64,000 nucleotides of DNA, taken from NCBI GenBank assembly GCA_010093705.1, contig MU006121.1, positions 1 to 64,000 of the forward strand. The letters are read 5' to 3'. The position numbers and the translations under genes are program-made. This document shows, one piece after another, positions 1-64,000 of the stretch; position 1 is the first letter of the stretch; each line of letters starts with the position of its first letter. This stretch comes from Patellaria atrata CBS 101060 (lineage: Eukaryota). The notes below the pieces were generated by a model, which was not told the DNA's origin, did no database searches, and was given only the letters and a program-made list of their open reading frames with translations.

Positions 1-775
1 ATAATTATAAAAATAAAATTTAAATTATATAAATATATAATAATATTATTTAATTTAATTAATATTTTAATAATATTTTAAGTAATAATTTATTATATAT
101 TAAAAGAATATTTAAATATATTTATAATTATTTATTTAAATAATATATTAATATATATAAATAGAATTTTTAAAGAATATAAAAAATATATAAAGAAAAT
201 ATTAAGAAAATTATAAAAATAAAACTTTTAATATATTTAAATAAATATAAATTTTATATTAAAAAAATAAAATTTCTAGACTTTATTATTATTATTAAAA
301 GTATATAAATAAATTTAAAGAAGATAATTATAATTAAAGATTAATTAATATTAAAAAATATAAAAAATATATAATTATTTTTAAACTTTATAAATTATTA
401 TAAAAAGTTTATTTAAAAATATTTAAAAATAATAACACTATTATTAAAATTAATAAAGAAGGAAAATATTTTTATTTAAATAAAAAAGATATAAAAAATA
501 TTTAATAAATTTAAAAGAAAATTTATAATAATATTTATCTTAATTATATTTAATTTAAAGAAATTAATAATATTAAAAATTAATATATTTAATTATATAA
601 TAAATATATATATAAATTAGTTAGATAAAAAAGAATAATTATATTTAATAATTTTTTATTTATAAAAGTTTATAATTATAAAGTTAAATTATAATATTTA
701 TAATAAAAAGTAATTAATTATTATCGATATATTTAAATAATAAAGATTATATTTTAAAGAATTTAAATATTATAA
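1..775 (+). mobile_element. Second, truncated copy of the same Gypsy RT/RNase H segment
   Basis: Direct repeat of ~3333-4085. YLDD relic tat tta aat aat at 133-144. Confidence 0.85.
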
Positions 776-900
776 TAATATATTATAATATTAATTCTAT
801 ATTTTTTATATTAAATATTTAATTTATTTATAAGAGATTTTTATTAAATTAAATATAGAAAAAATCTTTAAATATTAATTAATTAAATAAAAGATAATAT
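775..900 (-). repeat. ~125-bp inverted copy of 6176-6300, possibly an LTR end
   Basis: Reverse complement matches 6176-6300 (ttaattaattaatatttaaagat...atatagaattaatattataatatattatt). It starts where the first RT-RH copy is interrupted. Confidence 0.7.
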
Positions 901-2439
901 ATTATATTAATTTATAATTATTATTAATTAATAATTATATTTTATTAAATAAATCATGTTATTTAACTAATAATATTATAATAATAAAATTAATTAAGCT
1001 AAAAATTAAAATAAAGATTTTTTAAATAATAATATATTAATATTTATTATAATCTTAAATATAATATTTTAAATATATTAATAATATATATTAATATATA
1101 ATAAAGTTCTTATTTATTATTATCTTTAATATTATATTATTTAATTATTTTATTAATTATTAATTTATTTATATTTATAAAACTTCTTTATAAATAATAT
1201 ATTTATAATAAATATTTTACTTTTATTTATAATATTAAAATATAATTTAATAATTTAATAATTTTTTTAATAAAAAATATAATTTAAATTAATATTATAT
1301 AATAACTTTTAATAATTTAATTAATTATTTAGTTTATAAAATTTTATAAATTATATTAAAAAAATTATTTAATAAAATAAATCTATTATTTAAATTAAAT
1401 AATAATATAAGATATTTCTATTATTTAAAACTCTTTATATAAGATTAATAAAGATAATAAAATTTTTTTAATAATTATTAATAATAATAATATATATTAT
1501 AAATTAATTAATATAAAATTTATAATTTAAAAATTACTTTTAATTATTTACTTTATAAATATTATAAATTATATCTCTTTATAAAATAATAGAAAGTTAA
1601 ATTTATAAATATAATAAATATTTTATTAAATAAACTTTTATATATTTTATTTATATACTTATTTAAAAGAAAAGAAGTAATTAATATTAAATAATTAAAA
1701 AAGATATAATATATATATAAATATATAAAAAATAATTATTTTATTCTTTAAATAAAAGATATTAAATTTTAATATTATATAACTATTATAGCTATTAATA
1801 ATAAATAATTAATAAATATTAATTATATATATTTTTATAAAATTATTAAAATATTATAATTAAATAAAATTAAACTAATTAATTATCTAATAATTATTAT
1901 TAATTATTAATATTTAGTTAATAAATAGATTTTAATATTAATTTATTTAATAGATTTTATTTATAAAAATAATAAAAAAATATATTTAATAATTATAATT
2001 TATTTATAATTATATAATTATTTAATTATTTATTAATCTATTATATTTAAATTTAAAATAACTTTTAATATTATTATAATCTTTATTATAAATTTAATTT
2101 TATCGAAATTATATATATCTTTATTAAGAATATTATATAATAAATATATTATCTTAATATATTTAAATTATATATTAATTATCTCTAAATTCTTATATTT
2201 AATATATTATAAATAAAATCGATAATTTTATTTTATTTATAATTTTAATTAAATTTTAATAAATTAATTAATTTAATATTTTCTATTTAATTAAAAGAGA
2301 ATTATTTAATTATATATAATTAATAAATAATTTACTATTTATTATATATTAATTATTTATAATAGAAATTTATATTAATTAAACTTTAATATTTATTATA
2401 AATTAAAAAATATAATTTTTAAATTTTTTAAAATATTAT

Positions 2440-5400
2440 AAAATAATAATAAAAAATAATAATATTAATTAATAATAATATTATCGCTTTATTTATTTTA
2501 TTAAATAAATAAAAAAGAAAAATATATTATATATAAAAAAAAAAACTTTAATTATATTATAAATAAAAATATAAAATATAGAAAAAATTTAATTAACTTT
2601 AAAATTATATTAATAAAAATTAATATATAAAGAAAAATTATTATTTAATATATTATTATAATTAATATTAAAAATATAAATATAATTTTAAAAATAGATT
2701 AATTAAAAATAATAAATTTAAATATTAATTAAAAAATAAAAAATATTTAAATTAATTAAAATATTTTAAAAAAAAATAAAGTTAAATAAATAAATATTAT
2801 TATATTTATAAAATATATTTAATATTATAATATAATTAAAATTTATAAAAATAAATTTAAAAATATAAATATAATATAATTTAAAAAAATAATATTAAAA
2901 AATATTTATAAAATATTTAAAATATTTAAAATATTTAAAAAATATAATAAATTAAAAAATTTATTTAAAAAAGATATAATAATTATATTTATAAATTATT
3001 AAATATAAAATTATAATTTAATTTTATCTATTTATTATTATAAAAATAATATAAAATATTTAAGAAATATATTTATATAAATTTAAAAAGAAATATATAT
3101 AATTTAATAAAAGTTTAATAATTTTAATAATTTTATTTATATTAAAAAAGAATAATAAATTAAGATTATATATAATTTATAAATAGTAAAATAATATTAT
3201 AATTAAGAATAAATATTTATTATCCTTAATTTTAGAAATTTAAGATAAATTATAAAAAGTAAAATAATTTATAAAATTTAATATTTATAATAATTATTAT
3301 TAAATTAAAATAAAAAAAGATAATTATAAAAGATAATTATAAAATAAAATTTAAATTATATAAATATATAATAATATTATTTAAATTAATTAATATTTTA
3401 ATAATATTTTAAATAATAATTAATTATATATTAAAAAAATATTTAAATATATTTAAATATATTTATAATTATTTACTTAAATAATATACTAATATATATA
3501 AATAAAATATTTAAAAAGTATAAAAAGTATATAAAGAAAATATTAAGAAAATTATAAAAGAAAAAACTTTTAATATATTTAAATAAATATAAATTTTATA
3601 TTAAAAAAATAGAATTTTAGACTTTATTATTATTATTAAAGATAAATAAATAAATTTAAAAAAGATAATTATAATTAAAAATTTATTAATATTAAAAAAT
3701 ATAAAAAATATATAATAATTTCTAAATTTTATAAATTATTATAAAAAGTTTATTAAAAATAATAAAAAAGAAAAATATCTTTATTTAAATAAAAAAAAAT
3801 ATAAAAAGTATTTAATAAATTTAAAAGAAAATTTATTATAATATTTATTTTAATTATATTTAATTTAAAGAAATCGATAATATTAAAAATTAATATATTT
3901 AATTATATATTAAATATATATATAAATTAATTAAATAAAAAAAAATAATTATATTTAATTATCTTTTATTTATAAAAATTTATAATTATAAAATTAAATT
4001 ATAATATATAAAATAAAAAGTTATTTATAATTATTAATATATTTAAATAATAAAAATTATATTTTAAAGAATTTAAATATATTATAAAAATTTAGTTAAA
4101 TTATTAAAATTTAATAAACTTCTTTATAATAAAATAGTTAAATTTAAGATAAATAAAATAAATAAAAATATTTATATCTTTTAATTTTAAGATATTCTAT
4201 AAATTAAAAATTAAAAATAAATTAACTAATATTATAAATAAAAGATTTAATTATTAAAAAAAATTAATATATAATATAATATTAAAAAGAGAAAATAATA
4301 TAATTATTTATAATTAATTAAAATTAGTTAAAATATTAATAATTAAATTTATAAGAAAATAATAAATTTATAATATTTATTAAAAGAATAATATAATAAA
4401 GAAATTTTAAAAAAGTAATAATTTTAAAATAATAAAAATAAATTTAAAAATATAATTATATAATAAATTATATAATAAATTATATTTATATTAATAATAT
4501 TATAAAAGACTTTTATTAAAAAAATTTATAAAATATTAATATATAATTATTAAAGTATTAATAAAATTTTAAAATAAATTTTAAGAAATTATTATTTTCT
4601 AAAAATAAAGAATATAATAAAATAAATTATTTTAAAATATAATAATTATATATAAAATAAAAGTATAAAATATATATATTATAAATAAAAATAATATATT
4701 AAATTATTAAAATAAATATAAAATTAAATAATTATAAATTTTATTATAAATTTATTAAGATTTAAAAATCTAGTAATAAAAATAGAATATAATATAATAT
4801 TAATTATTATAGAATAATTAATAAAATTTATCTATTTTATATTAATAAAGATAATAATAATAGTATTATAAATAATAATACTATAAATAATAATATTATA
4901 AATAATAATATTAATTAATTATTAAATATTAAAAAAGATTATTTTAAATTAAAATAAATTATTTAAATTAATATTTTAAAAAACTTTAATATAAAGTTTA
5001 AAGATAAATAATAAATTATTAATAAACTTTTATTTATAAATAAATAATTAAACTAAAAAAATAAATTAATTTTTAAAATAATATTTATATAATTATATAA
5101 ATTATTAATAAAATAATTAGATAAAATTATTATTAATAATATAATTTATATATAATAATATAAAATTTAATATTATAAAAATTTTACTTTTCTATTTAAA
5201 TTATAGTTTTAAATTAAAAGTATATTATAAATCGAGAATAATTTAAAATATTTTATAAAAAGTAATATTAAAAGTTTAATAAATTAAAAAATTATATATA
5301 TAATTATTATAAAATATAATTTTCTAGATAATAAAAGTTATAAAATATAATAATTAATATAAATTATTAAAATTAATCTTTAAAAAAAAGAATAAAGTTT

Positions 5401-5800
5401 ATTTATTATAAAAAAACTTTAAAATAAAATAATTTAATAAAAAACTAAATTATAAAAAATTAATTTCTTTAAAATTAAATAAATTAAAAAAAAAGTTAAT
5501 TATAAATTAAAATTATTATAAAAAATAAAGATATATTTAATTTTTTAAATATTATTTTTAAAATTAGTATATATTAATATTAAATCTTTAAATATAATCT
5601 ATAAATTTTAAAGAAAAAAATATTTATAAAATAAAATAAATTTTAAATTTATAATAAATAAAGAATTAATATAAATATTTAATAAAATAGAAAAATTATA
5701 AATATATAAATAATATATAAAAATTATTTTAATATTTATTAAATTATAAATAAAAACTTAAAAAGTTTTATTAATAAAATTAGAAAATTCTATTTTTAAA
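2440..5800 (+). mobile_element. RIP-inactivated Ty3/Gypsy (chromovirus) pol relic: PR-RT-RH-IN-chromodomain
   Basis: Allowing only G>A/C>T reversion: ~2462 ata tta att aat aat aat att atc gct tta ttt att = ALIDSGATALFI (protease); ~3130-3500 ILFVPKKDGKLRLC...NRYPLPLI...MPFGLTNAPATFQ...YLDD (tac tta aat aat at 3474-3485); ~4180-4245 FDFKIFYKPG..N..ADA.SR (RNase H end); 5040-5160 TDGQTERVNQ.LEQYLR.YVNYQQDNW..LLP.AQFAYNN (integrase); ~5460-5570 GPFKI...YKL.LP..MKIHPVF; 5676-5726 YLVKWKGY....NTWEP (chromodomain). Domain order is Gypsy-type. Confidence 0.88.
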
Positions 5801-6901
5801 AATAAAGAAATTTAAACTAAATTAATTAAGGAAAAATTAAAACTATAAAAAAAAATAAAAGAAAATAAAGAAATTTATTATTTTTTAATTTTTTATTTTA
5901 AAATTTTAAACTTTTTAATAAAATTAAATTTATAATAAATTATTTTATTCTTTTTATATTTTAATAAATAAAATTATATATAAAAATAATAAGTTTAAAT
6001 ATAAATAATTTTTTTAATATCTTTAATTATTATAATAATATAATATAATTATAATAATTATATTTTAATTATCTTTATTATTAACTATTAAATATAGAGA
6101 TTAAATTAAAAAATAATAATATTATAAACTTAATATTTATATATAATAATTCTATTTTATTAAATTTTAATTTAATTATTTTTTATTTAATTAATTAATA
6201 TTTAAAGATCTTTTCTATATTTAATTTAATAAAAATCTTTTATAAATAAACTAAATATTTAATATAGAAAATATAGAATTAATATTATAATATATTATTA
6301 TAATTATATTAAATTAAAAGTAAAGTTTTATTTTTAAAATATTTAATTTATTTTAATTCTTTTAAATTATTATTAATTTATACTTTAATTTATAAATAAT
6401 ATATTTAAAATAGAAATTAGAAAAAAGATTTAAATAATAAATATAAAATTAATAAAAATAGAAAAAATAAAAAGTTAATATTATATAATTAAACGATTTA
6501 ATTTAAATAATAAAATATTAATAGTAAATTATATAAAATTTAGTTTTAAATATTTTAAAAGAAAAAAAGAAAATATATATATAATTTAATAAATAATATA
6601 TATATATTATTTTATATTTAATTTAAAAGATTAAAATTTTAAAATAAAAATTAAAAAAAAGAAAAATAATATTATAATTATAAGTTAATAAAAGTATATA
6701 ATTAATAAATTAAGAAAATAAAAAAACTATAATATAATTATAAAAAAAACGATAATATAAAAATTATATAATATAAATAAAATAAATATAAAAGAGATTT
6801 TATATTTAATATAAAATAAATATAAAATAAATATAATAAATATAAAAAAAATTCTATATTTAATATATTTAAAAATATAAAATAATAAAATTAAATTCTA
6901 A

Positions 6902-9010
6902 AAAATAAAAATATTTAAAAATAATTTCTTTTTTTATATATTATAATTTTTTATAATTATTTTTACTATTTATTTTATTTATAAATTTAAATATTATAAA
7001 TTTAAATTTAATTTTATTTATTAAATTATTTTTATATAATATATTTTATCTTATTATAAATATTATTTAAAATTAAAAAATTAATAAATTATATTATTAT
7101 AAATATTATTTATTATAAAATTTATTTTATTAAAATTATAAAAATTATATATTTTAAATTATATATTTTATTTATATATTAATTATTAAATAAAATTATA
7201 TATTTATTATATTTAAATTTTTATAAAAAGCTTTTTAAAAATTATAAATATAAGAAAAATATATTTTTAACTTTAATTATTATTTAATAAAATTCTTTAT
7301 TTAATACTTTTTAATATATTTTATAATATATTTTATAAAAAATTAATTAATTATCTTTTTTTTATAAATTAATTAAGATAAAAACTTTTATATAATTTAA
7401 TTTAAAATATATAAAATAATTATCTTTTTTTAATTTTTAATAACTTTTAAAAATTAAAATAATAATTATATTTAAAAGATTAATTATTTATTTTTATATA
7501 AAAAATAATTTTAAAAATATTATAAATTATTATAATTTTTTAATAATTAAATTTTTTATTATATTTTAAAATTTAAATAATAAAAATATTTTTATTTTTA
7601 TTTAATTATATAAATTCTATTAATTATAAAAAAAATATTATTATAAAAAAAAATTATAATATATAAAAAAAAATTATTTATTTATATATATTATTTATTT
7701 ATTAATTATATTAAATATTTATATATTAATAAAAATATTTAATTTAATTTATAAATATTTTTTTATTTATTTAATTATTTTATAAGATTTTATTAATTTA
7801 AAAAAAAACTATTTTTAATATATTAAAGTATAAAATAATTAATATATTAAAATATAAAATAATTAATATATTAAAGTATAAAATAAATATATTATTATAA
7901 ATAATATTTATTATAAATAATATTTATTATAAATAATATTTATTATATTTAAATCTTTATAAAAAAAATTTAAAAATTATAAATATAAGAAAAATATATT
8001 TTTAACTTTAATTATTATTTTTTAAAATTCTTTATTTAATATATTTTAATATATTTTATAAAAAATAGATTAATTATCTTTTTTATATTAAATAATTAAA
8101 GTAAAATCTTTTATATATTTAAATTTAAAATATATTAAATAATTTATAATAATTATAAATTATAAGAATATATAAATAATAAATAATAAATAAAGAAAAA
8201 AAAGAAATATTATTTAAAAAAAAATTATAAATAAAATAAATAATAATAAATTATATAATTTAAATATTTTATTTATAAAAAATAATTAAATAATTAAATA
8301 ATTAAAATAATTAAATAATTAAAATAATTAAAAAAGATTATATAATTTAAATATTTAAATATTTAAATATTATAATTATAAAAAATAATTAAAATATAAA
8401 TTTATTAAATTAATTATAAAGAATAAAAATATTTAAAAATAATTTTTCTTTTATATATTTAAATTCTTTATAATTATTTTTATTATTTATTTTATCTATA
8501 AATTTAAATATTATAATTTTAAATTTAATTTTATTTATTATATTATTTTTATATAATATATTTTATTTTATTATAAATATTATTTAAAGTTAAAAAATTA
8601 ATAAATTATATTAATAATTTAAAATATCTTTATTATATATATTTTATTATTTTATTAAATTTACTTTAATAATTAATTATATTAGATAAAAAATTAATTT
8701 TATTTTTAATTTTATTTTATTTTATTTTAATAAATATAAACTTTTATTATAATATAATTATTTTTTTTTAATTTTTATTTATTTTTAAAAATTAAGATAA
8801 TAATTATATTTAAAAGTTTAACTATTTATTTTTATATAAAAAATAATTTTAAAGATATTTTAAATTATTTTAATTTTTTAATAATTAAGTTTTTTATTAT
8901 ATTTAAAATATAAATAATAAAAATAATTTAATTTTTATTTAATTATATAAATATTATTATTATAAAAAATAATTATAATATATAGAAAAATATATTATTT
9001 ATTTATAAAT
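6902..9010 (+). repeat. Shuffled dispersed duplications and short tandem arrays within the AT block
   Basis: ~6902-7096 matches ~8421-8613; ~7205-7410 matches ~7941-8140; ~7415-7680 matches ~8754-9010. A 24-bp tandem (aatatattaaagtataaaataatt) x3 at ~7818-7890 and a 16-bp tandem (attataaataatattt) at ~7893-7945. Confidence 0.75.
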
Positions 9011-10326
9011 TATATTATAATTAAAAATAAATATTAATTATTTTTAATTTTAAAAATTAAAAATAAAAAATAAATTATAAAATAAATTATAAAATTTAAT
9101 ATTTTAAAAATTATTATTAAATTTATATATTTTTTAATATATTTTTTAATTAAAGATTTTAATTATATAAATTTATTTTATAAAAATATTATATATAATT
9201 TAAAATTATTTAATAAATATAAATATTTTATCTTTTTAAAAAATTAATATAATCTTTTAATAATAATTATATTTTAAAAAATTAAAATACTTTTAAAAAT
9301 AAATATATAAATTATTTTATTTATATTATAAAATATAATTTTTTTTCTTTTTTTTTATAAAATATTTCTCTTTTTTATAAATTTATTATTAAGAGATAAT
9401 TAAAGTTTTATATTATATTAATAATTATTTATAAAAGTATTTAGTAATTTAAATAATATTAAACTATTTCTATTAATAAGATATTTAACTATTTATTATT
9501 AATTCTCTTATCTCTAAAATATTTAAAGGAAATGATTATATCTTCATGGCACTCCACGTATTTTGTACGCTTTCATAGCTATGACTTACGACTTGCCTGT
9601 ATAGGCAATAGAAATCCCACAAAGACCATGAATTTATTGTAGTCGATGGGGTGTATAGCAATGTACAGCTATCGTGGAGTTCGGAATCCAGGAGACGATG
9701 TGACTCTGCAATTGCTTCACCGGACCAGCTGAATCATCACTGCACTTGCCCACAGCCTAGGGACGGGCGGAGTACTCAATGACAAGGCAAATTTGAGTCT
9801 GAACAAGTAGACAATACACTAGACGAAGTGACGGTGAGAGTTAAGGGGGGAATCCAAAGATGAGGCGAAAATACTACACAGCGTGCTGTTGTTGCCTTCT
9901 ATTGTTACCTTAACCCCCTATTGTTAAAAGAAAATCATACAGACAAGTACTGTACAGCCCTATTTGGCGGTTACGACTCATATCTCATATCAAGGTAGAA
10001 TATACAGTAAGGTAAGCATGCATCAGAATACACCAGTTGAAGGACAGAGTGACCTGGAAAAGTTGAGATGATGAAGTTCTACGGATTCGGATTTTCTCTC
10101 ACGCCGATTATCGAGATGTCATCAAATTTCCTAATCGATAAAGAATTACCTGAATCAGTTTGACAGGACTCAACGACGATAACCTTCCAAACTTTTCCTC
10201 AATACTTGCTTTAAATGAAAATATCTTTCATAGACTGGAACCTATAGATCTACATCTCACCATTTCTCTTTTCTATCCACAAAACACACTTCAATTGTGA
10301 ATTTTCCGAGCTCAAGATTGGGCGAC

Positions 10327-12136
10327 ATGTCGCGCCCTTTAACGCCTGATGTATATTCCAATGGCATACAGATGCCACAAACCCCAAGGAGATCTGGCCT
10401 TGCTCTTACGGAATATAGCGCAAATCCCTCCCCTCCATCAGAAAGCGTCCAAGCTCGCCACCAATCCCTAGTCCCACCAGCTTTTCTACTACCAACTGGA
10501 TATCCTGATGTGTGTGCGAAAAGGCCCTCGTTGTGTCCAGTCACAGCTCTCTGACTGTTGCGTAGTACCTACGATTGATACTTACCTCCAAAGTGTACGA
10601 AGTGGTCGAGGAGACACCCCTCACCCATGCTAAAAACTTGAGCAATCGCCTCGAATGCAATGTCTTACTCAAACGAGAAGATCTACAGCCCGTGTTCAGC
10701 TTTAAGCTAAGGGGCGCATACAATAAGATGGCACATCTTGATCATCGTGAGAGATGGAAGGGTGTGGTATGCAGCTCAGCAGGTTCGTAGGATAACCTTA
10801 CGTTACGCTCAGGAAACCAATCTGATAGCGTACAGGAAATCATGCGCAGGGTGTTGCATATTCTGCGCGCAAGCTCAAGATCCCCGCCACTATTGTGATG
10901 CCCGAAGGTACCCCAGAGATAAAACACAGGAATGTCTCGCGTCTCGGAGGTTGCGTCGTGCTCCACGGAGCCGATTTTGATGCGGCCAAAGCAGAAGCAC
11001 ATCGACTAGAAAAGCTTCACGGGCTCGCACAAATTGCCCCTTTTGACGACCCTTATGTCATTGCGGGACAAGGCACAATCGGAATGGAGATTCTGCGGCA
11101 GACGAACCTGCAGCACCTCGAAGCAGTATTCTGTGCAGTTGGGGGAGGTGGTCTCATTGCTGGCATTGGGGTCTACATAAAACGAATTGCACCTCATGTC
11201 AAAGTCATTGGGGTAGAGGCACACGACGCCAATGCAATGGTGGAATCCTTACATCGTGGAAAGCGCGTTGTTCTTCAAGACGTAGGTCTCTTCGCCGACG
11301 GAGCGGCCGTCAAGACCGTAGGCGAAGAGACTTTCCGTCTATGCACCGACGTAGTCGATGAAGTTATTCTAGTGGACACCGACGAGACTTGCGCAGCTAT
11401 CAAAGACGTTTTCGAGGATACCCGATCAATCCTGGAACCCGCAGGTGCACTCGCCCTTGCCGGGCTCAAGAAATACGTAGCCAAATATCCATCCCCGAAC
11501 CCAAGCCGCTCACTAGTCGCCATTGCTTCAGGCGCAAACATGAACTTCGATCGTTTACGATTCGTCGCGGAGCGCGCGGCCCTGGGTGAGGGGAAAGAAG
11601 TCCTACTCAGCGTGACGATCCCAGAGCAACCCGGCTCGTTTGCTGAATTGGTCAAAACAGTCCACCCAGCGTTTGTCACGGAATTTAATTACAGATATGC
11701 GCGCGAAGGCAGTGCCAACATCTTAATGGGCCTGTCTCTTAATGCCGCATCTCGCAGTCAGGACCTACAAGACCTCGTCGCTCGCCTTGAAGAGAAGGGC
11801 ATGACAGCCACGGACCTCAGCGGTGACGAGTTAGCTAAGAGCCACATCCGATATCTCGTCGGGGGTCGAAGCGCCATCAAGGACGAACTACTGTATATGT
11901 TTGAGTTCCCGGAACGGTCTGGTGCTCTATATAAGTTCTTGACGACACTACAACCTGGATTTAACATCAGTCTATTCCACTACCGCAACTACGGCGGCGA
12001 CGTCGGGAAGATCCTCGCGGGAATTCAGTGTCCAGAGGGCGAGGAGGCGGGCTTGCAGAGTTTCCTGAAGGAGATAAGGTACCCCTTCAAGGAGGAGACA
12101 AATAATCCAGTTTACAAGATGTTTTTGCAGGAGTGA
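10327..12136 (+). CDS. ILV1: Threonine dehydratase/deaminase, biosynthetic (PLP-dependent, C-terminal regulatory domains)
   Basis: Exons 10327-10509, 10566-10782, 10836-12136; introns 10510-10565 and 10783-10835. Motifs [26 protein letters not shown] (across the splice), [45 protein letters not shown]. Confidence 0.97.
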
Positions 12137-13689
12137 GAGTCATGCGGAAAGAGATACCCCAAAAGCTTGCATTTAGATGGGAGGTTGCTTAATAAATTAA
12201 TATGTGGTTTACTATATAAGGCTGCTCTGCTAAGGAATTACATTTATGCTTGATGATTGGACGACAGATAGGCGGGTTTTCTGTACGACATAGACATCAT
12301 TGGACAATGGGATGGGCTTGTATATTCCTGAATTGATGAGCTTATGAGATCATAGATCTATATATCTGTTCCTAGATTGAGCCTTATCTCAAGCCCTGAA
12401 TTCACAATTTATCGGCGTAATGTGTCTCCTATACTTCATATTATTCACGGTTCCTTTATCTTATGCTTTTCAATAGTAGAATTTTCACCCTCGGGTAAGG
12501 CAACCAAAACAGCATTCACATCCCCTGCCTACATCATCATAACAGAGCTGATGACCCCGGACCCACCAAAAAAATTAAGCACGCTTACTTTATGCCTTGA
12601 AAATACAGCTCGCAACATATCCTTGCAATTGTATTTGCCTTACGCTTCACATGGCGAAAAGCGGTGATGCGGAAGGTGTCAGAGTTATAGGGAGATGTAT
12701 GGTAGCACGACTCGGTGATGGAAAGGGGGACAGGCATCCGAAGTAGTTAATTTACGCCCCTTTTATAGTGTATGGTATAGGGTAGAGATGAAAAGCGTTG
12801 AAAAGTCGTTTGGAGTTGGGGCGAAGCGCATAGGGCTGTGATTCAAGGGCGTTCCGGGAAATAGCACGATTCGGTGGTGAAAAAGGGGATGGACATCTGA
12901 GGTCCCCCGATCAGCATTGTTAATCCCCATTTGGTGGGTTAGAGGGTGGAGTCGAAAGGGCGCTGGAAAATTCATTGAAAGTGAGGGCGGAGGGAGTGGG
13001 GTTTGGAGTTGGGTTCGATGTTGGGGCTGGGGCGGTTGCTGAATTTTCACCCCTTGGATTTGCCTCTCTCTTCTGGGTGGTTGTGAAAAAGTGGAAAGGA
13101 GGTCTGAATAGTGGTATGTAGGAAATTGACTAAATGAAATGATTAAATAACAGTTGAGACATCAGGATGGTCGTGGTTGAAATGGGATTATAGGCGGTGG
13201 AGAAGCTTATGAACGATTAGGTAGAGCTGGAAGAGAAATGAGGAGCTCGAAGCGAACCGGAGACATTACAGATGATTGAATAAGAAGGACGGTTGTAGAA
13301 GAAAGCAGTAGTCTATTGGGTATATTCGATGTTGAAGTAATACTCTGCCAGCATGCCATGGACTCTAGCCGTACCCGTACCCCTGACTAAAAACAGAAAC
13401 CCCACCCAAAGCCATATCCTGATAAGGACAAGAACTAAGAGATGCTTGATAATGAATGATAAACCCAACAAAAAACCCTCAAGTAAAGCATAACAAGGAA
13501 AAGAATCAAAAAAGTCTATCGTGAGTGAATGCCGAACTCCCTAACTCCAGACGCCGAGAGCATATGCTATGCTTAAAGCACTGCTATCATGTTAGTCTTA
13601 TATTTCATAAAGAAATAAACAATATTACATGAGAGTTACTTACAAGACAAATCGAAAGGTAGAATGTGCATAAAGAGGTCTGGGAAGTC

Positions 13690-13893
13690 CTAGTTTTTGG
13701 ACGTTCCGGGTTCTCTGGGTTGAGGTTCCGAGGTCATCAACATACTAGTGGGTGGTTAGTTCGGAAGTTCTTTAGATGAAGAGAGGAACTGGAAGAGGTA
13801 GGAAGAGATAGTTTTTGATAATTGTTTTGGGGAAGTGGACCAGGTAAGGGGTGCTTACACCGAGGACGAGAAGATGCGGACGTTGACAGACAT
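13690..13893 (-). CDS. Possible spliced micro-ORF (29 aa, MSVNVRIFSSSVMLMTSEPQPREPGTSKN) or spliced non-coding transcript
   Basis: ATG at 13893 with A at -3. Intron 13858-13745 (GTAAGC...ACTAAC...TAG) and a second canonical intron 13643-13584 (GTAAGT...ACTAAC...TAG) downstream of the stop. Confidence 0.35.
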
Positions 13894-14398
13894 TCTGGTG
13901 AGAATTATTTCGGGAGAGGATATATATGCAAGTCTTTGAGAATTGACGTGATTGTATTGGCAGGGTGGTAATGAAGTGCTGGTTAACGAGGAAAGTTGAA
14001 GAGAGAAAAACTTGCTGTTTTTGCTTGGAATTGAGCTGCTGTTTGAGACTAAAACACATGGAAGAATCACACTCATTTATAAGTTTCGTCCCTCGCAATC
14101 AGGAAAAGTAAAATCCACCTTGTCCCTCCCATCTTGGTGGCTATGGTCATCGTAGTGGGAGCAAGTAATAGTGAGGCAAGTTAAAGATGTCCAGCTCATT
14201 CGCTCAGTGAGTATGACTCTAGAGAGAGAAAGGGTGGCGTAGCAGGTAGAACCTTTTCACCGTCCAAAGAATGCCCCAGGTGCCTAAGTGTTGACCTGAT
14301 GGTAGTTGGGAGTCTCCTATGCTAGATGTCACGATTTCCGGTGAAGCGGCTCTTGTTGCCTTGCCTTGGCGCTTCCCTGACCTAGGCCGAGCGGTCTG

Positions 14399-15579
14399 TC
14401 ATAGTAGCGCAAAAGCACTACAGTAACTCACTGAACTGTCTCTTACGCTGACACAATCACTGCTCGTTTCATATCGTATGAACTTGAACCGCCCTTTGCC
14501 CTCTGGGAGTTTGCCCGCCAGTGCCTCAACCGCAGCCATAACCACCCCGATAGGATGTCGCCCACACACAGTGTTTCCCGTCTCTTCCAGTATCCTTAAG
14601 AACGCCTGATGGGAGCTCGACTCTACCGCATCCATGCACCAATGATCAACTTTTGCAATGCTTTCGTGAATTTGCGGGTTGCGCGGAGTCTTGGCGGAGC
14701 TTGCTAGGTTGTAAGCAGGACCTTCCGAGGGAACGTAGTAAGTGTATCGAAACCGGGAACCCCAATGACAAAAGTCGGAGCTAATTATGAAGAGTGAGGT
14801 TGGATCCTCGAGATATTCAGCAAGAATCTCGCCATATCGCTTTTCGGTTGACCTTGACGTGTTCCCAACTAGAATGGGAATCAGGAGTGGGAAGGATGAA
14901 GGGTCAGAGAAGTTACTATGTAAAGTAAGTGGTGAGGAGTAGATTCAAAGAGTGAAAGAGGGCGAGGGAGCGTACTTGGATAACACTTTATAGATATACG
15001 GCAGATGCATCTCAAGGCTGTGTTCTGCCTCGTCGACTGAAAGGCTCATATTGTCAAAGAGCCTCGTCTCGTAGAGCCTGGCGATTGTCTCTTTATCGAT
15101 TTGAAGATTGCCTAGAGGCGTCTCGTATGCGTCGCATTTTGATAGAGCGCATCCACTGAGGTAGTGGTGGTGGGAGGGACCTAGCAGGAAGATACGTTTG
15201 CTATAAGGCCAGGCTGTAAGAACGGCAAGATGGTTTAGGGAGCTTAAGAGAAAGTGGGAGACCTTACGCATTGGAGACATCAAGAGCTTTGTATGCCCAT
15301 GCCGCTGCAGGTCCAGAGTAGGAATATCCAGCGTGCCTGCAATCAATCCATGAGCAAGGGGACAAGAGCTCAGTGTACAGGTACGGCTATCTCCTACGGT
15401 GCGATGATGGCTCTAGCGCCGCTCGGTGGAATATCAAACTCGGGCTCCTTGGAAGAATCCGCTCCTATTCCCTTTGCCTTCGCAGGGACTTGTTGAAGCC
15501 AGTGGTCGAGCTGGACATCAAGCTGGGAGCCATTATCTGTATACCACGACCCCGCATGCGAAGCAGCCCGAGTGGACAT
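14399..15579 (-). CDS. MHO1: MEMO1 family protein
   Basis: Exons 15579-15398, 15336-15268, 15200-14976, 14915-14399. Motifs [64 protein letters not shown]. Confidence 0.95.
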
Positions 15580-15825
15580 TTGGTAGAGGATAGAAGGCGA
15601 TGGGCGATCAGTGGAAATGGATATTATATGAACGTGTCGATAGATAGATCAAATCCAATTAGTATTGGAAGTGATGGTTGGTACTTCGATATGAAATGCT
15701 TCGGTCTCTGGTGATGGAAACCCAAGGGGAGAGCTCGGATAAGGGGGTTAGGAACTTGTGGGGGGCTTAAATGAGGGGTAGCAACGGAAGGCGGGGGGTT
15801 TTTGGCTCAGTGCCTTAATCAACAC

Positions 15826-15871
15826 ACCCGAGCAGCCTACCCGAGCAGCCTATCCGAGCAACCTACCCGAG
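15826..15871 (+). repeat. 13-bp tandem repeat (ACCCGAGCAGCCT x3.5) in a divergent intergenic region
   Basis: Units at 15826, 15839, 15852 (ATCCGAGCAACCT) and a partial unit at 15865. Confidence 0.85.
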
Positions 15872-16325
15872 GGAACACCCGTTAATTCGAAAATCGGGGC
15901 GGGGAGACACTCATTTTCTGGCCTAAAAGAGGCTGTAGAGGGCACATGAAGCAGCATGATAGGGGACATCGCGGACTTGAAGAATGCACAACCGCTGTTC
16001 ATCATGAGCATTATCTCTCGCGCAAAAGACCTAGGAAATCAGCAATAAAAGAGTAAATGAATAGCATCAGAATTACCTTGGTTGGATCAGACGGAAAATT
16101 GAAGTGTGAATTACAAAGTGCTTTTAAATCTTCTGTCGCTTAGTAACAGCCACACCGCGAACCTGGCGCGTCCCAGCTTTAGGTTGGACGTGACGGCAAG
16201 GACCCAGCCATGCCCTTCCTCTTACATTACTATCAATCTGCTTCTCCACATTAAAGACAATATCTTCTGTTTCACTTCCACATCATCTTTAATTACTAGT
16301 ATTTGAGTACTTCAGGTCCGACAAT

Positions 16326-16998
16326 ATGAGTCTCAAACGCAAGCGCTCCTCAGATTTCTCTCCATCTTCCACCTCAAGCTTCCCGACATCATCACGCAGC
16401 TCCCAAAGTCCCAGCCCAATCCCACGCGCAACATTCTACACCAACGATGCCCCGCCTCAAACTATCAGCGGTTGGGGTTTTCCTCGATATTCATTACCGT
16501 TGGGAGATATGCTAGGTCTTAGAACGAGGAAGCGATTCAGAGATAATCGGCCTGACATTGAAGTTATCCATCGTATGCGCTTAACTCTACATCTTTTCAC
16601 TACATAACCTCTAATTGAAACCAGAAAATACCCTCGAGAAACTGTACGATGCACAAAAAAGCCAGCCAAACTCGTGTCCTCTCCCGTCGAACGCTGCATT
16701 GCTAGGTGCCGCGCATCATGCGCCACCACAAAAGAGTACACTGCACTCCTTTTGGAATCTCCCGCAAGCTCCCCCCAATCAAAATCACATCACCGCACAA
16801 TTCACGCTCCCAAGTGTCGAAAAAGACCAATGTGAGGATTGTGAGGAGAAACTGTCCATGTCTGAAAATATCGATGTGGCTATGACTGGCGATGACCTCT
16901 TTGAGCGGTGGGCGTGTCAAAGATGTGCTCGTCGTGTTTGTAACATGTGCGCCGTGGTTAATGAGGAGAGGTTGTGTTTGAACTGCACGCGCCACTGA
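16326..16998 (+). CDS. Hypothetical protein with basic NLS-like motifs and a C-terminal 8-Cys putative zinc-binding region
   Basis: Exons 16326-16572 and 16625-16998; intron GTATGC...CTAAT...CAG. LKRKR, RTRKRFRDNRPD, and CEDC...CQRCARRVCNMC...CLNC. Confidence 0.8.
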
Positions 16999-17666
16999 GG
17001 TGCTTCGCTGCGTTGTTGATGATAGTAGCTCTTAACGATTAAATGGATTAGTCAGATTAGGTGCATTGGTCACATTGACTGATCAGCTGAATTAGCTGCG
17101 AACTGGGTTGGCTGGAATATCTGGATTGTTGGGAAGAGGAAAATACCCCTGTTACGGAGTTTGGTGCTCATGAAGGTTTCAGTCTTTCAGCTTGAGCAAA
17201 GGAGAGAAATCATAGCATCTCTTTCCTGGCTCATTATGTGTGCTTCAGTCTGCTCTAGCTTGGTAGAACCTCTAAACACATTTTGTTCATGAGTTACAAT
17301 TATTTACGTACGTAACAGAGAAAAGTATCAATCATTCATATGAATATGTCCTCGTCTCGATAGTTCAGAACTAGCTAATTCCTGTTCGTTCTATGAATAT
17401 CAAAATCAACACCGAACCTTCACTCGTTAAACTCATGATCATTATTCAGCTCGCTTTGAAACACTCGTGCGTCAGATTGCCCATATAATCATTACAATTT
17501 GATCCATTTAATTTGGACTCCATTGAGACAAATTTCCCATCAACATCCAAAACCACCGTCCTATACGTAAAATGTTCAAATTCAACTTCAGCTTCCATAC
17601 CGTTTAGACAGATTTGCCACTCCACATTAAAAAGCCAGCAATTCTAGTACAATAGGTATTTTTTGT

Positions 17667-17710
17667 AAAAGAAAAAAAAGAAAAAAAAAAGAAAAAGAAA
17701 GAAAAAAAAA
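17667..17710 (+). repeat. Poly-purine (A-rich) tract
   Basis: aaaagaaaaaaaagaaaaaaaaaagaaaaagaaagaaaaaaaaa. Confidence 0.9.
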
Positions 17711-18441
17711 TCCAACTACAGCAGCATACAGACGTGCTGCTCTTCGTCTTCAGTAGCTCATCAGCGCAGTTCTTCCCACAATAGTGAGCCATAGTAATAA
17801 TTTGAGGTATGAAATTCGTCAATCGTGGTGTTGCCGTGCCGCTGGGAACCAGGCAAATCCTTGCGGGTAAATATGTTCAACTCCGTCTCTTCCTCATTAC
17901 ATGTAAGCTCTCTTCATCTTCGTTGGCAGAGTGAAACAGTTCTTTTTTGAAGCCTTTCCTAGCAACGGTCTTTACCCTCTAAATCGGAGCAGGCCGAGAT
18001 TATGCTACCGAGCCAGTGATTTGACGGTTTAAAGTTATGATGTCTAAAATGTCAACAAATAGTGATAATCGGTCGAAACTTTTACTTTAGCTGATTAAGC
18101 TCGGTCTTTTAGCCAGCACAAACAGGCTTCGTAATTCGTTACAAGAATGAAATCGTTTTCTTCTGTCTGCTATCTACAAAGCGGAAGCGCGTCTGATAAC
18201 AGAATCCCATTCCTGTACAGGAAATGACGAGAACGTGGTGCAGTAGCTAGCCACATTTACAGTTGGAGTTAGGGAGCGGTAACCTGCACGAACCGACGAG
18301 GGACCAGTCCGGTTTCTGAGGATGTCGTTTCAATATTGAGAACATGGTAACACGAGTCGTAGGATACGTCAAAGGGACTGTTGGTTCGATCATGTCTCGG
18401 AGGGTTTTGGTGGGTAATACGGATAGCCATTGCGTAACTCA

Positions 18442-21400
18442 TCACTTCTTCCGACTAGGGGCTATGAATGGTTTATTCAAGCTGGAACTCCAACCTTGAA
18501 GGCTCCTGCGTGCGCCTAATGTGCGTTTCTGTGATTGCCGTGCTTGAGTAAGACTAGTCGAGTGAAACATTGCGGCAGGCTTAAGATCACTTTTATAAGA
18601 AGGGTGGGCTACTATGTCCCGATCGTCATCCTGTGGGTCTTTTTGCGCATGGTCGTCGATATCAGTCTCGGGTTTTATGGGTGAGCTAGACAAAAAGACA
18701 TATGCTTTGTGCTCTTCACTGTCTTGTTTGACTTGTATAGGACGGCCTGGGATTATCGTTGAACGAATCTTGTATTCAAACTGTTGCACTAGCAAAGGAT
18801 TTGAATCCGGAAGAAACCCTTGGGCATTTGGAATCTCGTTCAACGGTTTTTGTGGAGGAAAACCTTGCCGGGGTATGAGGTGTTGATCCGCGACTAATGC
18901 TTTTCTACCAAGGGTAGATTGTTCTGAGGGCTTCGGTGTAGTGACAATACCATCTTTGGCATCCCTTGAAATCAAAAAGTTTTTAATGCTTCCTTGATCG
19001 ATTAGCCGCTTAGAGGATGATCTCTTAGTCGCTTTACGAAGCTTTTCTTGCTTTTCATCAACGCTAATTCTGTGTTTTTTTTCTACGTCCATATGTGTAG
19101 ATGATGCTGCTGTTTGCAGTGCCGTTTGTCCAAAATGCGCCTTTGCACTAACGAAATCGATTGGCCTAACAGTAGATGCAATGGAGAACGTTTCAGTGGA
19201 ACTCATCGTAGTCTTCACCATTGTGGTATTGGAAGTGTCCACGCGTTCATATTTGCGGCGCTTGAACGAAGTTTGATGGGAGGGTATGTATGGTGATCCT
19301 TCATCGAAGAAGTTCGTTGTGTATTCTCCCGTAATATGATCTCCACCATGTAGCGGCCATAGATCGTCTTCTGCACGCTCTACGAGCGCTCTACCTTCCT
19401 CCATAGTGGCTTCTAGTGGGCACGGTCTTCGTAGAATCCGTGCAAGGTCTTGCGCAACTGTAAATTTAATCAATGGTCCGCTAGATTCGAAACACTTGCA
19501 CATCCGCTTATGTGATAGAAAAGATGACAAGGTTGCCGTTTCTCCTTTAGAATTCCAGATAGGCCAGCTAAGATACAGAAGAGCTTTTGCTCTAGTCATA
19601 CCGACATAGAGCAATCTCCTCTCCTCATCAGTATCTTCCGATCTGGAGTGTGGAATTGAGCCATTGTAAGTAGCTGGAATAAATACTACGGGCCATTCCA
19701 AACCTTTAGCGGCGTGAATTGTTGAGATAGTGACTTGGCTGAGGGGAGTTTCCGCAGAGTCAGCATGTTGAACTTCTGTTGACAGCGCGACATTAGCCAG
19801 AAATTTTGCAAGTATATCCTCGGGATCCGATAAATCTTGTTGTTGAACTTGGTCGATTTTTGGCAGAGAGTCATCCTCAGTGAGTGTTCCATTCACTATT
19901 GCTGCAGACATATCCGTAGCTTGAGCGACAAGTTCTTCTACGTTAGCCCAGCGCGAGTCAAAGTCTTCGGGATAAGACTTCTTTAGATATTCTTCGAAGC
20001 TCAGTCTCTTTATAATGTGAGTAATGACTTCAACTAACGAGAACGATTGAGTTTCCGAACCCATGAGTTTCTTTTGCGTGGTCAGTATGACATTCGTGAA
20101 AGTGTCAAGCCCTTTATGTGTAGATGCAGATATCTTTGTTGTCGGCTTTCGATTGCCCCTGACGCTCCCAAGGACCATCTCCCATAAGCTCGATTTAGAT
20201 TTTTCAGCTTCTTGCAGCAAACTTTTAACGGTAACATCTCCTATCTTGCGCGACGGCACATTTATGACACGAATCAAAGCATCATTGTGGTCTGGTTGGT
20301 TTACCACTCGAAGATAGTCTAAAATTATCTTTACTTCAACTCGATCGAAAAACCGATGGCCGCCAACCATACGGTAAGGTATCCCAGCTTTTCCAAGTGC
20401 GGATTCAATGTGGCGAGATAGTGATGCTGAGCGAAGAAGAATAGCGAAATCCTCGTGAGTGAGAAGTGAGCCGCCAGTAAGCAACCTTATGCGTTCTATT
20501 TCCTTGACCACCCATTGCGCTTCCACTGCTGCTGTAGGGAGCTGACGAAGAACTGGTCTCTCACCGACGCAATGAGTTGCAAGGAGATTCTTTGCAGGTC
20601 TACTCTCATCTTGCTCAATAACTTGCATCGCCGATTGCAGAATTGATCCAGAAGATCTATAGTTCTCTTCGAGCATCACGACGACTGTGTCGGAGTAGTG
20701 TTTTCGCATCAAACGAAGGTTTTCAATTTCTGCGGATCGAAAGCCATAGATACTTTGGTCCGGATCTCCAACAATAGTTATCCTTTTCCTGTTTTGTGCA
20801 AAGCAGCGCATCAATTCGTATTGAACGTGATTAGTGTCCTGGAATTCATCAATAAGGACGCATTCCACGTTTGAGACGCACTCCGGATAGCGACGAAGGA
20901 GATCCACACAACGAAGGAGCAGGTCATCGTAGTCAAGTAGATTAGAAATCCTTAACAACTCCTCATACTCGGCGTAAATAGTCGCGAATTCTTGGTGCTC
21001 GATAGATTTCTTTGAAGCGGCGTATTCCTCACAGTTTATGCTTCGAGCTTTAAGTGAGGAGATGCGTGAGCGAGCGGGGGACGGTTCAATCGTGAGCTTT
21101 AGACGTTTTATAATACGTTTGATCATGGAAAGGCTGTCTGAGCTGTCTGCGATGCCAAAATCTTTCTTGATACCGATATAATTACCATAAGTGACGAGAA
21201 AACGGCGAGCAACAGAATGGAATGTACCAAGGACCAGCTTGGTTTCATCTCCAGGAGACAGAATAGTTCGTACTCTGTCTTTCATCTCTCGGGCGGCCTT
21301 GATTGTGAAGGTACAGACGATGATATTCGACGGATTGAGACCAACATTAGCGATGAGGTACGCGACGCGTGCAGTGAGGGTTTTGGTCTTTCCTGAACCA

Positions 21401-21486
21401 GGTGGAGCGAGAACCTGGAGAACAGATGCTGGACTGGTGACAGCACTTCTCTGTGCGCCATTGAGCCCAGCTAGCAGTTGATCCAT
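18442..21486 (-). CDS. SRS2: UvrD/PcrA-family SF1 3'-5' DNA helicase (Srs2-like) with low-complexity C-terminal tail
   Basis: Intronless 1014-aa ORF. LNGAQ (Q motif), APPGSGKT (Walker A), TFTIKAA, GTFHS, IDEFQD, VGDPDQSIYGFR, ENYRS, STIHAAKGLEW, EERRLLYVGMTRAK. Confidence 0.93.
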   Translation of the reverse strand: MDQLLAGLNGAQRSAVTSPASVLQVLAPPGSGKTKTLTARVAYLIANVGLNPSNIIVCTFTIKAAREMKDRVRTILSPGDETKLVLGTFHSVARRFLVTYGNYIGIKKDFGIADSSDSLSMIKRIIKRLKLTIEPSPARSRISSLKARSINCEEYAASKKSIEHQEFATIYAEYEELLRISNLLDYDDLLLRCVDLLRRYPECVSNVECVLIDEFQDTNHVQYELMRCFAQNRKRITIVGDPDQSIYGFRSAEIENLRLMRKHYSDTVVVMLEENYRSSGSILQSAMQVIEQDESRPAKNLLATHCVGERPVLRQLPTAAVEAQWVVKEIERIRLLTGGSLLTHEDFAILLRSASLSRHIESALGKAGIPYRMVGGHRFFDRVEVKIILDYLRVVNQPDHNDALIRVINVPSRKIGDVTVKSLLQEAEKSKSSLWEMVLGSVRGNRKPTTKISASTHKGLDTFTNVILTTQKKLMGSETQSFSLVEVITHIIKRLSFEEYLKKSYPEDFDSRWANVEELVAQATDMSAAIVNGTLTEDDSLPKIDQVQQQDLSDPEDILAKFLANVALSTEVQHADSAETPLSQVTISTIHAAKGLEWPVVFIPATYNGSIPHSRSEDTDEERRLLYVGMTRAKALLYLSWPIWNSKGETATLSSFLSHKRMCKCFESSGPLIKFTVAQDLARILRRPCPLEATMEEGRALVERAEDDLWPLHGGDHITGEYTTNFFDEGSPYIPSHQTSFKRRKYERVDTSNTTMVKTTMSSTETFSIASTVRPIDFVSAKAHFGQTALQTAASSTHMDVEKKHRISVDEKQEKLRKATKRSSSKRLIDQGSIKNFLISRDAKDGIVTTPKPSEQSTLGRKALVADQHLIPRQGFPPQKPLNEIPNAQGFLPDSNPLLVQQFEYKIRSTIIPGRPIQVKQDSEEHKAYVFLSSSPIKPETDIDDHAQKDPQDDDRDIVAHPSYKSDLKPAAMFHSTSLTQARQSQKRTLGARRSLQGWSSSLNKPFIAPSRKK

Positions 21487-21663
21487 CGGAGAAAACTGCG
21501 GTATACGACGGCATGAGAAACCTCTGTTACTGAGAAGGAGGACGCGGATTGCCGTGCATTAGACAAACGCGACTAAGGAACAATGCACGTGATAATTTGT
21601 TGGGATTCAGTACAAACAGGCCAAGAGCTCTTTTATCCTTCAGACAACATCTCATAGAGACAC

Positions 21664-23352
21664 TCACCACATTATAGTTACTGGAGTAAGTAGAACGGCG
21701 ATTATATCTCCCAACCTTCTAGTTTTGACCCAATCTACAGACTTGACCTTTGAGATGTTTGCGTCGTCACAGTAGTACCAGTCCACCCGCTTCTTGAGAA
21801 AAGTCCTGTAATGACCGCTGTCCTTCGGATAGGCCTTTGTGTAGGACGGCAGCAGAGACTTCGTAAAGGACGCTCTCCGCTCCATTACAAAGGAGATATG
21901 GGACAGATCTATACCTTCCTCAGGCAGATTGAGCATGTCAGTCCTCTTCTCAGTGCCTAGTCGTATTCGTTGAATGTTCAGCAGTACGGCTTGTGGTAAT
22001 GCCATGAGCATGTTCCTGGCCTCGAGGGTTATTCTTTTCTTACAAAGAGTACACTTTTTACAATCTATTTCGCATGCGCAGCAGTTGTTGCACTTGTACG
22101 TTTCTATGATGGATTTTTCACACCAGTGCTTCAACAACTCCTCAATGGTACCATCCCGTCCACCTTTTCTCTTTCCACCTTTTTTCTTTGGCATCTCGTT
22201 CAAGGGCAGTTCCAGAATGAATTGTCGACTGCAAAGATTCTCTCATTCTTGCAACAATCACAAGTTGTTACGTTTGCCGTGTGAATCTCGAACAGGCCTT
22301 TAAGGGGCTTGGTGTCCTTGGTAGTATCCCTTATAAAATCAAGGAGATACCCTTGGTACTCCACGACACACTGTTGGTGTTCCTTGCCGCTAAAATTGAT
22401 CGGGGTCCTAGTATAGGTGATAAACTCGGCGAAAGCATCCTGGAAGGACTTGGGGTCCACCGCCGTCCCAGATGTGTCTTGCATCTTTTGTGTCAGTTCC
22501 AGGAGACAGTTCACAACCTTTTCCGCACTCAGATTGACTAGTCGGCTCCTCATCATTGACTCCGTACGGAGATCTCCCGCTGGGGCTTGGTGAGTCAAGA
22601 TTTATAAGCCGCTGTTGCTGAAGCATGCGACTTTGCAGTTTTTCAATCCAACTGGGACACTGCTGGCTTCGGCTCTGGTAGCTATTTTACTAGCTGGGGG
22701 GGTAGATTCCGGCATCTGCGTCTTTGGTTTATGGGCGGCTTCTACACCTGTCCCCATTTCTTCATCTCTCTTCCGCTTTGTACTGGAAGTACAGGCCCCC
22801 GCCAGACGATGGTGGTGTTGTCGGCACCGTCGAGACAGACACCATTTCGGTACTGGACGGCGTGGGGTCCGCAGTTGTCGCCAGAGTGCTTGGTGACTCA
22901 GCTGGTATGGCTCCGTCGGCTTCGGAGGATGGTGTCTTGGGAGTAGGGTTCGTCCCATTGCTCCCGCTCTTCTTCTCCGTCTTCTTCGTCTTCCTCGCCG
23001 GCTGCTTTTTCGCTGCGGCTTTCTTGCCCTGCGGCTTCTTGCGAGGCTTCGCAGTCTTCTCCTCCGTAGAGGGAACCTTATTCTCGTCGCTCGTCGGCTT
23101 CTGGAGTATACCGTAAACGTGCGAGAGGAAATAGGACTTTAGTTCAGCGGAATTACGACAGCTGCTGACGATTTCTAGAAACGAATCATAATCTCTTGAA
23201 CATACCTTCGTCTCCCTTGCTCTTTTGGGCTTCTTCTGCCCCTCCGCACTCTCCACTTGCTGCGGCACGTCTGTCGCCTTTCTCTTCTTTGAGGCTTTCG
23301 CTTCGCCGGATTTCTTAGTGCCATTGCCGGCCGCTTTCTTCGCTGGTGGCAT
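21664..23352 (-). pseudogene. Disrupted ubiquitin-specific protease (peptidase C19) with Lys-rich N-terminus
   Basis: Cys box GLKNCKVACFSNSGL* with TAA at 22604-22602 where Gln is expected; QQ-box FSGKEHQQCVVEY...LLD; CxxC pairs; LPQAVLLNIQR; SGHY...WYYCDD. Frameshifts near 22798 and ~22210. The His-box lead-in LYEVSAAVLHKG (21868-21827) lies in another frame. Probable in-frame intron 23205-23101. Confidence 0.8.
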
Positions 23353-24575
23353 CTTGAACAATGTATTGTTCAATAACAAATGTTAAATGGTGTGTCTTCA
23401 ACTGAGCTATGTGCGACTGATAGTGATGTTAGCGGAATACAGTTGTGTTGAAGGTGAGCGTCATACGTCAGAAGTTGCAAGGTGTATGGTGCAGAAGCAG
23501 AGTTGACGTGGGCTCTGGAGATTTATAGAAGCGCGTCGACATTAGCGAGCATGCATCTATCGAACAAACGCGCTAATTTTATCTAATGTCCTATTTGGTT
23601 GGTATTGTGAGTTTCATACAACCTTCACGTGTTATTGAGGGGCGTATTGATGAATTGGAAGAGCTCGGATAATTCATTCACGATATTGTTCTCAAAGTGC
23701 AAGATTCAGTATGATGGTACAGCTACCGATCATGCTGTGGACAATAGAGGTGGATTTCTATTGTCTTGGAATTATCCCATCCTGCAGTAATTCTTTTCTG
23801 TCCATTCAGTACGCCAGCAAAACGTTCCGTTGTTGAGCGTGTGGTGAGTATCCTCCACTCAGGGGTAACGTGACCAATGTGACCTACATGGGTCGCGTCA
23901 TTTCAAACCCTGTTTTTCTCATGTGATTGTGTATATGGGTAACTCATCGTATTTTTAGATGTTATATGTTAAGTTATGGTATAGAAATATTTCATGCCAC
24001 TTTTTTGAATATGAAGTTGTAAAGGGCTTGTTTTATTAGGCGTATAAAGCCAGAAATAATTATGAGGCTAGACTAATTTGACTATGACTTTTTACCGTAG
24101 GAACTGAGCGAATATATGTAAATGCTCATCTCTCATGGAGTATTTACCGAATTCGTGCTTTTAATATACAATCACTACATATGCGCTCATAAGTCACAAC
24201 AATTTAGTTCATTCATTGTGTCCTTACTAACTCCAATTAATATAGGGGGATAATACTAATTGCCAGAAATGAAAACTTGATACATCCGTTATAGTATCTA
24301 TCATAATACAGAGAATCCATATCACGACCAAGGGCTTATCCAACTCTCTCATAGGAAATTTAATTGGAACGTACTCCAGACAACCCAGCTCACACTTATC
24401 TACCGGTTCCTAACTTTCGCCATATAGATGCAGGATAGTCAATCGTTTGTGAATGCACCTAAGCAGTGGGTAAATCATCGCCTTACTTCATCTCCAGTTC
24501 ACCGTTAACAGCGCAGACGGACACTCGCCTCACATCTTTCTCAATCATACTGCCCTCAGCAGCCTAATTCCCGAC

Positions 24576-25835
24576 CTAAGGGTGCTCCATCACCCACGTT
24601 CCATTCCGCTTCTTCTCCCTGTACACCCTCGCCCACTCATCCCTCCTCTCCTTCTCAAACCTCCTGCGCTCTTTCTCCTCCTCCCACGTCTTTGCCTTCT
24701 CTAGTTCAAAATCCTCGTTGATCTTCTTCACAATCTGCGGTCCATACTTCCCCTCGCCACCAATGAATGGCAGCATGGGATACATCTCAGAGACCATGCC
24801 GGTCTCCCGCAACTCTTCCATGCGGAGTTTCAGGGTGTACCTCACAAGGCGAGTGCCGTAGTCCCTGCCGAGGATCTTATGCTTTGGCAACTTGAAGCCC
24901 GGGACGGGGTAGAGGTTTAGGGTTCCGTTGAACTCTCGGGTGCCGTTATAAGATTCCTTCGTGGTCCAGAGATGGGGTTGGATGGGGAGGCACTGCGAAG
25001 TTGCGCGTGGTTGGGTTCCATGTTCGACCACTTCGGTATCGACGCCATCGGAAGGAACAGTGCCATTCGATGGAACAGCAACGGATCTACGGACCTTGAG
25101 CTTCTTCGTTGGTCCTTTCTCGTTGCTCCGGTTGTTATCGCCGTTGATCTCGGTACGTGCAAATTGCGTTGGTAATTGAGCACCGTTATCAACAATAGTC
25201 AAACCGTAGACCGAAGCGTTAGTGTCATCTGGACGTTCCTTGCGCTTCCTTGATGATCTGAGGCCTTCAGCCTGTTTAGCCGGTCCGTATTTCGCAAACG
25301 GAACAGTCTGTACGACTTTTGGTGTAGATCGCTCGACCGATTTTAGTTCGACAGTAGCCGTATTCCGTACAGTCTGTGGGAACTTCCGTTGGATTCCTGC
25401 TTCGTCGGCAACGGATACGGCCCGTACAAACTCAGGAGATAACTCACGGACTTGTCCAGGTGTGGGCGGCATTTGTCCCGGTATAGACGAGATATGTCTA
25501 GGTGTAGAGGGCATTTGTACAGGGGTGGAGGGGATTTGCTCAGGTGTGGATGGCACATGTCCAGGTGTCAGTGTCCCTCCTTGCGCGAACGAGGTAAGAA
25601 TGAGAGCAGCTTCCGTGTCACTCCACGGAGGAGGCGTAGAGATTCGATGTTTAGGGGTGGATTTCTCCTGTCCTTTGGGAGGAGGGGGTGTGGGAGTCCG
25701 TCCTTGGGCGAACGAGGTAGGAGTGAGAGCAGCTTCCATATCACTCAAAGGAGGAATTACAGAGCTTTGATGTCGAGGCGTAGACTTCTTCTGTCCTTTG
25801 AGTGGAGGGTTGCCGGGTTGATTTGATTTGGACAT
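24576..25835 (-). CDS. Orphan Pro/Ser/Thr-rich protein with internal repeats and charged C-terminus
   Basis: 419-aa intact ORF, ATG in good context (CCAACATG), TATA-like element at ~25965. No recognised family. Confidence 0.65.
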   Translation of the reverse strand: MSKSNQPGNPPLKGQKKSTPRHQSSVIPPLSDMEAALTPTSFAQGRTPTPPPPKGQEKSTPKHRISTPPPWSDTEAALILTSFAQGGTLTPGHVPSTPEQIPSTPVQMPSTPRHISSIPGQMPPTPGQVRELSPEFVRAVSVADEAGIQRKFPQTVRNTATVELKSVERSTPKVVQTVPFAKYGPAKQAEGLRSSRKRKERPDDTNASVYGLTIVDNGAQLPTQFARTEINGDNNRSNEKGPTKKLKVRRSVAVPSNGTVPSDGVDTEVVEHGTQPRATSQCLPIQPHLWTTKESYNGTREFNGTLNLYPVPGFKLPKHKILGRDYGTRLVRYTLKLRMEELRETGMVSEMYPMLPFIGGEGKYGPQIVKKINEDFELEKAKTWEEEKERRRFEKERRDEWARVYREKKRNGTWVMEHP

Positions 25836-26739
25836 GTTGGTTTGAGAATGAGGATTTAGTGTCGTGGCAAAATTTGAAACCGGCGTAATGGTTGTTGTAG
25901 TTTTGGGGTGGATGTTTATGATGTGTAGTTTGTAGAAGAATGAGGTTGGAAGAAGTTCAGAACGTATATAAATGTAGGATGGAAAGTTACTTGGAAGAGC
26001 TATGCACGTACAATGTAGATTTTTATTGAAGAGGCATTACTTTGGGTGGGAGGATGACCACATTGTTGACTATTAACACAATATTTGTGAAGGTTTGGAT
26101 TGTGATGATCCGATCTAGTTGGTCAAGCGTAATGGTTATCTCTATAAGTGTATTATGAGGATAGGGGTAGTCCGTGAAGTAGGACGGGATGATTACTGCA
26201 AAGTAAGGCAAGAGTTAGGTATGGGATGTTCCATTTCTGGCATCTCTTAATCCATGACTTATTTCCACTTAGCAGAAATTTGGTTCTTGATATAACTTGC
26301 CTTGCGTACGTACAATCACCTTCACCAAGAGAAATTCCAGAACCATTCATCTGACGGCTGTTGGATCAGCGATCTACGTATCATCACAATGTACTCGAAC
26401 AGAATCTCCTCCCTACGTTTTCGCTCCAGCATAGAGATATTTGCGCTTTGTAGAGAGACAGATTGCTGTACAGACATCTGCACCGTATCAAGGGTAAATA
26501 CCCGCGACCAGGTTTTAGGCGACGGTAGATGCTGCATGTATAGTAAGTGGATAGCACTCGACCCAATCGAAGGTTTGGATGGAAGATATCAGGTGTGTTA
26601 AATAAAAACAGCAAGGGTAAAGCAGGATGTTAAAGAATCAAAGACTAATCATATAGGAGAAGATAGATACAAATAGAGGTATAATGCTAACTAGGACGCC
26701 ATAATCAGTACGTCAACAGCGTATATCCACCAATCCTAC

Positions 26740-28682
26740 TTACAACTTCGCTCCAGCCTTCAACTCCTCCCACTGGTCACTACCAAAGCTCACATACCGC
26801 CCATCTTTAAGCCACCAAAGACTCTCACCCTCCCCAAGATCGCACCTACCGGGTTCAACACCTTGACTTCTTAGCTCAGTTTTCTGGTGCTTGTTCGTCC
26901 CCGTAGCCTTTAAATGCCTGACCACACGTATAAAAACTGGCACCGCATATCTCGGCAACTTACCCCTAACATGCGCCCCTAGCGACTCCAGCGTCTTCCC
27001 GATCTTCGCTTCCTCAACATAATCCCGTAGCACAATTGCGGCACACCCAGCCCTGCCATCATGACCCGGTACCTCGACACCATAAACGTTAGCTTCCTTA
27101 ACGTCCACATGGCTACCTAGGATGGCAGAAACCTCGGCCGTAGAGACATTCTCCGATTTCCAGCGGAAGGTGTCGCCCACGCGGTCAAGGAAGTAATAGT
27201 TGTTTTCTTTGTCTCTTTTCACCATGTCGCCAGTGCTGAACCAAGCGTCGCCTTTCCTAAAGACACTACGCAGGATCTTCTTCTCTGTCGCTTCTTTGGA
27301 CTCTCCTGGGCCGAAGTACCCCTGAAAATGACGCTGGACGTCTTCGGGGTTGAGCTTGAAGATAAGTTCGCCCGGTTCTTTGCGTTTACATTGGATACAA
27401 CGTCCTGTACGTGCGTCACGAAGGGGTCGGTAATTCTGATCGAGCTTTATGACAGCTGAGAACCGGGTAGCGATTAGTGAAGCGATCGCGCCGTTTCGCC
27501 CGATCGCAGCTTTGGAAAAATCGTTACGGGATTTGTTCCAGAATCCGGCGACTCCTTCTGTGGCGGCATAGAATTCTGAGATTTGTTCAATGCCGAAGCG
27601 GTCTTTGAACTTGTCCCAGACATCAGGTCGGAGACCATTTCCTAGTGCGGCAAAGACCTTGTGTTGTTTATCGAGTGGGGATGGGGGCGCTGACAAGAGA
27701 TACCGGCATGTCTCACCTACGTACTGGATTATATTTGCCTCCGACTCTCGAACCTCGTTCCAAAAAGACTTGACGCTGAATTTGCGGCCAATGATAATCG
27801 TAGTACCAGCATCCAAAGTTGCGCAGACACCCAGAAGGCTTGCTGACGAATGGTAGAGCGGCATGGATGTGTAGAACCTATCCCCTTGCTTCAATGGCAA
27901 CCATCCAGCAATTATGCGAGCGGAACCTCTGACTTTACTCCAGCTGACAACAGCTGGTTTCGGGAGACCGGTCGTACCGCTCGTATAGATCAGCATGGCC
28001 ATATCCCGGGTGTCCTGACCTTGTCGTTCTTGCGGTGCCGGTTCCTGTCCCTTGGTCTGTTCGATTTCGTTCAGTATCTCGGGTGCCAGAATAGTGATAA
28101 TGACGTCTCTAAGATCCTCGCGTATAGAATCTGTAAATTTTGCTTGAATTTCGGCGTCAACCAGCAGTAGTCGTGCTGAAGAAGCTTTAATGCAATGTAC
28201 CAAAGACGATTCCCTCAAGTTATAATTGATGAAAGCAGGTTTTGCACCGAGAGCCCACAAGCCAAACCATAGCCAAACGAAAGTGTCTGAGTTCAAATGA
28301 TCAATTGCAACTATTTCCCCTTTCTGCACATTATATGCAATCTTGAGCCAAGTGGCATATCTAATAGCATTCTGATACGACTCCTGATAGGTATAAGACT
28401 TGCCGTTGAAAACTAGAAAAGGGGTGTGACGTTGACTGTTAGAACGGGCGTGAGAAGCAAGCACGTTGAAAAAGTTCAATTCATCTTGGGATTGAGCAAT
28501 GGTAGTTTTGATGAAAGCATGACCAAATGCGGCAACAAGGTTAAGATCATAGCTCAGACTGAGCCGAGCGTTGAGGTAAGCAGCAGCAGCTGTAATGGCG
28601 GGTAGAGTGACTGTAAGAGGTATTGCTACGATAGATTAATAGGGAGGACTAGTGTTAAAAGGGACAAGCACGTACATGTCAT
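26740..28682 (-). CDS. FAT1: Fatty acid transport protein / very-long-chain acyl-CoA synthetase (FATP family)
   Basis: Exon 28682-28676, intron 28675-28626, exon 28625-26740. LIYTSGTTGLPK (AMP-binding), MPLYHSS, QYVGETCRYL, GNGLRPDVW, EFYAATEG, DRVGDTFRWKSENVST. Ends in AKL. Confidence 0.93.
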
Positions 28683-29563
28683 TCTGATCGCAACTGGGCC
28701 TCTTTTGGTCTTATCTGATTCTGGCCCAAAATTAACGGAAGACAATGTTTCTTTTCAAGGTGGAGACATGATCGACTCATTTACTATCTGACCGGGCCCA
28801 GATTTTAAGAGTCAAGTGAGCGTTTGAACAAGAAGATATTAAGCATGACAATCACTGGAGTGTTATTTTGCAAAGAAGGTGTTCGCAGAATTGGAGTTGC
28901 ACTTGGGTTGGAGAGATGAGGGAGATGAAGCCGAGGCTCAAGGTTTACACAATTACTGTACGGAGTAAGGTATAGTACAATAAGAATAATGATTACCAAG
29001 CCACTAGATCTGTAACCGTCGTGCGTTTCGTATCGAATATAGACTATTAGGTTATTGGACTCGTTAAGCAGATTATACACTCCTCGCTAAGTTCTTAGAA
29101 CTCCTCTCACAGTCTCACTGACCATTCGGACCGCAAGCGAGCAAGTGGATTGAAATGCACATATGGCAGGACTGCAAGGGAACTAGAATTTCATAAAGGT
29201 CACCTCCTTGCGTTATCTGGAATATTAAGTATCATACAATACTGCAAATCTCCGTCCGTCCTCTATCCAGAGTACAGTATTTGCATTACAAGCAAATCGA
29301 AACGCCATGACCCTATTCTGACCCAATACCTTAACCCATAGAGACACCAAGTCACCAAGGGCACCTTCGCGTAAAGTGAACAGGGATGGTCCCCAATTGC
29401 TACCGCCCTCATCAAAGGAAGGTTACCTTAGAACTAACCACCCAGTCGTCGAAAGTAGAAAACGCCGTTGCACATCTTTTAGGACCGAGGACGCCGAAGA
29501 ACACTAATGCTAGATCAGAAACCTCCAATTTCGATACATACACCCTCAATATACGCGAATCCG

Positions 29564-32115
29564 CTACTTCTGATTTTCAGAAGCAGGTATATCCGCAGGT
29601 GTAGGTGCTACAGCCGCTGGTTGAGAAACTTTTGGCGCTTCCATTTCTGCTTCGCTCACCAGTGTCGGCGCAATCCTTCTTTTCTTGTTCGTCTTCCCAT
29701 CTCCCTTTTCCGCAATTGCTTCAGCTTCTCGTTTCTTTGGCGATCTAGGCGTCTCTGATGCCTCACTTTCTGATTCTTTCCTCTGTTGTATTGGGATGTT
29801 ACCGCCAACTGAACTGGCTGCACTGTGTCCTCCAGGCATCGGAGTCATGGGTGGAGTCCACATCGGCATCCCTCCTATCGATCCAGAATTCGTTGCTGCT
29901 ACTCCCGGAATTGTGCTGACGGCTGGAGTCGGGTTATTTGCTATAATACCTTGCTGAGTTTGAATAAATGACGACTCAGTTGCGATTGATGACGTCGACA
30001 TCGATCTTGCCGGACTGGTGGGTCTATTGGGAGCGAATGATGACGGAGATGCCGGGAACGCTGCTGGTGGCAGCTTGGCTTGTGTCGGCATGCTCGAGGA
30101 GGTTGGCGTTGGCGTGGGAGTGGATTGGGCTGATGATGCTGCTGCCGTGTTGATGAAGGTTGGGTGTGACTTTGTTGACTCTGTTATCCGCTGACCCAGT
30201 TCTCCTGGAGCAAATGTGAGGCATGAACAAAAGCCATCAGATGAGGTCATAAGCAGAGTATTGCCATCGTTGGACCTATGATTGATGAGCGAATAGCGTT
30301 TCAGGAACAGAGACAAATTGAGCTTACCAGGTCAAGTCCGTGAAGGTCGCAAAATGTAAGTTGCTCACAACGCAAATTGGTGTGAACTGCTGTGTATCGT
30401 GGATGTAGATTGCATCTTGAGTTGCAACCGCATACACGATTCTATGGGGTAAGTCAAATGCGGATTGTGGTCCAGCAGGTAAATCACTAGATGTCCCGGA
30501 AGTTGATTCTGGATCTACAGTCTTCGGCGACGGTGCAGCCATACTTGGTGAAGGTGAAGGTGCACTCGTAAACGGGGGAGGTTCCATAGTTGACTTGGAA
30601 ACAGGTGGTTTCGACTGGAATGCCGGTTCAGGCAAAGCAGGAATTTCGTCCTCCGCAGAGGAAGTATCAACAGTGATTTGCTTCGTCGGCAAGGTGGATG
30701 AGTTTGGTCTCAACGTGTATAGCACCGGCGAACATTTGACCGCAATCGATGGCTTCTTGTGGCCCGGAAGATGAGCTACGGGAGTTTTGTTTAAGCCAGC
30801 GCGAGTATAGATATATACCGTATTTTGAATTTCATCTGAACCCTTCGGTGGCTCTCCCTGCGTAGGTCGTACTGTTTTATACTGGCCCGCAGGTGTGAAC
30901 AAAAGACTTCCATCTGGCGAGAAGGTAAGTCTGCGAAAGAATGACGTTAATGTCTCATTGTAGTAGATATTGGTATTTCGCACACCGAGAGTAGCATGAA
31001 TATTGGGGGAGGTTGACGGCATGACAGCTGGTAACGGCATTGATGCGGCTGGTGACATAGACCGACGCACCGATGCTGATGATCCGAATGAGGATCGTCT
31101 GCTAGCCGATGTTCGAGGGGGGTTCATGGGCATAGGGAGAGCAAGGGAATTTGGAGTCCCAGGAGCTGAAGGTACCGGAGAGCCTACAGCAAGAGTTGAG
31201 CTATCGGAGACGAAAGAAGCTCTATTGAAGTCGGCTGGTGCTGGGCTGTGGGAGGATATACGGCGAGCAGGTAAATCCATCTTGGAAACCTTGTGTGGGT
31301 TCCCAAGGACGAAAGACCCATCTTGTGTGGTGAGTTTTGCGATGTGAACCGATCGATCCGAAGACTGTGTCGCAATGTACTCATTTTTGGGATCCCAAGC
31401 GACGCCTTGTACGAAGTGGTTGTGTTCCGCAATTTGCCGTACCGTTTGGCCTGAGGATATGAAATTCAGTCATAGACTCGAGGCAATCGAGACGATTCGC
31501 CTACCTGTATGTGCATCATATATTCTCGTTACGTTATCCGTGCTTCCGGTCATGAAAAACTTTCCATCAGGGGCCCAAGCGAGATCGTAGATTTCACAAC
31601 TTGTATTTGACCGGCACATGTGCTTGACCCTCCATTTTTCTTTGTCTTCTAATCCATCTTCTTCAAAGTTTGATGATACCGACTGATTTTCTGAAGGGAC
31701 CCAGAGGAGGACATTGCCGTCATCTCCTGCGCTTGCAAGAGTTTCACCTACTTGGTTGTGAGAAGCTGTTGCTCGTGCAGCAAAAGGTAGGGTATGGGGT
31801 AAATGGTACCTCGAGGGCTCCACCGAACCACATTGACTGCTTGAGTATGTTTCACTAATGTAGATAGATAGACCACTTTCCTGTCTTCTCCGGTACTTTC
31901 TATCCTCCAAAGCTGGTGCAGATGGTCAGCTTCGAGTTCAATGAGCGGAGAGTTCCTGGAGCTTGGTGTTAGAGCTAGAACGAACGACGCACCCTAACAT
32001 TATTGTCACCTCCAGCAGTTGCTAGACGTCCCTTCCCATGGGGAGGTTCAAAATGAGCGGAGTATATTGGGGTGTTCTCGTTATGCCACGATACCAGCAG
32101 GGCGGTGGCTTTCAT
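29564..32115 (-). CDS. CAC2: Chromatin assembly factor 1 subunit B (p60/Cac2), WD40 repeats
   Basis: Exons 32115-31993, 31912-31810, 31747-31505, 31450-30328, 30275-29564. LATAGGDNNVR, HTQAVNVVRW, LASAGDDG, EIYDLAW, EHNHFVQGVAWDP, SFFRRLTFSPDG, NLHFATFTDLTW, and C-terminal KKRRIAPT (B-domain-like, Asf1 binding). Confidence 0.94.
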
Positions 32116-32570
32116 CGCGGACACGCTTCCTGCCGCTCAGCAGTGGAAGGTGGGCAATTGTTTGATGATGGATGGTGATGTAGAAATTTGAAAGAGTGCA
32201 ATGAGGAGTTGAAGTGTAGAGGGAGGTTGTATTGGGAGATTTCTGAAGCTTGAGAAGTTGAGAAGGTTGGTGCGGAGTCAATAATAAGTGGGAGCTTGGA
32301 TGGATGGGGTTTCGATGAGGTGAGGACGGATGGTGGTTGCAGTTTCTCTTACTAGCAGCACTTTGAAGTAACAATGACCAGCCCTTGCACACGCCCGCCG
32401 CGACAGCCGTAGAATTACCCTTCACCTTCAATGCCCGTGGAATTAAATGAGCAATTGAACTTATCAACGATATATTAAGATTAAAAGGTAATACACTTCC
32501 CATGCGCTACTCTATAGAAGTTCAATTTAGCAATCCATCATCTTGTACCTGTTTGTAGGTAGAGAGTGGA

Positions 32571-32594
32571 GGGGGGGGGGGGGGAAACGCGAAA
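32571..32594 (+). promoter_or_regulatory. G14 run next to an MCB/SCB-like ACGCGAAA element upstream of CAC2
   Basis: 14 consecutive G followed by ACGCGAAA at 32587-32594. Confidence 0.4.
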
Positions 32595-33190
32595 ATGCAT
32601 CTGTGACTAGGCGATTTTTGGAAGCATGATTGCTTCTTCTATTTGTTACCTACTACTCCGTACAAAGTTATCAACTGGTCACATCCTGTCGCCGTTTCAG
32701 GCCCAGAAACATACAACACACTGGACATGCTTAATGGAAACTCTTACTTACCATTTTAGAACTCGAGGTTCCGTTCCCTCTCTGATTTGTCAAAGCAAAC
32801 CGGTACGGTTACTTTATGAAACAGTCTTTCGCTTCACTGTAAGGTATAGAAGCACTAACCTACAATAACCAGGGTAAGTAGTAAAAGCATCACGTTAAGT
32901 GTTTAAGAAAATCTTTCAAACTTAAGGTTTGGTGGATATTATACCAATTCATGTACAGTAAGCCCATCGAGTACGGACACTTACCGTAGGGAAACATCAC
33001 AAGGGGAGAGATGCAGTATAGTCTTCCTAATCAACAAACATTTTTCCAGCTAAACCTTGCTGTAAAACACTTATATTGAGAATCAAAAGAGCGGGAGATA
33101 TTATCTAGTACAGTATTGTACAACAGTCGCTTCGCTGAACCGAACTGCCCTGTACTGTGCTGTGTATGACCCTAACTGGTCGTTCTTCTA

Positions 33191-35069
33191 TCAATCTGCA
33201 ATAATATCCATCAGCTCGACATTCGGCACAACGAATGGCTGGACTTTATTGCGAGTCATCGTTCTCTGTTCGAAGGCATATGCAAAACCGATGAGCTGTG
33301 CCTCACTCCATTTTCGGCCCAAAAACGAGATACCGAATGGTACCTGAGGTCCCGTAGCCACGAGATCGCCTCTCCTATTCATGACAACTTCTGCGTCAAA
33401 AGAATAGAACCCTAGCGGTACGGTGATGACTGGGGCACCAACCAAAGCCGGCACGCCAGCAGCATAACTAGTTGGAAGGATAATAGCGTCTAGATTGTCT
33501 CGATCGAGGGCTCCTAACACACCACCCTCACCGCCGAAGTAAAGATTCTGTTGATATTGCTCCCAGAACTCTGGCGCTGTGTTGTTCCAGCCCAAGGAGA
33601 GTGACGTCTCCCAGATGTCTGTGTTACGATCCGGATATTCTTCCAACGGAAATCCTTTCGTCCACTCATTCAATGATTCGAGATCCGTGATGTTGTTTGG
33701 ATTTGACGTCAATTGGTCAAGATACTGTTTGAGGTTGTTGATAAAATCGGCGTAAATGACATTGCTAGAGTTGGAATCCCTATATTCCTGGAATGCCGTG
33801 TAGTTTGCATTTTCAACGATTGTTGCACCAGCTGCCTTGAGAATCTCAAGGCTATCATAGAATGCTTCAACTTCCGGATTAGATGGGTTTGCGGCACTAC
33901 TCATGTAGATCTCAATAACGTTACTCGGGACGCCTAGTCTAACACCAGAGAGGGCAGAAAAGTTACAGAACGATGGGTAATAAGGAATTGTACCGTTATT
34001 AGGAATTGCCGATGTGTAGTTGTCCCTTGGGTCGACACCAGCGATTGCGTGCAAAATGTAAGCGGCATCCTTAACAGTGCGAGCCATTGGTCCTACCGTA
34101 TCTTGATGTTCTGAGATTGGAATAACAAGGCTACGAGAAGTGAGTCCAACCGTCGGCTTAATTCCAACGACGTTGTTTCTGTTAGAAGGGGACAGGATAG
34201 ATCCCGATGTCTATGCCAGCAGTCAGAGTCAATAAACTGTCATGCAATATGACTTCAAACGCACCTCTGTCCCTAGAGAAGCCAGAGCAAGACCAAGTGC
34301 AGAAGCAACGCCACTACCACTGGAGCTGCCGCTCGGGTCTTGATGGGGATGGTATGCTGCATAGACCTGGCCGCCGTATCCGCTCCAGCCATTACTTGAG
34401 TTCGTTGACCTAAAATTTGCCCACTCGCTCAAGCCAAGTTTTCCGAGAATGACCATTCCAGATTCACGTAATTTGGCCGCCATGTGCGAGTCTCGTGGAA
34501 CCTCCGCTCCCACCAACGCCCAAGAGCCAGCTGTAACCGTCAGTACGTGGAGTACTATGAAACATGAATCACTAACCGGTATTGTTCATCTTGTCGGAGG
34601 TGGCGATGTTGTTCTTGATAAGAATGGGAATTCCATGCAAAGGGCTATCAGGCGCCGGTGTTAACACTACGACTATCGGTAATACGGACTCTGCGAATAG
34701 CATACCCTCTCAAGGTGCCATTAGCTCTTTCAGTATCCAGTACTTCTGCTATAGATAATGCATCTGGATTCAACTCCGTGACAACGTTCAAAGTGCTGTT
34801 GACCTGACGAATCCTCGCAGTGTATGCATTAACTAAGTCTACACTGCTGAACAGGCCGCTTTCAAGCCCCTGAGCGAGGTCTTCCACAGTGACATCTATG
34901 AGTTTAGGGAACGTCACGTTCCCAGCTAACCGTTGCTGAGCATAGTTCAAGGGAATGGACGGAAGACAAGGCACTTACATGAAACGTACGATAGGCTACA
35001 TGATACCAATTCACTACCTATAACGGTAGTGGCAATAACACGGAAAACGCTGCGAAGGAATTGATGCAT
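33191..35069 (-). CDS. Amidase signature (AS) family amidase, possibly secreted
   Basis: Exons 35069-34979, 34925-34706, 34644-34577, 34530-34265, 34210-33191. GPLHGIPILIKNNI (catalytic Lys), LSEWANFRS, PSGSSSGS, GTETSGSILSP, GIKPTVGLTSR, QDTVGPMARTV. Confidence 0.93.
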
Positions 35070-35957
35070 CTTGGGAAGTTGCGGAATAGGAGGGAATATG
35101 CAAGGAACAGAGAAGCACTTGAAAACAATTCTAGAGCTACAGGGGCGGGCGGTCTGAGTTATATAACTTCTCCGTTAGTTAATAAGAAGAGTAGGAAATA
35201 AGAGACCTTATGATGGTGACACAAAAGTGCTTGACTCCTCGGAGCAAAACTAAGGACGTCATATTCATGATTCGATAAATATTGTTTCAACTAAAAGAGA
35301 TATAGCATTGCGTCAATAGACGTAGTTAAAAATGCTAAAAGTAGAGTAACAAGACCTACAGAAGCCATGGAAAAGTGCAATCAACGGCAATTGGATAGGA
35401 GTACCAATTCTCCACAACTAGGTGTCGCGGCTACATATCTATCAGTATACAGGACCGTATCAGTGCACAGTTTTACAGTATGAAGACTCTCGTCATGCCG
35501 TGCCCGCAAGCCTACCTTATCTGGTGTCCCTGGTAAAAAGGTGCCTGAGAAGGGAAAGAGTCTTGGGACTAGATAAGGAAGGTGCTACACGAATCGAGTA
35601 TCTTGGCGATAAAAAGCATCAGTCACGTGAAGTAGACGCCAACAACGTTCAAGAAATCCTATCGAGGTAATATGTTATTGAATGCTTCCCTTTTACTTTT
35701 CCCGCTGTTCTTAATAGTCGTTTCATTTAGAAGCAATAACCGCAGAGAAAAAAAAAATCGACAATTTCATACATATCGTTTTGAGTGTATCACACTCATA
35801 TGCTACGCCAATTGGTATCGAGCTCAAACAGCGTCCGTAACCCAACTTTATGTGCAAGAAGATGGAGACAGCCGTGATAATACACGTCCATTAGAACCGT
35901 AAACGCCAAGCAACCCGAGATAATGCTTCCAAAGTAGAAGAAGGAAATGTAGCTTTT

Positions 35958-37670
35958 CTAATACAAATTTCCATGGGGCGGAGGCTGCGATGTCTGTTCA
36001 ACCCTGGAAGGCGCTCCCTGTGATGACGGCGAAGTCACCACGGTTGTTGGAATATTCCTTGGCCCAGTCTCTATATTACCGGGAGAATTCGGATGCGGTG
36101 CTTCCTGGGAGTGGACTGAAGGGAGTTGTGGTGCCGTCTGGGATTGATAGGAAATGTCTGATCCGCGGTCATAAACACCTTGGGCATGACTTCCCGTGAG
36201 AGTATATTGTGGATTAAGCTCATAGCTTTCCTCCTCTTCGGATGATGACTCCCAATACCCGTCATTAAGTGTAGTTCCCTGGTTTCTAGAAGAAAATGGA
36301 TTCGTGGGAGGTAGATTTGCCTCGCTGCTCCCAAGTCCCGATCCTTCCCGCCGCCGTTGCGTCTCTGATATCTGTTGTCTGAACACATTTCCTCCATGTT
36401 CCTCCGGTGTTACTCTGGAAGTAGAATATGCGCCGTCCCGAGCCTCGACGTCCATTGGCGCTGGAGCCCGCCGAAGAGGCTCAATGCTTTCATCAGGTCT
36501 AAGATCAGCTGGTGGCGCTTGTGGCTCCTTTCCCCAAGCACGTATCGGATATGCCCTACCCTTTCGCCAGGTTTCAGAAACCGGTGGGAAGTATTGTCGA
36601 TAAGAGCCCCACGCAACAAGCATACCAAGCGCGCTGCCAGAAAGAACATCAAAAGGATGGTGTCGTGCGTCCATGATACGACTTCCCGCGATCAGGGAGG
36701 CGCCGAGGGAAGGTATGATGACAATAAAAGATTTCCATACCTCACCCTTTGAATCTAGGACATGTAGTTTTGCTGCCAGGTATATGGATAGGTAAAACAG
36801 TCCAGCGAAAGCAGCTAGAAATCTTAGTAAGATATGCAAAGAAATTCGGGACTTGGCCTTACTTACTACTACTATGTCCAGAGGGAAAGCTTCTAAAGCC
36901 ATCTTTCAATATGTGATTGTCCGTCTGGGTACATACTGTATGATTGACCAAGCCCCAAGGTGTAGGATCTTGCATGACATTCGGTTGACATCTGTCAATG
37001 AGATCTGGTCTAGGTTTACCGATCGCGTTCTTCAAAGCACCTGTTCTCTGTCTTAGCTTTGATTCTCAACCCAACTCAGATAATATCCTACCCGTAACTG
37101 TAAAAGCAGCTCCAACAGACAAGAACAAGCCGAGTATACCGCAATTGAGTTCCCACAATCTATCCTTAAAACGATATCTACCCGCTAACTTCCTCCTAAA
37201 ACCCGAACCCGGGACGGATGGTTGATGCGAGAAAATGCCATCAATAACCAAGGTATAAATAGCAATGACCACTGCGGGGACAAAGCAGACAAGGACGACG
37301 AGCTCAGGGACAGGTATCCGCTCGTGGACGGCATATTTGTATTGTAGCGTATAATTACGCAAGGAGAATTCTTGGTGGAAGGGTTCAACAGCATCAATAG
37401 CTGTAAATGCGGCGATTAGGATGCTGGTGGTTGCAATGTCAGCGTGCAATCGATTAGGGTAGGAGGTCGCGTGCGATTTTGAAGGGATCATGTGTCTCTC
37501 ATGGCAAGAAACTTACAATATTATAACATAGTCAAATAAGTATCTATCTATATTAGCGCTTGTGTGTCCAGCCGGGGTTATGATATTTCCTAAACCTACG
37601 AGAGTATTACTTTGACAGGGAGCTTTTTCTTCGAGAATGGCAATTTCTGGGTGATGGAGAAACGATCCAT
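35958..37670 (-). CDS. PAP2-family lipid phosphate phosphatase (DPP1/LPP1-like) with long disordered C-terminal tail
   Basis: Exons 37670-37600, 37543-37517 (27 nt), 37423-37092, 37040-36867, 36814-35958. Three PAP2 motifs: KNAIGKPRPD, SFPSGH, SRIMDARHHPFDV. Confidence 0.92.
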
Positions 37671-39463
37671 TATAACGAGAGGTAGTTGCGCTGCAACAGC
37701 AGAGACGAGGAGTGAATGTTATAAGTATTCAACTCGACGTTTGTGTCTCTGAGTAGGGCGGAGCAAAGCGATTTGAGAGTTGGGAGTCGTGGGAGTGTAA
37801 TAACTCTGTACGACGGGGAGGGTTGTAGTGGCTCAGCTTGTAGATGTTGTCGTACAGTACAACAAGGGTGTAAGGAGGGAAAATGAGAAACGAAGGTAAA
37901 ACGCAGATGATGGAGACAAAGAGAGGATTATGGGCAGGCGTAAAACATTATGGCCCTCCTGCGATGAAGGGCAGCTCCAAGCCTGTGACAGCCCCAGGAA
38001 AAGTAACAAGAGAGACCGCGAATGCCAAGCCGAGCCAGAAGGCCTTAAAGCTCAGCACCTCAGCAAGTGAACATATGTAGCTTATAAGGTAGCGACAGCG
38101 CCCACTGCTGCGGCTGAGTAGGTTATTCACGACTTATTCTGCGTTTTCACTGAATATTGATTAGTAGGTATCGTATTTGACTTCTGTGGCTACCTACATC
38201 TTTTCACGATGATAGTTCTAACGACAACCTAAGCTGGAATGTCCCTAAAGGTAGGTAAGTCTCCTTCCAAGGTAGCCGCCCAGTCATCATTCCCTGTACT
38301 CCTACTGGACTCCTTAAGATTGTCACAACCTTTCAGTCTCCGTACAGGGCTGGTTTGTAAAGAGAGTAAAGTACTGTACAGTCATGATACCGTCGTCCAC
38401 TCAGGAGTACCGTTTCTTCGCCGATGAATAAATGTAACAGTGTTTTTCAAACACTGAGAAACCGTCAAGAGGCATTGATTGGTGGTAACTTTTTGATGCC
38501 AAGAGGCTTTAAAATTACCTTACATTGTTCCAGGCTCCTCAGGTTCATTTGTTACTGTAATAAAAGTTCCCTGCTTACCTACCCTAGCTATATTTTACCT
38601 ATGGTTAGTGCAACTTAATATCACTCCAGATCAGCTACGAAAGTCTACGATATCAACATCAGACAATCACGAGAATTATATCGTACTGAGTATATAGAAC
38701 TGATGTCAGCGTCCCGATGATTATTTAGGTTCTCCATTGATTTTATAACCTCTAGATACGGCTAAGTCTTCTCCTCCTGGAAAAGACCATGCTGTCAATC
38801 TGATACCATTGAACAAGCTCGCAATATAGGAGCTCGTTGCTTTTTCCGCCGCAAACAAACACTAGGTTGATAAACAGAAGGGTATCCCGATCCGCCTTAT
38901 CATGAGGCAGGATGAGGGTTTGACTATGTGCGTGTGAAATGCCGGTGACCCCTTCTTGCAATTTAATGTCCATTCCATTCTCAACCACGACTTTGAAAAG
39001 TCGCCTCCCCACGTCATTAAATTTCCTAGCCGCGAACATCATGACAAGTGGCAATCCGGCAATAACCAGCTTCACTGTGCAAGACGGACTAGGGATCCAA
39101 AAGCAGCAATGTGATAATGCAACAGTGCTTTTCCTCCAAATTTTAGGGGTGCTATTTCCACCGGCAAACAAATTAGAAAAAAGGGAACTCGAATCGACCA
39201 TCCTAGAATGGGGCACGAATATGTATGTCGGTGGATACAAAGGAAATCGCTAGAAGCAAAAGCAGAAAATTGACAATATGGCAGGGGTAAAAACTCAATC
39301 GCTTGCAATGCCGGGAAATGACCACGCTATGACGCTCATACAGGATTTTTTGGTACAAGGAGATGGTAGATTGTAGATTTGCAAGACCCAAGCTGATAAC
39401 CCCCTAGGATAGGGAAATACCCCTCAGCTGACGACAGAAGGTGCCAGACAATATTTGCCTCCA

Positions 39464-40744
39464 TCATTGGATGAAATGAGGAGCATAGTACTGTTGATGA
39501 TACTGCATTTGAGGCATCTGTTGCGTCGAAGGTTGGGAGGTTGGGGTTGGCGGATACAGGTGAGGAAGTATGCGTTGTTCCTTTCCGAAGTTGTTGTTTC
39601 CGAATTGTTCGTTTTCGGGAGTGATCGGAGGAGTGAGGCACCCGTGCTGTACCATAGGCCCATGGTTCTTGTGGGGGGTCTGGGGAGCAAGATATACGTT
39701 CGAAACCGGGACAGGCTCTTTGACGGACATCTCAATTGGTGGTGTTGCAGTCGCACGCCGGGCAAGTTGAACGTGTCGTTGAAGGAAGTCATCGACAGTA
39801 ATTGCGACATGAGAAAGATGCGCTGAAGAGTATTTCTTGGTGAGGATCTGCGACGGGTTGTAAAGATGGTTTGAGAGACTCAGGACGGTTCCGGCATCAT
39901 AGCCAGATGACCAGTCCGAGTGCCTTGGTTGTGGTCGGCCAAGGATGCACTGAGCGAGAGTCAGGGCAGATCGAGCGAGCACAGAGGGCCTAACGGAAAC
40001 GAATTCCCTATGAAAAAGAGCCATTTCACTGATGAACCATGTCATGTGGCGCAATTCTTGGTCTTCTTCCGCTTCCTCTAAAGCCAATTCGAGGAATGCA
40101 TCCACCGTTGGATGGCCAACAGCCCAGTTGAGGGTTTGTAAGACATGCCATTCCATTTGAGTGAACATCTCATCGTCATATAGGGAGCAGCACATTGACT
40201 TGAGTTCTCTTACGGTTGGGACACGGTCCTTCCTATCTCCGTACTTTGCCGCGATGAGCAGGGCCGCACAACCGACTAGTTGGTAATGCTTCTTGTACAC
40301 GACCCGTTTGGAACAGTACCGATCGAGGAGGTTGATGGAGAGGAATAGCGTGTCAGGAAGGAGCTGGAAGGCAGTGTGGGCCTCAATGAGGAAGTCAAGG
40401 AGGTAGGGCCGCATGTACCATTGAACTTCGGTTTGAATGTCAATCGAATTGACGTCGGGCATTGTTTCTGACTACTGAATGTCAGCGGCTTAACTTTAAT
40501 AACAGAGGGGGACGGCAGGGAAACGAACCTCCATGTGTTCCATGTGGTCAATAATGTCGTTTTGATATTCGTCCGCAGTCAATCTTGATAACTCCAGTCC
40601 AAGCTCCTTCTGACGATATTTCGCCATGATCCTAGCTCTCTCACGTTGTTCCGTACGCATGGCAAAAATTCCATCGTCGTCTGATTCGACAAAGAAGCTG
40701 TCACACGGTCCATACTGAGAGCGGAGTGGGTATTGGTACGCCAT
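39464..40744 (-). CDS. G1/S-type cyclin (Cln/Ccn1/Puc1-like) with TP-rich PEST-like tail
   Basis: Exons 40744-40529 and 40471-39464. Cyclin box WYMRPYLLDFLIE...NLLDRYCS...YQLVGCAALLIAAKY...MEWHVLQTL; tail with TPP, TPHK, LTPPITP. Confidence 0.92.
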
Positions 40745-43700
40745 GATGTTAGGTGTTGTAAAGAGGGGACGTCAATTCTCCGGGATAGACAAATTACGCA
40801 AAGTTTGAAGTAGAAGCCTTCTGAGAAAGAGTGGAAGGCTCGAAAATGAACCAGATTAGTGAGTGATGGCCTGATAAATGGCTATGAAAACGATTGTAAT
40901 TAGTTAGAGAGAACAATTGAAACGATCGATAAAGCTGATGACCTAGATTATGATGAGGCTAGGTGACTAGTTATAACGGGGTTTCAAAGAAGTCTGGAGC
41001 ATGCGACCTGTCAGCTATTCTGTTTTCGTTATGTGCAGAGATGCACCACTCAAGGTCTCCATACCTTGAGAATTAAAAGTATTAGAACTAAAGGAGTGAG
41101 GTGCAAACTAGAGAAAATTGGTGGCCTGGAGCGTGCCCCTTGCGAATTGCATCCGAGAAGTCGAAGAATGGGCAATGGCTTTGATGTCTCTCACAGGGAT
41201 AGTCCTTTCGGTAGCAGAACACGAATGAACGAGTCCGCTATTGTAGAGTCAGGAGTAATCCGGGGAATGTGGAACAACTGCTAGCGCAAGATGCCACGAG
41301 CCTTACGCAAGGTATCCATATTAGTGGTGAAGCAAACCGCATCTCGAAGGTTTATACTCACAGGAGATATCTCACTCTTCAGGAAGCTCTCAAGAGGATG
41401 TCGATAGGGTACTGGGGACTACGTAGTAGCGTAGATAAGGCCGGAGTCCTAGCTGCTGAAAAGAAGGCAAATTAGTGGATTGGGTTTTAGTTGGAACATT
41501 ATAGAAAAGTTGGAAGTAGATTGACAGCGAAAAGTGTTACGCGGATTTAACGCGATTGAGCCCCAAATTTGCCACGGAATGAGCTAGGTCCAAAGGCAAA
41601 CGGTCAAATCTCGGCGTGTGTATAATCATCTGCATATCTGGTAGTGAATGTGGTTGATGAACGTGTGAGTTGGTGAAGTAAATTGGTGGACGGCTTGTAG
41701 AGCTCTTTGTTTCCATACATGTGAACAACAATCTTAGCAAACACCAATCAAACGCGGCTGACCAGATTCAATAGTGTAGACCAGTTCTCATACCGAAGAT
41801 TGTGCTGTGATGGAAAAGGTATACCCGTAAGTGCCACCGATAGACTTTCTTTGTTGTTGGATCTGGTGATGCTGATTTCTTGAGTGTAGAAGATATCAAA
41901 TCTAAAATGCCCAGAGTTGCCTTGATCGTCGACATAATCTTGCCGGTTGATTGAAACCAATTCGCCGAATCTCAACTCTTATCTCTCTTTCCCAGCTAAA
42001 GAAAGCCACACATAGACCCATTTTCTTTTTGGTTTGAAGATCTTCCGGGATCCAATACTCGAGGTATCAAGCATCAATCTCGAATATGCCTCTCAAATAT
42101 GACTGGGTCCAACGTAGTACGGTATTATCTGGCCGTCCGTGGTGTAGTTGCACTTTGGATGTTTGCTACTCCCCGGCCCATCAAGAAGCGGGAATTGTCT
42201 CACAGGAAGGATAAAGTGTGAAAAGACACCTTGACTTACCGATAGTTAAGGGTGAGGTTAAGCCGGGTACTTGTCTTTCCAGGGAAAAGACGAGGTATAG
42301 AGTGGTCGAGTGTGTGAAGGGATGGTGGTGCTCTGCGATCAACGGAGAGATGAGATGATATCGACAGCTGGCGACAGATCCGGGCGGACGTCAGTCGATA
42401 CAAGGAGATGCAGAGATAGGGAGAGAAGGGAAGGGTATTTGAGGTCGGTATAGAGGTCGTATGTAGGAGAGGGAAGAAGGAAGGTTAGTGGAGATACGGC
42501 TGGGGAGTGAACCGAGATCTCAGGAGAGATGCAGTGTCGAAACAGGCAGATCGTACACTGTATCTACTCCAATCCAATCCTCAAGACTCCAAGGAAAAGA
42601 GGAGGGTAATTGATGAGGAAAGGAAGAGGTGGAGGGAGTGAAGGGAGTGGAGGAGAAGAGGGTAGGAAAAGAGAGATGGAGTGATGAGGGTAATGGAGTG
42701 GCTCTCGCGTTGCAAAAAGATCAGGGCCAAGGTTAGAGATTCGATTCGGTCCAGCAGTGAATGGGGATTATGGGGAGGCTAAACCGATCTAAACCATTTT
42801 CGATACCAGCAAAAAAAGGACAGAAAGGTAGACTTCCAGCTTCCTTGCTCAAGACTCTCTCATAGCCAATCCGCACCGCCGGGCATAGGAAGTACGAAAA
42901 CGCCAGCCCTGCAACAGCTTTAACACCTTTCGACAAGTCGGGTAAGGGAGCGAGAAGGATGGATCTCTTGTGGCTCTGATGCTGCGTTGTAAAGTAACTA
43001 AAAAGTTGCTTTTCACCCTCTCAGGCTATGGCTAATGCAACAAGAAACTCGTCAATCTGGTCCATCCCTGAAAATGACTCCAGCTTCATGCAAGCACTTT
43101 AGCACTTCTTTTTTTGAAGCCTGTTGATGCAAGAGAAAAACACGCTATACACGCTCTTCCGATTTTACCAGAGAAAACCGCGTTTCTGGCTGCTAATAAG
43201 GTACGATTTCAGAATCAGAACCGCGTTCTCATCAAAATTCACCTCCACCTCATTCACGTCCTTCTCGAATCCTTACTGTGGCTTCGATATCAGCCGCTCT
43301 AAATAACCCAAAGAGCTTCTGCTGGTTCTGCCACGCTGAACTAAACCCCCCTCGGCCCCTCAGCTGTGCGATTCGCCTAAGGCCCACCATGCTGTCTTGT
43401 TACTCTTGTACTCTTTCATCTCCGCACCAAAACACGCCAGGTGAGAAAAAGGCAGAGATGAGGAGCATCACGATGAACGCGTCTGTAATTCTCCAATAAG
43501 AACTCTGAAAGAGCCTCCGCACGGCCAAACACGACGCGGGAAACCCTCCTGCCTGATCTTTCCATCCTTTTGCCTGTAATTGAAGAAGCGGCACGACTGG
43601 CTGAACGCCGTAGGCTCGTCAAAGCCGTAGTCGAATCAGATTCGCACCACTTTCCGAGCGAGCCTCAGTGTGAGACCGAATTATGCACGCTTACAGTGCT

Positions 43701-44873
43701 TGCAGACTTTTTGCAGTTTACAACCCTAGATCCAGCCAATCTCGACTGTCTTGCAGCAACGAAACATCAAGATTTCTACCCTGTCGTGCCTTTGTTTAAA
43801 GCCTGCATATACAACCAAATTCCCAGTTCAGGAACTTCAGTCTAATCTACCGTGCCTCACTTTCCAGCCCCCAATCCGCCAGGACGGGCCACTTGGCTAC
43901 CTTCTACCAGGAACTCCCATGAATGGCTGCATGAGCTATGATCGATAATAAGTACCACGCGAGTTACAGTATGGAAGTCCAGAGGGTAAGGTATTCTCAA
44001 GTCTTCCTGAACATCGCTGTGGAATTGATAACCTCCTAATAAGTACCAGACTATTAGGACAAATCGAACGTATTAGCGGACCCGGCAAACTGTTCTTGAC
44101 GCTAATAAATGGGGGAACACGTTTTGGTATCATTTTTTCCATTCACTTATACTGTACCCTCCTTTTATTTAAACTGCTCTAAGCTTTACAATACGGAAGC
44201 ACCGAATGTACGGGGTACTGTAGCTCTAGCCGTAAAAATAACCTTTCAATGTTGATCTGTAGGTCCCTCCGTACTGTCCACTCAGACTCGAGGCTCCTTG
44301 ATCATTATTGTGTAGGAGAGTAGAGAATGTACACAATTGTACGTGTGATGCGACCGTACCAACGGCAGAAGTCTTCTTATTAATACTTCGGGTTCAACAA
44401 GCCCAGGACTCCTGTAGCCTAACAAGTGTACAAGGGACCGAGAAATGCCAACCGTGACAGGGTAAGGGATATGTCCTGAGAGGTACAAATAACTTACGGT
44501 AACAACGCTGGCTGTATATTCAGAATTTAGTGGAGGCAACATGCGAGTCACTGCTTCACCAACGCTCTCAACTGCGGTGTGACTTCGCAAAGAAAAGGCC
44601 GCAATACATGTTTCGGTTGTGCAAAGCAACAGGCAAACTGACGGATACCGGCGAGACGATTACTTTCGGTGGGCTTACTGATAATAGCAGAAACATTTTA
44701 AGGCATCGGCAAAGGCAGATCTAGCATCATGGTTCCACAATGAGTCGGGTAATATTGTAATGAGGATCTTGCTCCGGAGGTGGAGCTGCTTTTGAAGATT
44801 TGAGATCCCTTGCGTTCACCTCACTTTACTATGGAGAAATCGAAGTATTAGTACAGCAGTAAGCACTGGGTTC

Positions 44874-44930
44874 AGCATCATCATCAGCATCATCATCATC
44901 ATCATCATCCTCATCATCCTCATCATTATC
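44874..44930 (+). repeat. Imperfect (CAT)n microsatellite
   Basis: cagcatcatcatcagcatcatcatcatcatcatcatcctcatcatcctcatcattatc. Confidence 0.92.
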
Positions 44931-47900
44931 GCCGACTCTCTTTGCCTAGTTCTACTGTACTCGTACTGATCATACTTCATTATCATAGACGACGACAAGT
45001 GCCCCTGATTAAGGTAAATTGGTAAAATCGTTCCTTGCAGAATCCTACCAGCGGTCGAGGGGCGCTTCGTGATGAAGTTATGTGGGTTTGGCGGCTAATA
45101 AATTTAAGGTGAAGGTTCGTAATTGATTTCCTGGAATATTTTAGGCCCACACTGTCACGTAAAATCCTAAGGACACGCCCCCTTGGTCGCGTGTCAGGTC
45201 GCGATGCAGATTGTTCCATAAGCATAAAACCATTTCAGTTAATGCTTCCAGAAGATTTCAAATGAGCAAGTATGGCCACTCTGGAGGGACAAACCGTATC
45301 TCACACTTGACTATTTTTTTTAAGACTATCATAATTTCACCACTCCATGAAAAAGTAGCATCTCCCCATAGCTCCTCTGCCGTATTGATATTCCGCTTTG
45401 TTTGAAACGCCTGTTGGGATTTGTAAGGTTTAATCATAGCCAGTAACTTACGCGGAGACAGGTACCGCTCTGAATTTCTCCCATGTATCGAGACTCTACA
45501 AAGTACAAAGCGCTTGGATAAGATTTCAGCAAACTATCTTGCTACCTACATCCCAATTCGCTGAATGAATTGTAGTTCCTCGTATCTAACGACCGTTTTC
45601 CGAATAAGATACGATCCACTCTATTCTATTCTGCTGTACCATAAGCTATTATTCAATTTGAGCAAATCTATTTTGGGATTTTCGATGCTGTCGCCATATC
45701 TTTACGCTTAAAAAAGGTACTGTATTCTTGGCCTTTTCGACTCTTGTCGTTCGCTACCTTTTACTCCACAGCTTGTACTAATCTAGTTCATACGTAGGTA
45801 CGTAGGTACGTACAGTAGGTAAAATCACGAACACTTTCCAATTGTGGCCAACACCAGCGACATTCTCGCTATTTTGACAATTGTGGCTGGCTAAAATGCT
45901 CGGACGAGCCGCGAGATTTCCACGCCATTTTTGGTTGATAACGCGACATTTTTTCGCCCCACGTCGACGCACTCCAAAGGCTGCAGGATAGAGAAGTCCA
46001 AGTACTTGATTTCTGAGTACTTATTTTCCTGTTTTGTACTTGCTTTGTACCTGCTTGAAGAGAATCGCTCATCCGCGCCGTGGCATAAGTTAAGAGCTGA
46101 ATTCTGCTAGTTCATACCTAGTACACCGCAACTCAGTGTAAATCGATAGCATACCGTGCTGCTGAGCAAAACGAAAGCTGCAATTTGCTATGTTATACTG
46201 TATGAGGAATGAGATCCTGATCGTGAGTCGCTCTGGTTGGTAGACACGACATCTGTTGTTCCCACCTATAAGATCTATAGGAATTTGGAGTAACTGCCGA
46301 TGCAAAGTCAGGTTTCAGTTCTTTCGTGCTTGAACTAGTAGACTTTCTCGTTGTTCAAGACGGCCGAAGTTTTCCGCTCAGAAGCATATTCAACTTACAT
46401 ACTAGGCCAATCGCCGATGTACAGTACAGCCATAATCAAGTATCGCTGGGCTGATTGCTAGGTGCTAGGGGTCTTGCACCTGAATACTACGCTATGATTT
46501 GAGTATCGCAGGAAATCGGACGCCATATTCGAGACCTTACATCCAAAGATCATCCCAAGTGTGAAGTGTTGACGGAGACATATTCTTCAACGTAGTCCTG
46601 GTTACTTGCTCTTCAACAGAGATCTTAAAACAAGCTGGCTGGATATTTTCCTCAATGTTTTGAATCTCAAAAAATTTAGAGTGACCACTGCTAGTGGCTC
46701 AGATTGCAAAATCGGATAATGGCAGATTCACTCGAATTTCCCCTCCTGTGAGAACTCTCTCTGTTCTACGCTTTTGGAGAAAACCTCTAATATATCTCTA
46801 GTTCAATGTGACCTTGGAAGAACACCGAGCAGATGACAATACCTCCCCCATCACGGTTGATATTCCGTCGACCTCAGTACGCTTGCGAATTGACTTTGTG
46901 CAACATTGCTACTTCACAATATTGACTGACGTCTATTAGGTGCATGGCCAACCCGTATCTACCGCTAAGGGTCCTCCATGCGTTCATATATATACCATAG
47001 AAAGAGTCGGAAACCCTGAGAGTATGATTATTGTAAGCATATCTGTACTGTTACCTTACTCGTACAGTTCGAACCCCTCTTGCGTTCTTCTCTTCCTCAA
47101 CAGTAAAGGTTCAGGGGCGGTTTCAACGGGACCAACGGGAATACCCTGTCAATGGGAGGGATACCAATGGTTATACTCAGCACACAAAAACCCAAGAAAT
47201 CTATGTCAAGGGACAGCTAAGCTCTAGCTCAACGCGTCTTTCTCATATCGCTTGTGTGGACTGCAGAGTCTGTGACATCGAAAGATCCAGTTCAGAATTG
47301 AAGGTTCGTACTGTGGATAGTAATTTTATTGGGGAACCCCATTGTAACGTTATCATCCAATCTTTCTCTGGATATGCCCGATTTTCACCTGGTCCCCTAT
47401 CCATAATTGATCGGTATCCTAACTGAAAAGTTTTGATTCTGCATGACTTATATGATCCTGTATAGAACAAAACATTTCATGCTCATGAAAGCCACGGAAA
47501 GGAAGGCTGAGGAAATGATTCAAAAGACGAACGATGCTAGTCGCAAACATCAAGCATGCAATGTCCTGGTAAACCCCTTCCCCCGTTTGAGGGTCAGTAC
47601 AGGGTTGGTAAAAATCAGCTTCTGAAGTTAGGATCATACGAAACCATGCGCTGAGATGCCAGGCTGTCTCCAATCGAAGTGTGCTCCGTATAATGGGTGC
47701 AGAGTAGGAGTAGTAGGAAGGATTATAGGAGAGAGCGAGCGGCGGGTGTTGTTAAAGGCTTGGCATGTTCAGCAAGTGTTCGGGAAAATAAAACTCCGAC
47801 AAAATTTCAAGTACCTCGATCAGTTAACAATTTTTTTTTTTGACGGCTACATTGTATGCAGTACAGCATGTCTCAACTACAATCCATGATCAATTCTACT

Positions 47901-47932
47901 CAGAGGTGATTATTTGAGAGCGCTCTGCGATA

Positions 47933-50732
47933 ATGGACCTCCACCGTTCGCGATTCGTACCTTATCCATCCTCTGCCATCAATACCCTTGCATTCTCGAG
48001 TTCTGGGAAAGCACCCTCTGATGTAAAACTAGCCATCGGGCGCGCTAATGGAAATATTGAGATTTGGAATCCACTCCAAGGGGCATGGGCATGCGAGATA
48101 GTACTGACTGGCGGAAAGGATAGAAGTGTAGAAGGACTAGCATGGATTCAAGAGCCAGATACTGTTGAAGTAGACACTGGGGTTACTACCGCTGGACAAT
48201 TTCGATTATTCAGTATTGGCTATTCAAGTAGCGTAACGGAGTGGGATCTTACAACCGGTCTACCACTTCAGCACTCCAGTGGCAACCATTCTGAGGTGTG
48301 GTGTATCGCCGCCCAGCCGCGAGAGGTGCAAAATAAATCCCCTACAGAAGGATATAGCGGACAAAACATAGTAGCAGGCTGTGCTGACGGCACGTTAGTT
48401 CTTCTCTCAACAACAGATGGCGAATTGCGATTCCAAAAGCACATCTCCCGACCAACCGGAAAGAGATCGCGGGTTCTCAGTCTTGCTTTCCAGAATCGTA
48501 ATACCATAGTGGCCGGCTATGCCGACAGTACAATCCGTGTCTATGATTGGCGTAATGGGAAATTGATACGTACTATTTCCCTGGGAACAGCCACAGCACC
48601 GGCTCCGCGTGAAATCCTCGTGTGGGCGGTGAAATGTCTTCCGAACGGTGATATAGTTTCTGGGGACTCGTCAGGGGAAGTGAGATTTTTCGATGGCAGA
48701 AGTTACACGCAATTACAGCATATATCGGGACACGAAGCAGATATACTTGACATAGCTACTTCACGAGATGGACAAATTGTATACAGTGCGGGTATGGATC
48801 GCCGTACGACAGTATACAATCTTCAGGGGGGTAAAAGGTGGGCAAAGATTGCCTCTCGCCGATATCATGAACATGATGTGAAGACGATGGCTGTATATGA
48901 AAGCAGATCAATGAGTGTAGTGGCTTCTGGTGGTATGAGTATTCGAGCTTCTCAATTCGAACAAATTCTGACATTCAATCACAGGTGTAGATACCAATCT
49001 ATTAATTCTACCACTTCGCCAGTTTTGCAGTGAAAACCACCGGACCCTCTCTGGACTTCCACAGACCCCACCAGTCGCCAGCGCTCCAGAAGCTCGAGTG
49101 TTTTTGAGTTGGTGGAATCGCGAAATCCGTATCTGGCAGCTTCACGAAAGAAATAGAGAAGAGGAACAACCGAAACTACTATCGAAACTGATGATCAAGG
49201 GCGAAGAAAACATCTCATCTGTCAGCATCTCTGGAGACGGCAAACTCCTTGCTGTTGGAACTTCTGCGGAAGTCAAGGTTTTCCGCGTCTCTACTGCTTA
49301 TCCACGAATCCTAGAGTCAAATTACTCGTTAGACGGTCGTACGCGCAAAGTACATACTCCGCCAGATCTGCAAAAGTTAGGCGCGAGACTCGTCCAGTTC
49401 TCGGCTGATGGCAAATGGTTGGCTGTTGTCACGCATCAGAACTCGATTATTCTTGCTCGCGTGGTCAAGCATGACGAATCGCGGGATAAGTGGAAAGTGC
49501 TCCCGCGAGTTGTTGAACTAAAGCGCTTAACCAGGATCATAAAGACACCGAGAGCAATGGATACACCATGGAACACATATAACCAAATTATCACCAGAAT
49601 TACCTTCTCTAGTGATAGTAAAGTCCTTGTGGCCAGCGATATTGGCGGCACAATCGACAGTTGGGTCATCGAGGGTCATGAGGATCCAAGTGCGCCCGAA
49701 ATCGATGAAGCAGATGCCGCATCATCTGCTTCGTCATCTGGTGACGAGGAGACTCATGTAGACGAGAAAAGTTCTTCGCTGACATTCCTTGGTCAGCATT
49801 GGAGATCCAATCCGTCCGGGCATTTGGTACCAAAATTGGACTCAACGCCGTTGATACTGTCTATACAGCCGCTTTCACCGAAGCAAATAGCACCAGAACC
49901 GAATGGCAATCCAGCAGTTCACCCCACTCGAAATAACCCTCATCCTCACTCTGTCGAGTTACCCAATAGACACTATTTACTTTTCGTCCTGACGGCCAAG
50001 CATCAAATATATGAATTCGATCTGCTGGATGGCAAGTTATCAGACTGGTCTAGACGGAACCCAAGCTCGAGTCTGCCCAACCACTTCAGATATTTACGTG
50101 ACCGTACTATGGGAGCTATGTGGCATATTAGTAACAAGTTCCGTCGCATTTGGCTCTATGGAAGTAATTGGCTTTTCATGCTAGACCTCTCGCGAGATCT
50201 TCCTATAGAAGATCTTGCCGCAAAGGAAAGTTATAGACAAGGAGAGGACTTGAGCTCCTCAAAGAAACGCAAACGCGGCCGAAGTAGGAAAGACGCATCA
50301 GAATTACAATCAAGTGGAGCTGGGAACAAGATGCCGCCAGAACACATACAGGAACTACGGAGCAATTTCCACCTCCCGGATGGTGTTCAGCCAGTACCAG
50401 CATCCCAAGGGAATACGTTGGAAGATGAAGATAACACTACTGCGCAGCAGACTTCATCTGCTCTTACTAGTCTACGGAGAAGTACAGTGAATAAGCAAGG
50501 GATGAGAGATGGTGATGAAGAGCGTTTCGAAGGACTGGCGTACTGGTATACACATAAATATCAACCTATCTTAGGGATGGCTCCGATAAGCACTCCTTTG
50601 GGGATACGAGGACATGGTGTTAATAGGAAAGGGAAAAGGATCGAAAGTGCGCTCGAAGCCATTGTTGTCGAGAGACCGTTATGGGATCTCGACCTTCCAC
50701 CAAGGTTCGTGGGCGCCCATGAGCGTGATTGA
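47933..50732 (+). CDS. UTP4: U3 snoRNP/SSU processome WD40 protein Utp4 (cirhin)
   Basis: Exons 47933-48932 and 48985-50732; intron GTATGA...CTGAC...CAG. MDLHRSRFVPY, LAIGRANGNIEIWNP, RSVEGLAW, RLFSIG..SSVTEWDL, HEHDVKTM, C-terminal IVVERP. Confidence 0.93.
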
Positions 50733-52677
50733 GAGGTCACTCATGCTGTACATCGCAATACCTTATGGTATGATGCGGACGAATAACATCTGCATCGGGG
50801 CAAAACTTTTAGTTCCGCCATGTCATGTACCGTTCTGTACGTACCACCGGTTCCTTCTTGACTGCCCACATGTCCACATCTGAGTATCCTCAAATTCCTA
50901 AAACTGGTCAATCAAGTCACAGGGCACATTAAAAGCTTTCCTCCGTCTACAACTGTGCAGAGATAGATTAGTCTACTTTTCAATCTTTTTCACTCATTGT
51001 CTTGCCAGTCGGTTGATTACTGTTCCGCAAGGGCAGAGAAAAATGTCGTTGGGCCGTGGACGCGTCACACGGAGCAGACGTATCCTGATTTCATCTTGAT
51101 CTACAGTGGGTGCAAGATGCAATCGTACAAATCGAGCAAGTCATTTACCAATCATCGTACACCGATGTTGTGCTATAGCGGTACATTTGGAGAAATTTTC
51201 AACAAGACAAAGTCAGTGACTGGACTAGAATGATGTGCACGCAACCCTAAGCAGTAAATAGGAAGAGTGGAGATTTCCCTCGATGTGGAAGATAGCTTGA
51301 ATTGGAATTGTCGGACCGGTACTCATGTTCTTACCAGGAATATCTAAGCTGAATAGTAACTTCCTACTTATGAAGAGCATTAGTAGTTGTATTGCACGAG
51401 GAATATTCGCCATGGAAGGATCAATTTGCCTCAGACATATACGCGGCGCAAGTGAGGAAGTGTGAGGGAGTAGAGGAAATAGGGAGGTGAAAAGATAAAA
51501 GGTAAGGTAAGGTAGTAAATACGGATGGGTGAGGTGTTGCGAGGTTACCTAAATTGACCGACTACGGGCTTACGCGTCCTTGGACGTACGAGATGCAAAT
51601 TGTTGCAGTTCGCATGTCTCTTACCTGCACACACGAGTATCCAAAGGGCTTTTATGGCTGTCCTAATTTCGGAGATGGGTAACTGCTTGATTGCGAAATG
51701 GTTTTTTTTTTCTAAAAAAAAAAAAAGAGGATGTTTCCGTACTGTTGATAATAAACTTCAGCACGTTTTCCCCCTTGTAGTATCTTAAAGGGGCTCCAAG
51801 CACCCAGAACGAGTACAGGAAAATCAATTTGATCGGCCTTTTCCACGTGAATTTGGCGTAGGCATCATATTCCCTTGAGGTATTCCTTCGAGTGATTCGT
51901 CTATCCACGTGCTGAGGTGCTGTCGTACATCTCCCCGTCTTTCTCAAAGGCGCACGGAGATGGGGATTCTTACGCAAAGGGTCAGTGGCAAGTGCAAAGT
52001 CCTGACGGGACGGGAGAGACGAGAGCTGACGCAGTTGTGAACTTTTGATTTTTTTTTTTTTTCTTCTTGATTTTTGTCTTGATAACGACTTATGATAGAG
52101 GGTTGCGGAGATATTAAAAAAGTTCTTACTGTAACTTGTTCGAGACATATAAAAAAGGCAAAAAGGACGTAGAGGGTGGACGGGGACGGGATTCGCAATT
52201 GATCGGCTTGGCTTCGGCGTGATTCGTCCAAGTTGCTTGCGCGTCTCTCTTGGCTTGGCTCTTGAAAGTGAACTTACCGTACCGTAAGGTAAACCCTTTG
52301 ACCTTCCAACTCTCATCTTACACATACGCCGCTCAATCATTCTCCTCATTCTTCTTCCTCTTCTTCTTCTTTTCTTCTCCTTCAACTCTCGCACACGCAT
52401 TATTGTTTCGGACCAAGTCGTCGTGTCGTACTCGACGTAACCTGATCGCTTCCTTGTCACCTCAAGCACGGACCTAGCGCTCTGTGGCGGCGAAGGCAGG
52501 TTACAAAACCCCAAGCACGGCTGTGCAGCGAGAGAGCTGCGGTTGCCGGCTACCAGGCCTCACTTTTACTCGACAAACTCCCTCCGTTTATCTTCCAACT
52601 TCAATCCGACACTGGATACTTCCACCCTGAATCACCTCGAGTTCCGCGAGTAACGCTATCGCACTGCAGTCCGCAGG

Positions 52678-54084
52678 ATGGGCGACTTCGCTGATACCCC
52701 TCGGCGAGGGGCCGACCCTTCAATCGACCACCTGGCAAAGGACCTCACTGAACGCTTTCGCCAGCGCTTGAGCATCAGGCGCATTAATGAACTCACCTCC
52801 AAGGCATCACAATCTCGATCTGCATCACCGGCGCCGCGAGACTTTGGCACACTGATGCCTCCACAGACCACCGCACCTCCGTCGTACTCTTCTCTCCGTA
52901 ACATTCCTCTAGTACCACAGGAACCAAGGGACGCAAAGTCGCTACGCTTTAAGAACATGCTTCATTCTTTGTCCAACACGCCCTGTCGTTGGGAGAACCC
53001 CGGGTTGCTGGATGAGGCACTTCGCGTCATACCCTTAGAACAGATTTACAATGAAGCCGAAGAGGAAAGCCAGATACTCCAAGCGGAAGCAGAAAGCTTA
53101 GGCAATGGGAAAAAAGCTGCATGGGGATATCAGGACTGTGTTGTTCGCGCGCTTCTCCGATGGTTCAAGAGATCCTTCTTCTCCTGGGTGAACAACCCGG
53201 CTTGCACCCAATGTTACTCCCCAACTTTCGGTTACGGAATGGCTCCACCCACCCCGGACGAAAAGGCCAGAGGTGCGAACCAAGTCGAACTGTACAAATG
53301 CTCAGATACTTCGTGCACAAACGTCGAAAGATTCCCAAGGTACAATGATGCGTTTGTTCTCCTCCAGACAAGAAAAGGTCGATGTGGTGAATGGGCAAAC
53401 TGTTTCAGCATGCTCTGCCGTGCGGTTGGATCAAGAGTAAGATGGGTGTGGAATGCCGAAGATCATGTTTGGACCGAGGTTTATTCAGTGCATCGCAAGA
53501 AATGGATCCACGTCGATGCATGTGAGGAAGCATGGGATAAACCAAGGTTGTATGCAGAAGGTATGTTCAGCGCATCTCAATTCAGCATTTACAATGCTGT
53601 CCAACATGTGCTAATCTACCTTAATATAGGTTGGGGTAAAAAACTATCTTATTGCATAGCATTCTCAGCAGACGGTGCCATGGACGTCACTAGACGATAC
53701 GTACGGAACCCTGCGTCGCACGCCCTTCCACGCAACCGGTGCCCAGAGGCTGTTTTACTTCATATCATAGACGAAATCCGCAACCTTCGACGTGCAAATC
53801 TGTCGAAGCAAGAGAAGTTTCGTCTGAAGGGTGAGGATCTAAGAGAAGACAAGGAGCTACGGCAATACGTCCTCAACACCATTGCTACTGAGGTCTGCAA
53901 GATTAACGCGGAGGACATTCTTACTCCCGGAAGCGCTACTGCACCTAATGGCAGAGTTGATCCCGACGCCCAAAAAGCGCTTGAAGGGAGGCAAAGTGGC
54001 TCGACCGAGTGGGTGCGCGCCAGGGGAGAAGGTGGTAGAGGGTCCTCTAACCAACACAATCATCACGACCAACCGCAGCGGTGA
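52678..54084 (+). CDS. PNG1: Peptide:N-glycanase (transglutaminase-like core)
   Basis: [14 protein letters not shown], Zn-binding Cys pairs, [59 protein letters not shown]. In-frame 69-nt intron 53561-53629. Confidence 0.95.
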
Positions 54085-56329
54085 TGAGACTTAGCGTCTC
54101 TGCTTTACCCATTCTAAAATCAAAATCTACGACTGGCCATACGGTATCTTGTCGATGGATATCCCCACCATCACCACGTATCCAACCACGTTTCATGTAT
54201 GAGCGGCGGCCGTGTCCAGGTCTCGCGCTGTACGGTTCGAACCGCAAATAGTTGATCTCCCACTTCAGAGTGATGGCACGTCAGCAATTCTGCCTATCGT
54301 TACACATTGGAGCCATCATGGTATTTTCCGTTTGTTAAGCAGATCGTCGCATTGCGCTCTATCGACGTTGTGTCCTTTTTACCATACCAGGGGGTTGGCG
54401 TCACGTGATAGCATTTACATCGGCGTTCTTCTTTTGCTTTGATCTTCCTTCCGTCATTTTTTCAGTGCCTGTTTATTTCAGCGCCTGTCTTTGCTTAAGC
54501 AGAGCATTTGTTTCTTTCCTCAATCAGTTTCTTTCGTTCCATCGCTGGCCCGACGAGCCGAGCTCCTGTTTCTTTCCACAATTACTTTCCTGGGGTCGAT
54601 TTCTCCAAGATTCTAGGGAAGGTGCATGTGCATAGTCGTCCGATACGCTTTCTACAACCTTTGATGTCGATTTCAATTGTCAATGTAATTGTCAATGTGT
54701 AGATGCCGAGGAATGGTCGTGAGATGGGAAGATGACGCTGTATCTAAATGCGCATGAAGTCAATGCGACCCATGGCCAAGACGGGCTATGTGAATTAAAA
54801 AGCCAGATACCTTTAGTGAACTTGCCCTCAAAGAGCTATTGAGTTGCTAAGCTCACCTGCGCGATACAGTACCCCTCGTACAGTACAAGAAACCTAAGAT
54901 ACAAACTTTGCTCAAAGGGACAGTAACTGGGAAGCACGCAAAACGGATCCCCCTTGTCAGGCTAATGCTACTTTACCTTACTGTACACTAACGATGGAGA
55001 AAAACCTCTGACTTTGCTGTACGAACAAGCGAAAGGTTAGGGAGCAAGCCAATTGCACCAAATATTCTCATTTCGTACAGGAAGCGTACAGCAATCGAGA
55101 AATGGCAACCGAGACAGGAAATATGACAACCGAACTAGACATACGAACGAGTATCCAGGTCGGTGTATCACTACCAGGAGCTGAGATTATCGGGCATTCA
55201 TCTTGCAATCCATCAGTTTACCTCCACTTTCGTACCAATGGAACATGGATATTCCGACATGTCCAAGCCTCATCTCCATTGCACTCGCCACCGTATTGCG
55301 TGTCCCGCAGAATGAGGTGGAGATCCACCAACAATTTCCCTTTTCAGTTAGCTTAATCCCGTGCTTTCGGCTGACAAGGTGTGAGGCACGGTAGAACTAG
55401 ACAGCACGGGCTAACATTACCTTAAATCTATTCTTGGGTAACACAGTACTGTAAGTGGAGAGATTTGCTCCGTCATGTTTTCTTGGCTCCCGGCTACAAA
55501 GTAACCTAACCTAACCTGAAAGTATTGTAACTTTTGTCAGCGCACACCGTACCTTAGTCGGGTGTCGTACACTTGGCTATTCCTTTTTGGGTTTCAAGAT
55601 GTGCAAGTCCACGGTGAGAGTTCGGAAAGGATAGAACTAGTCAATTAATGTTTTGAAAGTAGGGACCGGTCAATGTATGTGGAAATATCTGTACTGTACT
55701 ATATGAGTAAGGTCGTAAGGTAGATGGAAACATGTGTTTCTTATGGAGGACATGCATCGGTGACTTCTAGAGGTATCGCTGAAGAACTCTGAGCATGGGA
55801 TAAGTTGGTTTAGGTGCGGTACCAACATAATGTTTGACTAGCAGTGCGAGTTGTTCGGTAGAGTATACAGTTGCTACTGGCAGTTACTATAACTAGGATA
55901 CGAGCACCACTGTGTAGTACAGTACAAGTCCAGAATATCAAGTCTAGATAGTGTGACAAGCCGTACTTTTGCTCAAGATACGTACTCTTCAAAAAGAAAA
56001 ACTTAGCTCATGAAGTTTGATTGATAACTCAAGGTATTCGTTCTTGGAACTTTCTTGGTGGTGGGGTCTACGAGGGTCTAAGCCCTGCACTTGTGAGCGC
56101 TCTAACCCTTCTGAGCAGCCTATCCCAGTATCCCAGGTTTCCAAAGCCCGCAGCCAGCATCAACAACCCTCAGCTCCCTCAGCCTCTCTTCTACAACTCT
56201 TTCGCCAGAGCCCACTATCCATTCCACATAAACCACTTTTCTCCTAGATCCTCGTGTTGCTGATATCTATCTCACATTTTCTCCGGCATTGGACATATAT
56301 TCGACCTCCTTTTCCCTCTTTTTTTTTTT

Positions 56330-56429
56330 NNNNNNNNNNNNNNNNNNNNNNNNNNNNNNNNNNNNNNNNNNNNNNNNNNNNNNNNNNNNNNNNNNNNNNN
56401 NNNNNNNNNNNNNNNNNNNNNNNNNNNNN
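56330..56429. other. Assembly gap (100 N) flanked by poly-T
   Basis: Exactly 100 N, a common placeholder for a gap of unknown size; T runs on both sides. Confidence 0.98.
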
Positions 56430-56539
56430 TTTTTAATTTTATCCTAAAACAATTCGTTTCACGACGCACTACTAAGCGTAGCAGCGATCCCTTCGTTTTT
56501 TCCAAACTCTGAGCGAACTCGGACGTGGGCATCGCAAAG

Positions 56540-57598
56540 ATGGGTAAATTGGGCAGATTTGCGTGTATCTTCACGCCTATGGCATTGTCCATTGCTTCAT
56601 TGCTCTGCCTCCTCCTCGTATTCCTTGGAGGTCTCAACAAGAACGACTCTAATCTTTCGTCGCTTTGGTTTTTCAGGGTATGGGATTGATAATTCTTGAC
56701 AGCATTCACGGGGATATTCTAATGATATACAGGCGGACGCATCAGATTTTTTAGCGAACCCAGACTTTGATCTAATATCTGGGACCGATATTGACGACCA
56801 TATCCTTCAAGCATTCCGCACCAGCGCGTCCTCAAATAAGCTCAAGGACTTTTACACCGTACATCTATGGAACTACTGCAGCGGCGATATAAAAGGCGAT
56901 GACTTTAAGCTCACCTATTGCTCCCCACGCCAAGCTAGTTTCTGGTTCAATCCTGAAGAGGTCTGGGGACTTAACAACACCGCCGCGGAGAGATTCTTCC
57001 CGAAGCAGCTCGACAAGGGACTTGACGTTTACAGGAAGGTCTCGAAATGGATGTTTGCAGCGTATTCGATCGCGTTCTGGGTCACAGTCGCGGAAATCGT
57101 TTTGGGTATTTTCGCCATCTTCTCGAGATGGGGTAGCTTCGTCACAACCATTGCGTCAACCGTAAGTCTGATAACGGGTTTACCAGCGTATATATGTGCG
57201 ACTCATTGCTAAATTAATCGCAGGCTTCCACAATCATGACCTTGGCTGCCTCTGCAACTAGTACAGCGCTTTACGGCTCCCTCACCGGCGCCTTCAACAC
57301 CGTTCTAAAACCTTATCACATTAAGGGTGAGCTTGGCCACAAAATGATGGTTGTGACCTGGCTTGCAGTTGCATTTTCCTTCGGTGCCGGCCTTTTTTGG
57401 CTCATCAGCACATGCTGTTGCTCAGGCAAGAGCGACAAGAAGCGTGTAAAGGTGGAGAAGACACCCTATACCTATGAGCGCGTTGCAAGTCCGTACCTAG
57501 GCCATAGAGAGCAGCACGGTGGATCGCACGAGATGCATAATATGGGCCCACAACAGACAGGAAAAGTCAGCGCTTATGAACCGTTCAGACATACTTGA
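56540..57598 (+). CDS. SUR7/PalI-family tetraspan membrane protein
   Basis: Exons 56540-56677, 56733-57161, 57224-57598. N-terminal TM segment, loop motif KDFYTVHLWNYCSG with a second Cys, three further TM segments, then CCC. Confidence 0.85.
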
Positions 57599-58591
57599 GA
57601 GGCTACGTTTTTAAGGGGTATAAGACAGCGCCAATGCTGGTACAGCGCCCATAACGAAACAGCAATTCAGGCACGACAGAAGATGTCCTGTGCATTGTAT
57701 TTTCCGAATGGAATTCTGCAGTTATGGAGGGATATTGATGTCCTATGATAATGGATCTTTTGATGCAGCGACTTGAATTGCGTGGACATTTTTGAATGTC
57801 GTAACTAAGGTATCTCCCTGAAGGAACAAGGATGATCAAGGGAGCGCAGGTTGATTTGAACGTGATGTTGTACTGATACGTAAGTTTTCAGTTGTTATAT
57901 ATACCATTTTATTGCAATTATCGAAGGGCCCATGAAATTGAATGCTTGAGCTCGGTATTGAACTCCTCACGTGTGTTTGACATTGTATCTCGTCTCATTG
58001 ATGAAAAGGTACCTTAGATCTCCCTGACATTACTTCAACCAAGCCACCTCGAGTTTCAAACCCATTTCTGGAAGGCTGAAGCTTGACACAGCCGGGGGCT
58101 GACAAAGACGTACCCAAATTAAGCTCACAGGATGCAACCCTAAAGGTAGAGGTAGGGGTTCACGCCTCTCGGCTTCAAGATGTCATAAAGTCAATAAACA
58201 CTCCATACCTCATAGATATCACCGTCGTCGCCTTTCTTACACATATTATTCCATCTGTTGTATTCCGCAACTAAAATAGAGCTCCATTCCCTTTCCGTCC
58301 ATTTGGACTCGTTGAAAAGAGGATACAAATGAACATAACCGCTCTTTGAACCTGAAACTGAGCTACATTCTCTACCAACACACTTCTCGCGTAAACGAAT
58401 ATCTCCGCAGCACCAAATCACGCGGGACACCTACTCCTAGAACTTAGGATCGCGCCCTCTGTCCCGAATCAAGACCTGGATTCAGTTCACGCATAACGAT
58501 AGTCCCGAGCGCGATACAGACATCAGCTCACAGCTCTGCCCGACCTCTCGAAAACAGTCGTCCAGAACGTTACATTAAATCGCTTAGCAGA

Positions 58592-59236
58592 ATGTTCGAA
58601 ACTGCGCACACCATCCGCTTCCGCCATCCTCTCCCTCGCAATGTCTCCCCCGCCAGCGCTATCGCCACGCTACACCATCACCAGAACCTCATCCAATCGC
58701 AAGCGCTCACCACGACTATGACAAACCTTGGACCCTCTCCCGAGCTTGTCTACGACGAAGATCCGTATTTCTCGGCGCCCAGCACAGCACCGTACGCCTC
58801 GGTCATCGAAACGTGGGAGATTAAAGAGGTGGTCACTATCATACCAGGCATTGGCGATTGGGGTAAGCGTACCCTGCTGCTCGAAGTTGTGTTTCAGGAT
58901 CTTGCGGAGAGTGTGAGGAGTAGAGCTACGGCTCCCGGAGGTGTCACGGTGTGGGCTGAATATAGAGTTGAGAAACGGGGTAGTGGTGGTGCGGAAGCGG
59001 CCCAGGGAGAGATCGAGGCATGGGATATCGCCGAGGAGGTCAAGGTTGAGTGTGGAGCGCTGGTCATGCCGTTTGTGAAGAGACAGATGGAGGGAGCGCA
59101 CAAAGATATGTGTAGGAAGTTGTGCGATATGGCTGAGAAGGGTAAGGGGAAGGGAGAGCAGCAGGACAGTCCAAATGAAGAACCGAGAGAATTGGTACAT
59201 CGGGATTCAGGCGCGGAGAAGATACGATATGGGTGA
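58592..59236 (+). CDS. Hypothetical protein, 214 aa
   Basis: Intact intronless ORF with coding-like composition (HPLPRNVS...LHHHQNLI...EEVKVECGALVMPFVKRQM...H). Function not recognised. Confidence 0.75.
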   Translation: MFETAHTIRFRHPLPRNVSPASAIATLHHHQNLIQSQALTTTMTNLGPSPELVYDEDPYFSAPSTAPYASVIETWEIKEVVTIIPGIGDWGKRTLLLEVVFQDLAESVRSRATAPGGVTVWAEYRVEKRGSGGAEAAQGEIEAWDIAEEVKVECGALVMPFVKRQMEGAHKDMCRKLCDMAEKGKGKGEQQDSPNEEPRELVHRDSGAEKIRYG

Positions 59237-60429
59237 GTGACGTTTATAACGGTGTCGCTAGGTTGTAGAGTTGATTCGGCGCAGGCAATCTTTTAGGTCT
59301 GTTCCTTCGCGGGAAATTTGTATCTTGTCAAGCGGTACTGTACAGTACATACTTGTTTACTTCTCATCGTGTAGTACCTTTCCGATACCCGTTTAGTTGG
59401 ACTGGATTTTTATATTTTATTAAATCAAAGATCCCGGAAAACTCATACACCAATCCCGATCTGATAAATACTAACGGTTATCACGTCGGTTTGTAAGGTA
59501 TTATTGTACCGTATCAAGCGGAGGGAAAGTGGTTTTAGCCTGCCAAGTTCCCCCAAGCCTCGGCGGGGCGGACGGGGAGTTAACGTTAGCCACCTCCACC
59601 TCCACCTCCACCTTCCGTAGCCATCTTAGCCCCGTAGTTCGGCTTAAGAGCTTTATCATTGCCTACAGTGGTGCAGTAATTGCACCATCTACCTCTACCA
59701 TCTTTTCTTCCTCAATCTTCAACACAAGAGCTCATCTTGTTCCACCTCGTCGGCCTTGATAGTACCTTACTGCTGTACTTGCCCGTCAACGCAATACAGG
59801 TAGCATCAGGGCCATCTGCTGACCGGACATGCTCTCCACCCTAGGTACTTGTATAGGGTACTTTGCATTGCAGTATCTGCTTGAACATGGGCTCGCAGGG
59901 CTTTTTTGACAAGGGCTCCGTTGCTGCAACCCCATTTTCGAACGGACGCTGGTGATCCCATCCCCCCCCTCCCTCTCCCGGAGCTTGGACTGGCAGTGTC
60001 ATGGTCTCAATGGAGCAGGGCGAGCACGCAATGAAGCTCGTTCTGTGTACGGGGTACAGTACTTGACACACGGTCCCTACCAGCTATTCAGGAAGGTAAG
60101 TAACGTCTACTCCATCATTATCATTATTATTTCAAATCCTTTTGTTTCTCAGAATCTTTTGTGGCACAAGCATTCTAGCCCGAGGTTATGGCAAGAAATG
60201 CTTGGTAGGGATTGCCTCATATCACCCTAGAGGATCATCATCTCTGCATGGGATTTATATTACGGCACCCCATTTGACCTAGACCCCTTTGTACAACTAC
60301 ATTTACTGCTTGCTCCCTTATTAGCTGCTCGAGCAACCTCATCCGTTATCTTCTTTTATTCTCTTCTCTCCCCCTTTCCCCGGTCATTACCCCTGGTGCC
60401 ATAGCTCGAAGAGATACTTGGCTCGTGTT

Positions 60430-62223
60430 ATGGCGGACAGTAAGGATTTGGAGTTCAAGACAGTCGCGGAGGGTGAAAGGCCTGGTAGAGATAGTGGAGA
60501 AGAACCCGTGCCAGCATATACCGATGGTGAAAGCGTGAAAGATGAACAGCTCTTCCAATACTCGGATTCCAGGAAACTGGGTGTTACGTCGGCTGTTTTT
60601 CTCATCATCAATAAGATGATAGGAACTGGGAGTATGTTGACGAGTAAAGTGCAACTCACATATATTCTCGGCTGACATTTGCGAAGTCTTCTCAACTCCC
60701 TCCGGTATCTTCGCCGCGACTGGTTCCGTTGGTGTGGCCTTATTTCTGTGGGTCATCGGTATGCAGCCTCTCCTTATGCACTCTTGATCACGCTCGGGCG
60801 ATGTTCTAATATCTCGGTTCAGGTGGAATTGTAACATTCGCCGGTCTCAGCGTTTACCTTGAGTTTGGTCTCCAGATACCGCTATCCGGGGGAGAAAAGA
60901 ATTATCTAGAGCGGGTTTACCGCCATCCCAAGTATGTTGCTACGAGTGTCTTCCTCTCCCAGATGATCCTCCTTGGCTTTTCTTCCGGAAACTCCCTTGC
61001 ATTTGGCCGTTACGTGCTCTTTGCATCCGGAAGCGACGAGCCAGATGGTTGGATAGCACGTGGCATTGCTATTGCATGCGTAACTTTTTCCGTCCTGCTC
61101 CACGGCATTTTTCCCAAATGGGGTATGAGGTTGTTCGACGTTCTGGGTGTCTTTAAAGTCATTATCTTGATTTTCATCGTCTTCTCTGGTTTTGCGGCCT
61201 TAGCTGGACATCGACGGGTGCCCAACCCGCGCAATTTCGATAACGCCTTCCGACTCGAAGAAGGTGACGGGTACGGTGGTGGAGGTGCTTATGCATATGC
61301 TACCGCGTTACTTCGTATCGTTTACAGTTACAAGGGGTGGGAAAATGCGAATTATGTCCTCGGAGAGGTCAAGGATCCACGCAAGACTCTCCGCGTCGCG
61401 GCACCCCTGGCAATCGGAGGTGTCACGATTCTCTACGTCCTTGCTAATGTAGCTTACTTCGCCGCTATCTCAAAGTCGGACCTAGCAAAATCCGAGGTTA
61501 TCGTAGCTGGACTATTCTTCCGCAATGTCTTCGGCGATAGTGCTGGTGCTAGATCGCTTCCTGCGTTTGTTGCGTTGAGTAATTTAGGAAACGTCCTCGC
61601 TGTGAGCTTTGCGCACTCTCGTGTAAACCAGGAGTTTGCCAAGGAAGGTCTCTTACCTTGGAGTCGTTTCTGGGCTTCCAACAAACCTTTTAACTCTCCT
61701 GCCCCTGCGGTAAGTGATCGATCTGTGCCCAACCGCAAATGATTTCATGCTTATGAAATTCTAGCTCTTCCTTCATTGGCTCGTCACGGTCATCGTCTTA
61801 GTAGGTCCACCAGCTGGACCAGCGTACAACTTCATTACGGATCTCTACACCTACCCAGGTGCCTGGATCAACTCCTTTGTCGCCATCGGTCTTATCTACC
61901 TTCAATACAACAAGAAAGAGAACTGGACCTCTCCATTCCACAGTTATCTTCCGGTTACAGTACTCTATTTTCTGCTCAACGTATTCTTGGCCATTGTGCC
62001 CTTCATAAAACCTGATGGTGGTTCTAACGTCGAGGGCTATCCGTACTACGTCTTTCCCGTCGTCGGCGTTGGCGTTTTACTCCTCGGTGTCGTGTACTGG
62101 GCAGTCTGGACCAAAGTCCTACCCAGAATTGGAGGCTATAGGATTGTGGGAGAGAGGAAGATTTTGGAAGATGGTGCTGAGGTGGTTAGGTATCGGAAGG
62201 TGCCAGTGAAGAAGAATTTATAG
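60430..62223 (+). CDS. MUP1: APC-superfamily amino acid permease, high-affinity methionine permease-like
   Basis: Exons 60430-60631, 60687-60758, 60823-61709, 61765-62223. NKMIGTGIFSTPSGIF, YLEFGLQIPLSGGEKNYLE, YSYKGWENANYV, multiple TM segments. Substrate is inferred from similarity only. Confidence 0.85.
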
Positions 62224-62586
62224 TCTGATATTCTACATCATAGGTAGTCTTGAGCGGTACTGTGAACTAAAACAACTATAAGCTACCAAATCTGAACAAG
62301 TGGAATATTCCGAGTGAAAATGTAGTCTATGCGTATTTGAAATTATCTGGTTGCCACTACCGTAAAAAGGATCTGGATTGGTCGGTCACCGGAGTGCCCA
62401 CCTTGCTCTTACCGACCAACCGATAGATTGTGACGACTAGGATATCTCTATGAACTCGTCATATGTCATGTAGCACGACATACAGCAGAAACTCTGCGAA
62501 GGTATTCCTCTGGGCGAAATCCATAGATGCGTACTGGAAGAATGAATCTAGCTTGTCCTGCGGTTCAGCTCCACAATAGAAAGAGG

Positions 62587-63963
62587 TCAATCCACCAGTG
62601 CCTTCCAGTTCTTCCTACTTACGAAGCCCATTACCCCCTCGTCCGCCATTATATCTTTACACAACCTCCCTGTGACGACACTCCTCTCCACCTCCGCGCC
62701 ACCAACGACGAACGGCTCGAATCCACCCGTCCACTTCTTCCCACTCGCCGTGCGGACCTCGACAAAACCGGAGTTCGCTTTGTCGAGCGTGAGAAACCAT
62801 TGCCGCCGATGTATGGAGCCGATCGAGTTGGTGGCTCCGGTGTAGGCGTTATTGGTGCGGATGATGGAGGTTTCTTCGCTCGAGTCTTCGGAGGCATCCG
62901 CGATGCCCGCCGAGGTATTGAGTGGCGAAGAAGAGGTTAGGTTAGGCGATGAGAGAATTCTGGGGGATCTAGTACCGAGATCACTGTCGCTGTCCACGGT
63001 GTCTTCGGCTCCAGTAGGAGGAGGTATAACTCCCTCCTTTCGATGGCGTTTCCGTGGGGTGTGTCGCTTCGGAAAGTTAGCCTGGTTTTTGGATAGGGTA
63101 CTTAAGCGGAGAGAGATCGTATAGTTTTGGGGGAGACGACTGCCCCGGAGGCGTATCCGTATAGAGCCCTTGAACGGCATTTCCATTAGTACACAGGTCA
63201 ACATTCCCACATGTGCACTCCGTCTCCTGCATCACTTACTTGTTTGAAGGCGGCAATGAGCTTTTCGTGCTCTGGTACGCCGTCGGGGTCATCTCCTTGC
63301 GTAGATTCAAGATCTTCTTCGTCGGTTTCAGGTCCTTTGGGTTGTTCTTTTGTGACGATTGAGTATTCTCCCGTGTCCCAGATCAATAGAGAACCGGTGG
63401 CATGAGAAGCAGATTCAATGAGATGATTCTAGTATCGTTTGGATTAGTTTAGTCGATCATACTACTATGCTAATCATGAGAGTGTTGAATATAGTTTCAG
63501 CACAAAGATAATCATCTTTGAGCAATACTAAACCGCTCCTTGAGAAGAACTTTACATGTACTAACTAGGCAAATTACGACATCGTGAAAAAAGAGATACT
63601 AACCCACATGTTATGCACCCTTGTCTCGATGGCCAACCTCCCACGTCGCCTGGAGTTTGGGTTCCCTGGTACTCCATAAGGTATTGCGAAAGATATGCTA
63701 CTTGTCTGAGAAAATTGCAGTCGCAAATCATCTACCAGACTCAGGTCAGTTTACGGGCGTTTTTCTCACGAGGGCGGTATCAAGATGGCGTCAACGTACA
63801 ATGTGTTCCAGCGATGGGATGGTTATGTTGGTGAATGACAAAGTGCCCTCGACCGAAATTATTCTCTTCGCTCGTATTTGTCAGATACAATGTTTTGAAC
63901 TTCTCAATGCTCAGTCGCGGTTCATCCGCCAGAACCTCTCTGCTACATTGTTGAAACTTGGTG
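62587..63963 (-). CDS. LigD 3'-phosphoesterase (PE, LigD_N) domain protein; 5' end lies outside the window
   Basis: Exons 63963-63800, 63731-63604, 63428-63240, 63168-62587. Spliced product HFVIHQHNHPIAGTHYDLRLQ...SFAIPYGVPGNPNS...RLAIETRVHNMWNHLIE...GSLLIWDTGEY...GSIRIRLRGSRL follows the bacterial PE pattern FVVQ.H...HYDFRLE...SWAVPKG...RLA...H...IWD.G.Y...L.G.KL. Confidence 0.85.
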
Positions 63964-64000
63964 CTGAAGTATGTTAGATGGTCGTCGATTTTAGCTTTGC

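Follow-up and report, generated by a model that had tools for sequence, protein, structure and literature searches.

We analysed the window, the opening 64 kb of a 166-kb contig in the 28.7-Mb genome of Patellaria atrata CBS 101060, and found a predicted gene whose product belongs to the superfamily of LigD 3'-phosphoesterase (PE) proteins, PF13298. The protein is a distinct, strongly conserved variant of an automatically annotated family, in which a split barrel is combined with a coherent loss of phosphatase-specific elements. Our best explanation, put forward tentatively, is that it may be a stand-alone, probably nuclear, metal-dependent 3'-phosphodiesterase of PE fold, which would do the first PE step and little of the second.

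Structure of the gene

The predicted gene lies on the minus strand and has, as the original prediction proposed, four exons joined at three canonical GT-AG introns, each with a branch-like site. The joined exons give a stop-free frame of 365 codons for the part within the window, from 63998 to a TGA at 62589-62587 (minus strand). In this predicted splicing, both HYDLR, split by the intron at 63799-63732, and WNHLIE form in frame exactly as claimed. The exon 1 frame stays open beyond the window end, where the contig has in-frame ATGs at 64178, 64133 and 64127. A start at 64133 gives a protein of 410 aa and agrees with the starts of homologs, and all residues are numbered from this ATG (64178 and 64127 are the alternatives). 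Further 5' exons, which had been expected in the adjacent sequence, were rejected and none is needed, because the exon 1 frame is open to these ATGs and a homolog matches exon 1 from its residue 4. The features are listed below, with equivalent Pae residues in parentheses.

63800..64000, minus strand: exon 1, in-window part; fungal-specific helical N-terminal segment, then strand 1 with His101, His103 (= Pae His42) and His105; His111 (= His48)
63799-63732, minus strand: intron 1, 68 nt, phase 1, GTACGT...CTGAC...TAG; splits the Tyr codon of HYDLR
63604..63731, minus strand: exon 2; Pfam LigD_N at 35.2 bits, register by alignment; Asp113 (= Asp50), Arg115 (= Arg52), Ser125, Tyr130 (at Lys66), Arg143 (= Arg76), Arg149 (at Glu82), His151 (= His84), Trp154
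63603-63429, minus strand: intron 2, 175 nt, phase 0, at the Trp154/Asn155 junction, GTTAGT...CTAAT...TAG
63240..63428, minus strand: exon 3; Asn155 (at Tyr88), shortened lid, strand 5 (LLIWDTG), acidic insert of ~28 aa (63350-63267), then the helix preceding strand 6
63239-63169, minus strand: intron 3, 71 nt, phase 0, GTAAGT...CTAAT...AAG
63103..63168, minus strand: exon 4, first part; barrel strands 6 and 7
62800..63102, minus strand: exon 4, insert of 101 aa in the predicted strand 7-strand 8 loop; basic NLS-like patch (63072-63037), Ser/acidic disordered stretch, conserved NAY...SIH.R motif (62850-62800)
62782..62799, minus strand: exon 4, predicted barrel strand 8, WFLTLD (Pae Trp155-Lys159), by structural alignment
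62587..62781, minus strand: exon 4, end; hairpin insert, predicted C-peptide counterpart (RSVVTGR at 62685-62665, plus helix), stop codon at 62589-62587

The intron sites recur in other fungi. Among 80 fungal metagenome loci, which include some near-duplicates, 70 had HYDLR in one piece, 6 had it interrupted at the identical phase-1 site and 4 could not be called; five of the six interrupted loci rejoin to HYDLR. At the W/N site of the same loci, a GT donor was present in 37, the sequence was contiguous in 37, and 6 could not be called. Of the 7 loci chosen for checking, 5 share the codon boundary at which intron 3 falls, and 14/80 loci read as a single open frame from strand 1 to the C-peptide. 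Splice joints were not seen in two sequencing runs, which were probably DNA from one sample, a result that counts neither for nor against the junctions. At the level of sequence, the four-exon gene model is confirmed as real, beyond chance, since exon 2 passes the LigD_N cut-off, exon 3 continues the profile, one homolog matches all four exons in order, and the intron sites recur.

Family membership and distribution

Exon 2 alone scores 35.2 bits against Pfam LigD_N (gathering cut-off 31.1; E 1.5e-8), which bears out the proposed PE homology. Exon 3 continues the profile at model positions 53-81 (E 4e-4), and full-length homologs score 95-98 bits. Against TIGR02777, three homologs score 38-41 bits, below its equivalog-domain cut-off of 144 bits.

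A search with exon 4 returned 53 proteins longer than 338 aa, all of which (53/53) carry PF13298. The named ones come from Dothideomycetes, Eurotiomycetes, Sordariomycetes and lichen-forming fungi, and many are already called PE-domain proteins. The gene had been described as invisible; it is indeed hidden from the open reading frame track, but it is not hidden as a family. A profile search gave 604 clusters at 50% identity, the best 150 of which were examined, and the nearest Atlas clusters are 99-100% eukaryotic, mainly Ascomycota. The clade is widespread in filamentous ascomycetes and auto-annotated in databases already. At the family level this is no surprise; the clade is single-copy in the P. 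atrata genome (family and protein searches) and strongly conserved across all the groups named above. In an unrooted tree of 25/84 fungal and 20/79 bacterial rows, without archaeal or basidiomycete rows, fungi and bacteria separate.

No ligase or polymerase is fused to the protein, as had been noticed from the window itself: LigD_N was the sole Pfam domain in 12/12 long homologs scanned, and a weak search found a ligase or polymerase domain in 0/6 matches longer than 704 aa. Two long matches also carry an aldehyde dehydrogenase or DnaJ domain, apparently because neighbouring genes were merged in their models. P0048 and P0082 bear the source name 'ABC1 domain containing protein', which is probably a misannotation; Pfam shows LigD_N only. 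P0085, P0092, P0100 and P0146 are divergent members with altered helix or strand-1 motifs, and in P0085 and P0146 a Tyr adjoins the Tyr88 position.

The core of the protein is, by our estimates, under strong purifying selection. From 22 non-independent pairs, many of them saturated, the dN/dS values at unsaturated dS were ~0.01-0.1 for the core, 0.08-0.2 for the C-terminal part and 0.1-0.75 for the insert.

Fold and architecture

The folded sequence was that of homolog P0004 (46% identical; 42 sequences), and the AlphaFold model is therefore of this homolog, not of the window protein. It reached a pTM of 0.73, with residues 265-304 disordered (pLDDT < 50) and the N-terminal segment predicted to be ordered (pLDDT 70-98 over residues 41-100). 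The best seven Foldseek matches of this model were all PE structures. Of the 169 residues of 5DMP, VIA-align superposed 165 on the model, at its residues 89-386 (Z 16.6, rmsd 3.2); the best unrelated fold reached only Z 2.6. With the Pseudomonas LigD PE 3N9B, 145 residues were aligned (Z 14.6, rmsd 2.6); 153/157 residues of its chain B were placed on model residues 95-379, so that 3N9B reaches model residue 377-379. These two superpositions support the PE fold foreseen in the original prediction. For 3P4H, 113/118 residues aligned to model 98-338 (Z 11.2, rmsd 1.9), and 2LJ6 chain 33-163 aligned to model 93-341. The barrel-only structures 3P4H, 3P43 and 2LJ6 thus stop at model residues 338-341. 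Both the eight-stranded barrel and the short helix after the phosphate-binding His are present in the model.

Model residues 333-338 read WFLTLD, and strand 8 of PaePE is Trp155-Lys159 in the available text of PMC3300020. Since the barrel-only structures end there and PaePE strand 8 has these limits, the model makes WFLTLD the final strand of the barrel and RSVVTGR the counterpart of the C-peptide. RSVVTGR matched the C-peptide profile with E 7e-4, a score reached by 0/60 column shuffles. Exon 4 folded alone gave a pTM of only 0.25, and this low-confidence model had no fold match with Z >= 2 among 48,161 chains; for exon 4, the one lead from the ESM Atlas, at 0.76, pointed back to the family itself. 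The C-terminal region does exist as first described, though as part of the barrel. A separate C-terminal domain was rejected, because exon 4 collapses when folded alone and the structural alignment runs through this region (strand 8 and C-peptide). Constructs cut at the Pfam boundary would lack strand 8 and should not fold.

What had been described as a linker is, in the model, an insert of ~100 aa that splits the barrel in the strand 7-strand 8 loop. This loop has a median length of 11 aa in bacteria (64 sequences) versus 99 aa in fungi (83 sequences). The insert has a basic patch in 70/83 homologs, and a near-invariant fungal NAY...SIH.R motif immediately precedes strand 8. When PaePE binds a ribo-ended primer, the largest shifts given in the available text of PMC3300020 are at Gln152-Trp155, just before and in strand 8. 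NAY...SIH.R, given its place right before strand 8, therefore probably lines the substrate face. The lid region has 19 residues in 81/83 fungal sequences versus 23 in 74/79 bacterial ones.

Active site

The set of 83 fungal proteins was drawn from 312 by motifs including HxDxR, so that counts of the HxDxR residues are circular there. Residues were counted instead in the 53 homologs found by exon 4, which were not chosen by active-site motif; most misses in these counts are gaps in partial proteins. The metal ligands, the Arg and the second His are kept, as predicted: the metal triad His103, His111 and Asp113 in 50/53, 51/53 and 51/53 homologs, and the phosphate-binding Arg115 and His151 in 51/53 and 52/53. 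The Glu and Tyr positions are substituted, also in line with the prediction. The Glu82 position is Arg149 in 52/53 homologs (Arg in 210/220 when fragments are included), and the Tyr88 position is Asn155 in 51/53, with a Tyr within one position in 2/83 proteins. The register at Tyr88 comes from a global profile alignment and from model helix 156-160, which matches PaePE helix Leu86-Asp90. In the phmmer alternative, the Tyr falls in a 4-residue deletion, and thus it is absent under either register. All four solved PE sequences compared keep E.H...Y.

The N-peptide motif (Arg14, Asp15, Glu21) was found in 0/84 fungal versus 78/79 bacterial sequences; the latter, from 84 loci, come largely from alphaproteobacteria, and the Glu was part of one search pattern. 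The fungal N-terminal segment had no match to the N-peptide profile (probability 0.3%), and a structurally different substitute for the N-peptide is possible in the fungal clade. Other changes of the clade are Gln40 to His (His101), the extra His105, and Lys66 mostly to Tyr (Tyr130, 70/83). Strand 1 carries three His in 235/248 proteins with the HxDxR motif versus one in bacteria. Arg143 and strand 8, on the face that binds nucleic acid, are retained. Judged from sequence, the clade belongs to the PE superfamily but departs from the canonical two-step enzyme in the Tyr, the Glu, the N-peptide and the TIGR02777 score.

Published work on bacterial and archaeal enzymes assigns these residues to the two steps. 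In the available text of PMC3082917, alanine mutants of the two His, the Asp, the Arg or the second His abolished PE activity, and the Tyr-to-Ala mutant kept 18-23% diesterase conversion and accumulated the 3'-phosphate product. The same text has the N-peptide residues serve the monoesterase and gives the Gln40 position a hydrogen-bonding role. Glu82 is monoesterase-specific in the available parts of PMC3300020 and PMC8656161, and the diesterase requires a 2'-OH on the penultimate nucleotide (PMC3300020, available part). According to the accessible portion of PMC3258152, CkoPE, without the N-peptide, gives ~90% 3'-phosphate product and prefers single strands, and PE catalysis is sensitive to metal geometry. 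It was suggested in the available text of PMC4797286 that N-truncated PEs depend on another phosphatase.

Proposed activity and alternatives

In the reading we prefer, the fungal protein would be a 3'-ribonucleoside trimmer that leaves a 3'-phosphate. Mn2+ would be bound by His103, His111 and Asp113, and the scissile phosphate would be held by Arg115 and His151. The terminal nucleoside would be clipped from a strand ending in at least two ribonucleotides, and the 3'-phosphate left behind would then be removed by another enzyme, most simply the fungus's own PNKP-type 3'-phosphatase (PNK3P family). The likeliest setting would be break repair, where the protein would trim DNA ends that carry ribonucleotide tails, added by a PolX polymerase in Ku-dependent repair. 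We infer this metal, activity, product, localisation and pathway because every first-step residue is kept and three second-step elements are absent; the phosphate would be left to another enzyme because Tyr, Glu and N-peptide are all gone. To our knowledge, there is no characterised PE that lacks these three all together. The pathway is the weaker half of this reading, and an RNA substrate would fit equally well. The gene had been called a candidate for end-healing; since the lost residues are those for phosphate removal, the healing step, this probably picks the wrong one of the two steps. The altered specificity suggested at the same time is plausible from the residues changed.

The genome has PNK3P, two PolX loci and two Ku loci, Ku lying on other contigs than the PE gene. 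Since fungi commonly have Ku, PolX and PNKP, the presence of these genes is only permissive for trimming. A Usb1-family RNA 3'-end enzyme is also encoded. No link to DNA repair was found in the neighbour genes or in the flanks of the 80 loci. The conserved new residues (His101, His105, Tyr130, Arg149, Trp154, Asn155 and NAY...SIH.R) may rebuild or redirect the site, since their conservation across the clade is strong and the Tyr mutant is a weak enzyme.

If the natural substrate is RNA, the same chemistry would serve a 3'-end trimming or marking enzyme with a Usb1-like role on a different fold, by which some class of nuclear RNA would come to end in a 3'-phosphate or 2',3'-cyclic phosphate. 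The need of the PE diesterase for a penultimate 2'-OH (available part of PMC3300020) and the preference of CkoPE for single strands (available part of PMC3258152) agree with RNA, as do the missing link to repair genes and the fact that the fungal additions with the highest conservation immediately precede strand 8, the place where PaePE shifts most with a ribo-ended substrate. Nevertheless, we consider RNA somewhat unlikely, because the cited papers used ribo-ended DNA primers to assay the PEs that they characterised, the presence of Usb1 means that the U6 job is probably taken, and no result points to an RNA target. A broader idea, which we also rate as rather improbable, is that the PE fold was rebuilt in filamentous ascomycetes as an end-marking enzyme, generating and not healing a 3'-phosphate or 2',3'-cyclic phosphate on RNA or ribo-tailed DNA, by means of a binding motif peculiar to the clade and a disordered, regulatory insert in the substrate-binding loop. 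If true, filamentous fungi would have a step of nucleic-acid processing of their own, defined by such an enzyme.

It is also conceivable, though unlikely, that the protein heals ends in both steps, with new residues in place of those lost: Tyr88 would be replaced by Asn155, Trp154 or Tyr130, and the N-peptide by Glu43, a conserved acid of the N-terminal helices. Five of the six catalytic residues are kept, the candidate residues are highly conserved (Glu43 51/53, Trp154 52/53, Asn155 51/53 and His105 50/53 in the exon 4 homologs; Tyr130 70/83), and the N-terminal segment of P0004 is predicted to be ordered at residues 41-100. However, the position of Glu82 has reversed from acid to Arg, the N-terminal segment does not match the N-peptide profile, and the genome has a dedicated 3'-phosphatase gene. 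The three conserved His of strand 1 (235/248) and the shorter lid (19 vs 23 residues), together with the sensitivity of PE catalysis to metal geometry (available text of PMC3258152), would fit a remodelled metal site, in which His101 and His105 bind a second or different metal and the substrate is another one, e.g. a nucleotide or a 3'-blocking adduct. We think this very unlikely, as His101 sits at the Gln40 position, with its hydrogen-bonding role (PMC3082917, available text), and the face that binds nucleic acid (Arg143, strand 8) is retained. The loss of one of six canonical catalytic residues and the long low-complexity inserts might even suggest a catalytically dead, metal-stabilised protein that binds nucleic-acid ends or acts as a scaffold, but we regard this as extremely improbable, given the strong purifying selection on the core and the near-invariance of all five residues that PE activity cannot do without in mutants.

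Comparison with known systems

The closest proteins are orthologs annotated 'DNA ligase D 3'-phosphoesterase domain-containing protein' in Pseudocercospora (P0004), Aspergillus clavatus (P0019) and Macrophomina (P0007), with 43-50% whole-length identity among the best 14 listed and the same motifs, inserts and intron sites. The P. atrata protein differs from them only in private changes. These are a 4-residue insert before strand 1 (residues 93-96; window 63857-63846, minus strand), absent from 53/53 homologs, and Arg338 (window 62808-62806, minus strand), where 53/53 homologs have Gln.

The barrel, the post-His84 helix and the C-peptide are shared with Pseudomonas LigD PE (3N9B, 2LJ6) and Methanocella paludicola PE (5DMP), as are the metal triad, Arg52, Arg76 and His84. 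Unlike these PEs, the fungal protein is stand-alone and lacks Tyr88, Glu82 and the N-peptide motif; Gln40 is replaced by His and Lys66 mostly by Tyr, the lid is 4 residues shorter, and there are two inserts (one of ~100 aa, in the strand 7-8 loop) and extra N-terminal helices. It also differs from LigD and the archaeo-prokaryotic NHEJ module in that no fusion or clustering with ligase, polymerase or Ku is seen. The minimal archaeal CkoPE (3P4H) is likewise stand-alone and without the N-peptide and is, from the available text on it, a natural precedent for mostly stopping at the 3'-phosphate; unlike the fungal protein, it keeps Glu and Tyr and has neither the C-peptide nor the inserts. Putative PE homologs are likewise fungal in the basidiomycetes Microbotryum and Cryptococcus. 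All six catalytic residues are stated to be strictly conserved there (Fig. S2 legend, PMC4797286), and, compared by this legend only, the ascomycete clade, which lacks the Tyr, breaks the published statement.

The joint loss of the phosphate-removal elements is a natural experiment on the coupling of the two PE steps, and one sharp prediction for this eukaryotic branch of PE can now be assayed cheaply. Literature searches found no experimental study of the ascomycete PE clade or of any fungal PE. In Aspergillus papers, 'ligD' usually means DNA ligase IV. A 2010 PNAS paper reportedly was the first to list eukaryal PE homologs, and sequences of the ascomycete clade may already be in it, which limits a claim of novelty. 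The available text of a 2026 review on fungal DNA repair (PMC13451438) has 0 occurrences of LigD or phosphoesterase, and that of PMC10140301 has 0 occurrences of 'fung'.

Genomic neighbourhood

The PE gene is flanked by an amino-acid permease gene and a gene for an isocitrate/isopropylmalate-family dehydrogenase, both unrelated to NHEJ. The permease gene is convergent (window ~61087-62223, plus strand) and ends ~360 bases from the PE stop codon. The divergent neighbour, of the Iso_dh family, is homoisocitrate-dehydrogenase-like by eye, and further upstream lies a Knl1 RWD-domain kinetochore gene (L002 4593-5720, plus; 7290-7973, minus). Among the 80 loci, only 2 weak flank matches were found, which gives no conserved neighbourhood, and Rfam had 0 matches in 9.5 kb. 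L095, L101, L112, L119, L127 and L152 are related loci that share flanking genes with each other and not with the Patellaria window, a local synteny of one lineage; one of these flanking genes reads by eye as an NADPH oxidase or ferric reductase.

Elsewhere in the window, a 1038-aa stop-to-stop frame at 18442-21558 (plus strand) is by eye a UvrD/Srs2-type helicase; it lies 41 kb from the PE gene, with no sign of linkage between them. A run of 100 N at 56330-56429 is either a gap in the assembly or a stretch of sequence that was withheld. Window positions 1-9000 have 3-4% G+C and consist only of low-complexity A/T arrays with no ORF of at least 150 aa, and this part looks like heavily RIP-mutated or centromere-like DNA.
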